The notes under the pieces: generated by a model | The model's input: the letters and a program-made list of their open reading frames with translations, nothing else | Told to the model about the DNA's origin: nothing | Database searches by the model: none | Made by a program: the position numbers and the translations under genes | NCBI GenBank assembly: GCA_963755025.1 | Contig: CAVWIH010000034.1 | Coordinates: 96,001 to 160,000 of the forward strand | Length of the DNA: 64,000 nucleotides | Direction of reading: 5' to 3' | Origin: an uncultured Actinomycetes bacterium | Lineage (GTDB): Bacteria > Actinomycetota > Thermoleophilia > UBA2241 | Shown: one piece after another, positions 1 to 64,000 of the stretch | Layout of the letters: every line of letters starts with the position of its first letter | How positions within the stretch are numbered: the first letter of the stretch is position 1

Positions 1-1033
1 ACGCGCCGGCCGATCGAGCGGCGCGGTCGAGCTCGGCGAGCAGCTCGGCCTGGCGGTCGGCGGGCAGCAGCGAGCCCGTGATCGAGTGCCGGGCAAGCGC
101 GACCAGGTCGTCGCGCCCGAGGTGGAGCGCCGCGGCCACCGCCAGGTAGTTGTCGACCAGGTAGCCGCCGAAGTAGGCGGGGTCGTCGGAGTTGACCGTC
201 ACCGGCACGCCGGCGTCGAGCAGGCGCTTGAGCGGGTGGTCGGCGAGGTCGGCGACGACCCCCAGGCGCAGGTTCGACAGGGGGCACATGGTGAGGGCGA
301 TGCGGTCGCGGGCGAGGCGCGCCACGAGCGCCGCGTCGTCGATCGCCCGCACGCCGTGGTCGATGCGCGTCACGCGCAGCACGTCGAGCGCCTCGCTCAC
401 GTAGGCGGCGGGGCCCTCTTCGCCGGCGTGGGCCACGGCGATGAACCCGGCCGCGCGCGCCGCGGCGAAGACGTGGGCGAAGTCGCCCGGCGGGTGGCCC
501 ACCTCGGCCGAGTCGAGGCCCACGCCCACAATGCGGTCGCGATAGGCGCGCGCCTGCTCGAGCACCTCGAGGGCGCTGGCAGGGCTCTCGTCGCGCAGAA
601 AGCACATGATGAGCCGCGACGAGATGCCGAACTCGCGACGGCCTTCGTCGAGAGCCGCGCAGATGCCGGCGACGACCTCGTCGAAGGCCACGCCGCGCAC
701 GAGGTGGCTCTGTGGGTCGAAGAAGATCTCAACGTGGCGCGTGCCGTCGGCCGCCGCGCGGCGCAGGTAGGCCGCCGTGAGCTCGTAGAAGTCGCGCTCG
801 TGGAGCAGCACGGCCATGCCGCGGTAGTAGAGGTTGAGGAACGAGCGCAGGTCGGAGAAGCGGTAGGCGGCGCGCGCCTCGCCGGCGTTGGCGTAGGGCA
901 CCTGCACGCCGTTGCGCGCGCCCAGGTCGAGCATGAGCTCGGGCTCGAGGGTGCCCTCGATGTGCAGGTGGAGCTCGGTCTTGGGCAGTCCGCGCACGAA
1001 GCGCGCGAGGTCGGCTGCCGGTGAGGCGGCCAC
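1..1033 (-). CDS. add: adenine/adenosine deaminase (3' end runs off window)
   Basis: Manual translation from GTG at 1033 gives LPKTELHLHIEGTLEPE, AHAGEEG, RIDHGVR, CPLSN and VTVNSDDPAYFGG. It is absent from the ORF track because there is no stop in the window. Confidence 0.9.
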   Translation of the reverse strand, partial: MAASPAADLARFVRGLPKTELHLHIEGTLEPELMLDLGARNGVQVPYANAGEARAAYRFSDLRSFLNLYYRGMAVLLHERDFYELTAAYLRRAAADGTRHVEIFFDPQSHLVRGVAFDEVVAGICAALDEGRREFGISSRLIMCFLRDESPASALEVLEQARAYRDRIVGVGLDSAEVGHPPGDFAHVFAAARAAGFIAVAHAGEEGPAAYVSEALDVLRVTRIDHGVRAIDDAALVARLARDRIALTMCPLSNLRLGVVADLADHPLKRLLDAGVPVTVNSDDPAYFGGYLVDNYLAVAAALHLGRDDLVALARHSITGSLLPADRQAELLAELDRAARSAGA

Positions 1034-1035
1034 GG

Positions 1036-2215
1036 CTACTGGCTCCGGCCGCGTCCGGCCACGGCCCACAGGTCGATCAGCCGTCCGGCGCGCATGACGT
1101 GGAACTGGTCGTAGAGGTTGACGGTGGTGCAGCCGTGGCGCGGCACGAGGGCGATCTTGTCGCCCACGGCGAGGCCGCGCGCCGCGCCGCTCACGGCGAG
1201 CTCGCCGTGCTCTTCTGAGAAGTCGAGCCACCGCGCGCCGTCGACCAGCACGGCGGGGTCGCCGAACTCCGGGGTGACCGCCTTGAGGCCGGCGTCGATC
1301 ACCGCGCGGTCGGGCCGCGGGCGGCTGATGACCGTGGCGAGCACGGTGAGGGCGTTCTCGAAGTCGGCGCCGCCGACCGACCGGTACTGCGCGTCCATGG
1401 TGGCGTACGAGCCGCACTGCAGCTCGGTCATCCACGGCAGCCGGCCGGTCACCATGTGCGTGCCGGTGCCCCCGCCGCTGACCTCGGCGACCGCCAGGCC
1501 GCCGGCCTCGATCGCCTCTTTGGCGGCCAGGGCGAGGCGCAGGTCGTGCTCGGCGCGCGCCACGCGGTCGGCGAGCGGCGTCACGTTCTGCAGGTGGCCC
1601 TCGTAGGTCTGCAAGCCGCCGAACGTGAGGCCCGGCGACTCGGTGATGAGCCGGGCCAGCGCCAGCGCCGCCCGGCCGTCGGCCACGCCGCAGCGCGCCA
1701 TGCCTATGTCGACCTCGACATAACAGCGGATGCCGACGCCGGCCGCGGCCGCGGCCGGCGAGAGCTGGGCCACGTTGCCGGGATCGTCGACCGCCACGGT
1801 GAGCGCGCAGCGGCGCGCGAGCGCCACCAGGCGGGCGATCTTGATGGGCCCCGACGATCTCGTTGGCGATGAGGATGTCGGTGATGCCGCCGTCGGCCAG
1901 GGCCTCGGCCTCGCCGACCTTGGCGCAGGTGATGCCCACTGCGCCGGCGGCGAGCTGCAGGGCCGCGACCTGCACGCACTTGTGGGTCTTGGCGTGCGGC
2001 CGCAGCTTCGCCGGGCCGCCGGCGGCAAAGGCCGCCATGCGCGCCACGTTGCGCTCGAGCTTGTCGTGGTCGAGCAGCAGCGCTGGCGTGTCGATCTGGG
2101 CCGGGCCGACGCCCAGCGGGGCGCGGTAGGTCGGCGTGGCTGTGGCGCCGGGGGCGGCGGCCGGGCCGGCAAAGCTGGGGTGAGCGGTGTCGGGCGTGGG
2201 GTGGTCGGCGGACAT
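1036..2215 (-). CDS. DSD1/D-threonine aldolase-like PLP enzyme (alanine racemase fold), frameshifted near 1850
   Basis: IDTPALLLD and LRPHAKTHK lie in one frame. VEVDIGMARCGV, SGGGTGT, ELQCGSY, DAGLKA, SEEHG and PRHGCTTVNLYD lie in the next. Confidence 0.8.
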
Positions 2216-2508
2216 GCGGTGGAACCTCCGTGGCTGCTGGTCGCCAGCCTATCATCGCCGGCCGAGCGCGGCCTCCGCTTGCGCGCGCGGCGGCTCTTTT
2301 CGCATCTTCCCGGCGGGGGACGCCCGTGACCCCTCGGGTGGTAAGCCGGCCCGGCGGCTCACCCCGCCACGCGTGCGGCGGTCGCGCGAAGTTCCCCCCG
2401 CGGTTGACCCTGAGTTCCACCGCCGGGGCGACGCCGCGCGCCGCGCCCGTCGCTAGCCTTCACTCAGGAGCCCGAACGGGGTGAACGCCAGAGGAGTGGG
2501 GTGCGCAA

Positions 2509-4846
2509 ATGAAGCGAACGGCACGAAGGATCGGAAGAGCTGAGAGGCGCGAGGGGCGGTCGTTCACCGAACGCCTGGCGCGCGCCAGCGCCACCCACCC
2601 GTGGCGCACCATCACGGCCTGGCTTGCGCTGGTCGTGGTGGCGGTCGCCTCGATGGGCGCCCTGCTCTCAAGCGGCATCACCTCGAACACGGAGTTTCGC
2701 GGCACCAAGCCCGAGAGCGTGATCGGCCAGAAGCTGATCGAGGACCGCCTCACCGGCCCCGAGCGCATGACCGACTTCGTGATCGTCAGGTCGGCCACGC
2801 TCAAGGCCGGCGACCCCGCCTTCCGCAGCTATGTCGAGGGCATCGCCTCGCGCATCTCCGACCTGGGCCCCGCCGTCGTGCAGAACGTCACGACGCTCTA
2901 CACCACGCACGATGCGACGCTGCGCTCCCGCGATGGGCACGCGACGCTCATTCCCGTGGTCATGGCCGGTGACCAGGATACCGCCATGAAGAACGTCGCC
3001 AAGCTGCACGCCGTCGTGCTGGCGAGCGCCGGCCCCGGATTCACGCTCGCCCAGACCGGCGACGCCAGCCTCGAACCAGATGATCACCCAGGTGGCCAAG
3101 AGCGACCTCGAGCGGGCCGAGATCTTCGGCGTGCCCGCCGCGCTCGTCGTGCTGGTCATCGTGTTCGGCGCGCTGGTGGCGGCCGGCCTGCCGCTGCTGC
3201 TCAGCATCGTCAGCATCGTGCTGGCGCTCACCATCACCGGGCTCATCGGCCAGATCTACCCCATGAACACCTTCGTGCTCAACATCCTCACGATGATGGG
3301 CCTGGCGGTGGGCATCGACTACACGCTGTTCGTGATCAGCCGCTACCGCGAGGAGCGCGCCCGCGGCCTGGCCAAGGTCGACGCCATCGCGGCCACCGGC
3401 GCCACCGCCAACCGCGCCATCTTCTTCAGCGGCATGACCGTCTTTCTGGCCATGCTCGGCATGGTCATCGTGCCGCTCGACGTCACCATCAGCATGGGGC
3501 TGGGCGTCATGCTGGTCGTCTTCACCACGCTGCTCACCACGCTGATGCTGCTGCCGGCGCTGCTCGGCCTGCTGGGCGACCGCGTGAACGCCCTGCGCGT
3601 GCCGGTCTTCGGGCGCCTGGCCATGAACCGCGCACGGGGCCGGTCGGGCCTGTTCGAGCGGCTGGCGCACAGCATCATGCGCCGTCCGGTCGTCTGGCTG
3701 ACCGTCGCCGTCGTCGCGCTGCTCGCCCTGGCCGCGCCGGTGCTCGCCATGAAGACCGGCAACACCAACATGACGGCGCGCTACCTGCCCGCCGACCAGT
3801 ACTCCAAGCAGGGCTGGGACCTGCTCGGCCGCGAGTTCTCGCTGGGCAAGGCCAACCCGCTGCAGATCGTGATCGACGGGCCGGCCGCGGCGCCCGGGGT
3901 GAAGCACGGCGTGGCGCGCCTCGAAGCGGCCCTGCGCAGCGACGGCCGCTTCGGCCCCGCGCAGACGGTCGTCGACAAGGCGGGCGACCTGACGCTCGTG
4001 ACCACCAGCCTCACCGGCGACCCGGCAGGCGACGCCACGCAGGCGCTCGTGAAGCACGTGCGCACGGCCCTCGTGCCGGCCGCCTTCGCCGGCGCGCCGG
4101 CGAAGGTCTACGTCTCGGGTAACACCGCCTTCGTCGTCGACTACCTGGCCTTCTTCCACCGCTGGCTGCCGATCGCCCTGACCGTGGTGCTCTCGCTGTC
4201 GTTCGTGCTGCTGCTCGTGGCCTTCCGCTCCATCGTCATCCCGGCCAAGGCGATCGCCATGAACCTGCTCTCGGTGGGCGCTTCGTACGGCCTCATGGTG
4301 CTCGTCTTTCAGAAGGGCGTCGGCGCGCACCTGCTCGGACTGACCCGCGTCGACACGATCGAGGCGTGGGTGCCGCTGTTCCTCTTCAGCCTGCTGTTCG
4401 GCCTCTCGATGGACTACCAGGTCTTTCTGCTCAGCCGTATCAAGGAGCGTTTCGACCACACAGGCGACACCCGCGAGGCGGTGGCCTACGGCGTCGGGCG
4501 CACGGCCAGCATCATCACCGGCGCCGCCGCCATCATGGTCTGCGTCTTTGCCGGCATGGCCGGCGGCCAGCTCGTCATGTTCCAGCAGATGGGCTTCGGC
4601 CTCGCGGTCGCGGTGCTGATCGACGCCACGGTGGTGCGCACCATCATCGTGCCGGCCGCCATGGAGCTGCTCGGCGACTGGAACTGGTACCTGCCGCGCT
4701 GGCTCGAGTGGCTGCCCAACGTGAGCGTCGAGGGTCGGGCCGGAGAGCCGGCGCCACGCGCCGAAGGCTCCGCCGGCGAGCCGGCGCCACACGCCGAGGA
4801 GCGCCTGCTGCCCGGCCGCGGCACGGCGGCGGCCGCCGGCCGGTAA
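2509..4846 (+). CDS. MMPL-family (RND-type) membrane transporter, frameshifted near 3073
   Basis: ORFs 2509 and 3080 join. Motifs GLAVGIDYTLFVISRYREE and FGLSMDYQVFLLSRIKE. Confidence 0.85.
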
Positions 4847-5018
4847 CGCCCTCACGCAGACCTTCTCGGGGACCCCACTCCTCGAGTCCGGGGGCGGCGG
4901 CGCGCAGCGCCGCCGCCCCCTTCGCCCAGTCGTGCCGGCCCTCTGCGTTTGCGTCGCCCGCCTCACGCGCCCGCTCACAACCTTGCGGCGCGCGGGCGCA
5001 GCGGGTAGAACGGGGCGC

Positions 5019-5705
5019 ATGAGATTGCTCGTGGTCGAAGACGCCGAGAAGCTCGCCCGCACCCTCAAGCGCGGCCTCGAACAGGAAGGCTACGCCGTCG
5101 ACACGCTGGGCGACGGCCGCCTCGCGCAGGCGCGCCTGCGCAGCCGCGCCGACGAGTACGACCTCGTGCTGCTCGACGTCATGCTGCCCGGCGTCGACGG
5201 CTTCGCCATCTGCCGCGACCTGCGCGACCGCGGCCTGAGCGTGCCGGTCCTCATGCTCACCGCACGCGACACGACTGACGACAAGGTGACCGGCCTCGAC
5301 AGCGGCGCCGACGACTACCTGGTCAAGCCGTTCGCCTTCGAGGAGCTGCTCGCCCGGGTGCGCACCCTGCTGCGGCGGCCGCGCGCCGCGCTGCCCGCGG
5401 CACTCGTGGCCGGCGACCTCGTGCTCGACCCGGTGTCGCGGACGGCACGCCGCGGCGCGACCGAGCTCGAGCTCACCACCAAGGAGTTCGCCCTGCTCGA
5501 GCTCCTCATGCGCCACCCCGGCGAGGTGCTCAGCCGCGAGCGTATCCTCGATCACGTCTGGGACGACGAGTACGACGCCTCGAGCAACGTGATCGACGTG
5601 CACCTGAAGAACCTGCGACGCAAGGTCGACGGCGCCGACGGACCGAGCCTCTTTCGCACAGTGCGCGGCGTCGGCTACTCGCTGCGGGCGCAGGACCCGG
5701 CGTGA
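5019..5705 (+). CDS. OmpR-family response regulator
   Basis: MRLLVVED, LLDVMLPG, GADDYLVKPF, FRTVRGVGY. Confidence 0.95.
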   Translation: MRLLVVEDAEKLARTLKRGLEQEGYAVDTLGDGRLAQARLRSRADEYDLVLLDVMLPGVDGFAICRDLRDRGLSVPVLMLTARDTTDDKVTGLDSGADDYLVKPFAFEELLARVRTLLRRPRAALPAALVAGDLVLDPVSRTARRGATELELTTKEFALLELLMRHPGEVLSRERILDHVWDDEYDASSNVIDVHLKNLRRKVDGADGPSLFRTVRGVGYSLRAQDPA

Positions 5706-6721
5706 CCCCGGCCGCCGCCCCCGACGTCTTCGGTCGGGCGACGACGCGCCTCGTGGCGCTCTTCACGGCCATCGTCGTGCTGCTCGTCGTCGCCTCGGGC
5801 GTGTTCATGTACCTGACCGTCAAGTCGAACATCTCCGACGTGGCTCAGGGCCGCGGCGGCGAGGGCGAGAACGCGCTCGAGACAGAGCGGGCCTCGCGCT
5901 CGGTCAGCCGGCTGGGGTGGCAGCTCGTCGCGCTCGACGGTGCGATCATCGTGGCGGTCGGCGCCCTGGGCTACTGGTACGCGCGTCGCACCCTGCACCC
6001 CATCCGCGAGCTGTACGGCGCCCAGAAGCGTTTCGTCGCCGACGCCTCGCACGAGCTGCGCACGCCGCTCGCCATCATGAAGGCCGACTTCGAGGTGGCG
6101 TTGCGCAGCGAGCGCGACGACGCCCCCGGCGGGCAGCGCTCCGACGAGCTGGGCGAGGCGGTGACGAGCGGCCTCGAAGAGGTCGATCGCATGAGCGCCA
6201 TCGTCGACGACCTGCTCACGCTGTCGCGCATCGACGCCCACCAGGAGGAGTTGCGTTTCGCGGCTGTCGACCTCACGGCGCTCGTGCGCGACACGACCGA
6301 GGCCCTGCGCACGATCGGCGACGGGGCGTGCGTGGCGCTGGCGGTGACGGCGCCGCAAGGCGCCGTCACCGCCAGCGCCGACGCCGCCCACCTCGAGCGC
6401 GCGCTGCGCAACGTGGTGCGCAACGCCATCGAGCACTCGCCGCCGGGAGCCAGCGTGGGCGTCGCCCTGACCGCCACCCCCGACGAAGCCGCGGTGCGCG
6501 TGACCGACCAGGGAGCGGGCATCGCGGCGGCCGACATGGAGCACGTCTTCGACCGCTTCTACCGGGGCGACTCACCGCGCTCGCGCGAGGGCGGCAGCGG
6601 CCTTGGCCTGGCCATCGCCCGCTGGATCGTCGAGCGCCACGGCGGCCGTATCACGGCGAGCAGCACGCCGGGACAAGGCACCACGATGGCCCTGCACCTG
6701 CCCTTGGCCGGTCCGCGCTGA
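5702..6721 (+). CDS. sensor histidine kinase
   Basis: Two TM helices, H-box DASHELRTPL, FDRFYRGD and GGSGLGLAIA. Overlaps the regulator stop. Confidence 0.93.
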   Translation: MTPAAAPDVFGRATTRLVALFTAIVVLLVVASGVFMYLTVKSNISDVAQGRGGEGENALETERASRSVSRLGWQLVALDGAIIVAVGALGYWYARRTLHPIRELYGAQKRFVADASHELRTPLAIMKADFEVALRSERDDAPGGQRSDELGEAVTSGLEEVDRMSAIVDDLLTLSRIDAHQEELRFAAVDLTALVRDTTEALRTIGDGACVALAVTAPQGAVTASADAAHLERALRNVVRNAIEHSPPGASVGVALTATPDEAAVRVTDQGAGIAAADMEHVFDRFYRGDSPRSREGGSGLGLAIARWIVERHGGRITASSTPGQGTTMALHLPLAGPR

Positions 6722-6776
6722 CGGGGCGACGGCCGGTCCGCGCCGGCGCGGCGAACCCCGCGCCGCCTCGGCGCCG

Positions 6777-6865
6777 GGCGACCGCGACCGCCCACCCGCG
6801 AACGCCGCGCGCCACTCAGGCGACCGCGACCGCCCACCCGCGAACGCCGCGCGCCCTCAGGCGAC
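6777..6865. repeat. ~42 bp tandem duplication (2 copies) between convergent genes
   Basis: GGCGACCGCGACCGCCCACCCGCGAACGCCGCGCGCC(A)CTCA occurs twice. Confidence 0.85.
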
Positions 6866-7966
6866 GTCGATGGTGAGCTGGCTCGCTCCGCCGCTCATGC
6901 GCACGTCGAAGCTGTTCTGAGCCGTGCCGTAGTCGGGCGACTCTATGCGGGCGCCGCGGCCCATCGAGGCCTGCTCCTTGCCGTCGAAGACGAGCTGGCT
7001 GGCGCCGCCCGTGACCTGGGCGGCCAGGGCGCAGCCGGCCGGCCTGTGCAGCCGCACGTTGCTGGCGCCGCCCGAGACGCGCACCGGCACGGCGCCCACG
7101 GCGAGCGGCAGCCAGATCTCGACGTCGCTGGCCCCGCCGCCCACCTCGAGCGAGCGCAGCGTGAGACCGCGCAGATCGCAGACGAGCTTCCACATGCCGC
7201 CCTTCATGGAGATCTCCCAGGGCACGGCGGGGTTCAGCGCGATGGTCGACTTGGCCACCCGCCAGTCGAAGGGCAGCAGGTGCCGCCGGTGACCTATCGT
7301 CACCGTGCCGCCGTCGACGCTGATCTCGGGCACGCTGCCCTTGAACTCGCCGCGGTAGAGGGTGGTCAGCGAGGCGTCGACGCCGATCTTCGCCTTGGCG
7401 GCGCCCTTGATGAACTCGAGCCTGCCGAGCGACACGCCGTTGAGCGGGGCCGTGAACTGTCCGTCCGCCGGCGGGGCGGTGGCCGCCGTGTCGGGGGCGG
7501 GCGGCGGGGGAGAGGCGATGCCGCGCAGCAGCTCCTCGTAGAACTCGCGGATGCCGTGCAGGTAGTCGCGGATGACGGCCACGGCGCCGGGCTCGATCTG
7601 CTCGAGCTGCGCGCGGCCGGCGAGCTCGACCTCGCCGTACACGCGCGCCCCCAGCTCGCGGGTGGCGACGGTCGAGGTGACCATCACGCGGCGCCGGTCG
7701 CTGGGGTCGGCGACGCGGTTGGCGTAGCCGTTGCGCTCCATGCGGTCGAGCACGGTGGTGATGGCGCCCGGGGTGAGGCCGCTCTCTTCGGCAAGCTCGC
7801 CGGCGGTCACGCGGCCGCGGCGGTAGAGGATGCCGATGCAGCGCAGGTCGGTGCGGTTCAGGCCGGATTGCGCGGCGACCGCCTCGTCCAAGCGGTCGGC
7901 GGTGCGGCGCAGCTCGCCGAGCTCCGTGCCTACTTCGTCGATCAATCTGTCGTGGTCGTCTGCCAT
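6857..7966 (-). CDS. MarR-family regulator fused to a C-terminal beta-repeat (DUF4097/LiaF-like) domain
   Basis: N-terminal wHTH (GLNRTDLRC, GLTPGAITTVLDRMERNGY, DRRRV). C-terminal region has repeated (S/T)GGAS-x-V/L-x-I/L units. Confidence 0.75.
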   Translation of the reverse strand: MADDHDRLIDEVGTELGELRRTADRLDEAVAAQSGLNRTDLRCIGILYRRGRVTAGELAEESGLTPGAITTVLDRMERNGYANRVADPSDRRRVMVTSTVATRELGARVYGEVELAGRAQLEQIEPGAVAVIRDYLHGIREFYEELLRGIASPPPPAPDTAATAPPADGQFTAPLNGVSLGRLEFIKGAAKAKIGVDASLTTLYRGEFKGSVPEISVDGGTVTIGHRRHLLPFDWRVAKSTIALNPAVPWEISMKGGMWKLVCDLRGLTLRSLEVGGGASDVEIWLPLAVGAVPVRVSGGASNVRLHRPAGCALAAQVTGGASQLVFDGKEQASMGRGARIESPDYGTAQNSFDVRMSGGASQLTIDVA

Positions 7967-8087
7967 GTCTCGCCTCGCTGCCGGAAAGAACTGCCGCACG
8001 CGCGGCCTTCGTGAGCTTTCCTGATCTCGTCGTGCCGGTGAGCTAGTTCGCCCGCCGACGGTTGTTTCCTTGCCAGATAATATACCA

Positions 8088-8129
8088 CAAACAAATTGTT
8101 TGACACTCGAAATATCGTGGCAGTAAACT
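8088..8129 (+). promoter_or_regulatory. sigma70-like promoter with overlapping inverted repeat (probable MarR operator)
   Basis: TTGACA at 8100-8105, 18 nt spacer, TAAACT at 8124-8129. Inverted repeat CAAACA-AAT-TGTTTG at 8088-8102, in an AT-rich divergent intergenic region. Confidence 0.6.
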
Positions 8130-8208
8130 GCTGCTGTTCTGAAATGCCTCCACGGCGCGACACGCAAGCTCGCGACCCGACGAGGGCTCCGACAAGGCGG
8201 TAGTTTCC

Positions 8209-9189
8209 ATGACTGAGATGGCGATCGAGGCAACGGGCCTCGTGAAGACGTACCCCAAGGGGGTGAAGGCGCTCGCCGGAGTGAGCTTCGGCGTCGCCCC
8301 CGGCAGCGTGTTCGGCCTGGTCGGGCCCAACGGCGCCGGCAAGTCGACCACGGTGAAGATCCTGACGACCCTCTCGCGGCCCGACAGCGGCGCCGCCGAG
8401 GTGGCCGGCATCGACGTGCTGCGCCGCCCCGACGACGTGCGCCGCGCGATCGGCTGCGTCGCCCAGAAGTCGGGCGTCGACGTGCAGGCGACGGGGCGCG
8501 AGAACCTGCTGCTCCAGGGCCGCCTGTACGGCATGAGCGGGCGCGCGCTCGACCAGCGGGTCGAGGCCATGCTCGGCCGCTTCGGCCTGGCCGACGCGGC
8601 GCGCCGGGTCACGCGCACCTACTCGGGCGGCATGCAGCGCAAGCTCGACGTCGCCATGGGCCTGATCCATAGTCCCCGGGTCCTGTTCCTGGACGAGCCC
8701 ACGACCGGCCTCGACCCCGAGGCGCGGGCCGACATGTGGAGCGAGATCGAGCGGCTGGCCGACGAGGAAGGCCTCACCATCCTGCTCACCACGCACTACC
8801 TCGAAGAGGCCGACAGGCTGGCGCACAGCCTGGCGATCGTCGACCGGGGCAGGATCGTGGCGCACGGCGCCCCGGAGGACCTGAAGAGCGAGCTGCACGG
8901 CGACGCCGTGCACATCGAGCTCGACGCGGTCGAGACCAACGGTCACGTGGCCGCGGCGCTCGCCGACCTGGGCGACGTGCGCGACGTCGTCGTCGAGCAG
9001 GGCCGCCTGTTGCACGCGCGAGCCGACAACGGCGCCCGCGCCGTGCCCGTCATGCTGCAGGCCCTCGAGGCGCGCGGCGTGTCGGTCGTCGCCGTCACGG
9101 TCGCGCGCCCCTCGCTCGACGACGTCTATCTGAAGTACACAGGCCGCCGGTTCGAAGAGGCCGACGCGACCCCCGAGGTGACCCGATGA
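8209..9189 (+). CDS. ABC-2 exporter ATP-binding subunit (DrrA-like)
   Basis: GPNGAGKST, YSGGMQRKL, LFLDEPTTGLDP, TTHYLEEAD. Confidence 0.93.
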   Translation: MTEMAIEATGLVKTYPKGVKALAGVSFGVAPGSVFGLVGPNGAGKSTTVKILTTLSRPDSGAAEVAGIDVLRRPDDVRRAIGCVAQKSGVDVQATGRENLLLQGRLYGMSGRALDQRVEAMLGRFGLADAARRVTRTYSGGMQRKLDVAMGLIHSPRVLFLDEPTTGLDPEARADMWSEIERLADEEGLTILLTTHYLEEADRLAHSLAIVDRGRIVAHGAPEDLKSELHGDAVHIELDAVETNGHVAAALADLGDVRDVVVEQGRLLHARADNGARAVPVMLQALEARGVSVVAVTVARPSLDDVYLKYTGRRFEEADATPEVTR

Positions 9190-9959
9190 CAGCCCTGCGA
9201 CACACGTACCATCTCACCGTCCGCCAGGTGCGCAACTTTCTGCGCCAGCCCTGGTTCGTGGCGCTCTCGCTGTTCCAGCCCATCATCTACCTGCTGCTCT
9301 TCGGCGCCCTGTTCAAGAAGGTCGTCGAGATCCCCGGGTTCAGCACCGACTCCTACGTCTCGTTCCTCACTCCCGGCATCGTCGTCATGAGCGCCATGTT
9401 CGCCGGTGGCTGGAGCGGCATGGGCCTGATCGACGACCTCGACCGCGGCGTCATGGACCGCTTTCTGGTGGCCCCCACGAGCCGCGGCGCGATCATGCTC
9501 GGCCGCGTCACGCCGCAGGTGCTCACGATCCTCATTCAGACGCTCATCATCGTGGGCCTGGCGCTGGCCGTGGGCGGGCGGTTCGGCGGCGGCGTGGCCG
9601 GCGCGGTCATGCTGATCGTCGTCTCGACCCTGCTGTCGATCGGCGTCGCGTCGTTGTCGAACGGCATCGCGCTGCTGCTGCGCAAGGAAGAGTCGGTGAT
9701 CGCCGCCGTCAACATGGTCCTGTTGCCGCTGATCTTCCTGTCGTCGGCCTTCCTGCAGCAGAACCTGGCGCCGCAGTGGATCCAGGACATCGCCCGCTAC
9801 AACCCGGCCGACTGGGCGATCGAGGCGGGCCGCACCGCCCTCTCGAGTAACGCCACGGCGCACACGGTGCTCACGCACACGCTCTACCTGGCCGTCTTTG
9901 CCGTGGTCTGCACGTTCCTCGCCACGCGCGCGTTCCGCTCCTACCAGAGCTCCGTCTGA
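9186..9959 (+). CDS. ABC-2 exporter permease (DrrB-like)
   Basis: Six TM helices and PQWIQDIARYNP. ATG overlaps the upstream stop. Confidence 0.9.
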   Translation: MTALRHTYHLTVRQVRNFLRQPWFVALSLFQPIIYLLLFGALFKKVVEIPGFSTDSYVSFLTPGIVVMSAMFAGGWSGMGLIDDLDRGVMDRFLVAPTSRGAIMLGRVTPQVLTILIQTLIIVGLALAVGGRFGGGVAGAVMLIVVSTLLSIGVASLSNGIALLLRKEESVIAAVNMVLLPLIFLSSAFLQQNLAPQWIQDIARYNPADWAIEAGRTALSSNATAHTVLTHTLYLAVFAVVCTFLATRAFRSYQSSV

Positions 9960-9968
9960 GCCGCGGGC

Positions 9969-10005
9969 CGGGCCGGCCGCGGCGCCCGGCGCCGCGGCCG
10001 GCCCG
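9969..10005. terminator. GC-rich perfect inverted repeat after the ABC-2 operon
   Basis: 18 bp arms CGGGCCGGCCGCGGCGCC / GGCGCCGCGGCCGGCCCG. Confidence 0.6.
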
Positions 10006-10052
10006 CCAACGGCGCCCAACGCTTGCCGCGTGGGGCCCGAGGGTATGATGCC

Positions 10053-10187
10053 GGCGAGCGAGAGCTCGGTCGTGTGCGGGATGAAGGTCTTCGGGTCGTA
10101 AACCGCTGTGGGGAGGTGACTCCTCCAAAGAAAGCTCCATGCTCGCGCGCAAGTGCGGGGGAGCTACCGCGCCGGCTTTCGCTCGTT
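10053..10187 (+). ncRNA. candidate structured ncRNA resembling the 16S rRNA h16-h17-h18 junction
   Basis: ~20 bp closing stem (10053-10074 with 10168-10187). h16-like GCGGGATGAAGGTCTTCGGGTCGTAAACCGC with a UUCG loop, plus two GNRA-capped hairpins. -10-like TATGAT at 10044-10049 and a terminator directly after. Confidence 0.75.
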
Positions 10188-10190
10188 TCG

Positions 10191-10214
10191 CGCGGCCCTT
10201 CGGGGCCGCGTTTT
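10191..10214 (+). terminator. intrinsic terminator of the candidate ncRNA
   Basis: CGCGGCCC-TTCG-GGGCCGCG followed by TTTT. Confidence 0.85.
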
Positions 10215-10242
10215 CGTTGGGGATTGCGGAACAGGCCGTTGC

Positions 10243-10325
10243 CCTCACAGCCCTGAACGGGTCGCTGAGCTCACAGTTTTGGGCAGTCCGCCGAGCTCAC
10301 GGCTTTGGGCAGGCCGCTGAAGCTC
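10243..10325. repeat. degenerate ~26 bp tandem repeat (2-3 copies)
   Basis: CGCTGAGCTCACAGTTTTGGGCAGTC / CGCCGAGCTCACGGCTTTGGGCAGGC / CGCTGAAGCTC. Confidence 0.6.
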
Positions 10326-10329
10326 CGGG

Positions 10330-11406
10330 CTAGAGCAAGCCGGTGAAGTTCCCGGTCCCCCAGGGTGAGGCCGCCACGGCGTCGGCCACGGCTATGGCGC
10401 TGGTGCCCGAGCGCAACGCGGCGAGGATGCCGCCGTAGTAGCCGTTGCGCAGCGTGGCGATGGTCGCGGTGAAGCCCTGCGCCCAGCTCACGTAGGCCTT
10501 GACGCCCACGGAGTTCATGGAGGTGGCGCCGGGCTCGGGCATGGTCGTGTCGAGGGGATTGTAGTGGGCCGTGTTGTGCCAGTTGCCGCCCTCAGCCATC
10601 TCCCAGGCGGTGATCGCGGCCGCGTTTTGCTGGGTGAGCGGCATGTTGAGCTGTTCGAGCAGCGCCCTGGCCCACGTGATGGGCGTGTAGCGGCCCGAGA
10701 GCGGCACCGACGAGACCATGCCCCCGCTGTGCGGGTTCTGCGCGGCCAGGATGCGCTGGATCTGGCGCGTGAACGCTTCGAGGATGGCGCGCCGCTGGGC
10801 GATCTTGTCGGACATCGCGAGGCGTTGCGCGTCGACCTGGTCCTGGGCGGCCTGCGACTCGCTGCGCTGGCCGGCGAGTGAATCGGCGAGGCGCGTGACC
10901 TGGGCGTTCAGGCGGGCGAGGTTCGCGGTGTCGCGCTGGCCCTGCTGGGTCAGGCGCTTGAAGAAGGTGACCTCGGTCTGCGCCTGGGTGATCGTGGCCG
11001 AGCCGGCCAGCACGTCGACGAACGAGAACGTGCCCATCTTGTACATGGCGGCGAGGCGCCCGCCCACCAGGGCGCTCTGCTGACTGAGGGCGTTCTGGGA
11101 CTGGGCGAGCTGCAGACGAGTCTGCGAGAGCTTCATGTTCACGGCGGTGAGGTTGGCGACGGCGGCGTTGTACTGTGCGCCGATCGTCTGCATCTGCGTT
11201 TCGAGGAGGGCCATCTGGCGGCGCTGACCGCGGGCCGCGGCTTCGAGGCCGTTGAGCGTGGTCGGGGTCTGCACGGCGATGATGGCGGTGGGCGAGGCGG
11301 CAGCCGGCCCCGGCACGAGGGCGGCGCAGCAGAGGGCGACGGCGGCGGCCGCCACGGCGGCCGCCGCCGTCGCCCGCACGAGTCGTTTGTACCGGCGCCG
11401 ATCCAT
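10330..11406 (-). CDS. secreted coiled-coil (PcsB/CwlO-like) protein with putative lysozyme-like C-terminal domain
   Basis: Signal peptide, long Q/A/L coiled coil with RLAAMYKMG, and C-terminal AWEMAEGG..HYNPLDTT..YVSWAQG..SPW. Confidence 0.65.
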   Translation of the reverse strand: MDRRRYKRLVRATAAAAVAAAAVALCCAALVPGPAAASPTAIIAVQTPTTLNGLEAAARGQRRQMALLETQMQTIGAQYNAAVANLTAVNMKLSQTRLQLAQSQNALSQQSALVGGRLAAMYKMGTFSFVDVLAGSATITQAQTEVTFFKRLTQQGQRDTANLARLNAQVTRLADSLAGQRSESQAAQDQVDAQRLAMSDKIAQRRAILEAFTRQIQRILAAQNPHSGGMVSSVPLSGRYTPITWARALLEQLNMPLTQQNAAAITAWEMAEGGNWHNTAHYNPLDTTMPEPGATSMNSVGVKAYVSWAQGFTATIATLRNGYYGGILAALRSGTSAIAVADAVAASPWGTGNFTGLL

Positions 11407-11490
11407 GCTAGGAATATCGGTCTGTCGGCGGCGGTCTTTACACCCGAACGCCGGACCGCGTGGATAGCCCGGCGTTCTCTCGTGTGACTG

Positions 11491-11694
11491 CTAACCCAGG
11501 CGCCGGTGCGACCTCAGGTCGCAGGCCTCCCAGGCCTTGTCGTTTTCCTCGACGTCGGCGTCGGTCATGAGACACCGCTCGCTCGTACCGGCGACCCTCT
11601 CGAAGTGCACCTTCCCGTGACAGGTGGGACACTCGTCGGCCGTCTCGGGGGGAGTGTCGAGGCATACCCCGCAATAAGGGCAACAGACTTGCAT
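11491..11694 (-). CDS. small zinc-ribbon protein (67 aa)
   Basis: G-rich RBS. MQVCCPYCG...ECPTCH gives two CxxC pairs. Confidence 0.6.
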   Translation of the reverse strand: MQVCCPYCGVCLDTPPETADECPTCHGKVHFERVAGTSERCLMTDADVEENDKAWEACDLRSHRRLG

Positions 11695-11878
11695 GGCAAC
11701 CCCCTTCGTGACTCCAATCACAGCACGATGGTACTCTCTTTTTGTCGCTGTGGGCAGGTGTTTAGTGCTGCGGAGCGCGGTGGACCCGCCGTGGCGCCCG
11801 GCCCCGAGCGTCGCGGCGCGCGCGCCCGGTCGCGCGAAACGCGCAGGCCAACACACCCGACCGGCGACGTCGCCGCGC

Positions 11879-12586
11879 CTAGCGTGAGCCCGCCGCGGCG
11901 ACGACCAGCCGCACGTTCAGCAGGGGCGTGCCGACGGCGCCCATGAAGCGCAGCCAGAGCGGCAGGTACATCTCCAGCCCCCGTGCGGCGGTGATGTCGC
12001 CGACGTCGGTGACCCGGGTCCAGCCGAGCCAGGTGTCGAGCACGTTGGCGCTCACCCAGGCCTTGGCCGCCGCGTCGTTGCCGGCGATGAACAGGTCGGT
12101 GTCTTCGCCCAGGCGTGCGGGATCGACCATCACGTCGACCGTCACCGTGTTCAGCGTCTTGACCACACGCGCGCCCGGGTAGGCCGCCTGAATGCGCTCG
12201 CCCAGCGAGTCGTCGTTGCAGAAGGCCAGGGCGGACGGCATGCCGTGCGAGAAGTCGAGCGGGTTGGAAAGGTCGAGGAGGATCTTGCCCTCGACGTCGC
12301 CGCGGTCGACGCTGCCCAGGGCGGCCAGCGAGGCGGTGCCCGCCGTGGCGTTGATCAGCAGCTCGCCGAACGCGGCGGCCTGGGCGAAGGTGCCGGCCGC
12401 GGCCTCGCGCCCCACGTCGAAATTGACGGTCGCCCAGGCGTCGGCCGACGGGATCACGCCGCGGGGGCCGAGGTCTTTGGGTACGTCGGGGTCGCGCGCG
12501 CTGATCATGACCGCCTGACCGACCGCCAGCAGCCGTTCGCCCAGCGTCTGGGCGACGAGCCCCGAGCCGATGATGCCGATGTTCAT
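11879..12586 (-). CDS. NADP oxidoreductase, F420-dependent family
   Basis: MNIGIIGSG, LDLSNPL, SLGERIQAAYPGARVVKTLNTV. Confidence 0.85.
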   Translation of the reverse strand: MNIGIIGSGLVAQTLGERLLAVGQAVMISARDPDVPKDLGPRGVIPSADAWATVNFDVGREAAAGTFAQAAAFGELLINATAGTASLAALGSVDRGDVEGKILLDLSNPLDFSHGMPSALAFCNDDSLGERIQAAYPGARVVKTLNTVTVDVMVDPARLGEDTDLFIAGNDAAAKAWVSANVLDTWLGWTRVTDVGDITAARGLEMYLPLWLRFMGAVGTPLLNVRLVVAAAGSR

Positions 12587-12798
12587 GGCGCCCTCCGTGA
12601 CCGACTGAGAAGAACTCGCGGCGACCGGCGCCCGCGGGGGCATCGGCGCCCGACCCCCCGACTGTACCCGGAGCCCCCAGCGGCGCACGCCGTCGGGCGC
12701 CCGCGCCGCGCCGCGCCGGCGGGCGGCGGGTGATATCGTGGCCCCAGGTATCGGCAACCGCCGGGCGAGGCCCGGCCCGGCTAAGACGGGGCTCGTCC

Positions 12799-14043
12799 AT
12801 GACTCAGGCAGTAGAGCAGACCCTCGCCCACGGCATCGACCGCGCCGGCCTGCGCAGCTACGCCGACCTCGTGCTGCGCTGCGGCGTGAACCTCGAACGG
12901 GGTCAGAAGATCCTCATTACCGGCGACGTGCACCACGCCTACCTGATCGCCGCCCTGGTCGAGCGCGCCTACGCTAACGGGGCGAGCGCCGCCGAGACCC
13001 TGTACTTCGACGATCGCGTGCTGGCCGCCAAGGCCGGCGGCGCGCCCACCGACGCGCTCGCCGCCTGGGTGCCGGCCTGGTACGAGGCCGCCTACCAGAC
13101 CGTGATCGACGAGCGCTGGGCGCGCATCCGCACGCTCGGCGACCCCATCGACGACCCCTACGCCGGCGTGCCCGTCGGGCGCGCCACCGCGCTGCAGACG
13201 GCCGTCACCCTGCCGGCCTACCGCACGATCGACGCCCGCGTCAACTGGAACCTGTGCCCCTGCCCGACCCCGGCCTGGGCGCGGCGCATCTACGGCGAGC
13301 CCGACGTCGCGCGGCTGTGGCGCGACCTGCGCTACGCCGTGCGCTTGGACGAGGCCGACCCGGTGGCCGCCTGGAGCGCCCGCCACGACGAGCTGGCGCT
13401 GCGCGCCGCGCACCTCGACCAGGCGGGCTTTGTGGCGCTGCGCTTTCGGGGCGGGGGCACCGACCTCTTCGTGCCGCTGCACGGCGACGCCCACTGGCAG
13501 CCGGCCTGGCTGACCACGAGCTGGGGCCGCGAGTTCCTCTGTAACCTGCCCAGCGAGGAGATCTATGTGGCGCCCGACTTCAGGGGCGTGCAGGGCACCG
13601 CCGTCGCCACGCGGCCGGTCACGGTGAACGGTGTGCTGGTGAGCGGCCTCACGCTGCGCTTTGCCGACGGGCTTATCGTCGAGGTGAGCGCCGACAGCAA
13701 CGCCGACGCGGTGCGCGCCAGCCTCGACGAAGACGCCGGCGCGCGGCGGCTGGGCGAGGTGGCGCTGGTCGATGCATCGTCGCGCGTGGGCGAGCTCGAC
13801 ACCGTCTTCTTCGAGACGCTGCTCGACGAGAACGCCGCCTGCCACATCGCCTGGGGCGCCGCCATCCACGACTCGTTTTCCGACGACCTGCCCCAGGACG
13901 AAGCCGCCCTGACGGCGCGCGGCATCAACGAGTCGGCCGTCCACCAGGACGTCATGATCGGCGGCCCCGACGTGGCCGTGACCGGCATCAGCGCCGGCGG
14001 CGACGAGCGGCCGGTCCTGATCGGGCAGCGCTGGGAGATCTAG
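12799..14043 (+). CDS. aminopeptidase, M29 (AmpS/PepS) family
   Basis: NLPSEEIY, LGEVALV, LLDENAACHIAWG, NESAVHQDVMIG. Confidence 0.9.
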   Translation: MTQAVEQTLAHGIDRAGLRSYADLVLRCGVNLERGQKILITGDVHHAYLIAALVERAYANGASAAETLYFDDRVLAAKAGGAPTDALAAWVPAWYEAAYQTVIDERWARIRTLGDPIDDPYAGVPVGRATALQTAVTLPAYRTIDARVNWNLCPCPTPAWARRIYGEPDVARLWRDLRYAVRLDEADPVAAWSARHDELALRAAHLDQAGFVALRFRGGGTDLFVPLHGDAHWQPAWLTTSWGREFLCNLPSEEIYVAPDFRGVQGTAVATRPVTVNGVLVSGLTLRFADGLIVEVSADSNADAVRASLDEDAGARRLGEVALVDASSRVGELDTVFFETLLDENAACHIAWGAAIHDSFSDDLPQDEAALTARGINESAVHQDVMIGGPDVAVTGISAGGDERPVLIGQRWEI

Positions 14044-15941
14044 CCAGCGAGCTCGCCGAGCTCGGCAGGGTCGGGCGCGTCCTGGGCGCGGAACTGGGTG
14101 CGGTGCAGGTCGGCGTAGAGGCCGCCGGCGGCCAGCAGCTCGTCGTGGCGGCCGCGTTGCACGATGCGGCCGTCCTGCAGCACGAGGATCACGTCGGCGT
14201 CGCGCACCGTCGAGAGCCGGTGGGCGATGACCAGCGACGTGCGCCCGGTGAGCGCCGCCTTCAGGGCGTGCTGCACGGCGACCTCGGACTCCGAGTCGAG
14301 GTGCGCCGTGGCTTCGTCTAACACCACGATGTCGGGCGCCTTGAGCAGCAGCCGGGCGATCGCCAGACGCTGCTTCTCGCCGCCCGACAGGCGGTAACCG
14401 CGGTCGCCCACGACCGTGTCGAGACCGTCGGGCAGCGACTCGACGAGCGCCATGATCTGCGCGGCCCGCAGCACCTCGTCGACCTCGTCGGCGCTGGCGT
14501 CGGGCTTTGCGTAGAGCAGGTTGGCGCGGATCGTGTCGTGGAACAGGTGGACGTCCTGGGTGACCATGCCGATCACCTGGCGCAGCGAGTCGAAGCTCGC
14601 CTCGCGCACGTCGACCCCGTCGATGCGCACCGCGCCGGCGCGCACATCGTACAGGCGCGGCACGAGCTGGCTGATCGTCGTCTTGCCGGCTCCCGACGGA
14701 CCGACCAGGGCGATGAGCTGCCCCGGCTCGGCCGTGAAGCTCACATCGTGCAGCACCTCCTGGCCGGGCGTGTCGTTCAGCACCGCCACCGACTCGAGCG
14801 AGGCCAGCGAGACCTCGCTGCTCGTCGGGTAGGCGAAACGCACGTGGTCGAACTCTATGCGCGCCGGCCCGCGCGGCACGCTCGCGGCGCCGGGCTTCTC
14901 GACCACCATGGGCGGCAGGTCGAGGACCTCGAACACGCGGTCGAACGAGACCAGCGCGGTCATGAGGTCGACGTTGATGTTGGAGAGCGCGGTGAGCGGG
15001 CCGTAGAGCCGGTTGAGGTAGGCGGTGAGGGCCACGACCGTGCCCACGTCGAGCACGCCGCGGACCGCCAGCACGCCGCCCCAGCCGTACACCAGCGCCG
15101 TCGCCAGCGCCGCGGTGAGCAGCAGGGCGATGAAGAAGAAGCGCGCGTAGATAGACTGCACGATGTCGATGTCGCGCACGCGCGCCGCCTTGGCCTTGAA
15201 CTCGTCGCTCTCGGCGTCGGGGTGGCCAAAGAGCTTTACGAGCAGCGCGCCGGCCACGTTGAAGCGCTCGACCATGCCGTTGTTCATCTCGGCGGTGAGC
15301 TCGTAGCGCTCGCGCGTGATCGATTGCAGGCGGCGCCCCAGCCAGCGGGCGGGCAGCAGAAAGGCGGGCAGCAACGCCAGCGCCACGAGCGTGATCTGCC
15401 ACGACAGGAAGAACATGATGACGAGCACGATGGCCACGCTGATCAGGTTGCCGATCACGCTCGAGAGCACGTCGGTGAAGGCTTCCTGGGCGCCGGTGAC
15501 GTCGTTGTTCAGGCGGCTCACCAGGGCCCCGGTCTGCGTGCGCGTGAAGAAGGCGATGGGCATGCGCTGCACGTGGTCGAACACCTTGGTGCGCATGTCG
15601 TAGATCAGGTTCTCGCCGACCCGCGCGCTGATGAAGCGCTCGATCAGGGTGAGGCCGGCGTCGATGATCGCCAGCACGGCGACCAGCACGGCCAGCACGA
15701 CGATGAGCTCGGCGTCGTGGTGGTAGATGCCCTTGTTGATGATCTCGCGGTAGATCAGCGGGTTGGCGGCGCTCACCACCGCGTCGAGCACGACCAGCAC
15801 CAGAAAGACCGCCAGCAGGGCGCGGTAAGGGCGCACGAACGTGAGGATGCGGCGGGTCGTGCCCTTGGGCACCTTCTCGTGCTGGACCGACTGGTCACGG
15901 CGCAGCGAGCGCAGCGCCGTGAAGCCGCCGGGACCCATCAT
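14040..15941 (-). CDS. ABC exporter, fused permease/ATPase
   Basis: TM domain plus GPSGAGKTT, LSGGEKQRL, LDEATAHLD and IAHRLST. Confidence 0.93.
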   Translation of the reverse strand: MMGPGGFTALRSLRRDQSVQHEKVPKGTTRRILTFVRPYRALLAVFLVLVVLDAVVSAANPLIYREIINKGIYHHDAELIVVLAVLVAVLAIIDAGLTLIERFISARVGENLIYDMRTKVFDHVQRMPIAFFTRTQTGALVSRLNNDVTGAQEAFTDVLSSVIGNLISVAIVLVIMFFLSWQITLVALALLPAFLLPARWLGRRLQSITRERYELTAEMNNGMVERFNVAGALLVKLFGHPDAESDEFKAKAARVRDIDIVQSIYARFFFIALLLTAALATALVYGWGGVLAVRGVLDVGTVVALTAYLNRLYGPLTALSNINVDLMTALVSFDRVFEVLDLPPMVVEKPGAASVPRGPARIEFDHVRFAYPTSSEVSLASLESVAVLNDTPGQEVLHDVSFTAEPGQLIALVGPSGAGKTTISQLVPRLYDVRAGAVRIDGVDVREASFDSLRQVIGMVTQDVHLFHDTIRANLLYAKPDASADEVDEVLRAAQIMALVESLPDGLDTVVGDRGYRLSGGEKQRLAIARLLLKAPDIVVLDEATAHLDSESEVAVQHALKAALTGRTSLVIAHRLSTVRDADVILVLQDGRIVQRGRHDELLAAGGLYADLHRTQFRAQDAPDPAELGELAG

Positions 15942-16474
15942 AAGGGCGCACCCGGGCGGCGCGGCGCCGCGTCGCGTTCGTTCAGGATGGCGAGGAGCCC
16001 GAGGAGCTGCTCGCACTGCGCGCCGTCGAGCCGCGCGAACAGCGCCTCGGCGCTCGCCCGGCGGGCACGACCCAGGCGCGCCAGCAGCTCATCGCCCGCG
16101 CCGGTGAGGCAGACCAGCACCGAGCGGCGGTCGAGGGGGTCGGGGCGCCGCTCGACCAGGCTCGCCGCCTCGAGGGCGTCGACCATGGCCGTGGCGGAGC
16201 GCGGCACGACTTCGAGGCGCACGGCGAGCTCGCCCATGCGCAAGGGCGCCTCGGCGCGCGAGAGCAGGCGCAGGGCGCGCGCCTGGCCGAACGTCAGCCC
16301 CAGGGGCTCGAGCTCGCCGCGCGCGGCGCGCCGCAGACGCCACGACGTGCAGGTCAGCAGCTCGCCGAGCTGGGCGACCAGGTCGGCGCCGGCGCCGGCG
16401 GCGGTCGCCGCGCCGTCGGACGCGCGGCCGGGGGTCGCCGCGTCGGGAATAGTCGGGTCTGTGGTCGCCGCCAT
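15938..16474 (-). CDS. MarR-family regulator
   Basis: GLTFGQARALRLL, RMGELA, VDALEAASLVERRPDPLDRRSV. Confidence 0.85.
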   Translation of the reverse strand: MAATTDPTIPDAATPGRASDGAATAAGAGADLVAQLGELLTCTSWRLRRAARGELEPLGLTFGQARALRLLSRAEAPLRMGELAVRLEVVPRSATAMVDALEAASLVERRPDPLDRRSVLVCLTGAGDELLARLGRARRASAEALFARLDGAQCEQLLGLLAILNERDAAPRRPGAPL

Positions 16475-16731
16475 GGCTGCTCCTTGGGGCCCGCCGCCTC
16501 GTTCGAGTCGGCGCATAGCGTTGAGTCTACCACATAGTGATCGTCTCTCAACATCACGCGGCGAACGGTCGGGCGGCGCGCCCGTCGCAGTGCGCTCGCT
16601 GCGGTGCGCCGGCCGCGGTGCGCCGGCCGCGGTGCGCCCGGGCTGCGACGCGGCTAACGGGCCTGCCGCGTCCGCGGCGGGGAAGAGCCCTCGGTGACCC
16701 TGAAACACGCCCACGGATGGAGAGTCAGGCC

Positions 16732-17166
16732 ATGTCGACTGAGAACAACATCGAGGCCTATCGGCGCCTTACCGCGGCCTTTGCCAACGGCGACCTCACG
16801 GTCGTCGACGAGCTCGTCGCGCCCGAGATGGTGGAGCACCAGATCGGGTCGCTGGGCAACGGACCCGAGGCGCTCAAGCAGATGATCACCTACCTGCGCT
16901 CGTCGATGCCCGACCTGGAGGTGACGATCGACGACCTGGTGGCGGCCGACGACGAGGTCTGGTCGCGCGGCAAGTTCCGCGGCACGTTCAGCGGCGAGCT
17001 CATGGGGCGGGCGTTCCACAACGAGCCGATCGCCCTCGACGCGGTCGACGTCGTGCGCTTTCGCGACGGCAAGGTGGTCGAGCATTGGGGGGTCATCGAC
17101 CGCCTGCAGCAGCTCGAGCAGCTCGGCATCGTGCCGCAGACGCAACCGGAGCAGCGCGCCGCCTGA
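16732..17166 (+). CDS. SnoaL-like ester cyclase / NTF2-fold protein
   Basis: PDLEVTIDDLVA, FRGTFSGEL, RFRDGKVVEHW. Confidence 0.85.
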   Translation: MSTENNIEAYRRLTAAFANGDLTVVDELVAPEMVEHQIGSLGNGPEALKQMITYLRSSMPDLEVTIDDLVAADDEVWSRGKFRGTFSGELMGRAFHNEPIALDAVDVVRFRDGKVVEHWGVIDRLQQLEQLGIVPQTQPEQRAA

Positions 17167-17241
17167 GCGACGCCGGGCGTTCGAGCCGCGCCGCCTGAGC
17201 GACATCGGCGGCCGGGCTCGGCGGAGCGTGAGCGCCGGCCC

Positions 17242-18673
17242 TCACCCGTGGAGCCCGGCGGCTCCTTCGGCGACGGCCCGCCAGGTGGCGAGCCGGGTGG
17301 CGGCTTCGTCGGCCGAGACGCGCGGCTCAAAGCAGGCCGCTCGGACGCCAGTCGCCCACGGCGGCGGCCGGGTCGGCGCACTCCCCAGCGCCCAGGCGCG
17401 CGAAGGCGGCGACGCCCAGGGCGGTGGCGTGGGGCAGAGGATAGACCTCGACCGGCGCCTGCAGCAGGTCGGCCTGCAGTTGCATGAGCGTCGTCGAGCG
17501 CGCCAGGCCGCCGTCGACGCGCAGGCGCTCGAGTGGCCGCCCCAGGTCGGCGGCCGCCGCCTGGGCCAGAAAGGCGACCTGGGCGGCGATGCCCTCGCAG
17601 ACGGCGCGCACCAGGTGAGCGCGGTGCGTGCCCAGCGTGAGGCCCACGAAGGCGCCGCGCGCCTCGGGCTTCCAGAAGGGCGCGGCCAGCCCCGCGAGGC
17701 CCGGCACGAACACCGCCCCGCCGGTGGTCGTGACGCTGCCGCCGAGCGCATCGAGGTCGGACGGCCGCGCGATCAGCCCGACCTCTTGCAGCCAGCTCAC
17801 GGCGGCGCCCGCCGCGTAGACCTGGCCGTCGAGGCAGTACGTCGTCGCGGCGCCCAGCTTCCACGCCACGCAGCCCACCAGGCCGGAGCCCGAGCGCGTG
17901 GCCTTGGGACCCACCGTGGTCAGCAGAAAGGCGCCCGTGCCGAAGGTGCACTTGGCCTCGCCGGCCGCGTGGCAGCTCTCGGCGAACAGCGCGGCCTGCT
18001 GGTCGACGCAGGCGCCGGCGACCGGGATGGGCGCGCCGAACAGGCTGCTCTCGCCCACCACCGACGCGCAGGGAACGACCGCGGGCAGGTCGGCGGCGGC
18101 GATGCCGAAGGCGGCGCACGCCGCCGGCGACCAGGCCGCGGAGTCGAGGTCGAGCAGCATGGTGCGCGACGCGGTCGCGGCGTCGGTGACAAACGCGCCG
18201 CAGAGCCGGTGCAGCAGCCAGACGTCGGAGGTGGTCACGACGCCGGCGCGCGTGACGTGCTCGCGCAGCCACGTCATCTTGGGTCCCGCGAAGTAGGGGT
18301 CGAGCTTGAGCCCGGTGAGCGCCTCGAGCTCGTCGGCCCTCCCGGCGAGCGCGTCGGTCACCTCGACCGCGCGCCTGTCCTGCCAGACGATGGCCCGCGA
18401 CAGGGGCGCGCCGCTCGCCCGGTCCCAGGCGAGCACCGTCTCGCCCTGGTTGGCCAGGCCGATGGCGCCGACCGGCTCGCCGGCCCCGGCAAGGGCCGCG
18501 CGCGCCGCCGCGATGACGGATTGCCAGAGCGCCTCGGGGTCGTGCTCGACCCCGCCGTCGGTGGTGGCGACCGGCGCCACCTGGACTTCGGCTTCGGCGA
18601 GCACCTCGCGCCGCGGGCCGAAGACGAGCGCTTTGGTGCTCGAGGTGCCCTGGTCTATGGCGAGGGTGTTCAC
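17242..18673 (-). CDS. FGGY-family (glycerol kinase-like) carbohydrate kinase; C-terminal frameshift near 17340
   Basis: LAIDQGTSSTK, GLANQGET, IVWQDRR, DQQAALF, KCTFGTGAF, RVDGG, ATALG. Confidence 0.85.
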
Positions 18674-18674
18674 G

Positions 18675-19175
18675 CTAGAGATCGACGCTGTCGGGCGCCT
18701 CTCGCGGGTCGCTGAACCAGTCGCGTTTGTCGAACTCGCCGTCGGTGATCGCGTCGAGCGGCATCTTGACGTAGCGGCCGCGCGCCTCGACGGCGACCGT
18801 ACCGTCGTCGAGCACGATCTCGCCGCTGCCCTCGAAGAGGCGCGAGGTGTCGCGGGTGATGCGGGCAAGGGCCCTGATGGTGCCGCCCAGGGGCACCGGT
18901 CGACGATAGCGCACGGTGAGCTCGGCGGTCACGCCCCAGGTGCCCGGGTGGGCGATGGTGATCGCGCGCCCGATGGTCTCGTCTAAGACCGCAGAGGAGA
19001 TGCCGCCGTGCAGGCGGCCGGGATAGCTCTGATGCTCGTTGCGCGCGTGAAAGACGCCCAGCAGCTCGCCGTCGTCGAGCTCGTAGAAGCTGCCGTGGAG
19101 CCCGTGAGGGTTCTCGTCGCCGCACACGAGGCACATGCGACTGATGTTCTGGGCGCTGCGCACTTTGCGTTCCAA
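18675..19175 (-). CDS. PaaI-family hotdog thioesterase
   Basis: CLVCGDENPHGL, HQSYPGRLHGGISSAVLDE. Confidence 0.85.
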   Translation of the reverse strand: MERKVRSAQNISRMCLVCGDENPHGLHGSFYELDDGELLGVFHARNEHQSYPGRLHGGISSAVLDETIGRAITIAHPGTWGVTAELTVRYRRPVPLGGTIRALARITRDTSRLFEGSGEIVLDDGTVAVEARGRYVKMPLDAITDGEFDKRDWFSDPREAPDSVDL

Positions 19176-19292
19176 CTAAAAAGCGCTCCTCTCGCCTGCG
19201 GTGTCTGGCGTGGGGTCGCCGCACGACCGCGCCGACGATCGGCCCATCATATGGCACGAGGCCGCCCCGCCGCTCGGCGGAACGCGCAGGCG

Positions 19293-20006
19293 TCAGGGCT
19301 GGCGCGAGCCCGGGCCGGCGTGGCCGTCGGCGGCGTCGAACGACGGCATGACGCCTTCGAGCATGCGGTAGAGGATGCGGCAGGGGTTGGCGAGGTCGAG
19401 CGTGGGGTCGATGGCGGCCTGTATCGCGAGACCGTCGATCACCGCCGAGAGCAGCTGCGTGAGGCCCAGGAGGTCGGGGTCGTCGAGCGCTCCCGAAGGC
19501 TTGGCGACGCCCAGCCACTCGAGCTTGATGCTCCAGTACCAGCGGTAGAGCAGGGCGATGCGGCGCCGCAGCCCCTCGTCGCGCAGCACGTGGGGCAGCA
19601 TCTCGAAGAACACGCGGAACTCCTCGGCGGCGCCCGCCATGCGGCGCACCTCTTCGGCGAGCTGCTGGCCCCGCCGTTCGGGGCTCGCGTCTTTCATGCG
19701 GTTCTGCGAGGCGACGTACTCGTCGTGGATCACGGAGTCGAGCACGGCGGCCACAAGCCCGGCTTTGTTGCCGAAGTAGTAGGCGATCATCGCCTTGTTC
19801 TCGCCGGAGGCGGCGGAGACGGCGTTCAGGGTAAGGGCGTCGAAGCCGTGGGTCGCGATGAGGTGCTTGGCGGCCAGCAGCAGCTTCTGGGCGGTCTCGG
19901 GCAGCGCCGGCAGCGGGTCGTTGAACACGGCCTGCGGCCGCCGCACCACCTCGGGTGGTCTGGTCTCCGCGAGAGGCGGCTTGCCGCTGGCCCTTTCGGT
20001 CTTCAC
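19293..20006 (-). CDS. TetR-family regulator, BetI-like C-terminus
   Basis: HTH with HGFDALTLNAVS..MIAYYFGNK. C-terminal LSAVIDGLAIQAAIDP. Start uncertain. Confidence 0.85.
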   Translation of the reverse strand: MKTERASGKPPLAETRPPEVVRRPQAVFNDPLPALPETAQKLLLAAKHLIATHGFDALTLNAVSAASGENKAMIAYYFGNKAGLVAAVLDSVIHDEYVASQNRMKDASPERRGQQLAEEVRRMAGAAEEFRVFFEMLPHVLRDEGLRRRIALLYRWYWSIKLEWLGVAKPSGALDDPDLLGLTQLLSAVIDGLAIQAAIDPTLDLANPCRILYRMLEGVMPSFDAADGHAGPGSRQP

Positions 20007-20026
20007 GATGCCCCCCCTGAGCTCCG

Positions 20027-20046
20027 TTGACTGACCGGTCGATTAG
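20027..20046. promoter_or_regulatory. palindromic operator, copy 1 (TetR / FAD-oxidoreductase divergent region)
   Basis: TTGACTGACCGGTCGATTAG, similar to the copies at 21636 and 37132. Confidence 0.7.
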
Positions 20047-20155
20047 CTCCGTGCAGAATCCTATCAGACGCGTCAACGGGCCCAGGAGCTCGCCGCAGCT
20101 CGTCGCCGGGGCGCGACCGGCTGCGCTATGCTTGGCGCGAACCACCGGAGGGCGC

Positions 20156-21514
20156 GTGAGAACCATCGAAGAAGGGGCCAGGACGACCCCCGTCCTGGGC
20201 GAGACCGACGTGCTGGTCGTGGGCGGCGGGCCCGGCGGCCTGGCGGCCGCCGTGAGCGCCGCGCGCGAGGGCGCGCACACGATGCTCCTCGACCGCTACG
20301 GCTGCTTTGGCGGCGTCATCACCCAGGTCGGCATCGAGAGCGTCGCCTGGTACCGGCACGAGGGCACGACCGATCTCGAGGGCATCGGCATCGAGTTCGA
20401 GCAGCGCGCCAAGGCCTTCGGCGGCACACAGGCCGAGTGCCAGTCGTGCAGCGAGGCCCTCGATCCCGAGCTCTTCAAGTGCGTCGCCGACGAGCTGGTG
20501 CGCGAGGCCGGCGTGCGGCCGCTGCTGCACTGCCTCGCGGTCGCCCCCATCGTCGCCGACGGCGCCATCGGCGGGGTCGTGGTCGAGAGCAAGTCGGGGC
20601 GGCAGGCGGTGCTCGCGAGGCGCGTGATCGACGCCACCGGCGACGCCGACATCGCGTACCGCGCCGGGGCGCCGTGCCGCACGACGCCGGTGGCCGAGAT
20701 GATGGGCGTGAGCGTCGTCTTCTCGTGCTCCGGCGTCGACCGCGCGCGCTTCTTCGACTACGTCGCCGAGTGCGCGCCCACCTACAAGGACTGGACCGCG
20801 GGCTGGCGTATGGAGACGAGCGGCAAAGAAGACGATCTCTTCAGCCCCTTCCTGCAGGAGCCGTTCGACCTGGCGCGCGCCGCCGGCATCATCCCCGAGA
20901 GCATCACGAGCATCGGCGGCACCTGGAGCCGCATCTCCGACTCCGGCGAGGCCACCGGCCTCAACCTGGTGTATCTGTCGGGCTACGACTGCACCGACGT
21001 GGCCGACCTCACCCGCGCCGAGATCGAGGGCCGCCGCCAGGTGCTGCTCGCCATCGAAGCCCTGCGGCGCTTCGCCCCGGGCTTCGCCAACGCACGCCTG
21101 CGCAACTTCGGCATGACCCTCGGCACGCGCGACTCACGCAAGATCCGCGGCCGCTACGAGCTCACCGGGCACGATGTGCGCGGCGAGGCGCGGTTCCCCG
21201 ACTCGGTCGGCATCTTCCCCGAGTTCATCGACGGCTACGGCGCCCTCGTGCTGCCCACCACGGGGCGCTACTTTCAGGTGCCCTACGGCGTGCTCGTGCC
21301 GCAGGGGGTCGAGAACCTGCTGGTCGCCGGACGCTGCGTGGCGGGCGACCGTGTCGCGCACGCGGCCACGCGCAGCCAGATGTGCTGCGCCGTGACCGGG
21401 CAGGCTGCCGGCGCCGCCGCCGCGCTCTCGCTGCGCGACGGCACGACCACCGCCGGCGTCGACGTGGCCGGCCTGCAGTCCACGCTCGCGCGCCAAGGGG
21501 TCCGGCTCTTCTAG
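20156..21514 (+). CDS. FAD-dependent oxidoreductase (FAD_oxidored family)
   Basis: DVLVVGGGPGG, IDATGDAD, RDSRKIRG, ENLLVAGRC, TGQAAG. Confidence 0.88.
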   Translation: MRTIEEGARTTPVLGETDVLVVGGGPGGLAAAVSAAREGAHTMLLDRYGCFGGVITQVGIESVAWYRHEGTTDLEGIGIEFEQRAKAFGGTQAECQSCSEALDPELFKCVADELVREAGVRPLLHCLAVAPIVADGAIGGVVVESKSGRQAVLARRVIDATGDADIAYRAGAPCRTTPVAEMMGVSVVFSCSGVDRARFFDYVAECAPTYKDWTAGWRMETSGKEDDLFSPFLQEPFDLARAAGIIPESITSIGGTWSRISDSGEATGLNLVYLSGYDCTDVADLTRAEIEGRRQVLLAIEALRRFAPGFANARLRNFGMTLGTRDSRKIRGRYELTGHDVRGEARFPDSVGIFPEFIDGYGALVLPTTGRYFQVPYGVLVPQGVENLLVAGRCVAGDRVAHAATRSQMCCAVTGQAAGAAAALSLRDGTTTAGVDVAGLQSTLARQGVRLF

Positions 21515-21635
21515 GGGACGGTATCGACGCGCGACGGCGGCGCACATGTAACAGATTGCGCGCTTGTAATTAGCAGTTCATGCTGACGGATGGGCCACTT
21601 TTAGAATTAATCGACGACGTCACGGGGTCTGCGGA

Positions 21636-21655
21636 CTAATTAACCGGTCAATCTC
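21636..21655. promoter_or_regulatory. palindromic operator, copy 2 (upstream of ABC importer)
   Basis: CTAATTAACCGGTCAATCTC in an AT-rich intergenic region. Confidence 0.7.
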
Positions 21656-21777
21656 TCTTGCCATACCGTGAAACAGCTTGTATGGTGCGACAAATGTGGT
21701 TAGGGCCGGAGGAGTCGTGCCGGCGCCGCGCCAGTCCGGTCCGCGTCGCGGGTCTGAGCTCAGGGGGAGTATCGAAC

Positions 21778-23465
21778 ATGGACGACCAAGAGTACCGTAG
21801 GGAATATGGCCAGCACCTTGTAGAGCAGGTCATCAACGGCCAGATGACCAGGCGCCAGCTGCTCGTGCGCGCGTCGGTCTTTGGCCTGTCGGCGACCGTC
21901 ATCGGCTCGCTGCTCGCCGCGTGCGGCAGCTCCGGCGGCTCGGCCGCGACGTCGCCTTCGGCGGCCGCCAGCGGCAGCGCCCTTCCGCCCGTCGTCACCG
22001 GCGGCACGTTGAAGGCAGTCATCCCGCCGCCGCTCAAGACCCTCGATCCGGTCACGATCTACGACCAGGGCGGCATCGTCCTCGTCTATCAGGTCGCCGA
22101 GTACCTGATCGACCTTTCCAACACCAACGCTCTCAAGCCCAAGCTCGCCCTCAGCTGGACTCCCAACCAGAAGGGCGACGTCTGGACCTTTGCGCTGCGC
22201 CAGGGCGTCACGTTCAACGACGGCACGCCCTTCGAGGCCGCCGACGTGGTCGCCAGCATCGAGCGCGTGATCAACCCCAAGAGCGGTTCGGGCGCCCTCG
22301 CCGCCCTCGCCGGCATCCTCGCGCCGGGCGGCACCAAGGCCACCGACACGCATACCGTGGTCTTCAACCTCGAAAAGCCGTTCGCCGACTTCCCGTACCT
22401 GGTGAGCTCGTCGTCGTACAACACGGCCATCCTGCCGCGCAACTACGCCGGCAACTTCCAGAAGAAGCCGATCGGCACCGGCCCCTGGATGCTGAAGAGC
22501 TTCGTCACCAACCAGAGCGCCTCGTTCGTCAAGAATCCCACCTACTGGGGCAAAGACGCTCAGGGCCGCCAGCTGCCGTACCTCGACGCGCTCGACTTCG
22601 CGCTCGTCACCGACACCTCGGCCGCCAACCTGCAGCTCCAGTCGGGCACCGTCGACGTCAGCCCCAGACGGTGTTCCAGGGCGGCGCGTCCGTGCTCAGC
22701 GACTCCGCCCTGCGCGTCGACGTCTACCCGTCGAGCGGTATCCGCGAGGTCGCCTTCAACGTCAACAAGACTCCGTGGCAAGACAAGCGGGTCCGTCAGG
22801 CCGTGGCCTACAGCCTCGACCGTAAGGCCATCAACCAGGCCCTCTACGGCGGTCGCAGCAACCTCGGCTACGACACCTTCTGGGATCCCACGGTGTTCCC
22901 CGGCAGCCCGCCCGCGCCCGTGCGCGCTCAGGACTACACCAAGGCCAAGTCGCTGCTCTCCGCCGCCGGTCATCCGAACGGCATCGACGTCACGCTGACC
23001 GTGGCCAACTACCTCGAGAACCCGGCCTACGCGCAGCTCATCCAGGCGCAGTGCAAGCCGGCCGGCATCAACGTCAAGATCAACGAGATCAGCTACAACG
23101 CGATCTACGCCGGCACCAACGCCACCACGCCGTGGCTGAACGCGCCGATGGTCATCGTCGAGTGGGGCAGCCGGCCTACGCCGGGCGTCTACGCTCAGGC
23201 CATGCTGCTCCCGACCAGCGCCTGGAGCTCCTCGCACTGGAACAACCCCGCCTTCGTCAAGGCCTTCAACCAGTACGAGTCGACCACCGACGAAGCCAGC
23301 CGCACCACGCTGGCCACGCAGCTGTCCTCGATCCAGCAGGACGAGACGCCGATCCTCGTGGCCTTCTACATCTCGCAGCTGCGCACACAAAAGAAGAACG
23401 TCTACAACATCCAGGGTCCGGGCTCGTTCTACTTCGACTGCAGCCAGGCCTACATCACCAAGTGA
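21778..23465 (+). CDS. ABC importer solute-binding lipoprotein, family 5 (Dpp/Opp type), Tat signal; frameshift near 22660
   Basis: MTRRQLL...LAACG, LRQGVTFNDGTPF, IGTGPW, DKRVRQAVAYSLDR. Confidence 0.87.
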
Positions 23466-23500
23466 CGACCGTAGCAAGAAACTGACGTAGGGGGACCGGG

Positions 23501-24448
23501 ATGGGGCGCCTCATCGGGCGGCGACTGCTGCTCATGGTACCGACGCTTATTCTGGTGTCGATCCTCGTGTTCGCCCTGGCAGAGGTCCTGCCGGGCAACG
23601 TGGGGCGCTTCATCCTCGGTCCCTACGCCACTCAGTCTGCGGTCGACCAGCTCAACCACAGCCTGGGCATGGACAAGCCCATCTACACGCGCTACATCGA
23701 GTGGGCCGGCCACTTCGTCACCGGTCACTGGGGCACTTCGTACCAGTACAATCTGCCGGTCACCTCGATCGTGTGGCACGCGCTGGGCAACTCGTTGCTG
23801 CTCGCCGGATTCGCGCTCGTGATCATCGTGCCTACGTCGATCGCGGTGGGTGTGTTTGCCGGTTTGCGGCGCGACAGCTTCCTCGACCGGGCGATCACCG
23901 TCTCGTCGCTGTCCATGACCGTCATTCCCGAGTTCGTGAGCGGCGTCATTCTCATCGTGGTGTTCGCCGTCACCCTGCACTGGCTGCCGGTCACGGCCGT
24001 GCCGCCGCAGGGGTCGCCCTTCATCGACCGCTTCTACTACCTCATCCTGCCGGCCATCCCGCTCATGCTGATCGAGCTCGGCTATATCGCGCGCATGGCT
24101 CGCGTGGGCACCGTGCAGGTGCTCAACATGCCCTACATCCGCACCGCCGTGCTCAAGGGCCTGCCCAAGCGTCGCGTCGTCTTCGGCCACGTCCTGCGCA
24201 ACGCCCTGGTGCCGACCGTCACCGTGATCGGCAGTCAGGTCGGCTGGCTGATCGGCGGTCTCGTCGTGATCGAGTTTCTGTTCAACTACCCGGGCATCGG
24301 CAACTACATGGTCAATGCGGCCCTCAACCACGACCTGCCGCTGCTCGAAGCCAGCGTCCTGGTCATCGCGCTGATCTACCTGTTCTCCAACCTCATCGCC
24401 GACATCGTGGTGGCGCTGCTCAACCCGCGCATCCGCATGGGGGGCTGA
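23501..24448 (+). CDS. ABC importer permease (DppB-like)
   Basis: YIRTAVLKGL..HVLRNAL, FNYPGIG, LLNPRIR. Confidence 0.92.
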   Translation: MGRLIGRRLLLMVPTLILVSILVFALAEVLPGNVGRFILGPYATQSAVDQLNHSLGMDKPIYTRYIEWAGHFVTGHWGTSYQYNLPVTSIVWHALGNSLLLAGFALVIIVPTSIAVGVFAGLRRDSFLDRAITVSSLSMTVIPEFVSGVILIVVFAVTLHWLPVTAVPPQGSPFIDRFYYLILPAIPLMLIELGYIARMARVGTVQVLNMPYIRTAVLKGLPKRRVVFGHVLRNALVPTVTVIGSQVGWLIGGLVVIEFLFNYPGIGNYMVNAALNHDLPLLEASVLVIALIYLFSNLIADIVVALLNPRIRMGG

Positions 24449-24449
24449 G

Positions 24450-25343
24450 GTGGCGGCCACCAGCCCCGACCGCCAGTTAGACGAGCTGCAGGCCGACGCC
24501 GCCGCGTCGGCCGAATCGCGCCGTCAACGCCGTTACCTCGTCAAGGCGCTGCTGCGTAGTCCCACGTTCGTCACGGGCTGCCTGATCGTGCTCTTCTGGA
24601 TCGTCATGGGCGTTTTTTCGACCATGTTCACCCAGGCTCCCGCGCTGCCGCACCCGTTCGCCATTCTGCAGTCGCCCAGCGGCTCGCACTGGTTCGGCAC
24701 CGACGACCTCGGGCGCGACGTCTTCGCCCGTACCATGGCCGGCGCCCGCACGGTGCTCATCATCGCGCCGCCCGCCACTATCCTCGCCTTGCTGTGGGGC
24801 GGCACCGTCGGCCTCATCGCCGGCTTCCACCGCGGCCTGCTCGACGACGTCATGATGCGCATCGTCGACGCCTTCCTGGCGCTGCCGATCGTGATCACCT
24901 CGATCCTCGTCATCACGCTGCTCGGCAGGTCGTACGCCGTGCTCATCCTCGTCATCGGGGCGCTGTTCACGCCGGTGGTCTCGCGTACCATCCGCTCGGC
25001 GGTCATCGGCGAGCGCGAGCGCGAATACGTCATGGCGGCGCGTCTGCGCGGCGAGCGCTCGGCGTTCATCATGGCGCGCGAGATCCTGCCCAACATCACG
25101 CAGCCGATCATCGTCGAGGGCACCGTGCGCCTGGGCTACGCCGTGTTCACCGTCGCCACGCTGTCGTTCCTCGGCTTCGGGCTCGAACCGCCCTCGCCCG
25201 ACTGGGGCCTCACCGTCGCCGTCGAGCGGGCCAACCTGCAGGCGGCGCCGTGGACGGTGTTGTTTCCGGCGATCGCCCTGGCCACGCTGGTCGTGGGCGT
25301 GAACCTCGTGGCCGACGGCCTGAGCTCGGTGTTCTCCAAATGA
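24450..25343 (+). CDS. ABC importer permease (DppC-like)
   Basis: HWFGTDDLGRD, EYVMAARLRG, LSFLGFG..PDWG. Confidence 0.92.
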   Translation: MAATSPDRQLDELQADAAASAESRRQRRYLVKALLRSPTFVTGCLIVLFWIVMGVFSTMFTQAPALPHPFAILQSPSGSHWFGTDDLGRDVFARTMAGARTVLIIAPPATILALLWGGTVGLIAGFHRGLLDDVMMRIVDAFLALPIVITSILVITLLGRSYAVLILVIGALFTPVVSRTIRSAVIGEREREYVMAARLRGERSAFIMAREILPNITQPIIVEGTVRLGYAVFTVATLSFLGFGLEPPSPDWGLTVAVERANLQAAPWTVLFPAIALATLVVGVNLVADGLSSVFSK

Positions 25344-27538
25344 GCGTCATCGAGCGCAACGATAGCCCCCAGGGCCCGACGCCGTCGGCGCTCGACGTTC
25401 AGGACCTCGAAGTCACGTTCCATCGCCGTGGCCGCGACCTGCCGGTGTTGCGCGGCGTCACGCTGCACATCAAGCCGGGCGAGGCCTACGGCCTGGTCGG
25501 CGAGTCGGGCTGCGGCAAGACCACGTTGGCCATGGCGGCCCTGCGCTACCTGGCGGCCAACGGCACGGTCGACGCCGGCAAGGTGTCGGTCGAGGGCCGC
25601 GACGTAAGCACGCTCTCAGACGAAGCGCTGCGCCAGTGGCGCGGCGAGGCCGTCTCCATGGTCTATCAAGATCCGGCCACGGCGCTCAGCCCCGCCATGC
25701 GCGTCGGCGACCAGGTCGCCGAGGTCTTCCGCTACCACGAGGGCCTGCCCAAGGAAGAAGCGCTCTAGTACGTGCCAGGGAGAGCTTGCGCAAGGTCGCG
25801 TTGCCCGACCCCGACGCCACCATGCGCCGCTATCCGTTCGAGCTCTCGGGCGGCCAGCAGCAGCGCGTGGTGATCGCCATGGCGCTGGCCGTGAACCCGC
25901 ATCTGCTGGTGCTCGACGAGCCCACCACGGGGCTCGACGCCACGGTCGAGGCCGAGATCCTCGATCTCATCGAAGAGCTGCGCGGCCGCATTCACGCCGC
26001 CATCCTGCTGATCACCCACAACCTGGGCCTGGTGGCGCGCCTCTGCGAGCGCGTCGGCGTGCTCTACGCCGGGCGCCTTGTCGAAGAAGGCCCGGCGCGC
26101 GAGATCTTCACCGACCCACGCCACCCCTACACCATGGGGCTGCTGCGCTGCGTGCCCAAGTTCGGCATGAACAAGACCGACGCCGCGCTGCAGACCATTC
26201 CCGGTACGCTGCCGGCGCTGGGCGAGCCGCTCGACGGCTGCGTGTACTCCGCCCGCTGCCCGGTGGCCAAGCCGGTCTGCACCAGGCGTGAGCCCGACCT
26301 TTACGCCTGGCCGAGCGACGCCCCGGCGCAGGGGCGCGCGTGGGCCGAATCGCAGCCGCCCGACCCCGCGATGTTCTCGCCGCATCACGCCAACCCGGTG
26401 GGCGAAGCCGCCCGTCACTCGCGCTGTTACTTCGCCGCCGAGGTGGCCGACATGCCGCACGGCACGCCCGTGCTGGCCACGAGCCTCGAAGCCCGGGTCG
26501 GCGACGTGGGCGACGTGCTCGACATCGCGTCGATGCGCCGCACCTTCAGAGACGGCAGCAAGAAGCTGACGGCCGTGAGCGACGTCTCGCTGAGCCTGCG
26601 CCGCGGCGAGACCTTCGGTCTCGTCGGCGAGTCGGGCAGCGGCAAGACGACACTCGCCAAGTGCATCACCGGTCTCATCGCCGCCGACTCGGGCACGGTC
26701 GTCTTCGAGGGCAAGCAACTGCGCGCCACCGCGGGGCGCCGCTCGCAAGAGGCGCTGCGCGCCATCCAGATGGTCTTCCAGAACCCCGACTCCACGCTCA
26801 ACCCAGCCTGGAGCACGCGCGCCATCCTCACGCGCGCGGTGCGCAAGCTGGGCGGCGGCGGCGGGGTGCGCGCCAAGGTCGACAAGCTTTCGGCCGACGT
26901 GCGGGTCGAGCCGCGCTTTCTGGCGCAAAAGCCGACCGACCTTTCGGGCGGCCAGAAGCAGCGCATCGCCATCGCCCGCGCCTTCGCCGGCGACCCCACC
27001 CTCGTGGTGTGCGACGAGCCCGCCTCGGCGCTCGACGTGTCGGTGCAGGCGAGCATCCTCAACCTGCTGGTCGAGCTGCAGACCAAAGAGCAGGTCTCGT
27101 ATGTCTTCATCTCGCACGACCTGGCGGTGGTGCGCTACATCTCCGACCGCATCGGCGTCATGTACCTGGCCCAGCTCATCGAGGTGGGCTCCGCCGACGA
27201 GGTCTTCAACGCCGCCGCACCACCCCTACACAGAGGCGCTGCTCTCGTCCATTCCCAAGCTCGAGTTCGGCACCGAACGACAGCGCATCGCGCTGCGCGG
27301 CTCCATGCCCAGCCTGAGCGAGCCGCCCAGCGGCTGCCGTTTTCACACTCGCTGCCACCGGTTCCTCGGCGACATCTGCGTGCAGCACGACCCGCCCCTG
27401 CAAGAGCCGGCCAGCGGCCACACCTATAAGTGCCACATTCCGCCCGACGAGCTCCTGGCCGCCCAGCTTGCGACCGCGGGCGAATCGGCGGGCGCTGCGG
27501 GCGAACCGGCCCAGCGCAGCGAGTCCAGCGACTCGTAG
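25340..27538 (+). CDS. ABC importer double-ATPase (DppD/F fusion); frameshifts near 25765 and 27215
   Basis: Two GESG(C/S)GKTT motifs, two LSGGQ, HPYT and GCRFHTRC, spread across three frames. Confidence 0.85.
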
Positions 27539-27651
27539 CGCGCAGCCGTCCGGTCACGGGCGATCGACTTCGGCTGGTCTGTGGGCACACCTCGAACCCC
27601 GCCCACTCTGAGCGCAACGGCACCGGCGCAGGTGGGGCGACGTTGAGCCGG

Positions 27652-28686
27652 CTACTCCTTCTCGACCTCGCCCTGCGGGTCGATGAGCGCGGCCAGTCCC
27701 TCGATCACCGCGACGCCGTCGTCGACGACGACAGCGTCGGCGTTGCGCGCGATGGGGGCGCGATCATCTGAGTTGATCGCGGCGATGAAGGCGGCGCGCT
27801 CTATGCCCCAGTGCAGGGCCGGCGCGCCCGACGCCCCGACCACAAGGCAGACCGCCGGCGCCGTGCGCGTGCCCGAGGCACCGACGAGCCGGTCCGCCGG
27901 CGCCCAGGCGTTCATCACCACAGGGCGGCTGACGCCGAAGTCGGCTCCCATGCGCTGGGCGGCGCGCGCGATGCGGGCGACGCCGTCGGGACCGCCGGCC
28001 CCGTACCCCGCGACCACCACGAACCGGCTGTCGGCGAGACCGCCGGCCGGCGGCCCCGCCACCAGCTCGACGTCGGTCATCGGGGCGGGCCCGGCGTCGC
28101 CGGGGCCGGCAGCGTCGGACACGACGTGGTGAGCCGGCGTGGGGAGCGGGCGAGCGTCGTTCCACGAGGCGTCGAGCGCCACGCACCACGGCCGGCGCGA
28201 GAGCTCGAAGCGCCCTGCCATGTGGTTGGAGTAGACGTTGGCGCGCGCCCAGAGGCGCGCGCCGCCGAGCACGCCGGTGAGCTCCGCGTCGAGCACGCCG
28301 GTGAGCACGGCGCCGTCGCTGCCGCAGGCGAGGCGCGTGAGCACCTCGGCGCCCCAGGGCCCCGCCGGCGCCAGGAACAGCTCGGTCTCGCCGCCCCGGG
28401 CCGCCGCCAGAAGGCTCGCAGCCGCGAGGTCGGGGCGGCGCGGCGGCACGCGCACGAGCCGCACGTCGCGGGTGGGCGCCAGGGCGACCAGCTCCTGCGC
28501 CTCGCAGTCGTCGGTCACGAAGATGACGGTCTCGCCGACGAGGCCCTCGCCTGCGCTGCCCTCGGCCGTGACGTGCGCGCCCGTGGGGCCGCCGGCCGTC
28601 AGGCCGCCGGCCAGGAAGGCGGCCAGCGCGCGCGCCTGACGCGACGCGCTGGCGGTCGTGCCGTCGATGAGGGCGGCGAACCTCAC
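27652..28686 (-). CDS. electron transfer flavoprotein alpha (FixB/YgcQ-like)
   Basis: GVSRPVVMNAW, VGASG, GASGA, AINSDDRAPI..AD. Confidence 0.8.
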   Translation of the reverse strand: MRFAALIDGTTASASRQARALAAFLAGGLTAGGPTGAHVTAEGSAGEGLVGETVIFVTDDCEAQELVALAPTRDVRLVRVPPRRPDLAAASLLAAARGGETELFLAPAGPWGAEVLTRLACGSDGAVLTGVLDAELTGVLGGARLWARANVYSNHMAGRFELSRRPWCVALDASWNDARPLPTPAHHVVSDAAGPGDAGPAPMTDVELVAGPPAGGLADSRFVVVAGYGAGGPDGVARIARAAQRMGADFGVSRPVVMNAWAPADRLVGASGTRTAPAVCLVVGASGAPALHWGIERAAFIAAINSDDRAPIARNADAVVVDDGVAVIEGLAALIDPQGEVEKE

Positions 28687-29771
28687 AGCGCCTCGAGGAG
28701 CACGCGCAGGTGGCTGTCGTACAGGGCTCGCGCCTTGTCGCGCGGTCCGGCGCCGTCGACGACGGCGCCGGACCGCGCGCGGTCGATCACCTCGAGGTTG
28801 CGCAGGGCGGTGGGCTCGCGGTGCAGTCCCGCGGCCACGTCGACCCCCAGCTCGGCCGGCGCGACGATCTCGGCGGGGCTGTCGCGGCGCGCGAGGCGGT
28901 CGCGCAGGGTCGGCACGCGCAGGCGCGACACGATCGCGTTGCCGACGGCCAGCACCACGGGGCCGCGCACCGTGAGGCGCAGCAGTCCCTCGTCGGTCGT
29001 GCAGGCCACGCGCAGGCCGCCGCCGGCCAGCGGTTCGAGCTCGGTGACCTGGCTGAGGCAGGGCCGGCCGAGCGCCGCGGCCACGCGGAACGGTACCGTG
29101 CCGCCGTCGCCCGGCCCGCTACGGCAGCCCAGCAGCAGAACGTCGCAGGGCTCGCGCCGCGCCACATAGCTCGCGATCAGCGACGCCACGACGGCGGGGG
29201 CAAAATCGAGGTCGGGCTCGACGTCGAGTCTGGCGGCGCGCTCGTAGCCCAGCGCGAGCAAGGTGGTGAGGTGCGGCTCGACCTCGCGCCCGCCGACCGA
29301 CAGCGCGGCAAGGCTCGCGCTGCCGCCGCGTTGCGCGACGGTATCGCGCAGGCGCAGCGCCAGCTCGAGGGCGCTTTCATCGAAGCAGTTGAGTACGCGG
29401 CGCACGTAGCGCGTCGGCACGCGCGGCGCGGCCTCGTCGGCGGCCGAGACCCCGCCGCCCGGCCTCGCGGCCTCGTCGGCGGCCGAGACCCCGCCGTTCA
29501 GCCTCGCGGCGGCGTCGGCCGGCGCCCCGCCGCCTGGCCCTCCGGCCGCGCCGGCGGCCCAGTCGGCGGGGCGCAGCGCCTCGAAGTCGGGGGTCACCTC
29601 GAACGACACGAGCACCCGCAGGGCGCCCGGCGAGCCGGGAGCGCGCGCGTCGCCGGCGCCGTTCGCCGAGCCGGGAGCGCGCGTGTCGCCGGCGCCGCTC
29701 ACCGCAGCGGGAACGTCACCGGGCGTGGAGCGGCCCTCACCACCGCGGGAGCGCCGTCGTGTCGGGCGCAC
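28683..29771 (-). CDS. electron transfer flavoprotein beta (FixA/YgcR-like), with low-complexity insertions
   Basis: LNCFDESALELALRL, LLGCRSGPGDGG, LRVPTLRD. Start uncertain. Confidence 0.75.
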   Translation of the reverse strand: MRPTRRRSRGGEGRSTPGDVPAAVSGAGDTRAPGSANGAGDARAPGSPGALRVLVSFEVTPDFEALRPADWAAGAAGGPGGGAPADAAARLNGGVSAADEAARPGGGVSAADEAAPRVPTRYVRRVLNCFDESALELALRLRDTVAQRGGSASLAALSVGGREVEPHLTTLLALGYERAARLDVEPDLDFAPAVVASLIASYVARREPCDVLLLGCRSGPGDGGTVPFRVAAALGRPCLSQVTELEPLAGGGLRVACTTDEGLLRLTVRGPVVLAVGNAIVSRLRVPTLRDRLARRDSPAEIVAPAELGVDVAAGLHREPTALRNLEVIDRARSGAVVDGAGPRDKARALYDSHLRVLLEAL

Positions 29772-29774
29772 CGC

Positions 29775-31217
29775 TCACCGCGGAAAGATCGTCCCCACGT
29801 TCATGATGCCCTTGGGGTCGAACGCCGTCTTGAGCGTCTCGAGGATGTAGTAAGAGGAGCCGTATTCGTCTTTGACCCAGGGCGCCCGCGCCTTGCCCAT
29901 GCCGTGGTGGTGCACGATGGAGCCGCCGCGCTTGAGGGTCTCTTCGCAGATGATGCTGATGATCGGCAGGTAGTAGGCGGCGGTCTCCTCTTCGGGGCCC
30001 ACGCCGACCACGTTGAAAAAGTAGTTGAAGTACATGTTGGTGCCGTTGATGTAGCTGTGCGAGGAGTGCCCGCCCATCATGGTGATGTCGGGGATCTCGG
30101 CGATGATGCGCGCCCGCGCCGCCTGGTAGATGTCGTTGATCGAGCCCCAGTCGGCGGAGATCTCAGTGGTGCGGTTCACGTTGCGCGTCTGGCGGATGCG
30201 CTCGTCTTCGGCGGTGATCTTGCTCGCGTCCCAGCAGAGGTCGTTGAACCAGGTCTCGATGTAGGCGCTGTCGACCGGCGTGCACTCGGGGTGGCGCGCG
30301 ACGATCGCGGCGATGCCCTCGGCCGTCGCCTTGGCGATGCCGGCGGGGCCTTCGGCCATGAAGAGCAGCACGCAGTCGTCGGGAGCGGCGAAGTGGGCGA
30401 AGTGGATGCCGGCGTCGCCCGGGTCGTAGACCCGCGCCACCGACGGCTTGTAGCCGTTGACCATGACGTCGCGCAGCGCCTCGAAGCCGACCTTCATGTC
30501 TTTGAGCGTCCAGCCGAGGAAGGCGTTGTTCTCGGGGAAGTACGGGAAGAGCTTCACCGTGACCTCGGTGATGAAGCACAGGGCGCCCTCGTTGCCGATG
30601 ACGACGTGGCGGATGTCGGGCCCCGCGGCGCGGCGCGGCACGTTCTTGATGCGCGTCACCTGACCGTTGGGGAACACCGCTTCGAGGCCGACGACCATGT
30701 CTTCGATGCCGCCGTAGAGCGTGGAGAACTGGCCGATGCTGCGCGTCGCCACGAGCCCGCCCAGGTGGGCCACGGGCTTTGACTGCGGCGAGTGGCCCGT
30801 GGTGAGCCCGAGCTCGCGCACGCGGTCTTCGAGGGCCTGCAGCGGGACGCCGCACTGGCAGGTGGCCTGCATGTTGTAGGCGTCGATGCTGACGATCTCG
30901 TTCATGGCCGAGCCGTCGATGATGATCGAGTCGGGCACGGCGCTCTCGAGGCCGCCCTCCGTGGCCGTGCCGCCGGTGCGTGGGATGACGTTGACGCCGT
31001 GCTCGGCGGCGAAGCGCAGGATGGCGGCGACCTGCTCGGCGCTGCGCACCATGGCGATCGCCGCCGGCACCGGCATCGTGTGCGCGTCGAAGATGTTCTG
31101 CAGCTTGCGGAAGTTGTCGACGCTGCTCTGCACGAGGATCTTCTCGTCGGTCACGACGTCGGCGGGCGCGACGATGCGCCGCAGGCCCTCGACGATGCCC
31201 TCTCTGCTCAGGTCCAT
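29775..31217 (-). CDS. ygcU: FAD-binding oxidase (YgcU / alkyl-DHAP synthase-like)
   Basis: PRTGGTATEGGLE, GHSPQSKP, TRSIGQFSTLYGGIEDMV, HHHGMGK, FDPKGIMN. Confidence 0.85.
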   Translation of the reverse strand: MDLSREGIVEGLRRIVAPADVVTDEKILVQSSVDNFRKLQNIFDAHTMPVPAAIAMVRSAEQVAAILRFAAEHGVNVIPRTGGTATEGGLESAVPDSIIIDGSAMNEIVSIDAYNMQATCQCGVPLQALEDRVRELGLTTGHSPQSKPVAHLGGLVATRSIGQFSTLYGGIEDMVVGLEAVFPNGQVTRIKNVPRRAAGPDIRHVVIGNEGALCFITEVTVKLFPYFPENNAFLGWTLKDMKVGFEALRDVMVNGYKPSVARVYDPGDAGIHFAHFAAPDDCVLLFMAEGPAGIAKATAEGIAAIVARHPECTPVDSAYIETWFNDLCWDASKITAEDERIRQTRNVNRTTEISADWGSINDIYQAARARIIAEIPDITMMGGHSSHSYINGTNMYFNYFFNVVGVGPEEETAAYYLPIISIICEETLKRGGSIVHHHGMGKARAPWVKDEYGSSYYILETLKTAFDPKGIMNVGTIFPR

Positions 31218-31287
31218 GGTGGCGATCCTTTGTCTACTGTCGTTTGCGTGTCGGACTGTACGGCCGGGCCGGGCGCTGACGCCTTCG

Positions 31288-32724
31288 TCAGTGAAAGATC
31301 GGATAGGAGCGTTCGAGGATGCCGTCGGTGGCCGTGCCGATGCTCTGATAGACGGTCTTGTTCATGCGCTGGTAGACGTCGGCGTTGGCGGGGCGCGGCG
31401 CGAACGATTCGCGCGCCTTGGTCATGCGCGCCACGGCCGTGTCGAAGTCGGGGTAGACGCCGGTGGCGACCGCCGCGCAGATGGCGGCGCCGAGGCTCGC
31501 CCCGCCGCTCGCCACACAGCGCGACGAGGGGATGCCGAAGACGTCGGCGAAGATGCTCATGAACAGGTCGCTGGCGGCGCCGCCGCCCGAGACGGCGATG
31601 CTCTCGAGCGTGATGCCGAGCTCGTCGCACATGGCGTCGACCTTGTTCTTCATGGTGAGGGCGATGGCTTCGAGGATCGAGCGGTAGACGTGGCCCCTGG
31701 TGTGGCGCGCGTCGAAGCCGATCATGACGCCCTTGCGGAAGGGCTTGTCGTCGGGCGCCAGCCAGTCGAGCACGGTCATGAGGCCGTCGCTGCCCGGCGC
31801 CACGAGCTGCGCCTCGCGTTCGAGGTAGAGCTCACGCGAGATGCCGGCGTTGGCGGCGGCCTGGGCGAACTCTTCGCCCAGCAGGTCGAGGAACCAGGTG
31901 ATCGTCCACATGCCGCGCCGTATGCCGTGGCTCTCGTAGAGGTACTTGTGCGGCGCGCAGGCGAAGTTCGTCCAGAACTCGGTGGGCGTCTTCACGTTGT
32001 CGTGGCCGTGCACCATGGAGGCGATGTAGGTGCCCAGCGAGACCAGCGCGGTCTTCTCGTCGATCAGGCCGGAGCCCAGGGCCTCGGTCGCTTTGTCGTT
32101 GGCGGTGGTGACCACGGGCAGCCCCGCGGGAATGTCGGTCGCCGCGGCGGCCGCGGCGGTGACGTAGCCGGCGACGTCGCCCGGCATCTGCAGCTCGACC
32201 AGCATCTCGCGCGGTATGTCCCAGCGCTCGAAGGCCGCCTGGTCGTCGCTCCACTGCCAGGTGTCGGTGTCGATCGGCCACTGGCCCTCGATGTTGTTGG
32301 CCGCGCTGTCGACAAAGCGCCCCGTGAAGCGGTGGGTGATGTAGCCCGACGAGGTGGTCACGTAGGCGGTCTCCGGGTTGTCGTGCGAGTAGGGGCGGTA
32401 GGCGCGCGTGTCCATCCAGCTCATCACCGGCGACGAGAGCGTGCCGTCGCGCTTGAGAAAGGCGCGTTCGCAGCGGATGGTGCACAGGCCGAGCCCGATG
32501 ATGTCGGCGGGGTCGCCGGGGAAGGCCGCCATGGCGTGCCGGCTGGCCGCGGTGATGGTGTCCCAGAGGTCGTCGTCGGGGTGCTCGACGACGCCGTTGC
32601 GCGGGCGGCTCATGGGGCGCAGGACCTGCCGGCCCTGACAGACGACGTTACCTTCGAGGTCGAAGACGACGACTTTCGCGCTCTGCGAGCCTGCGTCGAC
32701 TCCGATGATGTACTTGCCCGACAT
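31288..32724 (-). CDS. ygcE: FGGY sugar kinase (YgcE-like)
   Basis: KYIIGVDAGSQSAK, EHPDDDLW, CTIRC, VMSWMD, SLGTYI. Confidence 0.85.
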   Translation of the reverse strand: MSGKYIIGVDAGSQSAKVVVFDLEGNVVCQGRQVLRPMSRPRNGVVEHPDDDLWDTITAASRHAMAAFPGDPADIIGLGLCTIRCERAFLKRDGTLSSPVMSWMDTRAYRPYSHDNPETAYVTTSSGYITHRFTGRFVDSAANNIEGQWPIDTDTWQWSDDQAAFERWDIPREMLVELQMPGDVAGYVTAAAAAATDIPAGLPVVTTANDKATEALGSGLIDEKTALVSLGTYIASMVHGHDNVKTPTEFWTNFACAPHKYLYESHGIRRGMWTITWFLDLLGEEFAQAAANAGISRELYLEREAQLVAPGSDGLMTVLDWLAPDDKPFRKGVMIGFDARHTRGHVYRSILEAIALTMKNKVDAMCDELGITLESIAVSGGGAASDLFMSIFADVFGIPSSRCVASGGASLGAAICAAVATGVYPDFDTAVARMTKARESFAPRPANADVYQRMNKTVYQSIGTATDGILERSYPIFH

Positions 32725-32810
32725 CGTTGATCTTCGCTCCCTGGTCATGAGTTGCTTGCGAGCCGGCCCGACGGGCCTTGACCTGCGACCGTTCCCAGCG
32801 CCGCGTCAGA

Positions 32811-33587
32811 CTAGCGGACCAGGTAGCCGCCATCCACCAGCAGGACGTGGCCGTTGACGTAGTCAGAGGCGCGGCTGGCCAGAAAGACGACGGCGCCCAT
32901 GAGGTCGGCGGGGTCGCCCCAGCGGCCGGTGGCGATGTGGTCGAGGACGCGCTTGTTGGTCTCGGGGTTGCTGCGCGTCTGGGTGGTGATCTCGGTGGCG
33001 TAGTAGCCCGGCGCGATGCCGTTGACCTGGATGTTGTGCTGAGCGAGCTCGTCGCAGTAGGCCTTGGTGAGCCCGGCGATGCCGTGCTTGCTGGCGGCGT
33101 AGGCCGACGACCACTGTCCGCCCAGGTAGGTGAAGACGGAGCAGATGTTGATGATCTTGCCGCTGCGCTGCGGCACCATGAGCTTGGCGGCCTCGTAGCT
33201 CATCTCGAAGGCGGCCGTGAGGTTGACCGCGATGGTGGCGTCCCACTGCGCGCGCCCGAACTCGAGGACCTCGGCCAGCGGGCACACGCCGGCGCTGTTG
33301 ATAAGGATGTCGAGCGAGCCGAAGCGTTCGACGCAGGCCGCGACCACCTGCGCGGGGGCGCCGGGGGCCGTGATGTCGGCCTTCATGAACTCGTAGCGGC
33401 CGCCGGCGGCGGTGATGAGCGGTCCGGTGGTGCCGTCGTCGTCGACGATGCTCGGCACCAGCACGTTGGCGCCGCCCTTGGCGAGCGCCAGGGCGAAGGC
33501 CTGGCCGAGACCGGTGTTGCCGCCGGTCACGACGGCGTTCTTGCCCTTCAGCGAGAAGAACTCCATCGTGAAATCGCTGATCTCCAT
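32811..33587 (-). CDS. ygcW: short-chain dehydrogenase (YgcW/KduD-like)
   Basis: MEFFSLKGK..TGGNTGLG, YAASK, ASDYVNGH..VDGGYLVR. Confidence 0.88.
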   Translation of the reverse strand: MEISDFTMEFFSLKGKNAVVTGGNTGLGQAFALALAKGGANVLVPSIVDDDGTTGPLITAAGGRYEFMKADITAPGAPAQVVAACVERFGSLDILINSAGVCPLAEVLEFGRAQWDATIAVNLTAAFEMSYEAAKLMVPQRSGKIINICSVFTYLGGQWSSAYAASKHGIAGLTKAYCDELAQHNIQVNGIAPGYYATEITTQTRSNPETNKRVLDHIATGRWGDPADLMGAVVFLASRASDYVNGHVLLVDGGYLVR

Positions 33588-33877
33588 GGCGGCTGTCTCC
33601 TTTACCGGCGCTGGCGGTGTCGTGCTCGATTGTGGGGCGTTCACGCGCTGGCGACCGCGTGTCGCGAGAACCTGAGTATTCGGCGGAAAGTTCGTCGAGT
33701 CAAGCCGTCAAAAGAACCTTCTGCCGTTGCAGACGGTGACGACGGCATTGTGCGCGCGCCAAGCGGCGTTTGGCGCGTGCCTTGCGTTGGCCACCGTCGC
33801 CTTGACGCGTGCCTGCGGCCGGCGGGCGGGGCGCGGAGCGCCCCGCCCGCCGGCCGCGACGGTCGCGGCTCGAGGGC

Positions 33878-34792
33878 TCACTCGGGCTCGAGCTCGGCGG
33901 GGAACCCGGGGGCGCGCAGGTCGGTGCCCACGGCGTCTTCGAGCATCTTGACGACCATGGGCGACTGGGCGTCGCCGCCGTACAGGGCGCGGGCCCGCGC
34001 GAAGATCTGCTCGGTGAGGCCGGCGAGCTCGAGCGGCACGCCGAACTCGCGCCCCATCTGATGGGCGAAGTAGAGGTCCTTGCGCGCCAGGTCCATGGTG
34101 AAGTTGATGTTGTAGCTGCCGTTCAGGATGAGCTGGCCCTCGGTCTCGTGCACGAAGCTGTTGCCCGAGCTCGCTTTGATCACGTCCCAGGCCGTCTTCA
34201 GGTCGACGCCGCTGCGTTTGGCCAGCATGAGCGCCTCGCCGTCGGCTACGAGGTGGATGAAGGCGAGCATGTTGGTGATCACCTTGATGGCCGAGGCGCG
34301 GCCCAGCTCGCCGATGTAGAAGACGCGGTCGCCCATCGCCTGCAGGGCGGGCAGGTGGCGCTCGTAGACGGCCTGGTCGCCGCCCACCAGCACGGTGATC
34401 ATGCCGGCCGCGGCGCGGTGCACGCCGCCGGTCACCGGCGACTCGAGCACGGAGACCCCCTTCTCGGCCGCGAGGGCGGCGAGGCGCTGCAGCTCGTGGG
34501 GATCGTTGGTGCTCATGTCGACCCACGTGCCGCCGCCGGCCAGGCCTTCGAACACGCCCTGCGGGCCGGCGGTCACCGCGGTCACGACCTCGGGTGAGGG
34601 CAGGCAGGTGATGACCGTGTCGGAGAGGCGCGCGACGGCGGCGGGCGAGTCGGCCCAGGCGGCGCCCGCCTTGAGCAGATCGTGCGCGGCCTTGGGGTCG
34701 ATGTCGTTGACGGTCACCGTAAAGCCGGCGCGCAGCAGGCTGCCGGCCAGGTGGCGGCCCAGACTGCCCAGACCGATATAGCCGATCTTCAT
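33878..34792 (-). CDS. NAD(P)-dependent beta-hydroxyacid dehydrogenase family protein
   Basis: IGYIGLG, DMSTN, ESPVTGGVHRA, KVITN, SSGNSFVHETE. Confidence 0.88.
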   Translation of the reverse strand: MKIGYIGLGSLGRHLAGSLLRAGFTVTVNDIDPKAAHDLLKAGAAWADSPAAVARLSDTVITCLPSPEVVTAVTAGPQGVFEGLAGGGTWVDMSTNDPHELQRLAALAAEKGVSVLESPVTGGVHRAAAGMITVLVGGDQAVYERHLPALQAMGDRVFYIGELGRASAIKVITNMLAFIHLVADGEALMLAKRSGVDLKTAWDVIKASSGNSFVHETEGQLILNGSYNINFTMDLARKDLYFAHQMGREFGVPLELAGLTEQIFARARALYGGDAQSPMVVKMLEDAVGTDLRAPGFPAELEPE

Positions 34793-34858
34793 GTACGTCG
34801 CCTCCGTTGTTCGTGGGGTGCCGGGTCGCGGGCGCGGCGCTCTCCGCGCTCTCCCGCT

Positions 34859-36319
34859 CTATTCGTGACGCGCGCGACGGATGTCGCTGGCGCTCGCCTG
34901 GCAGATGGCGGCCAGGCCGTCGATCTGGTCGTCGCTCAGGCAGGGCTCTTTGGCGGCGTGCGCGGCCAGCAGGCGCTCGACCGTGTCGCAGGCCACGTCG
35001 TTCTCGGTGCGGCCTTCTTCGAGCCACTTGTCGTACGACAGGCGGTTCGACACGCCCGGCTGCAGGTGTTCGCCCGCGCGCACGCGGCGCGCCGTGTCTT
35101 TCTCGCCGAGAAAGCCGCCGCCCGGCCCGACCCGGGCGATCGACTCGGCGGCCAAGGTGGCGTCGGAGACCTCGACGTCGCCGTGAAGGCGGCGCACCAT
35201 GGCGGCGATCTCGTCGTCGACGACCGACTGCGGCAGGTACATGGTGTTGTGCGAATCGATCAGGCCCCAGCCCGTGACGATGTCGGGGTTGGCGCTGCAC
35301 ACGCCGGCCACCTTGAGGGCCTTCTCGTAGCCGGTCTGCAGGCCGGCGTGCTTGCTGTCGGTCGACAGTCCCGGGCTCAGCGTGGGCACGCCCACGTAGT
35401 GGCCGACCTCGGTGGCCATGGCCGCCATGAGGGCGCTCTCGACGCAGCCCAGCGAGAAGGTCGTGCGCAGCATGTCGAGCACGCCGGAGCCGAAGCAGAA
35501 GATGAGCCGCGCCCCGGGCGCGGCGACCTGCAGGGCGGTGGCGACGCCTAGGAACTCGGCGAGCCCCTGCACGACCGAGCCCGCCAGCGTGACCGGCGAG
35601 GTCGCCCCGGCGATCGTCATGGAGTAGACCTCGATCGGTATGCCCAGGGCGGCCAGCGCGACGTGGACGTCGAGCACCGGCCCCTCGACCTGGAGCGGCG
35701 AGGCGGCCGTGCAGACTGTCGAGAAGCGCGGCCGCTCGCGGAACGCCTCGAGGCTGCCCGAGAGCACTTCGCAGATGCGCACGACGGCGTCGACCTCGTT
35801 GGGGCAGTCGACGAAGGTCACGTGCTGCGAGGTCTCGGTGAGCATGGTGAAGTACTCGATGAGCTCGCGCCGGTCGAGCGCGACGTCGGTGGCGCTGACC
35901 TGGGTCCACATGAGGTCGAGCTGCGGCAGTTCGTCCATGAGCGCGGTGCACTCGCGCAGGTCCTGCAGCGTGCTGGGGCGGCGCGCGCCCGTGCGAAAGT
36001 CGAGCGTCTTGGCGACGCAGCCGCTCGGCGCAAAGCGGAACCGCTGGTCGGCGCCGAGCAGGGCGTCGTCGGCCGGCGTGGCGCCGGCCATGGTGAAGGA
36101 GCGCGGGCACTGGGAGATGGCCCACTCGACGAGCTCGCGGGGCAGGCGGACGATGCCGGTAGCCTCGTCGACCTGGGCGCCGCGGGCGGCCAGCAGGGGC
36201 AGCGTGCGCGAGCCGGCCAAGCGTATGCCGACCGTCGCCAGCAGGTCGATGGCCTGGTCTGCGATGCGGCTCTTCTCGTGCTCTGAGAGCCACGCGGTCC
36301 GTGCCTTCACAAGCCTCAC
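34859..36319 (-). CDS. non-pyrrolysine MttB-superfamily methyltransferase (quaternary amine type)
   Basis: RRPSTLQD, SPL, AGATSPVTLAG, DMLRT, PGLSTDSK..QTGYEK, VVDDEI, VGPGGGFL. Ser occupies the Pyl-equivalent site. Confidence 0.88.
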   Translation of the reverse strand: MRLVKARTAWLSEHEKSRIADQAIDLLATVGIRLAGSRTLPLLAARGAQVDEATGIVRLPRELVEWAISQCPRSFTMAGATPADDALLGADQRFRFAPSGCVAKTLDFRTGARRPSTLQDLRECTALMDELPQLDLMWTQVSATDVALDRRELIEYFTMLTETSQHVTFVDCPNEVDAVVRICEVLSGSLEAFRERPRFSTVCTAASPLQVEGPVLDVHVALAALGIPIEVYSMTIAGATSPVTLAGSVVQGLAEFLGVATALQVAAPGARLIFCFGSGVLDMLRTTFSLGCVESALMAAMATEVGHYVGVPTLSPGLSTDSKHAGLQTGYEKALKVAGVCSANPDIVTGWGLIDSHNTMYLPQSVVDDEIAAMVRRLHGDVEVSDATLAAESIARVGPGGGFLGEKDTARRVRAGEHLQPGVSNRLSYDKWLEEGRTENDVACDTVERLLAAHAAKEPCLSDDQIDGLAAICQASASDIRRARHE

Positions 36320-36563
36320 ACACCTTCCCCTGGGCCGCTGTCCGCGCGCTGGTGCGCGGGCTTGGCGGCGGTCCCCGGCAGCCTGCCGCGAGACCGTTCG
36401 CAGGGCACGATGTCACCAGCCCCGAGCGGTGTCAAGCCGAAGCGTTTCGTTCCAACGGAAAACGGCAGAACTACTTGTCTTTACAACGCACATGCTTGAA
36501 CTGTCGCCGCGAAAGCGCAAAGATTGCGTATTCGCTGTGAGTATCGGCAGGGAGGAGCATCGC

Positions 36564-37100
36564 ATGATCAGAGCGGGGCAGGCCCCCTTCGGCACGGTCG
36601 CCATGGACGAGCTCGACCGCGGCATCGTGCAGCTGCTGCGCCCTAACGCGCGGCGCTCGTACGCCAGCGTCGCGCGCGCCCTCGGCGTCTCCGAGCCCAC
36701 GGTGCGCAACCGCGTCGACCGCCTCATCGCCAAGGGCGCCGTCTTTCAGCGGGCCAGCGTCAACCCCGCGGCCATCGGTCTACCCGTCGACGCCATGGTC
36801 GGCATCCGCGTGAACCGCGGCTACTCAAAGGGGGTTGGGGCGCGCCTCGCCGCCATGGAGAACGTAGCCTACGTGGGCTACACCACCGGCTCGTTCGACA
36901 TCCTGATCGAGGCGCACCTGCCCGACAACGAGGGCCTCTACAAGTTCTTGAACGAAGACCTCGAAGAGATCGAGGGCGTGGCCTACACCGAGACCTGGCA
37001 CATCCTGCGCACCGACAAGACCAACATCGAGTGGGAGGGCGAGATGGTCGGGCACGCTCCCCTCGAGGTCGTCGACGACCTCGAGGGCGCCGACGCTTGA
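36564..37100 (+). CDS. Lrp/AsnC-family regulator
   Basis: MDELDRGIV..NARRSYASVARALGVSEPTVRNRV, TTGSFDI. Confidence 0.92.
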   Translation: MIRAGQAPFGTVAMDELDRGIVQLLRPNARRSYASVARALGVSEPTVRNRVDRLIAKGAVFQRASVNPAAIGLPVDAMVGIRVNRGYSKGVGARLAAMENVAYVGYTTGSFDILIEAHLPDNEGLYKFLNEDLEEIEGVAYTETWHILRTDKTNIEWEGEMVGHAPLEVVDDLEGADA

Positions 37101-37131
37101 CAAGCCCCGGCGGGCAGTGTCTGATGAGCTA

Positions 37132-37151
37132 CTAATTGACCGGTCGATTAG
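37132..37151. promoter_or_regulatory. palindromic operator, copy 3 (upstream of mtbB-mttB)
   Basis: CTAATTGACC|GGTCGATTAG, a 20 bp palindrome with one mismatch, 35 nt before the start. Confidence 0.75.
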
Positions 37152-37186
37152 CACGACCGCCATGGCGTGATCTGGGGAGGGCAAGC

Positions 37187-38596
37187 GTGACGACAGAAGA
37201 CCGGGTGCCGACCCGAATGGCCGACGGCACCTTCGTGCGCCTGACGCGCAGCGAGATCAAGGCCGATCTCGTGGCCGGGTCAGAGGCGGCGGCCAAACGC
37301 GCCAAGGTGGCGCCGCTGACCGACGACGAGATCGACCACCTGCTCGACATCTACGCCTCGCCGGCGCGCTTTACCGGGGTCGACGTGGGCGACGAGATCG
37401 TCCTTTCCTGCGACGGCACCGGCATGAAGACCCACGCCACGCGCATCCAGGACCTGCAGACCTACGAGCAGTGGATGGGCGCCGACCTGCTCGAGCTGTG
37501 CGTGGGCGACTACTCGCTCAAGGTCGTGCGCACCATCCTCGCCTACGAGGCGCAGTACATGCACGACGCCCAGCTCTGCACGGTGGCGCCGCTGCAGTAC
37601 GGCGTCATGCCCAACCTGGGCCTCTATTCCAAGCCCGACGGCCCCTGCGACAACTGGAACGAGCTCCTGCCGCTGGGCCGCATCGACGAAGCGCGGGCGT
37701 CTGAAGAAGAGGCCGTCGAGATGGCCGTGGTCGACATGGTGCGCCTGGCCGACACGCAGTACGAGGCCGGCGCCGACGCCATCGACTGGGACACGACGGG
37801 CGCCTCGGGCGACCCCGAGTTCCTGGCCGCGCTGCGCGCCACCGCCATCATCCGCAAGAAGTACCCCGACTTCGGCGTGCAGCTGGGCATGGCCGGCGAG
37901 TTCGTGCTGGGCATGCACGGCCGGCTCGAGTACGAGGGCGTGCGCCTCGCCGGCCTGTGGCCTAAAGACCAGCTGCTGCTCGCCCAGCAGGCCGGCGCCA
38001 CCATGTTCGGGCCGGTCGTCAACGTGAACACCGGCAAGAGTTGCGCCTGGAACATCGCCCGGGCGATCGCCCTGGTCAAGCCGTGCATGGACGTAGCCAC
38101 CATCCCCGTCCACATGAACGCCGGCATGGGCGTGGGCGCCGTGCCCATGTTCGTGCACCCGCCGGCCGACGCCGTGTGCCGGGCGGCCAAGTCGTGCGTC
38201 GACATCCTGCACCTCGACGGCTTATAGGTTGGTTCCGGCGACCCGCATGGCATGCACAGTGCGCATGCGCAGGCGGCGGGCATGGGCGGAATGCGAGCAG
38301 CCGGAGACCTGGTTGCTCGCCTGCAGATGACCCGCGGTATGCGTCTGGCGCAAGCAAAAGACTATGTGGCCGGCAAGCTCGGCGTGACGCCGTTCGACCT
38401 GTCCGACCCCGTCGTCATGACCGACGTGCGCAACGACTTCGGCTTTGGCCGCATCCACAGCTACGCCATCAGTCAGCCGGCGCAGGCCAACCAGATCGAG
38501 GCCAAGGTGAACATCGCGCGCGTGCTCGACATACCCATCAACTGTGTGGAGCGCTTCAGGGAACGTACGACGCCGGTCGCCGGCGGCGTGCGCTGA
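37187..38596 (+). CDS. mtbB: dimethylamine:corrinoid methyltransferase, pyrrolysine-containing (TAG 38225-38227, codon 347 of 469)
   Basis: ORFs 37136 and 38252 are one frame. TRMADG, MPNLGLY..PDGP, DTTGASGD, GEFVLGMHG, LAGLWP, then DGL-O-VGSGDP..GMRAAGDLVAR. This matches Methanosarcina MtbB DGI-O-IGVGDP..RAAGDLVAR as recalled. Confidence 0.93.
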
Positions 38597-38621
38597 CGCG
38601 GCGACCGAGGGAGGGCGACTG

Positions 38622-40097
38622 ATGATCCGCAACCCGCGCGCCGGCGCGCGCAAGAGCGGCGGCTTTCGGCTCGAGGTGTTCACCGACGACGAGCTGCGCG
38701 AGATCCACCTGGCGACGCTCGAGGTGCTGTCGCGCACCGGCGTCTTCGTCGAAGACGACGAGGCGCTCGAGCTGTTCGCCCAGGCGGGCGCCGACATCGA
38801 CCGCGAGCGCCGCGTCGTGCGCCTGCCGGCGCACCTGGTCGAAGACGCCGTCGACGCGGCGCCCTCCACGGTCGTGCTCTGCGGGCGCGACCCGGCGAAC
38901 GACGTGGTCTTAGAAGACGGCCGCGTCGGCTTCACCAACTTCGGCGAGGGCATCCAGGTCGTCGATCCCTACACGGGCGAGCTGCGCGAGTCGCACAAGG
39001 CCGACGTGGCCGACTGCACGCGCCTGATCGACGCCCTGCCCGAGATCGACGTCGTCGAGCGCCCCCTCGGGGCGCACGACGTGCCGCCCGACACGGCGGC
39101 CCTGCACAACGCCGAAGCGATCTTCTCGAACACCACCAAGCACGCCACCATCGGCCCGCTCTCGGGCTTCTGCGCGGTGAAGATGATCGACATGGCGGCC
39201 GCCATCGCCGGCGGCCGAGACCGCTTGCGCAGGCGGCCCATCCTCTCGTTCCTCACCTGCCCGGTGAGCCCCCTCAAGCTCGTCGCCGACGCCTGTCGCA
39301 TCATCATCGAGGGGGCTCGTGCCGGGGTGCCGGTCAACGTGCTCTCCATGGCCATGGCCGGCGGCTCGTCGCCGGTGAACCTGGCCGGCACGCTGGTCAC
39401 CCACAACGCCGAGGTGCTCGCCGGCATCACGCTGGCACAACTCACCGTGCGCGGCGCGCCCGTCATTTACGGCTCGTCGACGACCGCCATGGACCTGCGC
39501 TACGCGAGCGCCTCGGTGGGCAGCCCGGAGTGCGGCATGATCGGCGCCGGGGTGGCCTGCCTGGCGCGCTTCTACTTGCTGCCCAGCTGGGTCGCCGGTG
39601 CGTAGGGCGACTCCAAGGTGGCCGACGCCCAATCCGGTCACGAGAAGACACTCACCAGCCTGCTACCGGCGTTGGCAGGGGCCAACCTGATCTATGGGCT
39701 GGGGATGTTGGAATCGGGCGTCACCATCGACTACGCGCAGCTCGTCATGGACGCCGAGTTCGCGCGCATGGTCAAGTTCTGCGTGCCGGGCATCGCCGTG
39801 AACGACGAGACCCTGTCGGTCGACGTCATCGCCGAGATCGGCCCGTTCAGCGACTTTCTCTCACACGACGACACCTACCGCGGCATGCGCGGCCAGTCGC
39901 GCTCGAAGTTGATCGACCGGCGGGTCCGCGAGGAGTGGGTCGCCGCCGGCTCGACGACGCTCTACGAACGCTCGCGCGCCGAAGCCTGCCGCCTGCTCGA
40001 GAGCCACGTGCCGCAGCCGTTGCCGCCCGAGGTGGCCGCCGAGCTTGCCGCCATCATCGCGGCGGCAGAGCTGGAGCTCGGCGTGGGGCCGGCCTGA
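38622..40097 (+). CDS. mttB: trimethylamine:corrinoid methyltransferase, pyrrolysine-containing (TAG 39603-39605, codon 328 of 491)
   Basis: ORFs 38544 and 39618 are one frame. CPVSPL, NVLSMAMAGGSSPV, HNAEVL, YGSSTT, VGSPE, then WVAGA-O-GDSK..QSGHEKT..LPALAGAN.IYG.GMLE, the Pyl-MttB signature. Confidence 0.95.
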
Positions 40098-40177
40098 GAG
40101 AGCCGCGCGCGGTAAGGCAGAGGGCCACCGGGAACAGCGCCACCGACAGGGCGCGCACGACGCAGGCGAGGGTGTCG

Positions 40178-40993
40178 TCAGGCGACCCGATCGAACGAAG
40201 GGTCGCTCGCCGGAAAGCCGAGCGTGGTGCGCACCGTGCCGTCGCCTTCGACGATCAGCGCGCTGTAGCCGCGCAGTCCCGCCACCCGAGCCAGGGCCTT
40301 GCCGCCCGACGCCAGCAGAGCGGTGGCCAGGGCGTCGACGAAGGCCAGGTCGGGGCCTACCACGGTCGCCGCGAGCAGTTCCTGGGCGGCTTCGCCGGAG
40401 TGGGGGTCGAACACGTGCAGGCCGCGCTCGTAGTTGCCCGAGGTGGCCACCGCGCGGTCGTGGCCGCCCAGCGTGACCACGGTGAGCAGACGGTCGGCGG
40501 CCAGGGGGTGGCGTATGCCCACGCGCCACGGCTGGCCCTCTTCGGGCTCGCCGAACACGGCCACGTCGCCGCCGGCGTTGATCATGGCGCCCGCGGCGCC
40601 CGAGGCGCGCACCTCGGCCAAGGCGAGCTCGGCGGCCCAGCCCTTGACCAGGCCCGTGGGGTCGACGCCGCCCGGCAGCGCCCAGGGGTCGAACCAGCCG
40701 CCCGACGCCTCGCGCGCCCGGCGGCAGAGCTCGAGCACCTGGGCGACCTCGGGCGGCGCCTCGTCGAGCGATATCTCGCCGCGCCGCAGGCGGCTCACGG
40801 GGCTGTCTGGCTGCCAGGTGCTGAACACCTGGTCGACGTGGTGCAGCACGGCGACCGCGCGCTGCGCGGCGGCGGCCGTCGCAGAGGTCGCCGACGCCTC
40901 GCCGCCGGTCTCAGTCGCCGCCGCCGTTGTCGCCGCCGCTTCCCGGATCACCAACGACACCACCGTGCCCATTACCGCTTCCGAGAGCTGCAT
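40178..40993 (-). CDS. apbE: FAD:protein FMN transferase (ApbE family)
   Basis: VMGT, DPTGLVKGW, INAGGD, WRVGIRHP, VATSGNYERG, DALATA. Confidence 0.88.
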   Translation of the reverse strand: MQLSEAVMGTVVSLVIREAAATTAAATETGGEASATSATAAAAQRAVAVLHHVDQVFSTWQPDSPVSRLRRGEISLDEAPPEVAQVLELCRRAREASGGWFDPWALPGGVDPTGLVKGWAAELALAEVRASGAAGAMINAGGDVAVFGEPEEGQPWRVGIRHPLAADRLLTVVTLGGHDRAVATSGNYERGLHVFDPHSGEAAQELLAATVVGPDLAFVDALATALLASGGKALARVAGLRGYSALIVEGDGTVRTTLGFPASDPSFDRVA

Positions 40994-40999
40994 TGGTCC

Positions 41000-41160
41000 C
41001 TCCGGTCGTGATCTTGCCGTGCCTGGCGCTCACGCGCACCTGGATGTCGCCGAGGCCGCGCGAGATCGACTGGTCGATGCCCAACGCGCTCGTCCCGACG
41101 CCCACGCCGCCGGCACTACCGCCGCGCGCTTCACGGTCGCGGTGAGGTCGCCGTGGTCAT
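41000..41160 (-). pseudogene. remnant of FMN-binding (flavinylation substrate) protein
   Basis: Strong RBS plus ATG at 41160 stops after 9 codons. Another frame reads GDIQVRVSARHGKIT, which is FMN_bind-like. Lies between the ferric reductase and apbE. Confidence 0.5.
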
Positions 41161-41183
41161 GCGTGACCCTCCTTGCGCGCGCA

Positions 41184-42620
41184 CTAGAACTCGAAGTCTT
41201 CGTGATGGATGCGCTCGCTGCGCACCCCGAGCCGGCGGGCCTGGGCGATGAGCTGCTTCATGAAGCCGCTGGGGCCGCAGACGTACAGGTCGCGGGCGGC
41301 GATGTCGGGCACGAGGCGCTGCAGGCGGCCGGCGTCGAGAGGCTGCTCGGCGCGCGGGCCCACGATCTCGTGCAGGCGCCCGCCGCGCACCCCGACCAGC
41401 TGCGTGATCTCGTCGCGCAGCACGAGGTCGTGGGCCGAAGAGCCGCGCAGCAGCACGACCACGTCGACGTGCCGCGGCAGGTCTTCGAGCATGGCCCGCA
41501 CCGGCGTCGCGCCGACACCGGCGGCCACCAGCAGCACCCGGTCGGTGTCGCGGGCGTAGCGCGTGAAGGCGCCGTAGGGCCCCTCGATCGCCACGGCCGT
41601 GCCCGGCTTGAGCCGGGCCAGCGCCGAGCTGTGCTCGCCGGCCGCTTTGACCGTGATGCGCATCTCGTTGCCGCCGGGCAGCGCCGAGACCGAGTAGGGG
41701 TGCGCCCGCCACCACAGGCCGCGGGTGAGAAAGCGGAAGTTCATGAACTGCCCGCCGACGATCGGCAGCCGGTCGAGATGATGGCCGCGCACCACCAGAC
41801 TGATCACGCCGGGCGACTCCTGCTCGACGCGCGCCACCCTGAGGCGGTGGCTCAGGCTGCGCACGGTCGGCAGGCCGAAGCGGTAGCAGAGCACGACGCC
41901 GGCGGTCAGCAGCCAGAGGCCGATCCAGTAGGCGCGCGCCAGCGGGTGACCGATGAACGGCGTGCCGGTGTCGATCTGGTGGCTGAAGGCGATGGCCGCG
42001 CCGAGGTACATGTACAGGTGGACCGTCCACCAGGTCTCGTAGCGCAGGTGTTTGCGCACGTTGCGGTACGAGGTCACGCCGGCCACGACGATCAGGCCCA
42101 GGCCGACGACCGCGCCGAGCATGCCGGGGAAGTGCGTGATCAGCGTGGCGAGCTCGTGCAGCAGGCCCGTCTTGACGCCTTGCGCGTAGCCCAGGGTGAT
42201 GAACAGGGCGTGGGCGACCAGCAAGATGATGACCCAGGGGCCGAGACGACGGTGCCAGCGCACGAGGGCGTCTTGACCGAGGGCCCGTTCGATCGCCGGT
42301 ATGCGCCCGACGAGCAGCACGGTGACCAGCAACAGGTAGGTGCCCAGCATGCCGGTCAGGCGGCCGATGGCCGTGGCCAGGCCGCCGGGAGCCACCAGGT
42401 CGTGCGGCGAGAGGGTGGGCAGCACGAGCCCCATGGTGACGATCGCACCGAGCAGGGTGAGGGTGCGGAAGATCCGCGTCCACATCATGTGCGGCCTCGG
42501 CAGCGCGCGGGCTCGCGTGCCGCTGCGCTCGCCGACGCGCCGCCTGCCGAGCTCGTCGGCGAGTGCGCCGGTGTCCCACTCATCACTCAAGGTCCTGTCG
42601 ACCTCCTCCGCGCGGGCCAC
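41184..42620 (-). CDS. ferric reductase-like membrane protein with FAD/NAD-binding domains
   Basis: WHRRLG, YETWWTVHLY, HPYSVS, IEGPYG, AAGVGATP, YVCGP, IHHEDF. Confidence 0.88.
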   Translation of the reverse strand: MARAEEVDRTLSDEWDTGALADELGRRRVGERSGTRARALPRPHMMWTRIFRTLTLLGAIVTMGLVLPTLSPHDLVAPGGLATAIGRLTGMLGTYLLLVTVLLVGRIPAIERALGQDALVRWHRRLGPWVIILLVAHALFITLGYAQGVKTGLLHELATLITHFPGMLGAVVGLGLIVVAGVTSYRNVRKHLRYETWWTVHLYMYLGAAIAFSHQIDTGTPFIGHPLARAYWIGLWLLTAGVVLCYRFGLPTVRSLSHRLRVARVEQESPGVISLVVRGHHLDRLPIVGGQFMNFRFLTRGLWWRAHPYSVSALPGGNEMRITVKAAGEHSSALARLKPGTAVAIEGPYGAFTRYARDTDRVLLVAAGVGATPVRAMLEDLPRHVDVVVLLRGSSAHDLVLRDEITQLVGVRGGRLHEIVGPRAEQPLDAGRLQRLVPDIAARDLYVCGPSGFMKQLIAQARRLGVRSERIHHEDFEF

Positions 42621-42734
42621 AGCCCGCGCGACCCGTCTTGCCGGTCACTGACTTCCTCGTAGATGGCCGGTGAACATGAAGAGGTCATGAAGAACCGCTG
42701 TGGACTGCCTGAGAATCGCGCGTGAGGCGGTGCT

Positions 42735-43010
42735 TCAGAGGGCGATCAGGATGACTTCGTCGCTCAGCATCGAGACGCGCACCTTGTCTTGCACGCCCAT
42801 CGTGCGGATGGCTTTTCTCAGGGCCGAACGCACCGTCTCGGGTTTGCGCCCGATCTTGGCGACGTCAACGTCCATGGCCGGCTCGCCGGCGGCCATGAAG
42901 GCCGTGATCAGGTCGGGATAGAAGGTCGATGCCGTGCGCCCCCGGCGCCGCACCAGTGTCGCCGGGTCTCTGGGCTTCAAATAGTCACCGGGATTCATCT
43001 TCTTTGCCAT
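42735..43010 (-). CDS. small basic hypothetical protein (91 aa)
   Basis: GGAGG RBS. MAKKMNPGDYLKPRDP..RRRGR..GRKPETVRSALRKAI. Confidence 0.6.
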   Translation of the reverse strand: MAKKMNPGDYLKPRDPATLVRRRGRTASTFYPDLITAFMAAGEPAMDVDVAKIGRKPETVRSALRKAIRTMGVQDKVRVSMLSDEVILIAL

Positions 43011-43121
43011 GCGACCCTCCACCATCGGGAAACGACCGTCGCTGTTCTTACCACAGTTCCGTCTACGCTGAACCGCCACCTTGCTTTTGCAGCGCCACGC
43101 TCGCGAGGTAGCATGCCCTCC

Positions 43122-43625
43122 ATGAGTGCGACCATCAGACCCTGCTCGGCCGACGACCTCGACGACGTCCTTGCGGTCGTCAACGCAGCGGCCACCGCCT
43201 ACGCCGGCGTCATCCCGCCCGACCGATATCACGAGCCCTACATGGGCGCCGGCGAGTTGCGCGCCGAGATCGCGGCCGGCGTGCGGTTCTGGGTGACGAT
43301 CGAGGGTGGCCGGCTGATCGCCGCGATGGGAGTCCAGGACGTCGACGACGTGACCCTCATCAGGCACGCCTACGTGCTGCCCGGGCGGCAGCGCGGCGGG
43401 GTCGGGGGCGAGCTTCTGTCCCATCTGCGGGGCCTGGCGGTCATGCCGGTGCTCGTGGGCACCTGGGCCGACGCCTCGTGGGCCATCCGCTTTTACGAGC
43501 GCCACGGGTTCTGCCTCGTCGCGCCACCCGAGAAGGATCGTCTCCTGCGCCGCTACTGGGACATCCCGGAGCGCCAGGTCGAGACCTCGGTGGTGCTGCG
43601 CGCGACAGGCGAGGCGGACCGCTAA
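43122..43625 (+). CDS. GNAT acetyltransferase
   Basis: LIRHAYVLPGRQRGGVGGELL, WAIRFYERHGF. Confidence 0.85.
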   Translation: MSATIRPCSADDLDDVLAVVNAAATAYAGVIPPDRYHEPYMGAGELRAEIAAGVRFWVTIEGGRLIAAMGVQDVDDVTLIRHAYVLPGRQRGGVGGELLSHLRGLAVMPVLVGTWADASWAIRFYERHGFCLVAPPEKDRLLRRYWDIPERQVETSVVLRATGEADR

Positions 43626-44788
43626 GGGGCGAAGCGCACCGCGACGTCGACGGCGTCGGGTGAGGCGAAGCGCGCGAGGCGCTCGCCCGAACGGGCGAGC
43701 GCCTCGCGCGCTTCGCCCGGCAGCTCGGCCAGGGGCCTGACAACCACGGTCGCCGCCCCCGGCTCGCGCTCGAGCGCCCAGGTGGCCGCCGCGAATCCGT
43801 CGAGCAGCACCGCTGGGCCTATACGCCGCTGGTTCCAGTAGATCGCGTCGTGCAGCCCCGCCGGCACGACGCGCTCGGCGTCGACGTAGGCGAGAAGGAT
43901 GTTGTCCCACGCGGGCAGGAACGTGGGAGGGGCCGGGCTGGCGGCGCGGGGCAGGGCGCCCTGGGGCAGCGCCGCTCGCTCGAGGTCGAGCAGCTCGCGA
44001 CCGCGCTCGTCGCGCAGGCGGCGCAGGCGGGGACCAAGGCCCTGCACCGCCGCGCCCAGGCGGGTCACGCCCGACCAGCGCTGCAGGTCGGCCAGCCGGG
44101 CCGGGCCGAAGGCGGCCAGGTAGCGTGTCACGAGGGCGCCCGGGCCGGCGGGTGGGAGATCGCGCTCGAGCCAGACGACGGCGTCGATCAGCGTCGGGTT
44201 GCCGGGCACCCCCCAGGGCACGCCGGCCACGGGCACCTGCAGCAGCGGCAGGTGCGCTCGCACCGCGATCGACAGGGCTTCGGCGTCGGTTCCCGGGTAG
44301 AGCTCGTGCAGCAGGTCGCGCAGCTCGCGCGCCGAGTGGGGCTCGGCGAACCACGGCCGGGCGACGGCGGCCACCTCGGCGAGCGCCACGCCGGGCGCGC
44401 GGCGGCGCAGCACGGCTTCGGCCCAAGCGGTGAGGGTGGGTTGCAGCGCCGGCCGCAGCACGAGGTAGTCGGCGGCGCTCACCACGTGCTGGGTGGCGCG
44501 CATGAGCGTGCCCTTGACCAGTACGCGCCGCAGCAGAAGGCCGGCGAGCTGCTCGCGGCGCAGGCCGGGCAGGCGCGTCCAGAGGCCGATGGCGGCGGCC
44601 CGCGAGTCTTGCGACTGCAGGCCGCCGATGCGCTCGACGGCGCGCACCACGGCGGCGTCGCGCGCCGCCCGCCGCGCCGCCTCGGGCGCCGTCGATGCGG
44701 GGTCGCGCGCCGCCGCGCGCGGCGGCAGGAGCTGCCGCGCCAGGGTCGCCCGGTTGAGCGCCTGCATCGTGAGGGTGTGGCCGGTCAT
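43622..44788 (-). CDS. AlkZ/YcaQ-like winged-helix DNA glycosylase (HTH_42)
   Basis: LNRATLARQLL, GLQSQ, LMRATQH, RYLAAFGPA..WSG, FLPAWDN. Confidence 0.85.
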   Translation of the reverse strand: MTGHTLTMQALNRATLARQLLPPRAAARDPASTAPEAARRAARDAAVVRAVERIGGLQSQDSRAAAIGLWTRLPGLRREQLAGLLLRRVLVKGTLMRATQHVVSAADYLVLRPALQPTLTAWAEAVLRRRAPGVALAEVAAVARPWFAEPHSARELRDLLHELYPGTDAEALSIAVRAHLPLLQVPVAGVPWGVPGNPTLIDAVVWLERDLPPAGPGALVTRYLAAFGPARLADLQRWSGVTRLGAAVQGLGPRLRRLRDERGRELLDLERAALPQGALPRAASPAPPTFLPAWDNILLAYVDAERVVPAGLHDAIYWNQRRIGPAVLLDGFAAATWALEREPGAATVVVRPLAELPGEAREALARSGERLARFASPDAVDVAVRFAP

Positions 44789-44832
44789 GATCGCGCCTCG
44801 TTCCTACCCGCTGCGGGCCGTCGCTGTGCCAT

Positions 44833-45657
44833 CTAGAGCGCGGCCGAGCGTTCGCTCCCCACGGCAGCCTTTCGCGCCACGATCAGCCAGGCGCAGCCGT
44901 TCATCACTTCGTGCTCGGCGGCGTCGCTCACACCCTGTGGCAGCGGCGGTACGGGTTCGACGAACCCGGGGTTTATGCGCTGCAGGGCACGTCTGCGCCA
45001 GCCGGTCGGCGCCCCGGCGCCGAAACCCTCGTCGCCCCAGGCCACCAAGGCGTCCGGCTTTGCCACCCTGACAAACTCGTCCAGGGCGCGGCCCGGCTCG
45101 CTGAAGAGCTTGACGCCACCGAAGTGAAAGACGGCGTCGAACGAGTCGTCGACGAATGGCAGGTACGACGCGTTGGCCTGAATGAGCAGCGGGTCCAACC
45201 GGTTCCGGCGGCCGCGCCGCGAACAGGCGCGCAGCATGCCGAGCGAGAGGTCGAGCTCGGCGAGGCTTCAGGATGTTCCGATGCGGTCGGCGAGCAGCTT
45301 CTGGTAGACGCCCGGACCGGGAGAGACCTCGAGCACGCGCATACCGGGCTGCAGTTCGAGACGTTCGACGATCGCGGCTCTCTCGCGCAAGGTGCGGACG
45401 CCGAAAAGGCGTCCGCCGAGCCGCTCGTTCACGTCGTAGAGGGGCGCCAGGCGATCGTAGAGGCTGTTCATGCGAGCGTCGCGACTCATCATGCGCTCGG
45501 GCCAGACCAGCCTCACGATGCCCTCGCCGGCGTCGACCGGGTGTCCGCCGCGGCAGCGCAAGCTCGTTGCGGCGCGCGAAGGGTCGCCGGCGGTGGCGCC
45601 GAGGAGCTCGCCGTCGCGGGGGCACCGCAGGATGTCGAGCCAGGCCTGTGTCGACAT
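44833..45657 (-). pseudogene. class I SAM methyltransferase (Trm112-like N-term) interrupted by in-frame TGA at 45268-45270
   Basis: ORFs 45268-45657 and 44833-45237 share one frame: VLEVSPGPG...IGTS*SLAELDLSLGML..LPFVDDSFDAV. Confidence 0.7.
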
Positions 45658-45683
45658 GGCGCCTTCCTTTCGTCGAGACGTAT

Positions 45684-45729
45684 CTTACAGCGTAAGGCTA
45701 CCTTGCGATGCTAGAGCTTGCGCTGTAAG
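45684..45729. promoter_or_regulatory. paired TetR-type operators
   Basis: CTTAC-AGC-GTAAG (45684-45696) and CTTGC-GCT-GTAAG (45717-45729), between the divergent methyltransferase and TetR genes. Confidence 0.7.
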
Positions 45730-45738
45730 GTGTCAACC

Positions 45739-46419
45739 ATGGAGTCGCCCAAAGAACCGACAGCGGGTCATCGCAGCCGCTCCGCGCGTCCGCCGCTCTC
45801 CGCCGGGCGCATCGCCCAGTGCGCGATCGCTCTGGCCGACGAGGAAGGCCTTGAGACGCTCAGCATGCGCCGCCTGGCCGACAGGCTCGGCGTCGAGGCC
45901 ATGTCGCTGTACCACCACGTGCCGTCCAAAGCCGCGCTGCTCGAAGCGATGTCCGATCGGCTGGGTGACGCGCTCCCCGTGCCTGCGGCGGGGGAGTGGC
46001 GCGGATCGCTGCTCGCGGCGGCCCGCTCATGGCGCGACCTCGCCCGGCAACATCCGGGGGCGTTTCCTCTGCTGGCGACCCGCGCTACGTCCGGCAAGGC
46101 CCTGCTCGACCGCGTGACGATCCTCATCGTCGGGCTCCAGGAGGCAGGATTCACACCGGCCGCGAGCGCCCGGGCCATGTCCTCGTTCATCTGCTCGCTC
46201 AACGGCTTCCTGCTGGCCGCCGGTGCTCCGGCGCTCTTTCGCGATCTGCCCGAACCCGCGATCGACGACTATCGGTTCGACGGGGGCCGCGCCCCGCTCG
46301 GCGACATACCGCTTGAGGCGTGGGTCCTCACCAACGACGCGGCCTTTGAGTTTAACGTGACGATGCTGCTCGACGGGCTGCAAGCGGCGTTGGATCGGGG
46401 CGACCCGGCCACGGCCTGA
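45739..46419 (+). CDS. TetR-family regulator
   Basis: EGLETLSMRRLADRLGVEAMSLYHHVPSK. Confidence 0.92.
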   Translation: MESPKEPTAGHRSRSARPPLSAGRIAQCAIALADEEGLETLSMRRLADRLGVEAMSLYHHVPSKAALLEAMSDRLGDALPVPAAGEWRGSLLAAARSWRDLARQHPGAFPLLATRATSGKALLDRVTILIVGLQEAGFTPAASARAMSSFICSLNGFLLAAGAPALFRDLPEPAIDDYRFDGGRAPLGDIPLEAWVLTNDAAFEFNVTMLLDGLQAALDRGDPATA

Positions 46420-46484
46420 GACGGCCGATGACGCCACTCCCTCGTCGGGCGGGCATACTCCCTTGTCATATACTGGAGGCCAGC

Positions 46485-47264
46485 GTGCTGCACCACTCCG
46501 ACATCGGCGTCTCGACGGGCGCGTTCTCCGAGCTCTCGCTCGCCGACGCCCTGCTGCGCATCGCCGCGCTGGCGCCCGCCGCCGAGGTCTTCTCGTACGG
46601 CCGGCACTCGCTGCTCGAGCCGGGCAACGCGCTCGCCGTGGCGGCCGTCGGGCTGCCGTTCAGCGTACACGGCCCCTTCACCCACGCCGAGTTCGCCACG
46701 ACCTCGGGCGTCAAGCACCGCGCCGCGCTCGACCTGCATCGCCGCCACATGGCGGTCGCGGCCGAGCTCGGCGCCTTTCTCTATATCGTCCACCCCGACC
46801 TCCACCACCGGCCGCGGCCCTGGAACCCCAAGGTGGCGGCCGCCCTGGAACGCTCGTTCGACGAGCTGCACGGCCTGCAGGAGACCTACGGCCTCGAGGT
46901 GGCGGTCGAGAACATGCCGATCGCTCGCCACTCGCACTTCACAAAGCCCGGCGACCTCGACCTGCGCGGCCTGGGGCTCGTGCTCGACACGGGCCACGCC
47001 GCTCTCACGGGTACGCTGGCCGAGTGGCTGTCGGAGCCGCAGGCCAATCTGCGCCACGTGCACCTCCACGACAACGGCGGCCGCGGCCACGGCGACCGCC
47101 ACCAGCCGCTGGGCAGCGGCGTCGTCGACGTCGCCCCGGTGCTGGCCGCGGCGCGCGCCGCCGGCGCGACCATCGCCCTCGAGCTCACCAACGAGGCCGA
47201 CGTGGTGGCGAGCCTTGCCTATCTGCGCGCCCACGATCACCTGTTGCCGCTCGCCGCAGGATAG
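46485..47264 (+). CDS. sugar phosphate isomerase/epimerase (AP endonuclease 2 TIM barrel)
   Basis: SVHGPF, VENMP, LDTGH, HVHLHDN..HQPLGSG. Confidence 0.82.
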   Translation: MLHHSDIGVSTGAFSELSLADALLRIAALAPAAEVFSYGRHSLLEPGNALAVAAVGLPFSVHGPFTHAEFATTSGVKHRAALDLHRRHMAVAAELGAFLYIVHPDLHHRPRPWNPKVAAALERSFDELHGLQETYGLEVAVENMPIARHSHFTKPGDLDLRGLGLVLDTGHAALTGTLAEWLSEPQANLRHVHLHDNGGRGHGDRHQPLGSGVVDVAPVLAAARAAGATIALELTNEADVVASLAYLRAHDHLLPLAAG

Positions 47265-47277
47265 ACTGAACAACGAC

Positions 47278-49131
47278 ATGGACCCACGGGACACTCCCAG
47301 CGCCACCGCGACCGCCGACGCCGAACGGCTCAGGCAGCGCATCCGGTTCCTCGAAGACATCGAGCCCTTCAACGGTCTCAGCAAGCTCGAGCTCGAACGG
47401 GTGGCGCGCTCCATCGTCGAACGCGTCGCCGAGCCCGGCGAGGCGGTGCTCGTCGAGAGCGGCGTGCCCGGCACCGAGCTCTACGTGGTCTACGAAGGCA
47501 CGCTCGAACTCGTGCACAAAGAGGCGGTCGTCGCCCTCATCACGCGCGGCGAGGTCTTTGGCCACCCCAGCCTGCTCACCGGGCTGCCGCCCGAGTTCAC
47601 CACGCGGGCCAACAGCAGAGCCGTGCTGTACTGCATCCCCAAAGACGCGGCCTTCGACCTGCTCAGCCACCCCGAGGGGCTCATGTGGCTGGCCGGCAAC
47701 CAGCGCGAACGCCTCATTCAGGCGACGCGCGCCATGCGCGCGCTGCCCGACGTGCGCAACCGGCCGGTGACCTCGCTGGTGCGCAGCGCTCCCCTGTTCT
47801 GCGACTCCGACACGCCCATTCGCGAGGCCGCCCGCATGCTCTCCGACGCCAAGCGCAGCGCCATGCTCGTGCGCCTGCGCGACGGCCTGGGGATAGTCAC
47901 CGACGTCGACTTTCGCGACAAGGTCGTGCTCCTGGGCATATCGCGCGACGAGCCGGTCACCAAGATCATGACCTCGCCGGTGCACACCATCGGCGCCGAG
48001 GTCCTGGCGCCCGAGGCGAGCATCGCCATGATGGCCTCGGGGGTCAACCACCTGCCGGTGCTCGACGCCGAGGGCGACGTGGTCGGCATCCTCTCGGCCA
48101 GCAACCTCATGACGCTCGACTCGCGCAGCCCGTTCGCGCTGCGCCGCTCGCTGCAGACGTCGGCCACGCAGGAAGACCTGGTAAAGGCCGCCGCCGACGT
48201 ACCCCACCTGTTCGTCGACTTGCTCGAAGCGCACCTCGACGCGCCGGCGGTCATGCGCGTGCTGACCGTGCTCTCCGACGCCATGACGGCGCGCCTGATC
48301 GAGCTCTCGGTCGCCGCCCACGGCCGGCCGCCGGTGCCCTTTGCCTGGCTTGCCTTCGGCAGCTGCGCGCGCAGCGAGCTCACGCTCGCCTCAGACCAGG
48401 ACAACGGCCTGGCGTACGCCGACACCGACGACCCCGCCGTCGACGAGTACTACCGGGTCATGGCCGAAGAGGTCAACGAAGGCCTCGCGCGCTGCGGCTT
48501 TGCCCTCGACCCGCACGGCGTGCTGGCGCGCTACCGGCAGTGGCGCATGACGCTGTCGCAGTGGCAGCGCGTGTTCGCCGACTGTCTCGAGGGCGGCGAC
48601 ATCGAGCGCCTGGCGCGCGCCAGCGTGGCCTTCGACTTTCGCCAGGTGGCCGGCGAGCTCTACATCGACCTGGTGCTCACCGAGACCATGCGCGAGGCGC
48701 CCGAGCACAAGGGCTTCATGCGCGGTCTGGCCCAGCTCGGCACGCGCACCCGCCTGCCGCTCGGCTTTCGGCAGCGCATCGAGGGCAGCTTCGACATCAA
48801 AAAGCACGGCCTCGTGCCCATCCAGAACCTGGCGCGCTACTACGCCTTCGGGCGCGGCATCAGCGCGCACTCCACCGTCGAGCGCCTGATCGCGGTGCGC
48901 GAGTCCGACGGCGAAGAGACGGTGGCCGAGCGCTCGCTGCGCGAGGCCTACACGAGCATGGCGCACCTGCAGCTGCGCCACCACGCCTACGCCATCCGTA
49001 ACGGCGTGCCGCTCGACAACGTCATCGACGTGAGCACGCTGCGTCCCCTCACCAAGGTCACCCTGCAAGAGGCCATGCGCGAGGTGGCCGCCGTGCAGAG
49101 CCGCTTCCCGCGCCTCGCCGCCCTGCGCTGA
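47278..49131 (+). CDS. cNMP-binding / CBS / DUF294 nucleotidyltransferase-like protein
   Basis: GEVFG, CBS pair (GIVTDVDFR, HLPV), FGSCARSELTLASDQDNGL, DIKKHG. Confidence 0.88.
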   Translation: MDPRDTPSATATADAERLRQRIRFLEDIEPFNGLSKLELERVARSIVERVAEPGEAVLVESGVPGTELYVVYEGTLELVHKEAVVALITRGEVFGHPSLLTGLPPEFTTRANSRAVLYCIPKDAAFDLLSHPEGLMWLAGNQRERLIQATRAMRALPDVRNRPVTSLVRSAPLFCDSDTPIREAARMLSDAKRSAMLVRLRDGLGIVTDVDFRDKVVLLGISRDEPVTKIMTSPVHTIGAEVLAPEASIAMMASGVNHLPVLDAEGDVVGILSASNLMTLDSRSPFALRRSLQTSATQEDLVKAAADVPHLFVDLLEAHLDAPAVMRVLTVLSDAMTARLIELSVAAHGRPPVPFAWLAFGSCARSELTLASDQDNGLAYADTDDPAVDEYYRVMAEEVNEGLARCGFALDPHGVLARYRQWRMTLSQWQRVFADCLEGGDIERLARASVAFDFRQVAGELYIDLVLTETMREAPEHKGFMRGLAQLGTRTRLPLGFRQRIEGSFDIKKHGLVPIQNLARYYAFGRGISAHSTVERLIAVRESDGEETVAERSLREAYTSMAHLQLRHHAYAIRNGVPLDNVIDVSTLRPLTKVTLQEAMREVAAVQSRFPRLAALR

Positions 49132-49165
49132 CGAGCCTGCCCGCGGCAGTCGAGCGCCGGCAGTC

Positions 49166-50600
49166 GTGAGCAGGGGTCCGGGCGACGACACCCCGCCGCC
49201 GGGCGGCGACTCGCCCCCAGGTCAGGGCCCGCCCGCCGACCGCGACGACGACTTCGGCGTCTTCGACGAAGCCGGGCGCCTGGCGCCGGCGCCGCCCATA
49301 GCGCCGCGCGAGCCCGGCCGCTCGGCGCGCCTCCTGCGCCACGTCGTCCTCGACGTCGGCCCGCTGCGCCGCCACCGCGACTTTCGCCTGCTGTGGTTCG
49401 GGCGGGCGGTCTCGCTGCTGGGCTCCATGGTCACCTACGTGGCGATCCCCTATCAGGCCTACCAGATCAGTCACTCCTCGCTGATCGTCGGCCTCGTGAG
49501 CGCCGCCGCCCTGGTGCCGCTGCTGACGATGGCCCTGGTCGGCGGCGCCTTCGCCGACGCCCTCGACCGGCGCCGGCTGGTGCTGATCACCGAGGTCGCC
49601 TTTGCCGGCGCTTCGGCCCTGCTGGTCGCCAACGCGACGCTGTGGCGCCCGCACCTGTGGGTCCTGTTCGTGGTGGCGGCGCTCATGGCGGCGCTCGACG
49701 GCCTGCAGCGGCCGCCGCTCGACGCCCTGCTGCCGCGCCTCGTCGACCGCGACGAGCTCGTCGCCGCCGGCGCGCTGTCGAGTCTGCGCGGTACGGTCGG
49801 CACCATCGCCGGGCCGGCGCTCGGCGGCCTGCTGATCGCCGCCGCCGGCGTGGGGGGCGGCCTACGCCTTCGACGTCGCCACCTTCGTCGTGTCGGTCGT
49901 GGTGCTCACCCTCATGCACGCCGTACCGCCGCCCGCCGACGCCGAGCCGCCCAGCCTGCGGAGCATCCTCGGCGGCCTGCGCTACGCGGCGAGCCGCCAG
50001 GAGCTGATCGGCACCTACAGCGTCGACATCGTCGCCATGTTCTTCGGCATGCCCGAGGCGCTGTTCCCGGCGCTCGCCCAGCACCTCGGCGGCGCCTCCG
50101 CCCTGGGGCTGCTCTTCGCGGCGCCCGAGGTGGGCTCGTTGCTGGCCACCATCACGAGCGGCTGGACGGCGCGCGTGCATCGCCACGGCGTCGCGGTCTG
50201 CCTGGCGGCGGCGGGCTGGGGGGTGGGCATCACCCTGCTGGGCTTCGCGCCCGGCCTGGCGCTGGCCGTGGCCGCGCTCGTGATCGCCGGCTTCTTCGAC
50301 ATGATCAGCGGCATCTTCCGCATGGTCATCTGGAACCAGACGATCCCCGACCGCCTGCGCGGCCGCCTGGCCGGCATCGAGCAGATCTCGTACTCGAGCG
50401 GTCCGCTGCTGGGCGACGTCGAGTCGGGCGTGGTGGCGTCGCTGGCCGGCGTGCGCGCCTCGATCGCCTCGGGCGGCATCCTGTGCGTCGCCGGCGTCGC
50501 CGTGGCGGCGACCCTGCTGCGCGGCTTCTGGCGCTACGACTCGCGGCAAGCGGCGCCCGAAGCGCCGCCGCCCGCTGCGCCGGGCGGCGCCTCGCTGTGA
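49166..50600 (+). CDS. MFS transporter (EntS-like), frameshift near 49855
   Basis: RDFRLLW, GAFADALDRRR, DIVAMFFGMP, IPDRLRGRL. Confidence 0.85.
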
Positions 50601-50696
50601 TCTGGCGCTGCGCCTCGCCGTGACCCGGCGCTGCGCCTCGCCGTGACCGGCGCTGCGCCTCGCCGTGACCCGGCGCTACGCCTCGCCGTGACCTGA
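50588..50696. repeat. ~23 bp tandem repeat, about 5 copies
   Basis: Unit CGCCTCGCCGTGACCCGGCGCTG with small variations and no spacers. Confidence 0.85.
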
Positions 50697-50837
50697 AGCC
50701 TGGCCCCGCTCGGCGCGCCGCGCGTGACCCGCCGCGGCGCATCGTGGACTTGCCGTCTTTCTGAACTTATTGTGTCAGTGGCGTCTGCGTCGTCGAAGCG
50801 CGGAGCCACCCCACGGTAGCGAATCAGGGGAGGACTG

Positions 50838-51470
50838 ATGTCAAAGGAACTCACGGAGGCCGTGATCGAGCTGCGCGAGCAGGACGCGCTGCAGATCACA
50901 GACCGGCTGCTGGCGGGCGGTACCGACCCGCTCACCATCGTCAACTCGTGCAAAGAGGCCATGGAGGTCATCGGGCAGCGCTTCGCCTGTGGCGAGGCCT
51001 TCATTCCCGAGCTCATCATGGCCGGCGAGATCATGAAGGGCATCACCGCTAAGGTGAAGCCCCACCTCGCTGCACAGGCCGCCTCTGAGAAGATCGGCAC
51101 CGTGATCGTGTGCACCGTGCAGGGCGACATCCACGACATCGGCAAAGACATCGTGGCGAGCATGCTCGACATCGCCGGCTTCGACGTCGTCGACCTGGGT
51201 GTCGACGTACCGGTGACCGTCGTGGTCGACAAGGTCTGCGAGGTGCACCCCGCGGTGGTCGGTCTGAGCGGCCTGCTCACCATCGCCTTCGAGACCATGA
51301 AGGCCACGGTGGCGGCCATCGACCAGGCCGGCCTGCACCAGGGCCTCAAGATCATGGTCGGCGGCGCGCCTGTCAACGAAGACGTGTGCGCATTTGCCGG
51401 CGCCGACGGCTGGGCCAAAGACGCCGTGGGCGCCGTCGACCTTGCCAAGACGTGGGTGGGAGGTGCCTGA
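50838..51470 (+). CDS. corrinoid (B12-binding) protein 1
   Basis: FIPELIMAGE, GDIHDIGK, DLGVDV, GLSGLL, IMVGGA. Confidence 0.93.
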   Translation: MSKELTEAVIELREQDALQITDRLLAGGTDPLTIVNSCKEAMEVIGQRFACGEAFIPELIMAGEIMKGITAKVKPHLAAQAASEKIGTVIVCTVQGDIHDIGKDIVASMLDIAGFDVVDLGVDVPVTVVVDKVCEVHPAVVGLSGLLTIAFETMKATVAAIDQAGLHQGLKIMVGGAPVNEDVCAFAGADGWAKDAVGAVDLAKTWVGGA

Positions 51471-51472
51471 GA

Positions 51473-52816
51473 ATGTTCACTGACGACTGGAACGAGCTCA
51501 CCGCCGATCAGCGGCTCGAGACGCGCCTCGACGCCTGGCAGAACCTGCCGATCGAGTTCGCCTCGCCCGAGGTGGCCAAGGCCTATCACGACCGCGTGCA
51601 GCTTTGGCGCGATGCCATCGCCCTGAAGAAGCCGGCCCGCGTGCCGATCACGCCGTGGCTCGGTCTCTTTCCCATGCGCTACTCGGGTTTCACCGGCCAC
51701 GACGCCTACTACGACTACGACAAGCTGGGTCAGGCGTGGGACAAGTTCCACGCCGACTTCCTGCCCGACGGTTTGGCCATGACGATCGCCATGGTGCCCG
51801 GCAAGGTCTTCGACATCCTCGACTACAAGCTCTACGACTGGCCCGGTCACGGCGTCGGCAACGACGCCAGCTACCAGTACAACGAGCGCGAGTGGATGAA
51901 GGAAGACGAGTACGACCTGCTCATCAACGACCCCTCCAACTACTGGCAGCGCTTCTACGTGCCGCGCATGTTCGGCGCGCTCGATCCCTGGCAGATGCTG
52001 GCGCCCTTCACCGACCTCTGCGAGGCGCCCTTCACGGCGCCCTTCTTCGTGCCCTTCTCGCTGCCCCCGGTCAAGGCCATGCTGCAGAAGATGATGGACG
52101 CCGGCGACGCCGCCATGGCGTGGCTGCAGGCCTTCATGGCGATCGACGGTAAGCAGATGGCGACGCTCGGCATCCCGCAGATGGCGGGCAGCTCGACCAA
52201 GGCGCCCTACGACATCCTGGGTGACACCATGCGCGGCACGCGCGGTCTCATGCTCGACAAGTTCCGCCGGCCCGACAAGGTCAAGGCCGCCATGGAACGC
52301 CTGGCGCCGCTGGCCATCGACTGGGCGCTGCGCTCGGCCGACGCCACCAGGAACCCGCTGGTCTTCATCCCCATCCACAAGGGCGCCGACGGCTTCATGT
52401 CAGACGCCGACTACCGCGAGCTCTACTGGCCCACCTTCAAGACCGTGCTGCTCGGGCTGATCGAGCAGGGCCTGGTGCCGATGGTCTTCGCCGAGGGCGG
52501 CTACAACGAGCGCCTCGAGGTGATCGCCGACCCCGACATTCCCAAGGGCCGCATGGTCTGGATGTTCGACGACACCGACATGGCGCGCGCCAAGCAGATC
52601 GTCGGGGCGCGCCAGGCGATCGGCGGCAACGTGCCGGGCTCGCTGCTCACCATGGGCACGCCCGAGCGCGTCGACGCCTACGTCAAGGACCTCCTCGGCA
52701 AGACGGCCACCGACGGCGGCTTCTTCCTGGGCACCGGCATCGTGTTAGACGAAGCCGACCCGGCCTGCTTCAAGGCCTTCTGCGACGCCGGCCGCACCTA
52801 CGGCGCGACCATCTGA
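51473..52816 (+). CDS. uroporphyrinogen decarboxylase-family (MtaA/CmuA-like) methyltransferase 1
   Basis: PYDILGDTMRG, FIPIHKG..FMS, YWP, FAEG, IGGNVP, GGFFL. Confidence 0.82.
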   Translation: MFTDDWNELTADQRLETRLDAWQNLPIEFASPEVAKAYHDRVQLWRDAIALKKPARVPITPWLGLFPMRYSGFTGHDAYYDYDKLGQAWDKFHADFLPDGLAMTIAMVPGKVFDILDYKLYDWPGHGVGNDASYQYNEREWMKEDEYDLLINDPSNYWQRFYVPRMFGALDPWQMLAPFTDLCEAPFTAPFFVPFSLPPVKAMLQKMMDAGDAAMAWLQAFMAIDGKQMATLGIPQMAGSSTKAPYDILGDTMRGTRGLMLDKFRRPDKVKAAMERLAPLAIDWALRSADATRNPLVFIPIHKGADGFMSDADYRELYWPTFKTVLLGLIEQGLVPMVFAEGGYNERLEVIADPDIPKGRMVWMFDDTDMARAKQIVGARQAIGGNVPGSLLTMGTPERVDAYVKDLLGKTATDGGFFLGTGIVLDEADPACFKAFCDAGRTYGATI

Positions 52817-52927
52817 GTAAACACACGGCATGAACGCCGGGCGTCCGGCGGCGCGACTCATCGGTCGCGCCGCCGGCGCCGCCGGCGTTGACCAGTTCCA
52901 TCCTTTCATCGCCAGCAGGGAGGACTG

Positions 52928-53566
52928 ATGTCGAACGAACTGACCGACGCCATCGTCGGCATGCGCGAAGACGAGGCTCTGGCCATGGTCGCGCGCGACC
53001 TCGACGCCGGCGTCGCGCTCATTGTGGTGCTCGATCAGGCCAAAGAGGCCATGACCGAGTTGGGCCGGCGCTTCGAGTGCGGCGACGCCTTCATTCCCGA
53101 GCTCATCATGGGCGGTGAGATCATGAAGGGCATCAGCGCGCTCGTGAAGCCGCACTTGAAGAGCGCCGACGGCGAGGGTGCGCGGCGCGGCGTGGTGGTG
53201 ATCGGCACGGTGTCCGGCGACATCCACGACATCGGCAAAGACGTCGTGGTGCTCATGCTCGACGTGAACGGCTACGAGGTCCACGACCTCGGTGTCGACG
53301 TGCCGGCGGCCCGTTTTGTCGAGGCCATCGGCGAGTTCTCCCCGCAGGTGGTCGGCCTGTCGGGCCTGCTCACCCTGGCCTTCGATTCGATGAAGGCCAC
53401 GGTCGACGCCATCGCCGCCGCCGGCCTGCGCGACCGCGTGAAGATCATGGTGGGCGGCGCGCCCGCCGACCAGCAGGTGCAGGACTATACCGGCGCCGAC
53501 GGCTGGGGCAGCGACGTCTCGGCCGCCCTCAACTTGAGCGCGCGGTGGACGGGGGAGCGGTCATGA
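52928..53566 (+). CDS. corrinoid (B12-binding) protein 2
   Basis: FIPELIM, GDIHDIGKD, DLGVDV, GLSGLL, IMVGGA. Confidence 0.93.
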   Translation: MSNELTDAIVGMREDEALAMVARDLDAGVALIVVLDQAKEAMTELGRRFECGDAFIPELIMGGEIMKGISALVKPHLKSADGEGARRGVVVIGTVSGDIHDIGKDVVVLMLDVNGYEVHDLGVDVPAARFVEAIGEFSPQVVGLSGLLTLAFDSMKATVDAIAAAGLRDRVKIMVGGAPADQQVQDYTGADGWGSDVSAALNLSARWTGERS

Positions 53567-54823
53567 CGACTCTCACAGGCGAGGAGCTCTATCAGCAGCG
53601 CGAGCAGCGCTTCAACGACATCGTCGCCCTCAAGAAGCCCGACCACGTGCCGGTGATCGGCCACACCATCCACTACTTCGCCGACCTCTGGAAGGGCTAC
53701 TCGCACAAAGAGGCGGGCTTCAACCACCCGCAGCACTACGCCGCCATCAGAGACGCGACCGTCGAGTTCGGCTGGGAGTTCGTGCCGACCAACGCCCTGT
53801 TCGCCGCCGACGGCTACGAAGCCCTCGGCATCAAGCAGCTGCGCTGGCCGGGCGGCGACCTGCCCGACGACGTCGGCTTTCAGTTCGTCGAGGGCGAGTA
53901 CATGGCCGCCGACGAATACGACGAGTTCCTGGCCGACCCCAACGGCTTCACCCTGCGCAAGATCTTCCCGCGCATCGCGAGCAACCTGGCCGGCTTCGAG
54001 CAGGTGCCCGTGCCGCCGCTCTACTTCATGTCGAACACTTACTACCTGCTGAACGTGGGCGGGCCGCTGCTTGGGGCGCCGCCCCTGCGCAAGGCCCTCG
54101 AGAGCCTGCTCGCCATGTCCGACGCCGTGGGCGGCTACTTCGCGGCCGACGCCGTGAACGCGCAGGAGATGGCCGCCCTGGGCTGCCCGCGCACCTGGGG
54201 GGCGCCCGTCATCCCGGCCTTCGACATGGTCTCCGACATGTTCCGCTCGCTGCGCGGCAGCACGCTCGACATGTACCGCCACCCGGAGCAACTGCTGGCC
54301 ACGATCGACCTCATGCAGCAGGCGCAGGTCGCCCTGGCCCTCGATGATCATCCAGGTCACCGGCAATCCCCGGGTGTTCATTCCCATGCACCGCGGCGCC
54401 GGTGGCTTCATGAGCGAGGAGCAGTTCGAGAAGTTCTACTGGCCGTCGTTCAAGGCCCTCGTGCTGGCCATCATCGAGGCCGGCGGCGTGCCGCTGCCGC
54501 TCTTCGAGGGCGACTACACGCCGCGCCTCAAGTACCTGGCCGAGCTACCGGCCGGCAAGGTGGCCGGCCACTTCGACAAGGTCGACCGCGTCAAGTTCAA
54601 GGAGATCCTGGGCGACAAGATGTGCTTCTGGGGCAACGTGCCCGTCTCGCTGCTGTGCACCGGCACGCCGCGGCAGGTCAAAGACGACGTCAGGGAGCTC
54701 GTCGAGCTGTTCGGCGACACCGGCACGCTCATTCTCGACTCGGGGCTCGGCATTCCCGACGAGGCCCGCCCCGAGAACCTCTACGCGCTGCGCGAAGCGG
54801 CCGAGGAGTACGGCGTGTTCTAA
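53563..54823 (+). CDS. UroD-family methyltransferase 2, frameshift near 54340
   Basis: KKPDHVP, AFDMVSDMFRS, then FIPMHRG..FMS, YWP, FEG, WGNVP in the next frame. Confidence 0.8.
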
Positions 54824-54826
54824 GGC

Positions 54827-55715
54827 TCAGGCGCCCGCCGCTTGCCAAGTAGCGATGTACTCCACGCGTGCGCCCGGTGCGGCCGCGTCGGCGCCGACCG
54901 ACGCGGCCGGGGGGCCGTCGAACACCCAGTCGCCGGTGAGGCCAAGCTCCCGGGCCACCAGCTCGAAGTGGCACAGGGCGATGCCCAGGTCGACGCGCTG
55001 CAGGTCGGCCAGGCGCAGCACGGCAAAGAGAGCGCTGCCCTTGCCGTAGCCTTTGGTGCGCTGCAGGTAGAAGTGCCAGTCGGCGCCGCGGCGCACCACG
55101 CGCCAGGGTTGCTTGTTCGAGGCCGAGGGCGCCATGCGCACCGCTTCGAGCGCCGCGGCGAACGGGTCGTGGGGCGCGAGCGCGAGCGGCGCGCCAAAGC
55201 GCTCGTCGAAGAACAGGGAAGAGGCGGGCAGCCTGCGGCTACCCGCCTCGCGCTCACGGATGCGCGCCGCGCCGTCGTCGGCCGGGTAGCCCAGCGAGAT
55301 CACGGCCGGCATGGTCTCGTCGTGGGCGAGGCCGCCCAGACGGGCCGCGAACCTGCCCTTGGTGAAGGTGCCGCCCAGCCAGCAGGTGCCCAAGCCGAGG
55401 CCGGTCGCCTGCAGGATGGCCCGCTCGACCAGGTAGCCGTAGTCCTCGGCGTCGTGGGGTGAGCGGCGCACGGCGCCCACCAGAAAGCCGGTCGCGCCCT
55501 TGATGAAGCCGTAGGTGCCCAGGCGCTTCAGGGCCTCGCGGTCGCCGGGCGCAGCGGCCACCAGGGCGAGGCGCACAGGCGAGCCGAACGGGCCGAGCGT
55601 GTGCGCGGCGAGCCACGTCGGCGAGCTCGCCACGCGTGTCGGCCGCGACGGGCTCGTCGCGGTAGGTGCGGCACGAGTAGCGCGCGTTGATCAGGTCGGT
55701 GGCCGAACGTTCCAT
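54827..55715 (-). CDS. nitroreductase family (TM1586-like), frameshift near 55630
   Basis: INARYSCRTY, LGTYGFIKGA, GLGTCWLGGTF, APSASNKQPW. Confidence 0.82.
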
Positions 55716-55880
55716 GGCGCTAGTGAATCGCGCCGGCGCGCCGGAGTCCAGCGCGAGCCATTGCGACGCGCTTCGCCCGCGCCGCGTCGTCGCCCGCCGT
55801 CGCCCGCGCCGCGCCGCCGCCGTCGCCGGCGGCGCCCGTCGCGCCGCCCGCGGCGGCCACCGCGGCTCGCTGCGATCGGC

Positions 55881-57218
55881 CTACGGCGTCATCCACACGG
55901 GAAAGAGCCCGCGCCCCAGCACGCGCGCACTCGACGGCCGTACCGGGTCGACGAGCACGATGCGCGCCTTCTTGATGTCCAACGGCTTGTCGGACATCGC
56001 CGGCGAAGCGAGCGACATGGTCAGCAGGCGACCGGTCGGCGTCCAGACGAGCCCCTCGAGGCACTGCATAGAGCCGCCCGACGGCGAGAGCAGCGACGTG
56101 AGCAGGCGGTAGCGCCTGCGCAGCGCCGCGTCGTAGACGAAGACGGCGCTCGTGCTGGAGACCGGCGTCGACGAAGCGGCGCCGAAGGCGACCCGAGCGC
56201 TGCGCGGGTCCCACTCCGGCGCTTGCCGTTGGGCGATGCTTTGGCCGGTCGCGCCTGAGAGTTGGAAATCGGTTCCGCTGACTACCGTGAGGCGCTTGCC
56301 CGGCACGGTCGCGACGGTCCAGGAGGCGCCTACGTCGGAGCCCGTGGCGATGTAGGCCAGGTAGCGGCCGTCGGACGAGAGGCGGGGACATGCCCAGGCG
56401 TCCCAGACGTCGGGCCCGTGAGGGATCGCGGACCTGAGAGCGACCGGGGCGGCGTACGGCGAGCGCTGTAGCACGAGCTGTTCGGTCAGCGTGCCGTCGC
56501 TCTCGGAGTACGTGCCCGCGAAGCGGTCGAACACGAGCTGGCCATGGGGCGCGGGCTCGACGCTCGCGCCGCGCACGCCGAGCGCCGCCACGACGCCGCT
56601 GTCGACATCGAGCCGGTAGAGCTGGTAGTTCCACTGTTCGTAGGGAGCGGCGACCGCCGCGGCTGCCACCACGATGGTCGTCGGCGACGTCCAGGCAAGC
56701 GACTGGATGTCGTGCAGGCCATAGCCCAGCGGGCGCCGCACGAGGCTGCGATCACTGAGCCGGAAGATGTCGAGCTCGGCGCCTTGATCGCCCTTGGACA
56801 CGACCAGCGCGACGCGGCGGCGGTCGGGCGACAGCTCGGCGGCGCTCACCGCCGACGGCAGACCGGCGAGCCGGGTCCACGAGCCGCTGCCCGGTGCGAA
56901 CCGCCACAGTGACTGGCCGTGGGCGGTAGCGCGCACGCAGACCAGGACGGCGCCCTTTCCGACGAGGCGCTGCAGCGCGGCGCCCGAGGGCAGCGATACG
57001 GCCGCCGGTACGACCGACGCCGTGGCGGACGGTGCGATGGACGGTGCGATGGATGGCGCGGCCGACGGCGGCGACGCGCTCGATGAGGCCGCTGGAGCAG
57101 ACGACGTTGCTTGCGCCTGGCCCGACGCTGTCGCCTGGCCGCAGGCGGCGGCGACCAGGACAAGTACGACCGGCGCCAAGACGGCGACGGCGAGCTTGAG
57201 CAGGCGTGCTGTCGGCAT
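55881..57218 (-). CDS. lipoprotein with Ser/Ala/Pro linker and TolB-like propeller
   Basis: Lipobox AAACG, LSPDRRRVA, LSSDGRYLAY, WDP, WTPTG. Confidence 0.65.
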   Translation of the reverse strand: MPTARLLKLAVAVLAPVVLVLVAAACGQATASGQAQATSSAPAASSSASPPSAAPSIAPSIAPSATASVVPAAVSLPSGAALQRLVGKGAVLVCVRATAHGQSLWRFAPGSGSWTRLAGLPSAVSAAELSPDRRRVALVVSKGDQGAELDIFRLSDRSLVRRPLGYGLHDIQSLAWTSPTTIVVAAAAVAAPYEQWNYQLYRLDVDSGVVAALGVRGASVEPAPHGQLVFDRFAGTYSESDGTLTEQLVLQRSPYAAPVALRSAIPHGPDVWDAWACPRLSSDGRYLAYIATGSDVGASWTVATVPGKRLTVVSGTDFQLSGATGQSIAQRQAPEWDPRSARVAFGAASSTPVSSTSAVFVYDAALRRRYRLLTSLLSPSGGSMQCLEGLVWTPTGRLLTMSLASPAMSDKPLDIKKARIVLVDPVRPSSARVLGRGLFPVWMTP

Positions 57219-57451
57219 GAGGACCCCCCGGTCGGACCCGTCGGTCGACACAGCATCGCGCACTGACAAAACCTCGCGCAGACGACCTTGTGCTATCGAT
57301 AGTATGGGCCGTTGCGCAGGGGCAGTCCAGAGTCTCAGGTCCCGCCGCTGCGACCGGACGTCGACGGCGTCGAGTCGGCCGCGATCCGGGCGCCGGCGGC
57401 GCGGACGCCGGCGCGAAGACGGATCAGGCGCCGCCGCTGACCTGCGGCGCC

Positions 57452-58234
57452 TTACTGGGGCACGAACCGCGCGACCCCGGGTTCGCTGAGCGGTTCCCAG
57501 ACGCCGCGCACGCCGCGGTGCGCGGCGCCGAGCTCGACGTGCAGCTCGGCGATGCCGAAGTCGAGGGGCGCCGTCCAGTAGAGCTTGGCGGCGCGGCTGA
57601 GCACGAGGCCGTCGTCGTTGTAGCGAAAGCGCCAGGGCTGGCGATTCACGCCCGAGGGCGCCAGGCGCGCCGCCTCGACCGCGGCCCGCGCCCACGACGG
57701 CCAAGCCGGCGCGCCCGGCGCGCCGTCGATGCCGGGGGCGATCTTGTCGAGCGGCAGCCGGGCCGAGGCCCCCACGACGCGCCGCATCAGCCGTTCGCCC
57801 GCGGGCAGGCGCTTGAGCGGGTTGCCGACGGGCGTGAGCGCCATGACACGCTCGCCCGGTACAAGCTCGACCAGGCCGTCGGCGCGCTCCTTGTCGAAGC
57901 TGCCGGCTATCCAGCAGGTGCCAAGTCCCAGCGACGTCGCCTCGAGCACGAGGGCCTCGCCCAGGTAGCCGACCTCGGCCTCGGCGCCGGCGCGGCCCAC
58001 GAAGGCGACGGCCAGCGGCGCCCCGCTCACGGCCCCATAGTTGCCCAGCACGCCGGTGAACAGGCGGTCGACCTCGCTGTCGACCACCACCAGGCGGGCG
58101 CTGGGCGACGGCTGCACGGCGGCGCAGAAGGCGCGCAGATGCGCCGCGGCGTCGGCGGCCAGCGGCGTCGCCGGGTAGCGGCGCTGCGAGCTGCGTACGG
58201 CGATGGCGTCGTACCAGGTTGCGGAAAGCTCCAT
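57452..58234 (-). CDS. nitroreductase family protein
   Basis: AIAVRSSQRRY, GLGTCWIAGSF, APSGVNRQPW, DFGIAELH. Confidence 0.85.
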   Translation of the reverse strand: MELSATWYDAIAVRSSQRRYPATPLAADAAAHLRAFCAAVQPSPSARLVVVDSEVDRLFTGVLGNYGAVSGAPLAVAFVGRAGAEAEVGYLGEALVLEATSLGLGTCWIAGSFDKERADGLVELVPGERVMALTPVGNPLKRLPAGERLMRRVVGASARLPLDKIAPGIDGAPGAPAWPSWARAAVEAARLAPSGVNRQPWRFRYNDDGLVLSRAAKLYWTAPLDFGIAELHVELGAAHRGVRGVWEPLSEPGVARFVPQ

Positions 58235-58408
58235 GGGGGCCATGATAACCGCAGCCGGGGAGACGCCGTTAGCGACGGTCTCAGCCCTCGGGGAGCGCGG
58301 CGGAAACGTGCCGGCGCGGCCCCGAACAAGAACTTTTGTCCACGCCTCCGTTCGTGGAACACAAGAGGTGAAAGACGGTTCACCGCAAAGTAGGAAGGCG
58401 GTCGATTC

Positions 58409-58762
58409 ATGAGTGACGCACACGCCGCTGCAGAAGAGCGCTACGAGAGCCTGTGCCGGTCGTTTCTCGATCAGCCGGGCGTGACCCGCGAGTCAAAGGA
58501 CAGCCCGCAGCGCACGGGCTTCGGCTCGTCGGCGCTCAAGGTCGACGACAAGATCTTCGCCATGCTCGTGAAGGGCTGGCTTGTCGTGAAGCTGCCGCAG
58601 CACCGCGTGGACGCACTCGTGACGATCGGCGACGGCGAGCGCTACGACCCGGGCGGCGGCCGCCTCATGAGGGAGTGGGTGACGGTGGGCCCGCAAGCCG
58701 AGGCGCAGTGGACCGACCTGGCCCGCGAGGCCCACGACTTCGTGTCGCAGCGAGCGGCCTGA
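58409..58762 (+). CDS. TfoX-N/MmcQ-like small protein
   Basis: GFGSSALKVDDKIFAML, LVVKLP, RLMREWV. Confidence 0.75.
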   Translation: MSDAHAAAEERYESLCRSFLDQPGVTRESKDSPQRTGFGSSALKVDDKIFAMLVKGWLVVKLPQHRVDALVTIGDGERYDPGGGRLMREWVTVGPQAEAQWTDLAREAHDFVSQRAA

Positions 58763-58808
58763 GGGCGCCGCCGGCTCGCCACGGCAGTCACGAGGGGAAC
58801 GGTGGCGC

Positions 58809-59204
58809 ATGGAACTGACGACGGTCGAGAGCCCCTACACCGTGAGCGACACGACCGCGCGCCTGATGGCCGCCGTCTTTCGGCGCGGCATCACGGTCTT
58901 CGCCCGCATCAACCACGCCGCCAACGCGCGCGCCGTCGGCCTGCGCATGGCCGACGAGGAGGTGCTGATCTTCGGCGACCCGCGCGCCGGCACGGTGCTC
59001 ATGCAGGCCGACCCGCGGGTGGGGTTCGAGCTGCCGCTGCGCGTGGTGGTGTGGAGCCAGGGCGGCGTCACGCGTATCGGCTACCAAGCGCCCGAGAGCC
59101 TCGCCGGGAGCTACGAACTGGCCGACCGCACCGAGGTCCTGCGTCGCATGGCCGCCCTGCTCGCCGACCTGACTTCAGAGGCGACCATGCGCGGCGCGGC
59201 GTAG
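58809..59204 (+). CDS. DUF302 protein
   Basis: VFARINHAANA, VLIFGDPRAGT, ELPLRV. Confidence 0.85.
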   Translation: MELTTVESPYTVSDTTARLMAAVFRRGITVFARINHAANARAVGLRMADEEVLIFGDPRAGTVLMQADPRVGFELPLRVVVWSQGGVTRIGYQAPESLAGSYELADRTEVLRRMAALLADLTSEATMRGAA

Positions 59205-59232
59205 CCGCGCCGCGCAGGCGCCCGCGGCTCCC

Positions 59233-62200
59233 CTACTTCACGGTCAGCCGGTTGCTCGCCGCCCTGGTCTGCACGTTGCCGGCGGCGTCGGTGGCGTACA
59301 CCCAGAAGCGGTAGGCGCCGCGTGCCAGCTCGCAGCGGAAGCTGCAGATGAGGTTCTTGTTGACGCTCCGCGAGCCCCTGGTGGTCGCCCAGACCTGGCG
59401 CCCGCGGGCGTTCACGATCACGATCTTCACCGTCGCCGTCGGGCTGCCGGGGGTCGGGTCGGCGATCTCGTACCTGAGACCGCAGTAACCGCCCCGCCTC
59501 ACGGTGGCGGCGTACCGCGCCTTGGGCGTCGGCCGGCGCGTGTCGAGCTTGACCACGAACGAGCCGACGGTGGCGTTGCCGAACACGTCGCGCGAGCGCA
59601 CGCCGTAGGTCGAGACGCCCTGGCTGGTCACTTTGATGGGGGCTCCATAGGCGCGCCACAGGGCGTTCGCTGCCACGCGATACTCGGTGGCGCTCACCGA
59701 CGTGTCGTCGTGAGCGCTCAGCGTCACGCTCGGCGCCACGTGCACCCAGCCCGTCGGCACACCGCTCGTCCCCAGCGTCGGGTCCGAGGTGTCGCGCACC
59801 GTGAGCGTCACGGTGGTGGCGCCCGATAGCCAGCCGCTCAGGCCCAGGGCCTGATAGGTGAACTGGTCGGTGCCCACAAAGCCGGGGGTCGGCGCATAGG
59901 TGAAGGAGCCGTCGGCGTTGACGACGACGACGCCGTGGGCGGGTTGTGTGTTCGACCCGACGGTCAGCGCGCCGCCTTCGGGCGAACAGTCGTTGATCAG
60001 CAGGCCGCGCGAGGCGTCGACCACGAGCGGCACGTCGCGGTCGGTGACGTACGGCGAGTAGATCTCGACTCGCCCCGCGACACCGTTTGAGCGCAGCTCG
60101 CCTGGCGCCCCGACGAACAAGTCGCGCCCGGCGAGGGCCACGGCGTCGCCGTAGTAGGAGGCGGGCGTCGCGGCGGCGGGCTCCATGTCTGTGTCCTGGT
60201 ACCACACGCCGTCTTCAAGGCGGAACAGATAGGCGGACCCGCTTCGCGTGCCGGTCACCGTGATGCCCCTGTCGGGGGCGCCGACCAGCGCCTCGTCGCC
60301 CTGCAGGGCGAGCGACGCGCCGAACTGGTCGTCGGGCTGCCCGTCGGCCGCGGCGAGCCTGGCCGTTTGCGACCAGCCCGACGACGACTTCTGGAAGACG
60401 AAGGCCGCGCCCGTGTCGCCGAACTGACCCGGGTCGCCGACCAGCGCCGTGTCGCCCTGCAGGGCCAGCGCCGCGCCGTAGAGGGTCGTCGGGCCCGGAT
60501 CGCCGGCGACGAGCTGGCCGGTCTGCTGCCAGGTCGTGCCGGACCGCTCGAAGACGGCCACCGAGCCGTCCGTGCCGTCCGTGCCGCCGCGGCTCACCAG
60601 GGCGCGATCGCCGTCGAGCGCGACGTGCAGGCCGAAGGCGGCCCCGCTGCCCGTTCCCGGCGTGATCTTGGCCTGCTGCGACCAGGAGCCGTCGGCCTGG
60701 TGTACGAACACGTAGGCGGCGCCGGCTCTGGAGGACGTGTCTGAGTAGGCGTACGGTGCGCCGACGAGAAGGGTGTCGCCGCTGAGGGCGACGCTGTCGC
60801 CGAAGCCGCCGCCGTGGTCGCCGTCGTCGGGCCCAAGGTTGGCCTCGAGCGTCCAGACGCCGGCGATGCGCCGATAGACGTAGGCTCTACCCACGCCCGG
60901 GTCGTCGGCGGCGAGGCCACCCGCGACCGTGGCCACGGCGACGTCGCCGTCGACCGCGACCGCGTCGCCGGGCACGTCGAGCAGCTGGAGCTGCGCCCAG
61001 CCGGCGTCGCCGAGGCCGTAGACATAGGTGCCGCTCTGCGAGCCGGCGCCGTGGCCGCCGATCAGCGTGGTCGCGCCGTCGCTGGCGATGGCGGCCGCCT
61101 TGATGCCGAGGTGCACCGAGGGCACGGTCGTCGAGCCGTCGGGCAGGGCGCCCGTGTCGGGCGCCACGCCACGCACCGGCGTGACGTAGATGGTGGGCGT
61201 CGACTTGGAGGCGGCCGCGGTCAGCACGATCTTCGTCGCCTTGGCGAGCGTCGCCGCGTTGTCGAAGAACACGGGGAAGTAGGTGTCGCCGGGGTCGTTC
61301 ACACCCAGGTAGTAGGTGCCGTAGTCGAGGTACTTGAACAGATAGCCGTAGCTGACGGAGCCGCCCTCGTCGTTCAGGCCGTCGGAGGTGGCGAGCGGCT
61401 CGCCCCACGAGTCGTACAGGGTCACATCGACGTCACTCAGCTGGCCGTAGGGCTCGAGCGAGCTGTCGACCTGCGCGAGGATGCCGCCCCACGGCACGAG
61501 CTGCACGTTCGCGGTGACGGTGGCCGTGTCGATGCCGTCGAGGTGGATCGGCGTCGCCGCATCGAGCGTGGCGGCGCCGCCGGAGAACTGATCGTGGTAC
61601 ACGGGCAGCGCGTTGGGGTCGACGGTGCTTTGGTCGTGGTAGCCGATGCGGTAGTCGCCCGGCTGCAGGTCGGTGAACAAGTAGGCGCCGTTGCTCGGCG
61701 TGGTCTGCGTCGAGACGACGTTGTCGCCCTGGTCGTAGAGCGTCACGGCGATCTCTTTGACCGGCCCGTTCGCGTCGGTGACGACGCCGCCCACGCGGCA
61801 GCGTTTGTAGAGGCTCGAGTCGAGCGTCAGGGTCTGACCCGGGGCGAGGGGCACCCTGGTGGCGTCGGTCGCCGTGAACTTGCCGTTGTAGTACTGGGGC
61901 AGGTACGTGCCGAAGTAGTCAGTGGCGTCGAACTCGACCAGAAAGCTCGTGGCGCGCGACACGTGCAGCCCCGGAAAGTCGTAGTCGCCGCTCGCATCGC
62001 TCACCGTCTGGACGCCGTAGTTGGTAGAGGTGACGCAGCTGAGCCAGACGGGGATGCCGCCCACCGGATCGCCCTTGGCGTCGAGCGTGCGCCCTTTGAT
62101 CTCGCCGGGCGACTGGTTGTACAGGTGGGTCTCGCAGTAGTAAAGCCCGCCCAGCGTGGGCGTGACGGTCACCGCCTGAGCGAACGTGGGCGCGCCCGTC

Positions 62201-63165
62201 GACAGCGTGTTGTAGTACTGGTCGGCGAACTCGCCGCTCGGGTCGTGCTGGCAGAACTTGACCTGCTGGCCGAGCAGATCGCTCAAGTCGATCACGCAGG
62301 TGCCGTCGGCGTCCGTCGTCGCCGACCTGATCACGTGCCCGTCACTCGCCGAGAGCACTTGTATCTCGATGCCCGGCAGCCAGGCGCCGTCGATGTCCTG
62401 GGCCCAGGCGGTCAGGGTGACCGGCTCGCGGGTGAGCGTCGCGTCGACGCCGGTCTTCACGTCGCCGTCGTTCACGGCCATGAAGGTCGCGTCCGACCCG
62501 GAGGCCGCGTTCGGATAGTAGACCTCGTCGTAGCTGCCGGCGCAGTAATACCGGAGGGCGTACGTGCCCGGCGGCACCGTCAGGTCGTAGGTGCCGTCGC
62601 TCGCGGTGGTGGTGTAGTAGTCGCTCGCTACCAGGCCGTCGTCGCCGAGGGTGCAGGCGGTGACCTGGACCGTGCTCACCGGGTCGCCCGTGGTGCCGTC
62701 GAAGACGGTGCCCTGAAAGTGCGCCTGGGGTGAGCGCTGCATGACAAAGTCGACGCCGTCCACGTTGGTGTCGCCTACGGTGATCGTGTCGGCCGAGGCG
62801 AAGTCGGGCTCGTCGTTGTAGTACTGGGTCACGTGAAAGTCCGCTATGCAGCTGAGCTTGCAGTCGCCGGGGCCCATGGCCATGGCGTAGGCGCCGGTGT
62901 CGTCGGTGTAGACGTAGCCGCCCCAGACGCCGTTCGAGTCCTGAGCATGGACCGTCGCCCAGGCGATGGGGTCGCCCGTGACGGCGTCGGTCACGCGGCC
63001 CGAAACGAGTCCGGCGAGGGCGCTGCTCGGGCCGACGAGCGCCGCCAGCGCGAGCGTCGCGAACAGCGCGAGAGTCAGCAGCAGCCGCAGGTGGCGCCGG
63101 TCGGGACCGGGAGGCAGTGACCGCCTGAGATGCCGGTCGAGAACGCGCGTGCGCCGATCAGACAT
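59233..63165 (-). CDS. large secreted surface protein: carboxypeptidase-regulatory/CnaB-like repeats, FG-GAP repeats, Ig-like domains
   Basis: Signal peptide, repeated (S/Q)GxVxD...QYY units, FGxSVALxGD..VGAP..GxAYVF repeats, PAHG..NADGSFTYAP..GTDQFTY. Confidence 0.85.
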   Translation of the reverse strand: MSDRRTRVLDRHLRRSLPPGPDRRHLRLLLTLALFATLALAALVGPSSALAGLVSGRVTDAVTGDPIAWATVHAQDSNGVWGGYVYTDDTGAYAMAMGPGDCKLSCIADFHVTQYYNDEPDFASADTITVGDTNVDGVDFVMQRSPQAHFQGTVFDGTTGDPVSTVQVTACTLGDDGLVASDYYTTTASDGTYDLTVPPGTYALRYYCAGSYDEVYYPNAASGSDATFMAVNDGDVKTGVDATLTREPVTLTAWAQDIDGAWLPGIEIQVLSASDGHVIRSATTDADGTCVIDLSDLLGQQVKFCQHDPSGEFADQYYNTLSTGAPTFAQAVTVTPTLGGLYYCETHLYNQSPGEIKGRTLDAKGDPVGGIPVWLSCVTSTNYGVQTVSDASGDYDFPGLHVSRATSFLVEFDATDYFGTYLPQYYNGKFTATDATRVPLAPGQTLTLDSSLYKRCRVGGVVTDANGPVKEIAVTLYDQGDNVVSTQTTPSNGAYLFTDLQPGDYRIGYHDQSTVDPNALPVYHDQFSGGAATLDAATPIHLDGIDTATVTANVQLVPWGGILAQVDSSLEPYGQLSDVDVTLYDSWGEPLATSDGLNDEGGSVSYGYLFKYLDYGTYYLGVNDPGDTYFPVFFDNAATLAKATKIVLTAAASKSTPTIYVTPVRGVAPDTGALPDGSTTVPSVHLGIKAAAIASDGATTLIGGHGAGSQSGTYVYGLGDAGWAQLQLLDVPGDAVAVDGDVAVATVAGGLAADDPGVGRAYVYRRIAGVWTLEANLGPDDGDHGGGFGDSVALSGDTLLVGAPYAYSDTSSRAGAAYVFVHQADGSWSQQAKITPGTGSGAAFGLHVALDGDRALVSRGGTDGTDGSVAVFERSGTTWQQTGQLVAGDPGPTTLYGAALALQGDTALVGDPGQFGDTGAAFVFQKSSSGWSQTARLAAADGQPDDQFGASLALQGDEALVGAPDRGITVTGTRSGSAYLFRLEDGVWYQDTDMEPAAATPASYYGDAVALAGRDLFVGAPGELRSNGVAGRVEIYSPYVTDRDVPLVVDASRGLLINDCSPEGGALTVGSNTQPAHGVVVVNADGSFTYAPTPGFVGTDQFTYQALGLSGWLSGATTVTLTVRDTSDPTLGTSGVPTGWVHVAPSVTLSAHDDTSVSATEYRVAANALWRAYGAPIKVTSQGVSTYGVRSRDVFGNATVGSFVVKLDTRRPTPKARYAATVRRGGYCGLRYEIADPTPGSPTATVKIVIVNARGRQVWATTRGSRSVNKNLICSFRCELARGAYRFWVYATDAAGNVQTRAASNRLTVK

Positions 63166-63406
63166 GCCAACCCCCCGGTGTGCGTCAAACCCAGAACCTG
63201 ACTAGATTCAGCCATACTAGTACGTCGAGAAGCGCGCCGCCGCCTCGCTGCACGGACTCGCTTTGAGATATCGGCAGTTGGCGCCGGTCTTGCGACTTTC
63301 TCGCGGCGCGTGCCGGCCCGCTTGCCTTCCGCGCGCGCATCCGGAACTCTTCAGAGGCCTTCGGGCAAGGACAGGGTGAGGATGCAGTCGACCCTGGGAG
63401 GTGGGT

Positions 63407-64000
63407 GTGCAGGATAGCCCCGACAGCGACGCCGACGTCATGCGCGCGTCGATCGCCGACCCGGCGCGGTTCCAGACCCTGTTCGAACGGCATTTCGAGC
63501 TCATCTTCAGGTACGCGGGCCGGCGGCTCGGCCGCCAGGCGGCCGAGGACGTGTCGGCCGAGGTGTTCCTCAAGGCCTTCGAGGCTCGCGGCCGCTACGA
63601 CTTCAGCTACTCCGACGCGCGGCCCTGGCTGTTCGGCATCGCCGCGAACGTCATGCGGCGCTCGCTGCGCACCGAGGGCCGGCGCCTGCGGGCGCTGGCG
63701 CGCGAACCCAGGCGGCCGGCCGGCGCCCTTGACGAGGCGCTTGAGCGCCTCGACTCTCAGGCGACCGACCGGCGGCTCGCCGGCGCCCTCGCCGCCCTGC
63801 GCGCCGACGAGCGAGAGGCGCTGCTCCTGGTGGCCTGGGCCGACCTCACCTACGACGAGGTCGCCCGCGCCCTCGGCATTCCGGTAGGCACCGTGCGCTC
63901 GCGGCTGCACCGGGCTCGCGCGCGGATGGGCAAGGAGCTCGGCGGCAGCGAGCTGGGCGCCGGCGAGCGTGGCGGCCCAGTGGCAGCGGCGCGCCGAAGC
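63407..64000 (+). CDS. ECF RNA polymerase sigma factor (runs off window)
   Basis: Manual translation: LFERHF, AEDVSAEVFL, RPWLFGIAAN, LTYDEVARALGIPVGTVRSRLHRAR. Confidence 0.9.
   Translation, partial: MQDSPDSDADVMRASIADPARFQTLFERHFELIFRYAGRRLGRQAAEDVSAEVFLKAFEARGRYDFSYSDARPWLFGIAANVMRRSLRTEGRRLRALAREPRRPAGALDEALERLDSQATDRRLAGALAALRADEREALLLVAWADLTYDEVARALGIPVGTVRSRLHRARARMGKELGGSELGAGERGGPVAAARRS

Follow-up and report, generated by a model that had tools for sequence, protein, structure and literature searches.

A conserved, 16S rRNA-derived RNA element in one family of uncultured Thermoleophilia, and its predicted binding of ribosomal protein uS4

The DNA analysed here, referred to throughout as the window, is a stretch of 64,000 nt that forms part of contig C34 in the MAG of an uncultured member of the Thermoleophilia (genome label G000, completeness 84%). 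Within it, an element of ~135-180 nt sits between a + strand operon for an ABC-2 exporter and a - strand gene for a 358-aa protein. The features of this locus, in the order in which they occur, are as follows.

8209-9189, + strand: ABC-2 exporter ATPase gene, in the same operon as the permease gene.
Stop codon at 9959, + strand: ABC-2 permease gene of the exporter operon, upstream of the element.
10007-10039, + strand: conserved CAACGG and hairpin P0 (10010-10039), either a first RNA helix or an inverted repeat in the promoter region.
10041-10049, + strand: GGGTATGAT with an invariant GGGTA; contains TATGAT at 10044-10049.
10053-10074, + strand: 5' strand of the closing stem P1, from the MFE fold; its junction end, CGUG, corresponds to the 16S stretch entering h16 (the 3' strand of h4 there).
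10075-10109, + strand: junction U (405), full h16 copy at 10076-10106 (E. coli 406-436) and junction UGU (437-439), from the Rfam alignment (SSU model 401-436).
10108/10110-10126, + strand: h17 stub, with basal GGAGG/CCUCC as in the 16S of the same genus and a loop of 3-4 nt.
10127-10133, + strand: purine linker AAAGAAA, from the Rfam alignment, equal to the h17/h18 junction strand of 16S.
10133-10165, + strand: h18 stub, paired at its base and bulged by 3 nt on the 5' side, its GC-rich hairpin ending in a GCAA cap that replaces the 530 loop.
10168-10187, + strand: 3' strand of P1; its start resembles the 16S stretch after h18 (the 3' strand of h3 there).
10190-10218, + strand: intrinsic terminator, a 9-bp GC hairpin (10190-10211) followed by TTTTCGTT.
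10330-11406, - strand: gene for a 358-aa protein without a Pfam match, convergent to the element.

On the + strand, 10053-10187 forms a four-way junction composed of a closing stem, an h16 copy, an h17 stub, a purine linker and a capped h18 stub, with the closing stem P1 extending over 20 bp (10053-10074 with 10168-10187). The initial annotation had listed a stem, h16-, h17- and h18-like parts, a linker, a terminator and the hexamer TATGAT, and each of these was found where it had been placed. Folding of 10044-10214 (+) gave an MFE of -90.7 kcal/mol (z = -3.8), an equally good fold being obtained in 1 of 200 shuffles, while the - strand folded more poorly at -70.4 kcal/mol. Conserved G-U pairs are numerous, for example at columns 26/175 (15 of 17 copies) and 40/49 (17 of 17), and as these would become A-C mismatches on the - strand, the + strand is the functional one. 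A pattern scan of 9700-10500 detected one terminator-like site only, on the + strand at 10190-10211. The same terminator hairpin and T tail are present in the copies of G002 and G004; in the others the hairpin is either present but not followed by a T run, or absent.

A permissive Rfam scan of 9900-10400 against 4227 families returned SSU_rRNA_bacteria as its top match (model positions 401-535, 18.1 bits, E 0.0035), with the order h16, h17 base, purine junction, h18 base preserved in the alignment. SSU rRNA was the only relevant match among these families, in agreement with the initial annotation, whose author did not recognise a described family in it. With 18.1 bits, and a span of 401-535 on a model of 1533 positions, the window's copy falls short of membership of RF00177. 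A homologue from another genus (G021) matched the same SSU span, 401-535, at 65.6 bits, above the 50-bit threshold, and the 3-kb locus around it contained no 16S gene and no SSU match beyond 401-535. The search was also run in the reverse direction, using a covariance model, R1, built from nine element copies only. Across the 89 genomes of the family, R1 found ten full-length copies at 85-156 bits, and its next-best matches were 46 further places in these genomes, at model positions 23-124 and 25-31 bits. Twelve of these 46 places were compared and all 12 fall in 16S genes, in the h16-h18 region. As R1 finds 16S and the SSU model finds the element, the element and the h16-h18 region of 16S recover each other both ways. 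The likeness exceeds chance, and the element is an RNA derived from a 16S fragment, not a 16S gene. The resemblance to 16S in 16S order, which had been proposed from the nucleotide sequence and an ORF list, is thus confirmed by both the Rfam match and the reciprocal search.

In total, 19 copies of the element, 17 of them distinct, were recovered from 10 species genomes, representing three genera of one Thermoleophilia family, and from 9 metagenome contigs. Copies were present in 8 of the 12 genomes of the window's genus, g1 (G000, G002, G003, G004, G006, G009, G010 and G011), in the one genome of g11 (G021) and in 1 of 54 genomes of g10 (G081), and in none of the 22 genomes of eight other genera, which amounts to 10 of 89 genomes family-wide. 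A 151-genome sample of the class added no copy, the one extra match, in G165, being a true 16S. A pattern scan of one genome per species for 185,579 species gave 41 loci, 8 of which were confirmed by R1 while 33 were chance matches, and the confirmed loci all belong to the same Thermoleophilia / Actinomycetota MAGs. The corresponding scan of metagenome contigs gave 20 loci (9 confirmed by R1, 11 chance matches). As the pattern needs an exact 14-15-nt h16 word, diverged relatives outside the family would escape it. Two matches from a DNA search, L017 (G008) and L018 (G016), were short, lay within coding-looking sequence and had no R1 match, and were rejected as homologues.

Across the 17 distinct copies, 96.2% of the cells assigned to pairs were paired, as against 44-55% when the partners were slid by 1-3 columns. 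Changes on both sides were seen in 13 of 40 pairs of the R1-aligned copies, and none of 500 shuffles attained any of the five measures used. The double-changed pairs lie in helix 1, which is P1 (5 of 17 pairs; 96.1% of cells paired), helix 4, the h17 stub (3 of 7 pairs), helix 5, the h18 base (4 of 5 pairs), and the inner h18 stem (one pair). The two h16 stems never covary, because h16 barely varies. It is kept at full length, all 17 distinct copies agree at E. coli positions 404, 406-411, 413-415 and 424-438, and 31 of the 37 listed positions from 404 to 440 are invariant. The initial annotation had suggested a selected miniature, not a decaying fragment, and had named homologues and covariation among the ways of checking it. 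The 17 distinct copies bear this out, as P1 and the two stubs have undergone compensatory change around an h16 that is invariant. The element is not indispensable, and can be lost within the genus. An orthologue of the 358-aa gene is present in G001 and G005 beside a different upstream neighbour and with the element absent, and G007 has the flanks in common with G003 and lacks the element between them.

No 16S or 23S genes were found in the MAG of the window, and genomes of the same genus served as the 16S reference, G002, G006 and G010 having both the element and 16S. The h17 base and the purine junction of the element are nearly identical to those of the genus's own 16S, the linker differing by 1-2 bases. 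In the basal stem of h16, both strands differ between the element and this 16S, and the element is thus not a recent copy of the 16S of its own genus. Three forms of h18 occur among the 17 distinct copies: two copies (G021 and G081) keep GGCUAAC, three have another long insert, and 12, including that of the window, have the short capped form. In G021 and G081 the natural h18 bulge GGCUAAC is retained and only the 530 loop has been swapped for a small hairpin, which covaries between the two. The long-h18 copy of G021 was identical to the 16S of another Thermoleophilia family at 92 of 109 aligned bases, against 77 of 99 for its own family, and that of G081 at 93 of 111, against 81 of 100 at best. 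Since these long-h18 copies are nearer to the 16S of a foreign family, the capture is either old or came from outside. An assembly chimera with an rRNA operon is ruled out, as the MAG lacks 16S and 23S and the element recurs with conserved synteny in other assemblies.

Among the natural RNA sites for S4 away from the ribosome are leaders, namely the E. coli alpha-operon pseudoknot (RF00140), the Firmicutes rpsD leader and candidates in Bacteroidia, Clostridia, Flavobacteria and Fusobacteriales (PMC7247131). In the genome of the window, rpsD was found once, on contig C2, in the row infA-rpmJ-rpsM-rpsK-rpsD-rpoA. No mimic-like leader was detected at this r-protein row, where R1 matches reached at most 10.9 bits, and a search for PF00163, considering first-domain matches only, found no second rpsD. 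Each g1 genome with a match had one copy of rpsD, irrespective of the element; no match was obtained in G009 and G011, both of which are element-bearing. None of the seven matches of the permissive scan of 9900-10400 (E up to 10) was to an Rfam S4 leader model, and the only match to RF00140 was at rpsM elsewhere in the genome (18.3 bits, E 0.68). With the downstream gene convergent and rpsD on contig C2, the element does not occupy the 5'-UTR position of an S4 leader. Thus, by position and by Rfam model, it is not a cis S4 leader, and the earlier observation that no r-protein gene follows it holds for the gene next to it and for the sole rpsD found.

The requirements of S4 for its rRNA site are described by Bellur and Woodson (2009, PMC2665224), who used a 200-nt five-helix-junction RNA (H3, H4, H16, H17 and H18) that binds S4 at ~0.7 nM. 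As described there, truncation of H17 (446-487) and deletion of 516-535 in H18, the 530 loop, are well tolerated for S4 binding. Truncation of H16 abolishes binding, at a cost of >380-fold, and substitutions at 404, 405, 406 or 437 leave it undetectable. The same work gives G410, A411 and 425-430 as backbone contacts to S4 and names an interaction with A412. Residues 508-512 contact S4, and a double mutation of A509 and A510 abolished binding; the minimal RNA bound S4 360-fold more weakly when H3 was deleted, and deletion of H4 was likewise disastrous. In addition, the GUAA of h16 is described as the motif imitated by the Firmicutes S4 leader (PMC7247131).

Numbering of the element was set by the Rfam alignment together with the residues named in the former paper (U405, G410, A411, A412, A509, A510, G524 and C526). 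The element contains H16, H17 and H18 in order, and the parts that have been trimmed and capped, the H17 tip and the 530 loop, are those reported as dispensable in PMC2665224. The intact H16 and the binding-critical residues that this work calls for are present: all 17 copies have G404, G406 and U437, and 16 of them have U405, the exception being G081, with G405. G410, A411 and 425-430 are invariant in the 17 distinct copies, as is the GUAA of h16. Several features count against uS4 as the ligand. The combination of H3, H4 and 508-512 that PMC2665224 reports as needed is not present; in P1 the 3' halves of H4 and H3 pair with each other, which leaves no separate H3 and a single stem for both helices, and this stem may fail to replace them. 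Of the 17 distinct copies, just two retain GGCUAAC with the 508-512 contact, and U or C takes the place of the A412 named in the paper (PMC2665224). The G405 of the G081 copy, and the loss of the element in G001, G005 and G007, were also counted against uS4. An evolved mimic could compensate for the lost H3 and 508-512 contacts. The kept and trimmed parts thus match the published needs of S4, yet H3 and mostly 508-512 are missing, and binding of uS4, as predicted from the comparative fit, is likely; we hold it with moderate confidence.

A fragment of 16S, corresponding to E. coli ~398-556, is the ancestor of the element, and closed on itself when the strand entering h16 came to pair with the strand after h18. 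The core of the uS4 site, that is the whole of h16, the junction residues and the bases of h17 and h18, was kept, and the parts that uS4 does not need were shed. We propose that the structured RNA made from the + strand would bind free uS4 off the ribosome and hold or titrate it, and such capture would affect the targets of free uS4, namely nucleation of 30S assembly, repression of r-protein operons and rrn antitermination. Our best reading of the element, to which we give an even chance, is that of a small 16S-derived RNA that binds free uS4 off the ribosome and would thereby buffer or titrate it. That a domesticated piece of 16S works as a stand-alone RNA, a trans decoy setting the free uS4 available for 30S assembly, operon repression and antitermination, can be put forward only tentatively. 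The identity of the ligand as uS4, the action in trans and the physiological outcome are what we infer.

Alternatively, the element could be a functional mimic of the 16S shoulder for a partner other than uS4, such as an enzyme modifying rRNA, an assembly factor, or a nuclease or toxin with recognition of h16 and the junction, towards which it would act as a decoy or competitor. Conservation and covariation show selection on the fold without naming the ligand, and H3 and 508-512, both needed by native S4, are missing in most copies, which leaves room for such a partner. RsuA (U516) and RsmG (G527) act nearby in 16S and both need the 530 loop, yet this loop is replaced in 15 of 17 copies, and a factor or toxin with specificity for h16 is not known to us. 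For precisely these helices, the contact and deletion data in the literature single out uS4 (PMC2665224), and we consider a different partner unlikely.

The region between the exporter operon and the closing stem bears on how the RNA is made. The arrangement ACG...C(17)-G(48)...GGGTA is in register in 17 of 17 distinct copies, and a hairpin can be folded in the P0 region of each. In one fixed register, 65.7% of the P0 cells were paired, compared with 39-47% in slid controls, and the covariation score of 0.220 was reached by 3 of 500 shuffles. Comparison of the copies thus lends the P0 hairpin moderate support. As symmetric changes in a protein-binding palindrome mimic RNA compensation, P0 may be either the first helix of the RNA or a promoter operator. 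The hexamer TATGAT had been taken as a -10 box, a reading that found no support. Its counterparts in the homologues are TATCAA, TATCAC, TACCAT, TAGGAT, TATGCT and TACGAG, the last position being variable and the final T unconserved; GGGTA is the invariant part, CAACG and a hairpin stand before it, and an RNA-library contig starts upstream. With a conserved 5' hairpin and GGGUA preceding the closing stem, TATGAT is doubtful as a promoter. No sigma-70-like promoter was found by a pattern scan of 9700-10500. A reading of GGGTA as a sigma-B/F-type promoter is not claimed, -35 positions, as judged by eye, being inconsistent among the copies.

Eighteen metatranscriptome runs contained 5-9% of the words drawn from 1.7 kb of sequence surrounding the element, and four of them were examined as contigs. 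Run X1 yielded a 183-nt contig with adapter at both ends, which covers 10041-10174 with 2 differences, its strand not being recorded, and begins ~11 nt upstream of GGGTA. A 151-nt contig of run X3 covers 10067-10213 with 8 differences, strand and transcript ends again not being recorded. Run X2 held variant forms of the element, one contig bridging into the convergent gene. Depth in X1 was 19.7 for the element and 11-15 for the flanking genes, that is, similar, and DNA carry-over is possible. Transcription of the element is compatible with these contig data. A further X2 contig has joints at 10087>10149 and 10212>10331 with short sides, and is probably from a relative or a contig artefact. The stretch 9927-10040 was uncovered in all four runs examined, which is uninformative. 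Pile-ups of 36 nt at 10074-10109, with a depth of up to 4543 in run X5, were recognised by their loose ends as true 16S of other organisms, so that X5 is uninformative on the element.

Among the neighbours, the gene for the 358-aa protein is the steadiest, being adjacent in all g1-type loci and at most 2.5 kb away in G021 and G081. Its translation, judged by eye, has an N-terminal hydrophobic stretch resembling a signal or membrane anchor. Its place beside the element is regarded as shared synteny, no functional link being seen. An ABC-2 permease gene lies shortly 5' of the element on the same strand in all eight element-bearing g1 genomes and in metagenome loci L116, L117 and L118, and the element follows its stop codon after 2 nt in G002 and, in the window, after ~47 nt. 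G081 has a divergent methyltransferase gene on this side, and no ABC domain is encoded by the ORFs preceding the element in G021, L112 and L119, although both element and 5' motif are retained there. No common functional theme was found among the neighbours, the upstream genes varying between an ABC-2 permease, a methyltransferase and others.

This arrangement invites the reading that the ABC-2 exporter operon ends in the element, which would serve in cis as its structured 3' tail, either as a transcript-stabilising or terminator module or as a 3'-UTR RNA freed when the long stem is processed, possibly one responsive to uS4. The permease gene is in the right place in the genomes and loci just named, and several genomes have the conserved 5' motif directly behind the upstream stop codon or only a few bases from it, so that the RNA could arise as the tail of the exporter mRNA. 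The lack of a sigma-70-like promoter in the scan and the start of the X1 contig upstream of TATGAT fit this as well. Against it, element and 5' motif persist beside the divergent methyltransferase gene and where an ABC neighbour is lacking, and in the window a strong GC hairpin of its own stands between the permease stop codon and the element. Moreover, a plain terminator module needs no invariant copy of h16. We judge an origin of this kind quite improbable. A neutral 16S relic or an assembly artefact without function is disfavoured and highly improbable, for although the narrow distribution (10 of 89 family genomes) and the loss from some members of the genus would suit it, it is opposed by the spread over three genera and 17 distinct sequences, the compensatory changes, the truncations that end in caps, the recurrence of the element in matching synteny in independent assemblies with no rRNA operon in the MAG to mis-join, and an h16 stem unlike that of the genus's own 16S, which speaks against a recent copy.

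Returning to the reading of the element as an RNA that would bind free uS4, its closest counterpart is an engineered one. Like the 16S junction and the engineered five-way junction RNA (5WJ) as described in PMC2665224, the element has H16, H17 and H18 in order and residues 404-406 and 437, and, as in 5WJ:H17trunc and 5WJ:H18trunc, its H17 and 530 loop are shortened and closed by small loops (PMC2665224). In contrast to 5WJ, as it is described in that work, the element is natural and four-way, has P1 in place of H3 and H4, for the most part lacks the 508-512 bulge, and carries an additional 5' hairpin and its own terminator (PMC2665224). The engineered minimal S4 site is closer to the element than any natural RNA found. 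With the S4 leaders, the element would share the provision of an off-ribosome RNA site for uS4, here a predicted one, and some leaders are described as imitating the h16 GUAA (PMC7247131). These leaders, in the account of PMC7247131, precede operons of rpsD or rpsM, on whose translation they act in cis, whereas the element has no r-protein gene downstream. The element also copies ~90 nt of 16S in order, far more than any S4 leader.

CsrB and RsmZ titrate CsrA, and 6S RNA imitates the target of RNA polymerase. The element would have in common with these RNAs the proposed sequestration of a protein by a stand-alone RNA that mimics its target. It differs from them in that its putative ligand is a ribosomal protein and the decoy is descended from the natural target itself; in further contrast, neither high abundance nor multiple sites are in evidence.

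In the literature searched on S4 and the five-way junction, rRNA mimicry, S4 leaders and h16/h18 noncoding RNA, no stand-alone 16S mimic was found, and that on small or structured RNA of the Thermoleophilia gave only unrelated papers. The words decoy and sponge are absent from a 2024 review of the extraribosomal functions of r-proteins (PMC10931766), and according to this review and the literature searched, RNAs that bind r-proteins by imitating rRNA are known only as cis leaders of r-protein operons. The element is real, conserved, structured and rRNA-derived, is undescribed in Rfam or the literature searched, and is confined to one family of uncultured bacteria. If our reading is true, it would be the first natural sponge for a ribosomal protein, with the engineered minimal S4 site as its man-made counterpart, and if uS4 is indeed captured, it would represent a hitherto undescribed kind of regulator. 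A free-standing, terminator-ended site for uS4 would add a trans layer to the control of ribosome biogenesis. The element would also point to a route by which new non-coding RNAs arise, with a fragment of rRNA being captured and then self-closed. Being short, at ~135-180 nt, it is easily testable in vitro with recombinant uS4. It may be seen as a natural experiment on what uS4 needs, in which H3, the H17 tip and the 530 loop have been removed by evolution while H16 has remained frozen.

The gene convergent with the 16S h16-h17-h18 mimic RNA was found to be the most constant neighbour of this element over three genera.

10330-11406, - strand: convergent gene, encoding a 358-aa protein for which a Pfam search returned no match

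The protein is laid out as an N-terminal hydrophobic stretch, which, judged by eye from the sequence, is a possible signal or membrane anchor, a long middle part and a C-terminal region of ~130 aa. Several paralogues per genome were matched in four genomes (G001, G005, G007 and G008). Downstream of the orthologue of this gene in G007 (locus L139, contig C43), the flanks shared with the element-bearing genome G003 were retained while the element between them was gone, with ~330 nt of unrelated sequence lying farther upstream, which looks like a lineage-specific loss.

Two repeats were observed around the element.

9960-10006, + strand: strong GC-only inverted repeat with arms of ~17 bp, between the stop codon of the exporter permease and the conserved CAACGG motif
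10267-10318, + strand: two tandem copies of a 26-nt repeat, in the spacer that separates the element's terminator from the convergent gene's stop codon

The inverted repeat, present in the window and absent from G002, may serve as the terminator of the exporter operon itself. The 26-nt copies were absent from G002 and G004, where the terminator-to-stop spacer is far shorter than in the window.

A search of the whole genomes of G009 and G011, both element-bearing, did not find Ribosomal_S4 (PF00163); G011 is rated 100% complete. This probably reflects a gap or search miss, rather than true absence of the uS4 gene.

Elsewhere in the window, two methyltransferase genes were identified.

37136-38596, + strand: dimethylamine methyltransferase gene (PF09505, 547 bits)
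38544-40097, + strand: trimethylamine methyltransferase gene (PF06253, 291 bits)

Their frames are open only with readthrough of an in-frame TAG, at 38225 and 39603 respectively, and Rfam PYLIS_2 and PYLIS_3 matches lie directly at these codons (63.7 and 72.6 bits). Both genes of this Thermoleophilia MAG are of the pyrrolysine type.

Follow-up and report, generated by a model that had tools for sequence, protein, structure and literature searches.

How a UAG that encodes pyrrolysine (Pyl) is told apart from a UAG that ends a gene has been an open question for twenty years. Bacterial SECIS elements lie within about 40 nt of the UGA; they are hairpins that directly follow the recoded codon, and SelB reads their apical loop, which begins with G. 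For Pyl, a cis-element was expected in bacteria by Zhang and Gladyshev (2007, PMC1976440), who found no common RNA structure, and mttB has none according to Theil Have (2013, PMC3639795). The available portions of the published work report that PYLIS is dispensable in E. coli and missing from some Pyl genes, and give supply-driven, element-free decoding as the current view. The closest described systems are the Pyl-MttB and Pyl-MtbB of Methanosarcina barkeri (7XCL/7XCM), where Gly110 and Tyr364 are invariant MttB residues alongside Pyl334 (PMC9842639), and the split system of the Desulfitobacterium hafniense type, with separate pylSn and pylSc genes and the order pylBCD-pylT-pylSn. The Olavius algarvensis delta-1 symbiont encodes six MtbB and two MttB proteins and uses both Sec and Pyl (Zhang and Gladyshev 2007, PMC1976440). 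Two Actinobacteria with PylRS were recorded by Guo (2022), and the accessible text of Ellenbogen (2023, PMC10805028) describes expression of Pyl mttB and mtbB in Actinobacteriota MAGs from Stordalen Mire; the headline of an earlier note on the DNA analysed here, a Pyl-dependent mtbB-mttB operon in an apparently actinobacterial genome, was therefore already known. Those MAGs are of the same phylum as our host, with the order UBA2241 and the genus Bog-752 appearing in the supplement, and the same accessible text contains no pyl machinery, family-wide count, paralog analysis or RNA element.

The window analysed in this study is a stretch of 64,000 nucleotides that carries an mtbB-mttB pair, and its features were listed in Table 1. 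With TAG translated as Pyl (O), mtbB gave O347 in DGL-O-VGSGDP and mttB gave O328 in VAGA-O-GDSK, each frame ending at a TGA stop, and the whole proteins scored above the curated cut-offs (414.7 against 369.1 for MtbB; 730.9 against 525 for MttB), which confirms the two in-frame TAGs and the 469- and 491-aa frames of the earlier note. The Pyl position is the same as in the M. barkeri enzymes, and G108 and Y358 of MttB match G110 and Y364 in the alignment to 7XCM. Exactly one TAG was present in 150 of the 150 MtbB matches listed, of 698 in the family, while among the 150 MttB matches listed in the family 148 had one and 2 had two; its codon position was identical in every full-length relative examined. 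Since one TAG is kept across the relatives' MtbB and MttB, the in-frame TAGs are neither chance nor assembly error. Frameshifts are numerous in this assembly (pylC, metF, one mtbB and a DmsA-like gene) and could be taken to mean that the genes are split or dead, their TAGs being genuine stops or products of sequencing error, but the shared TAG codon, the presence of the pyl machinery and the lack of MtbB in PylSc-less family genomes (two, small, near-complete) make this hardly credible, and we regard window mtbB and mttB as almost certainly real Pyl genes. Public protein sets end most MtbB relatives at about 346 aa, in agreement with the prediction that standard annotation would split such genes.

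Table 1. Features of the mtbB-mttB locus in window coordinates
Feature	Position	Strand	Basis
Non-Pyl MttB-superfamily gene, divergent, Ser at the Pyl position	34859..36319	-	TIGR02369 327.5 < 525
Lrp/AsnC-family regulator, 5' of mtbB-mttB	36564..37100	+	Lrp/AsnC-type matches below cut-offs
mtbB, Pyl-type dimethylamine-family methyltransferase, 469 aa, O347	37187..38596	+	TIGR02368, PF09505
Rare Leu codon TTA, then mtbB amber (Pyl) codon	38222..38227	+	TAG at 38225-38227
mtbB hairpin, 12 bp, tetraloop AGAC at 38305-38308 (+78 nt from TAG)	38293..38320	+	Folding, covariation
Shine-Dalgarno-like GAGGGAGG, in the 25-nt mtbB-mttB gap	38607..38614	+	Sequence reading
mttB, Pyl-type trimethylamine methyltransferase, 491 aa, O328	38622..40097	+	TIGR02369; alignment to 7XCM
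GGT GCG TAG: rare Gly codon -2, then mttB amber (Pyl) codon	39597..39605	+	TAG at 39603-39605
mttB hairpin, 6 bp, tetraloop AGGG at 39677-39680 (+72 nt)	39671..39686	+	Folding, covariation

The Lrp/AsnC-family gene is a probable local regulator of the pair, and an lrp homolog was found in 19 of 29 short loci around orthologous mtbB. We lean towards viewing lrp-mtbB-mttB as a vertically inherited unit of a pyrrolysine-encoding Thermoleophilia bacterium. The divergent non-Pyl MttB-superfamily gene served as a negative control within the window and showed neither the codon anomaly nor the hairpin described below.

The Pyl machinery was located on contig C10, apart from the window's contig. Intact genes were found for tRNA-Pyl (pylT, CUA anticodon, C10:71096-71168), PylSn (125.8 > 51.15, TIGR03912), PylSc (277.6 > 178.15, TIGR02367), PylB (423.3 > 348.2) and PylD (173 > 150.05), all proteins above curated cut-offs, and pylC contains one frameshift in the assembly, its C-terminal part alone scoring 244.3 against a cut-off of 248.3. 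The expanded genetic code claimed earlier is borne out by this cluster, and the counter-case named with it, a genome without pyl genes, is not the present one. PylSc is encoded only on C10, and its best PDB match was the 3DSQ/2ZNI-type bacterial PylSc (E 7e-86), which we take to be that of D. hafniense. Separate pylSn and pylSc genes and the pylBCD-pylT-pylSn order are common to both systems, whereas here pylSc is inverted about 4 kb from pylSn, one genome has twelve Pyl genes, and the trait is nearly universal in the family rather than sporadic. PylSc was present in 82 of 89 family genomes, a number on a par with the entire bacterial set (81) in a 2022 survey, and in 11 of 11 family genera at a conserved chromosomal site, in line with the suggested long residence. 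Records titled Thermoleophilia or Actinomycetota MAGs matched PylSc and the housekeeping neighbours at 75-97% identity, so the supposition of an actinobacterial host was right; the host, an uncultured bacterium of soil and peat, is a Thermoleophilia (UBA2241-like) MAG.

All 12 Pyl genes of the genome encode methyltransferases, and no other pyrroproteins were detected in a genome-wide search; MtmB was not found in this genome, which is 84% complete. A DmsA-like gene with two in-frame TAGs (contig C30) lacks a hairpin, lies in a heavily frameshifted stretch and was taken as an error or pseudogene. Like the Olavius symbiont, this host combines many Pyl methyltransferases with the use of both Sec and Pyl. 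TAG is also an ordinary stop codon here: it ends 944 of the 2906 genes called, or 615 of 1870 when only confident ones are counted, and the next in-frame stop falls within 10 codons in 11% of cases after TAG against 12% after TGA. With a third of the genes stopping at TAG and no back-up stops behind it, Pyl UAGs need marking. In six RNA runs only a small share of the words was present. In four RNA runs, from wetland, peat and permafrost libraries, both genes are covered by contigs of relatives with 88-99% identity; such contigs carry no level or strand information and were therefore not counted as expression of this genome.

The genes of the methyl pathway were identified by sequence, and the reactions given here follow characterised Methanosarcina enzymes. 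UAG would be translated as Pyl through tRNA-Pyl(CUA), which the split PylSn and PylSc would charge. MttB would remove one methyl group from trimethylamine, and MtbB would demethylate dimethylamine or a related secondary amine. By analogy with the Methanosarcina enzymes, window MttB is a putative trimethylamine:corrinoid methyltransferase. The methyl group would pass to a corrinoid protein encoded elsewhere (one gene copy lies within the pyl cluster), kept active by RACo/AcsV, and then to THF through methyl-THF:corrinoid methyltransferase. HdrABC-MvhD-MetFV, FolD, Fhs and a Sec-type formate dehydrogenase would oxidise it, with electrons passing to [FeFe] hydrogenases or oxidases and not into acetogenesis. 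In contrast to the M. barkeri system, the host is a bacterium, the carrier is THF, methanogenesis is lacking and the operon contains no corrinoid gene. The earlier note had called for a check of Wood-Ljungdahl genes: the methyl branch is present (Fhs, FolD, MetFV, methyl-THF:corrinoid methyltransferase and FDH), and CODH/ACS (cooS, acsB) gave no match in the 84% complete genome, was missing at the syntenic site on contig C8 and was not found in five same-genus genomes that are 92-100% complete. With a methyl branch and no CODH/ACS, the organism is probably not an acetogen. In the assembly, metF and the fdh region are broken by frameshifts or splits.

Demethylation of both trimethylamine and dimethylamine had been proposed; the Pyl-type genes for it are in place, and the second substrate is less firm. 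The genome holds seven mtbB copies, the others being 47-60% identical to the window copy. In a quick midpoint-rooted tree (61 of 146 MtbB rows, after rows shorter than 400 aa or more than 88% identical were dropped; 6 of the 7 own copies included), which holds no characterised enzyme, window MtbB fell in a 27-row clade on a long stem with support of 100, confined to the family and its metagenomic relatives and apart from the f4 and archaeal rows. Unlike M. barkeri MtbB, the window protein thus belongs to a divergent, family-specific clade, so that dimethylamine is its presumed substrate. That it and most paralogs act on other N-methylated compounds would suit the number and divergence of the copies, the family-only clade on its long stem and the amino-acid permease, choline/ethanolamine-kinase-like and aminotransferase genes adjoining the paralogs. 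We think this rather unlikely, as the window copy scores higher than the equivalog cut-off for MtbB and, in 23 of 29 related loci, forms a pair with the best-scoring Pyl-MttB of the genome, which is what a TMA-to-DMA-to-MMA route would lead one to expect; action on other compounds would be compatible with our explanation of the locus.

Codon usage along both genes is host-like outside the amber-proximal zones, as had been stated. GC3 of window mtbB is 0.93-1.0 upstream of the TAG, 0.54-0.64 over codons +1 to +45 and 0.90-0.95 beyond, and that of mttB dips to 0.80 at codons +1 to +30. The earlier note had remarked on this anomaly without pursuing it, and we judge it the most interesting part of the locus. 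Codon -1 was TTG or TTA in 60 of 62 mtbB (TTR makes up 3.2% of Leu codons genome-wide), TTR in 17 of 17 mtmB and TTG in 27 of 29 Bacillota mtbB, and mttB had GGT at codon -2 in 41 of 46 genes (6% of Gly codons genome-wide). Downstream, codon +26 of mtbB was GGA in 62 of 62 (3.2% in the genome) and codon +24 of mttB was GCA in 45 of 46 (2.4%). The constraint is visible in this very GC-rich lineage because codons ending in A or T stand out.

The downstream codons lie in a short hairpin with an AG-R-N tetraloop, which was present 72–78 nt past the UAG in 12 of 12 Pyl genes of the genome. A search of 1234 TAG sites with the frame open on both sides gave 16 matches that included all 12 Pyl genes, against 2 of 739 TGA and 0 of 193 TAA control stops (background 0.07-0.6% per window searched); the four extra TAG sites showed no visible protein continuity and were rejected as pyrroproteins. 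Covariation was analysed in 62 dereplicated bacterial mtbB with 500 shuffles, statistics that are inflated by the relatedness of the sequences. In mtbB 90.8% of cells were paired against 79.2% after shuffling, with 75 double changes against 27 (0 of 500 shuffles as high), and one third-position pair was kept in 58 of 62 genes with six pair types, while slid controls paired in 22-51%. The values for mttB were 86% against 83.1% paired and 13 against 4.4 double changes. Under synonymous resampling the hairpin was observed in 55 of 59 mtbB (1.7 expected) and 28 of 47 mttB (1.0 expected). Pairing probability was 0.98 with the real flanks against 0.73, and was raised in 25 of 25 mtbB; a contiguous stem shorter than 5 bp occurred in 27 of 144 mtbB. 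Longer stems of 110-140 nt were also considered. Window folds reached z = -3.1 in mtbB and between -0.9 and -1.8 in mttB. Long stems are not claimed, because nothing beyond the apical hairpin survives in the mtbB consensus and the long consensus of mttB, drawn from 12 similar sequences, shows little covariation.

The AG-R-N pattern was set after inspection of mtbB and mttB, so mtmB, an unrelated third Pyl family taken from relatives, is the only prior test. There a loop A followed by GG was found at +114 in 16 of 17 genes, one having no loop, and a perfect stem of at least 6 bp in 10 of 17 (0.01 expected), with a mismatch adjoining the loop in six; these genes are themselves related (mean nucleotide identity 78%). 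The hairpin was not found in non-Pyl homologs, those of MtmB giving one match in 34, with a 5-bp stem at a different site. Among Bacillota mtbB, which include hairpin-bearing genes of GC3 near 0.3, the loop was present in 26 of 29 (6.4 expected), together with the stem in 21 (2.4 expected), while Bacillota mttB were patchy (loop in 16 of 29, accompanied by a 6-bp stem in 10). The contrast with archaea is thin: the hairpin is absent from four mtbB and one mttB, but in the single archaeal mtmB a bulged stem carries an AGGA loop. At the loop position the M. barkeri mttB1 primer has GCC GGT (PMC9842639), so that gene lacks the loop A. This DNA-level survey covered groups other than Deltaproteobacteria and methanogens, and a representative search with the post-amber part returned mostly separate short fragments.

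Could such hairpins arise simply from conserved protein motifs and common descent, without a function at the RNA level? Several stem pairs are set by invariant codon positions 1 and 2, the sequences are related, and the Rfam consensus, taken as largely methanogen-built, already folds the mtbB motif. This explanation is nevertheless very improbable and already largely refuted: covariation at the free third positions involves five or six pair types, the loop A persists in the face of codon bias (GGA at 95% GC3, GCC...CTG at GC3 near 0.3) and, in mtmB, across GTA, ATA, CTA and GCA codons, that is, through four amino-acid changes, and the four archaeal mtbB have a similar protein motif without the hairpin. 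From these sequence patterns the hairpin is very likely under RNA-level selection, and a single signal is probably common to mtbB, mttB and mtmB.

Rfam models of predicted elements, of the type that Theil Have (2013) described, overlap parts of this signal. PYLIS_2 (RF02509) matched positions 38225-38324 (score 63.7 > 36) and 7 of 7 mtbB copies, and PYLIS_3 (RF02510) matched 39603-39702 (72.6 > 38). PYLIS_2 already includes the mtbB apical hairpin with loop aGAc, but leaves the +75:+84 pair open and has an extra 5' hairpin that fits poorly here. The mttB hairpin lies within the PYLIS_3 match and is not among its pairs; several PYLIS_3 pairs are non-standard here, and the conserved structure is not these pairs but the supported hairpin at +66 to +81. 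Neither model names an interfamily loop, and the mtmB hairpin (+114) lies past their 100 nt. The mttB hairpin, the mtmB hairpin and the shared loop were not found in print and appear to be new.

A Pyl gene carries a 6-12 bp AG-R-N hairpin within its coding sequence, with the loop 72 (mttB), 78 (mtbB) or 114 nt (mtmB) downstream of the UAG, together with a rare codon shortly before the UAG. In the mechanism that we propose, a protein reading the loop would raise the yield of full-length Pyl protein, either because it gives Pyl-tRNA an advantage over RF1 or because it keeps the message intact during the pause of the ribosome. A role of the hairpin in promoting read-through is the reading we incline to, and the rare codon -1 of mtmB and mtbB points to a ribosome on the UAG. 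The arrangement resembles SECIS-SelB in having a hairpin within the coding sequence 3' of the recoded stop and a sequence-specific loop. It is not of the SECIS type, however, since its A-first tetraloop lies at +72, +78 or +114, whereas in the host's own fdh the SECIS-like hairpin, with a GGUCU loop, begins no more than about 15 nt from the UGA. The loop's varying distance of 72-114 nt, far past the bacterial SECIS range, speaks against a read-through role.

That distance fits a role on the transcript better than contact with the ribosome, and the selected hairpin may instead act on the message, as a regulator or nuclease site directed against Pyl transcripts after termination at the UAG, or as an RNA-polymerase pause or Rho block against polarity. 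Pyl insertion would then hinge on Pyl-tRNA supply alone, as proposed for Methanosarcina and in keeping with the current view in the published work available; Rho is encoded (motif match at C26:20753), and the hairpin is optional in Bacillota mttB. Yet the depletion of C at four-fold third positions is largely confined to the hairpin zone and does not extend over the 135 nt downstream, a pattern that speaks against plain rut-site avoidance and leaves a broad C-depletion against Rho unsupported, no U-tract follows the stems, and the near-invariant TTR at codon -1 also tells against action on the message, which we hold to be possible rather than probable.

Other roles were considered and rejected. 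An internal Shine-Dalgarno sequence (GGAG) would stand 14 nt from the next ATG, and mttB and mtmB have no GGAG. The CsrA motif has GGA in the loop; the mttB and mtmB loops lack GGA, and no CsrA motif match was obtained. Mimicry of tRNA-Pyl was dismissed, as tRNA-Pyl loops contain no AG-R-N tetraloop.

Extending the read-through reading, we tentatively suggest that Pyl-using bacteria possess a general insertion element, an AG-R-N hairpin that may have arisen three times (in the unrelated genes mtmB, mtbB and mttB), occurs in Actinomycetota and Bacillota and is read by a dedicated factor, for which PylSn is one candidate. UAG would then specify Pyl in genes with the element and remain the stop codon of a third of the others. 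The clearest carrier of such an element would be one Thermoleophilia family. No binding factor was found, the sole conserved pyl-cluster neighbour tested being a radical SAM gene beside pylSn; among 61 f4 genomes, 48 have this gene and 9 have PylSc, and the gene is absent from the Pyl-positive genome G096, gave only generic radical SAM clusters in Atlas, and was rejected. A motif search revealed no second SelB-like factor.

The hairpin is a candidate for the long-sought bacterial signal not to stop at a Pyl UAG. If it promotes read-through, it would be the Pyl counterpart of SECIS and could serve as a tool for site-selective amber suppression without genome recoding; even if it acts on mRNA fate, it would be a conserved control point in bacterial genetic-code expansion. 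The wetland and soil Thermoleophilia family that carries it appears to be built around methylamine demethylation, and its members could compete with methylotrophic methanogens or feed them.

Two adjacent genes of the window, mtbB and mttB (dimethylamine- and trimethylamine-type methyltransferase genes), had been read in the earlier note as each carrying one in-frame TAG and continuing to a TGA stop, and this was borne out, with products of 469 and 491 aa. Their assignment to pyrrolysine (Pyl)-type enzymes also held: read-through MtbB scored 414.7 against a curated Pyl-MtbB cut-off of 369.1, and read-through MttB 730.9 against a curated Pyl-MttB cut-off of 525. M. barkeri MttB (PDB 7XCM) aligned along the length of the window MttB (E 5e-122), its Pyl334 falling opposite the amber, and G108 and Y358 correspond to its Gly110 and Tyr364, which PMC9842639 names invariant. 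The finding is real and its headline, Pyl genes in Actinobacteriota, already known; expression of Pyl mttB and mtbB is reported for some Actinobacteriota MAGs (PMC10805028), and the 81 bacteria recorded as having PylRS include two Actinobacteria (PMC9630628), according to the accessible portions of both papers.

An Lrp-type regulator gene lies upstream of the pair. The non-Pyl MttB gene ends in a TAG, with no hairpin, that is in frame with the next, 3-hydroxyisobutyrate-dehydrogenase-like gene, so that unselective amber read-through would fuse both products. The genes behind it probably form a catabolic operon. On the other side, the gene for an ApbE-like flavin transferase (a weak match) adjoins that of a membrane protein labelled ferric-reductase-like from sequence reading alone.

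Coordinates of features in the window (positions without contig name) and on other contigs (C) of the studied MAG
Feature	Position	Strand	Remarks
mtbB	37187-38596		in-frame TAG at 38225, ends TGA, 469 aa
mttB	38622-40097		in-frame TAG at 39603, ends TGA, 491 aa
non-Pyl MttB gene and next gene	33878-36319	-	opposite orientation to mtbB-mttB
KduD-like SDR, FGGY kinase, FAD-linked oxidase and ETF-like genes	28683-33644	-	behind non-Pyl MttB
ApbE-like and ferric-reductase-like genes	40178-42620	-	convergent with mttB
Pyl cluster	C10		pylB, pylC (one frameshift), pylD, pylT (CUA), pylSn, corrinoid protein, inverted pylSc
homocitrate-synthase-, homoaconitase- and isocitrate-dehydrogenase-like genes	C10:61803-66561 (L004)		directly 5' of pylB, same strand
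acsD-acsC-acsV-cooC	C8:1823-7497 (L071)
hgcA	C26:66479-67504 (L427:2479-3501)		directly 3' of ACR3 arsenite exporter and ArsR-like gene
DmsA-like molybdopterin gene with Tat signal	C30:1176-6504 (L431)		DmsB-, NrfD- and TorD-like partners

The MAG (3.37 Mb, 84% complete; the window is C34:96001-160000) holds pylT, pylSn/pylSc and pylBCD, for which a search beyond the window had been proposed, on one contig, with a frameshift in pylC. The three genes just before pylB, of homocitrate-synthase, homoaconitase and isocitrate-dehydrogenase type, may be connected with the supply of lysine or glutamate. PylSc relatives in Thermoleophilia, Actinomycetes and Actinomycetota MAGs, one with the isolate name bog_752, are 79-94% identical and their housekeeping neighbours 75-97%; genus Bog-752 is placed in Thermoleophilia, order and family UBA2241, in the part of the PMC10805028 supplement available. 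The studied MAG thus probably belongs to UBA2241 or close to it. PylSc was found in 82 of 89 genomes of this UBA2241-like family, including 29 of 32 near-complete ones and all 11 genera. Across 401 genomes sampled evenly from the class, PylSc was present in 73/79 of the family, 9/61 of another family (f4) and 0/260 of the remaining ten families. The neighbours of pylSc are unchanged from genus to genus, which fits vertical inheritance within the family. MtbB matches occur in 87/89 family genomes (1-15 per genome, as matches rather than gene copies), with one TAG each in all 150 listed of 698, MttB in 88/89 (above cut-off in 84) and TAG-bearing MtmB in 11/89; the last was not found in the 84% complete MAG, which has 7 mtbB, 5 Pyl-type mttB and about 20 non-Pyl MttB homologs. 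Two genomes inside the family (G022 and G023; 98% complete, 1.7-1.8 Mb) are without PylSc, MtbB and ACS together; they appear to be streamlined, the expanded code having been lost. In both families, TAG-less MtmB homologs are common (L345-L358, L374-L392; PF05369 in 70/89 family genomes), and one clade of these non-Pyl MtmB-family enzymes is often near mtbB. The proteins of one corrinoid-gene trio (C10:73338, C36:3784, C16:26015) are 99-100% identical and those of a second (C26:2109, C28:94203, C11:110020) are alike judging by N-termini, a pattern suggestive of recent duplication or gene conversion in both.

As to the fate of the methyl group, the Wood-Ljungdahl genes that the earlier note proposed to search for are present in part. 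Two RACo/AcsV activators, a methyl-THF:corrinoid methyltransferase (303 > 259), Fhs (785 > 652), FolD and a cluster of HdrA-, MvhD-, MetV-, MetF-, HdrC- and HdrB-like genes are present, together with formate dehydrogenase (in-frame TGA), Nuo, aa3-type oxidase and glycine cleavage genes; cooS, acsB and acsE were not found in the 84% complete MAG. In two relatives acsD-acsC-acsV-cooC is flanked by these three genes, which are missing from the syntenic places around the retained core here; an orphan corrinoid iron-sulfur protein is thereby left. ACS was found in 60/89 family genomes and not in five of the same genus that are 92-100% complete. Given the methyl branch, the missing genes and the ACS-less congeners, the organism probably oxidises methyl groups and does not make acetate. 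Besides two group A6 [FeFe] hydrogenases, the MAG encodes Nuo and an aa3-type oxidase and shows a cytochrome bd motif (C14:125390-147074 and C37:19832-38409), so that the organism may not be a strict anaerobe.

Beside the Pyl system, tRNA-Sec, SelB and SelD are present, and the formate dehydrogenase gene has a SECIS-like hairpin with a GGUCU loop (Sec system at C30:102586, L428, and C24:14507). In the DmsA-like gene, which has many frameshifts, two TAGs lie in frame close to the N-terminus; no hairpin is present. A match to hgcA (NF040863, 325.5 > 275) makes the organism a probable mercury methylator; UBA2241 Thermoleophilia are described as carrying hgcA, with a possibly methylotrophic lifestyle, in the part of PMC7438021 available.

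TAG ends 944 of 2906 genes of the MAG by our own gene calling, and no excess of back-up in-frame stops after TAG was found there. From a level of about 0.95, GC3 drops over the 45 codons past the TAG to 0.66-0.88 in 37 mtbB and to 0.82-0.87 in 13 Pyl-mttB, whereas 20 non-Pyl MttB genes show no dip at the aligned place (0.94-0.97). The dip is centred on invariant rare codons, GGA at +26 from the TAG in 62/62 mtbB, and TTG at +23 (42/46) and GCA at +24 (45/46) in mttB, which sit at the apex of an RNA hairpin. Uncommon codons at +5 and +8 of mtbB (GAT in 53/62, GGG in 44/62; window 38240-38251) and GGG at +33 of mttB (45/46) fall outside what the apical hairpin explains and may mark a second helix. 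Among sequences with Leu directly 5' of UAG, its codon is TTA or TTG in 60/61 mtbB, 17/17 mtmB and 28/28 Bacillota mtbB; before TAG stops of confident genes of the MAG, Pyl genes included, Leu is CTG in 26, CTC in 18, TTA in 6, CTT in 5 and TTG in 4. This bias is a second signal beside the hairpin.

Selection was shown to act on the hairpin and its conserved loop in Pyl genes. In mtbB the loop reads AGAY and lies at +78 nt; that of mttB, at +72 nt, reads AGGN. Synonymous resampling with each gene's own codon usage gave 55 hairpins seen versus 1.7 expected in mtbB (n=59) and 28 versus 1.0 in mttB (n=47). After dereplication at 90% (62 mtbB), the share of cells that pair is 90.8%, versus 79.2% when shuffled, and double changes number 75 versus 27 (0/500 shuffles as high), while slid control structures pair 22-51%; covariation in mttB has the same direction and is weaker. 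These statistics overstate the case because relatedness is ignored, but the compensatory changes span paralog clades 44-60% identical and two phyla. A wider set had the AGAY loop in 144/144 bacterial mtbB, 117 with a contiguous stem of at least 5 bp, and mttB combined the loop with a 6-bp stem in 43/46 family, 51/53 metagenomic, 3/5 f4 and 10/29 Bacillota sequences (phylum inferred via a Peptococcaceae genome). Across the MAG, hairpin matches were found at 16/1234 TAG sites, all 12 Pyl genes among the 16, and at 2/739 TGA and 0/193 TAA sites.

The loop pattern, an AG-R-N tetraloop, was fixed on mtbB and mttB before the unrelated mtmB was examined. A-G-G was present at +114 in 16/17 bacterial Pyl-mtmB of both families, its A retained whether the codon, always ending in A, is for Val, Ile, Leu or Ala. 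The stem is perfect over 6-7 bp in 10 of the 17, has one mismatch beside the loop in 6 and is missing in 1, against a hairpin expectation of 0.01; among non-Pyl MtmB homologs 1/34 has a hairpin, weak and at another site. In 301-genome samples, Bacillota mtbB had the loop in 26/29 (6.4 expected) and loop with stem in 21/29 (2.4 expected); of four archaeal mtbB one had the loop and none the hairpin, and in one archaeal mtmB a bulged stem carries an AGGA loop.

Rfam PYLIS_2 (mtbB) and PYLIS_3 (mttB), models of the predicted pyrrolysine insertion element, both match above gathering here; the former already includes the apical mtbB hairpin, whereas the latter lacks the mttB hairpin described here. 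In the parts of the sources available, a consensus structure is given for mtbB, none for mttB and none common to families (PMC3639795), no common structure was found for bacterial Pyl genes (PMC1976440), PYLIS is not mentioned (PMC8318568), and Pyl is said neither to have a known targeting mechanism nor to need one (PMC12626013, PMC13663744, bioRxiv 10.1101/2024.09.30.615893). Neither a loop common to three families nor family-wide Pyl in UBA2241 was found reported in full-text literature, which largely leaves out subscription journals.

A conserved loop on sequence-unrelated stems is the trace expected of a reader of shape and loop, and we infer that a single protein reads it in all three families. 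We lean slightly towards the hairpin raising, through this candidate reader, the yield of full-length Pyl protein; that it directs Pyl insertion itself is put forward tentatively. Its main rival gives the hairpin a role at the transcript level, which we regard as less likely. What emerges from the locus is a PYLIS-like element backed by covariation, whose loop sequence recurs in three unrelated genes and across two phyla of bacteria, and whose role is open to test by a few synonymous changes.
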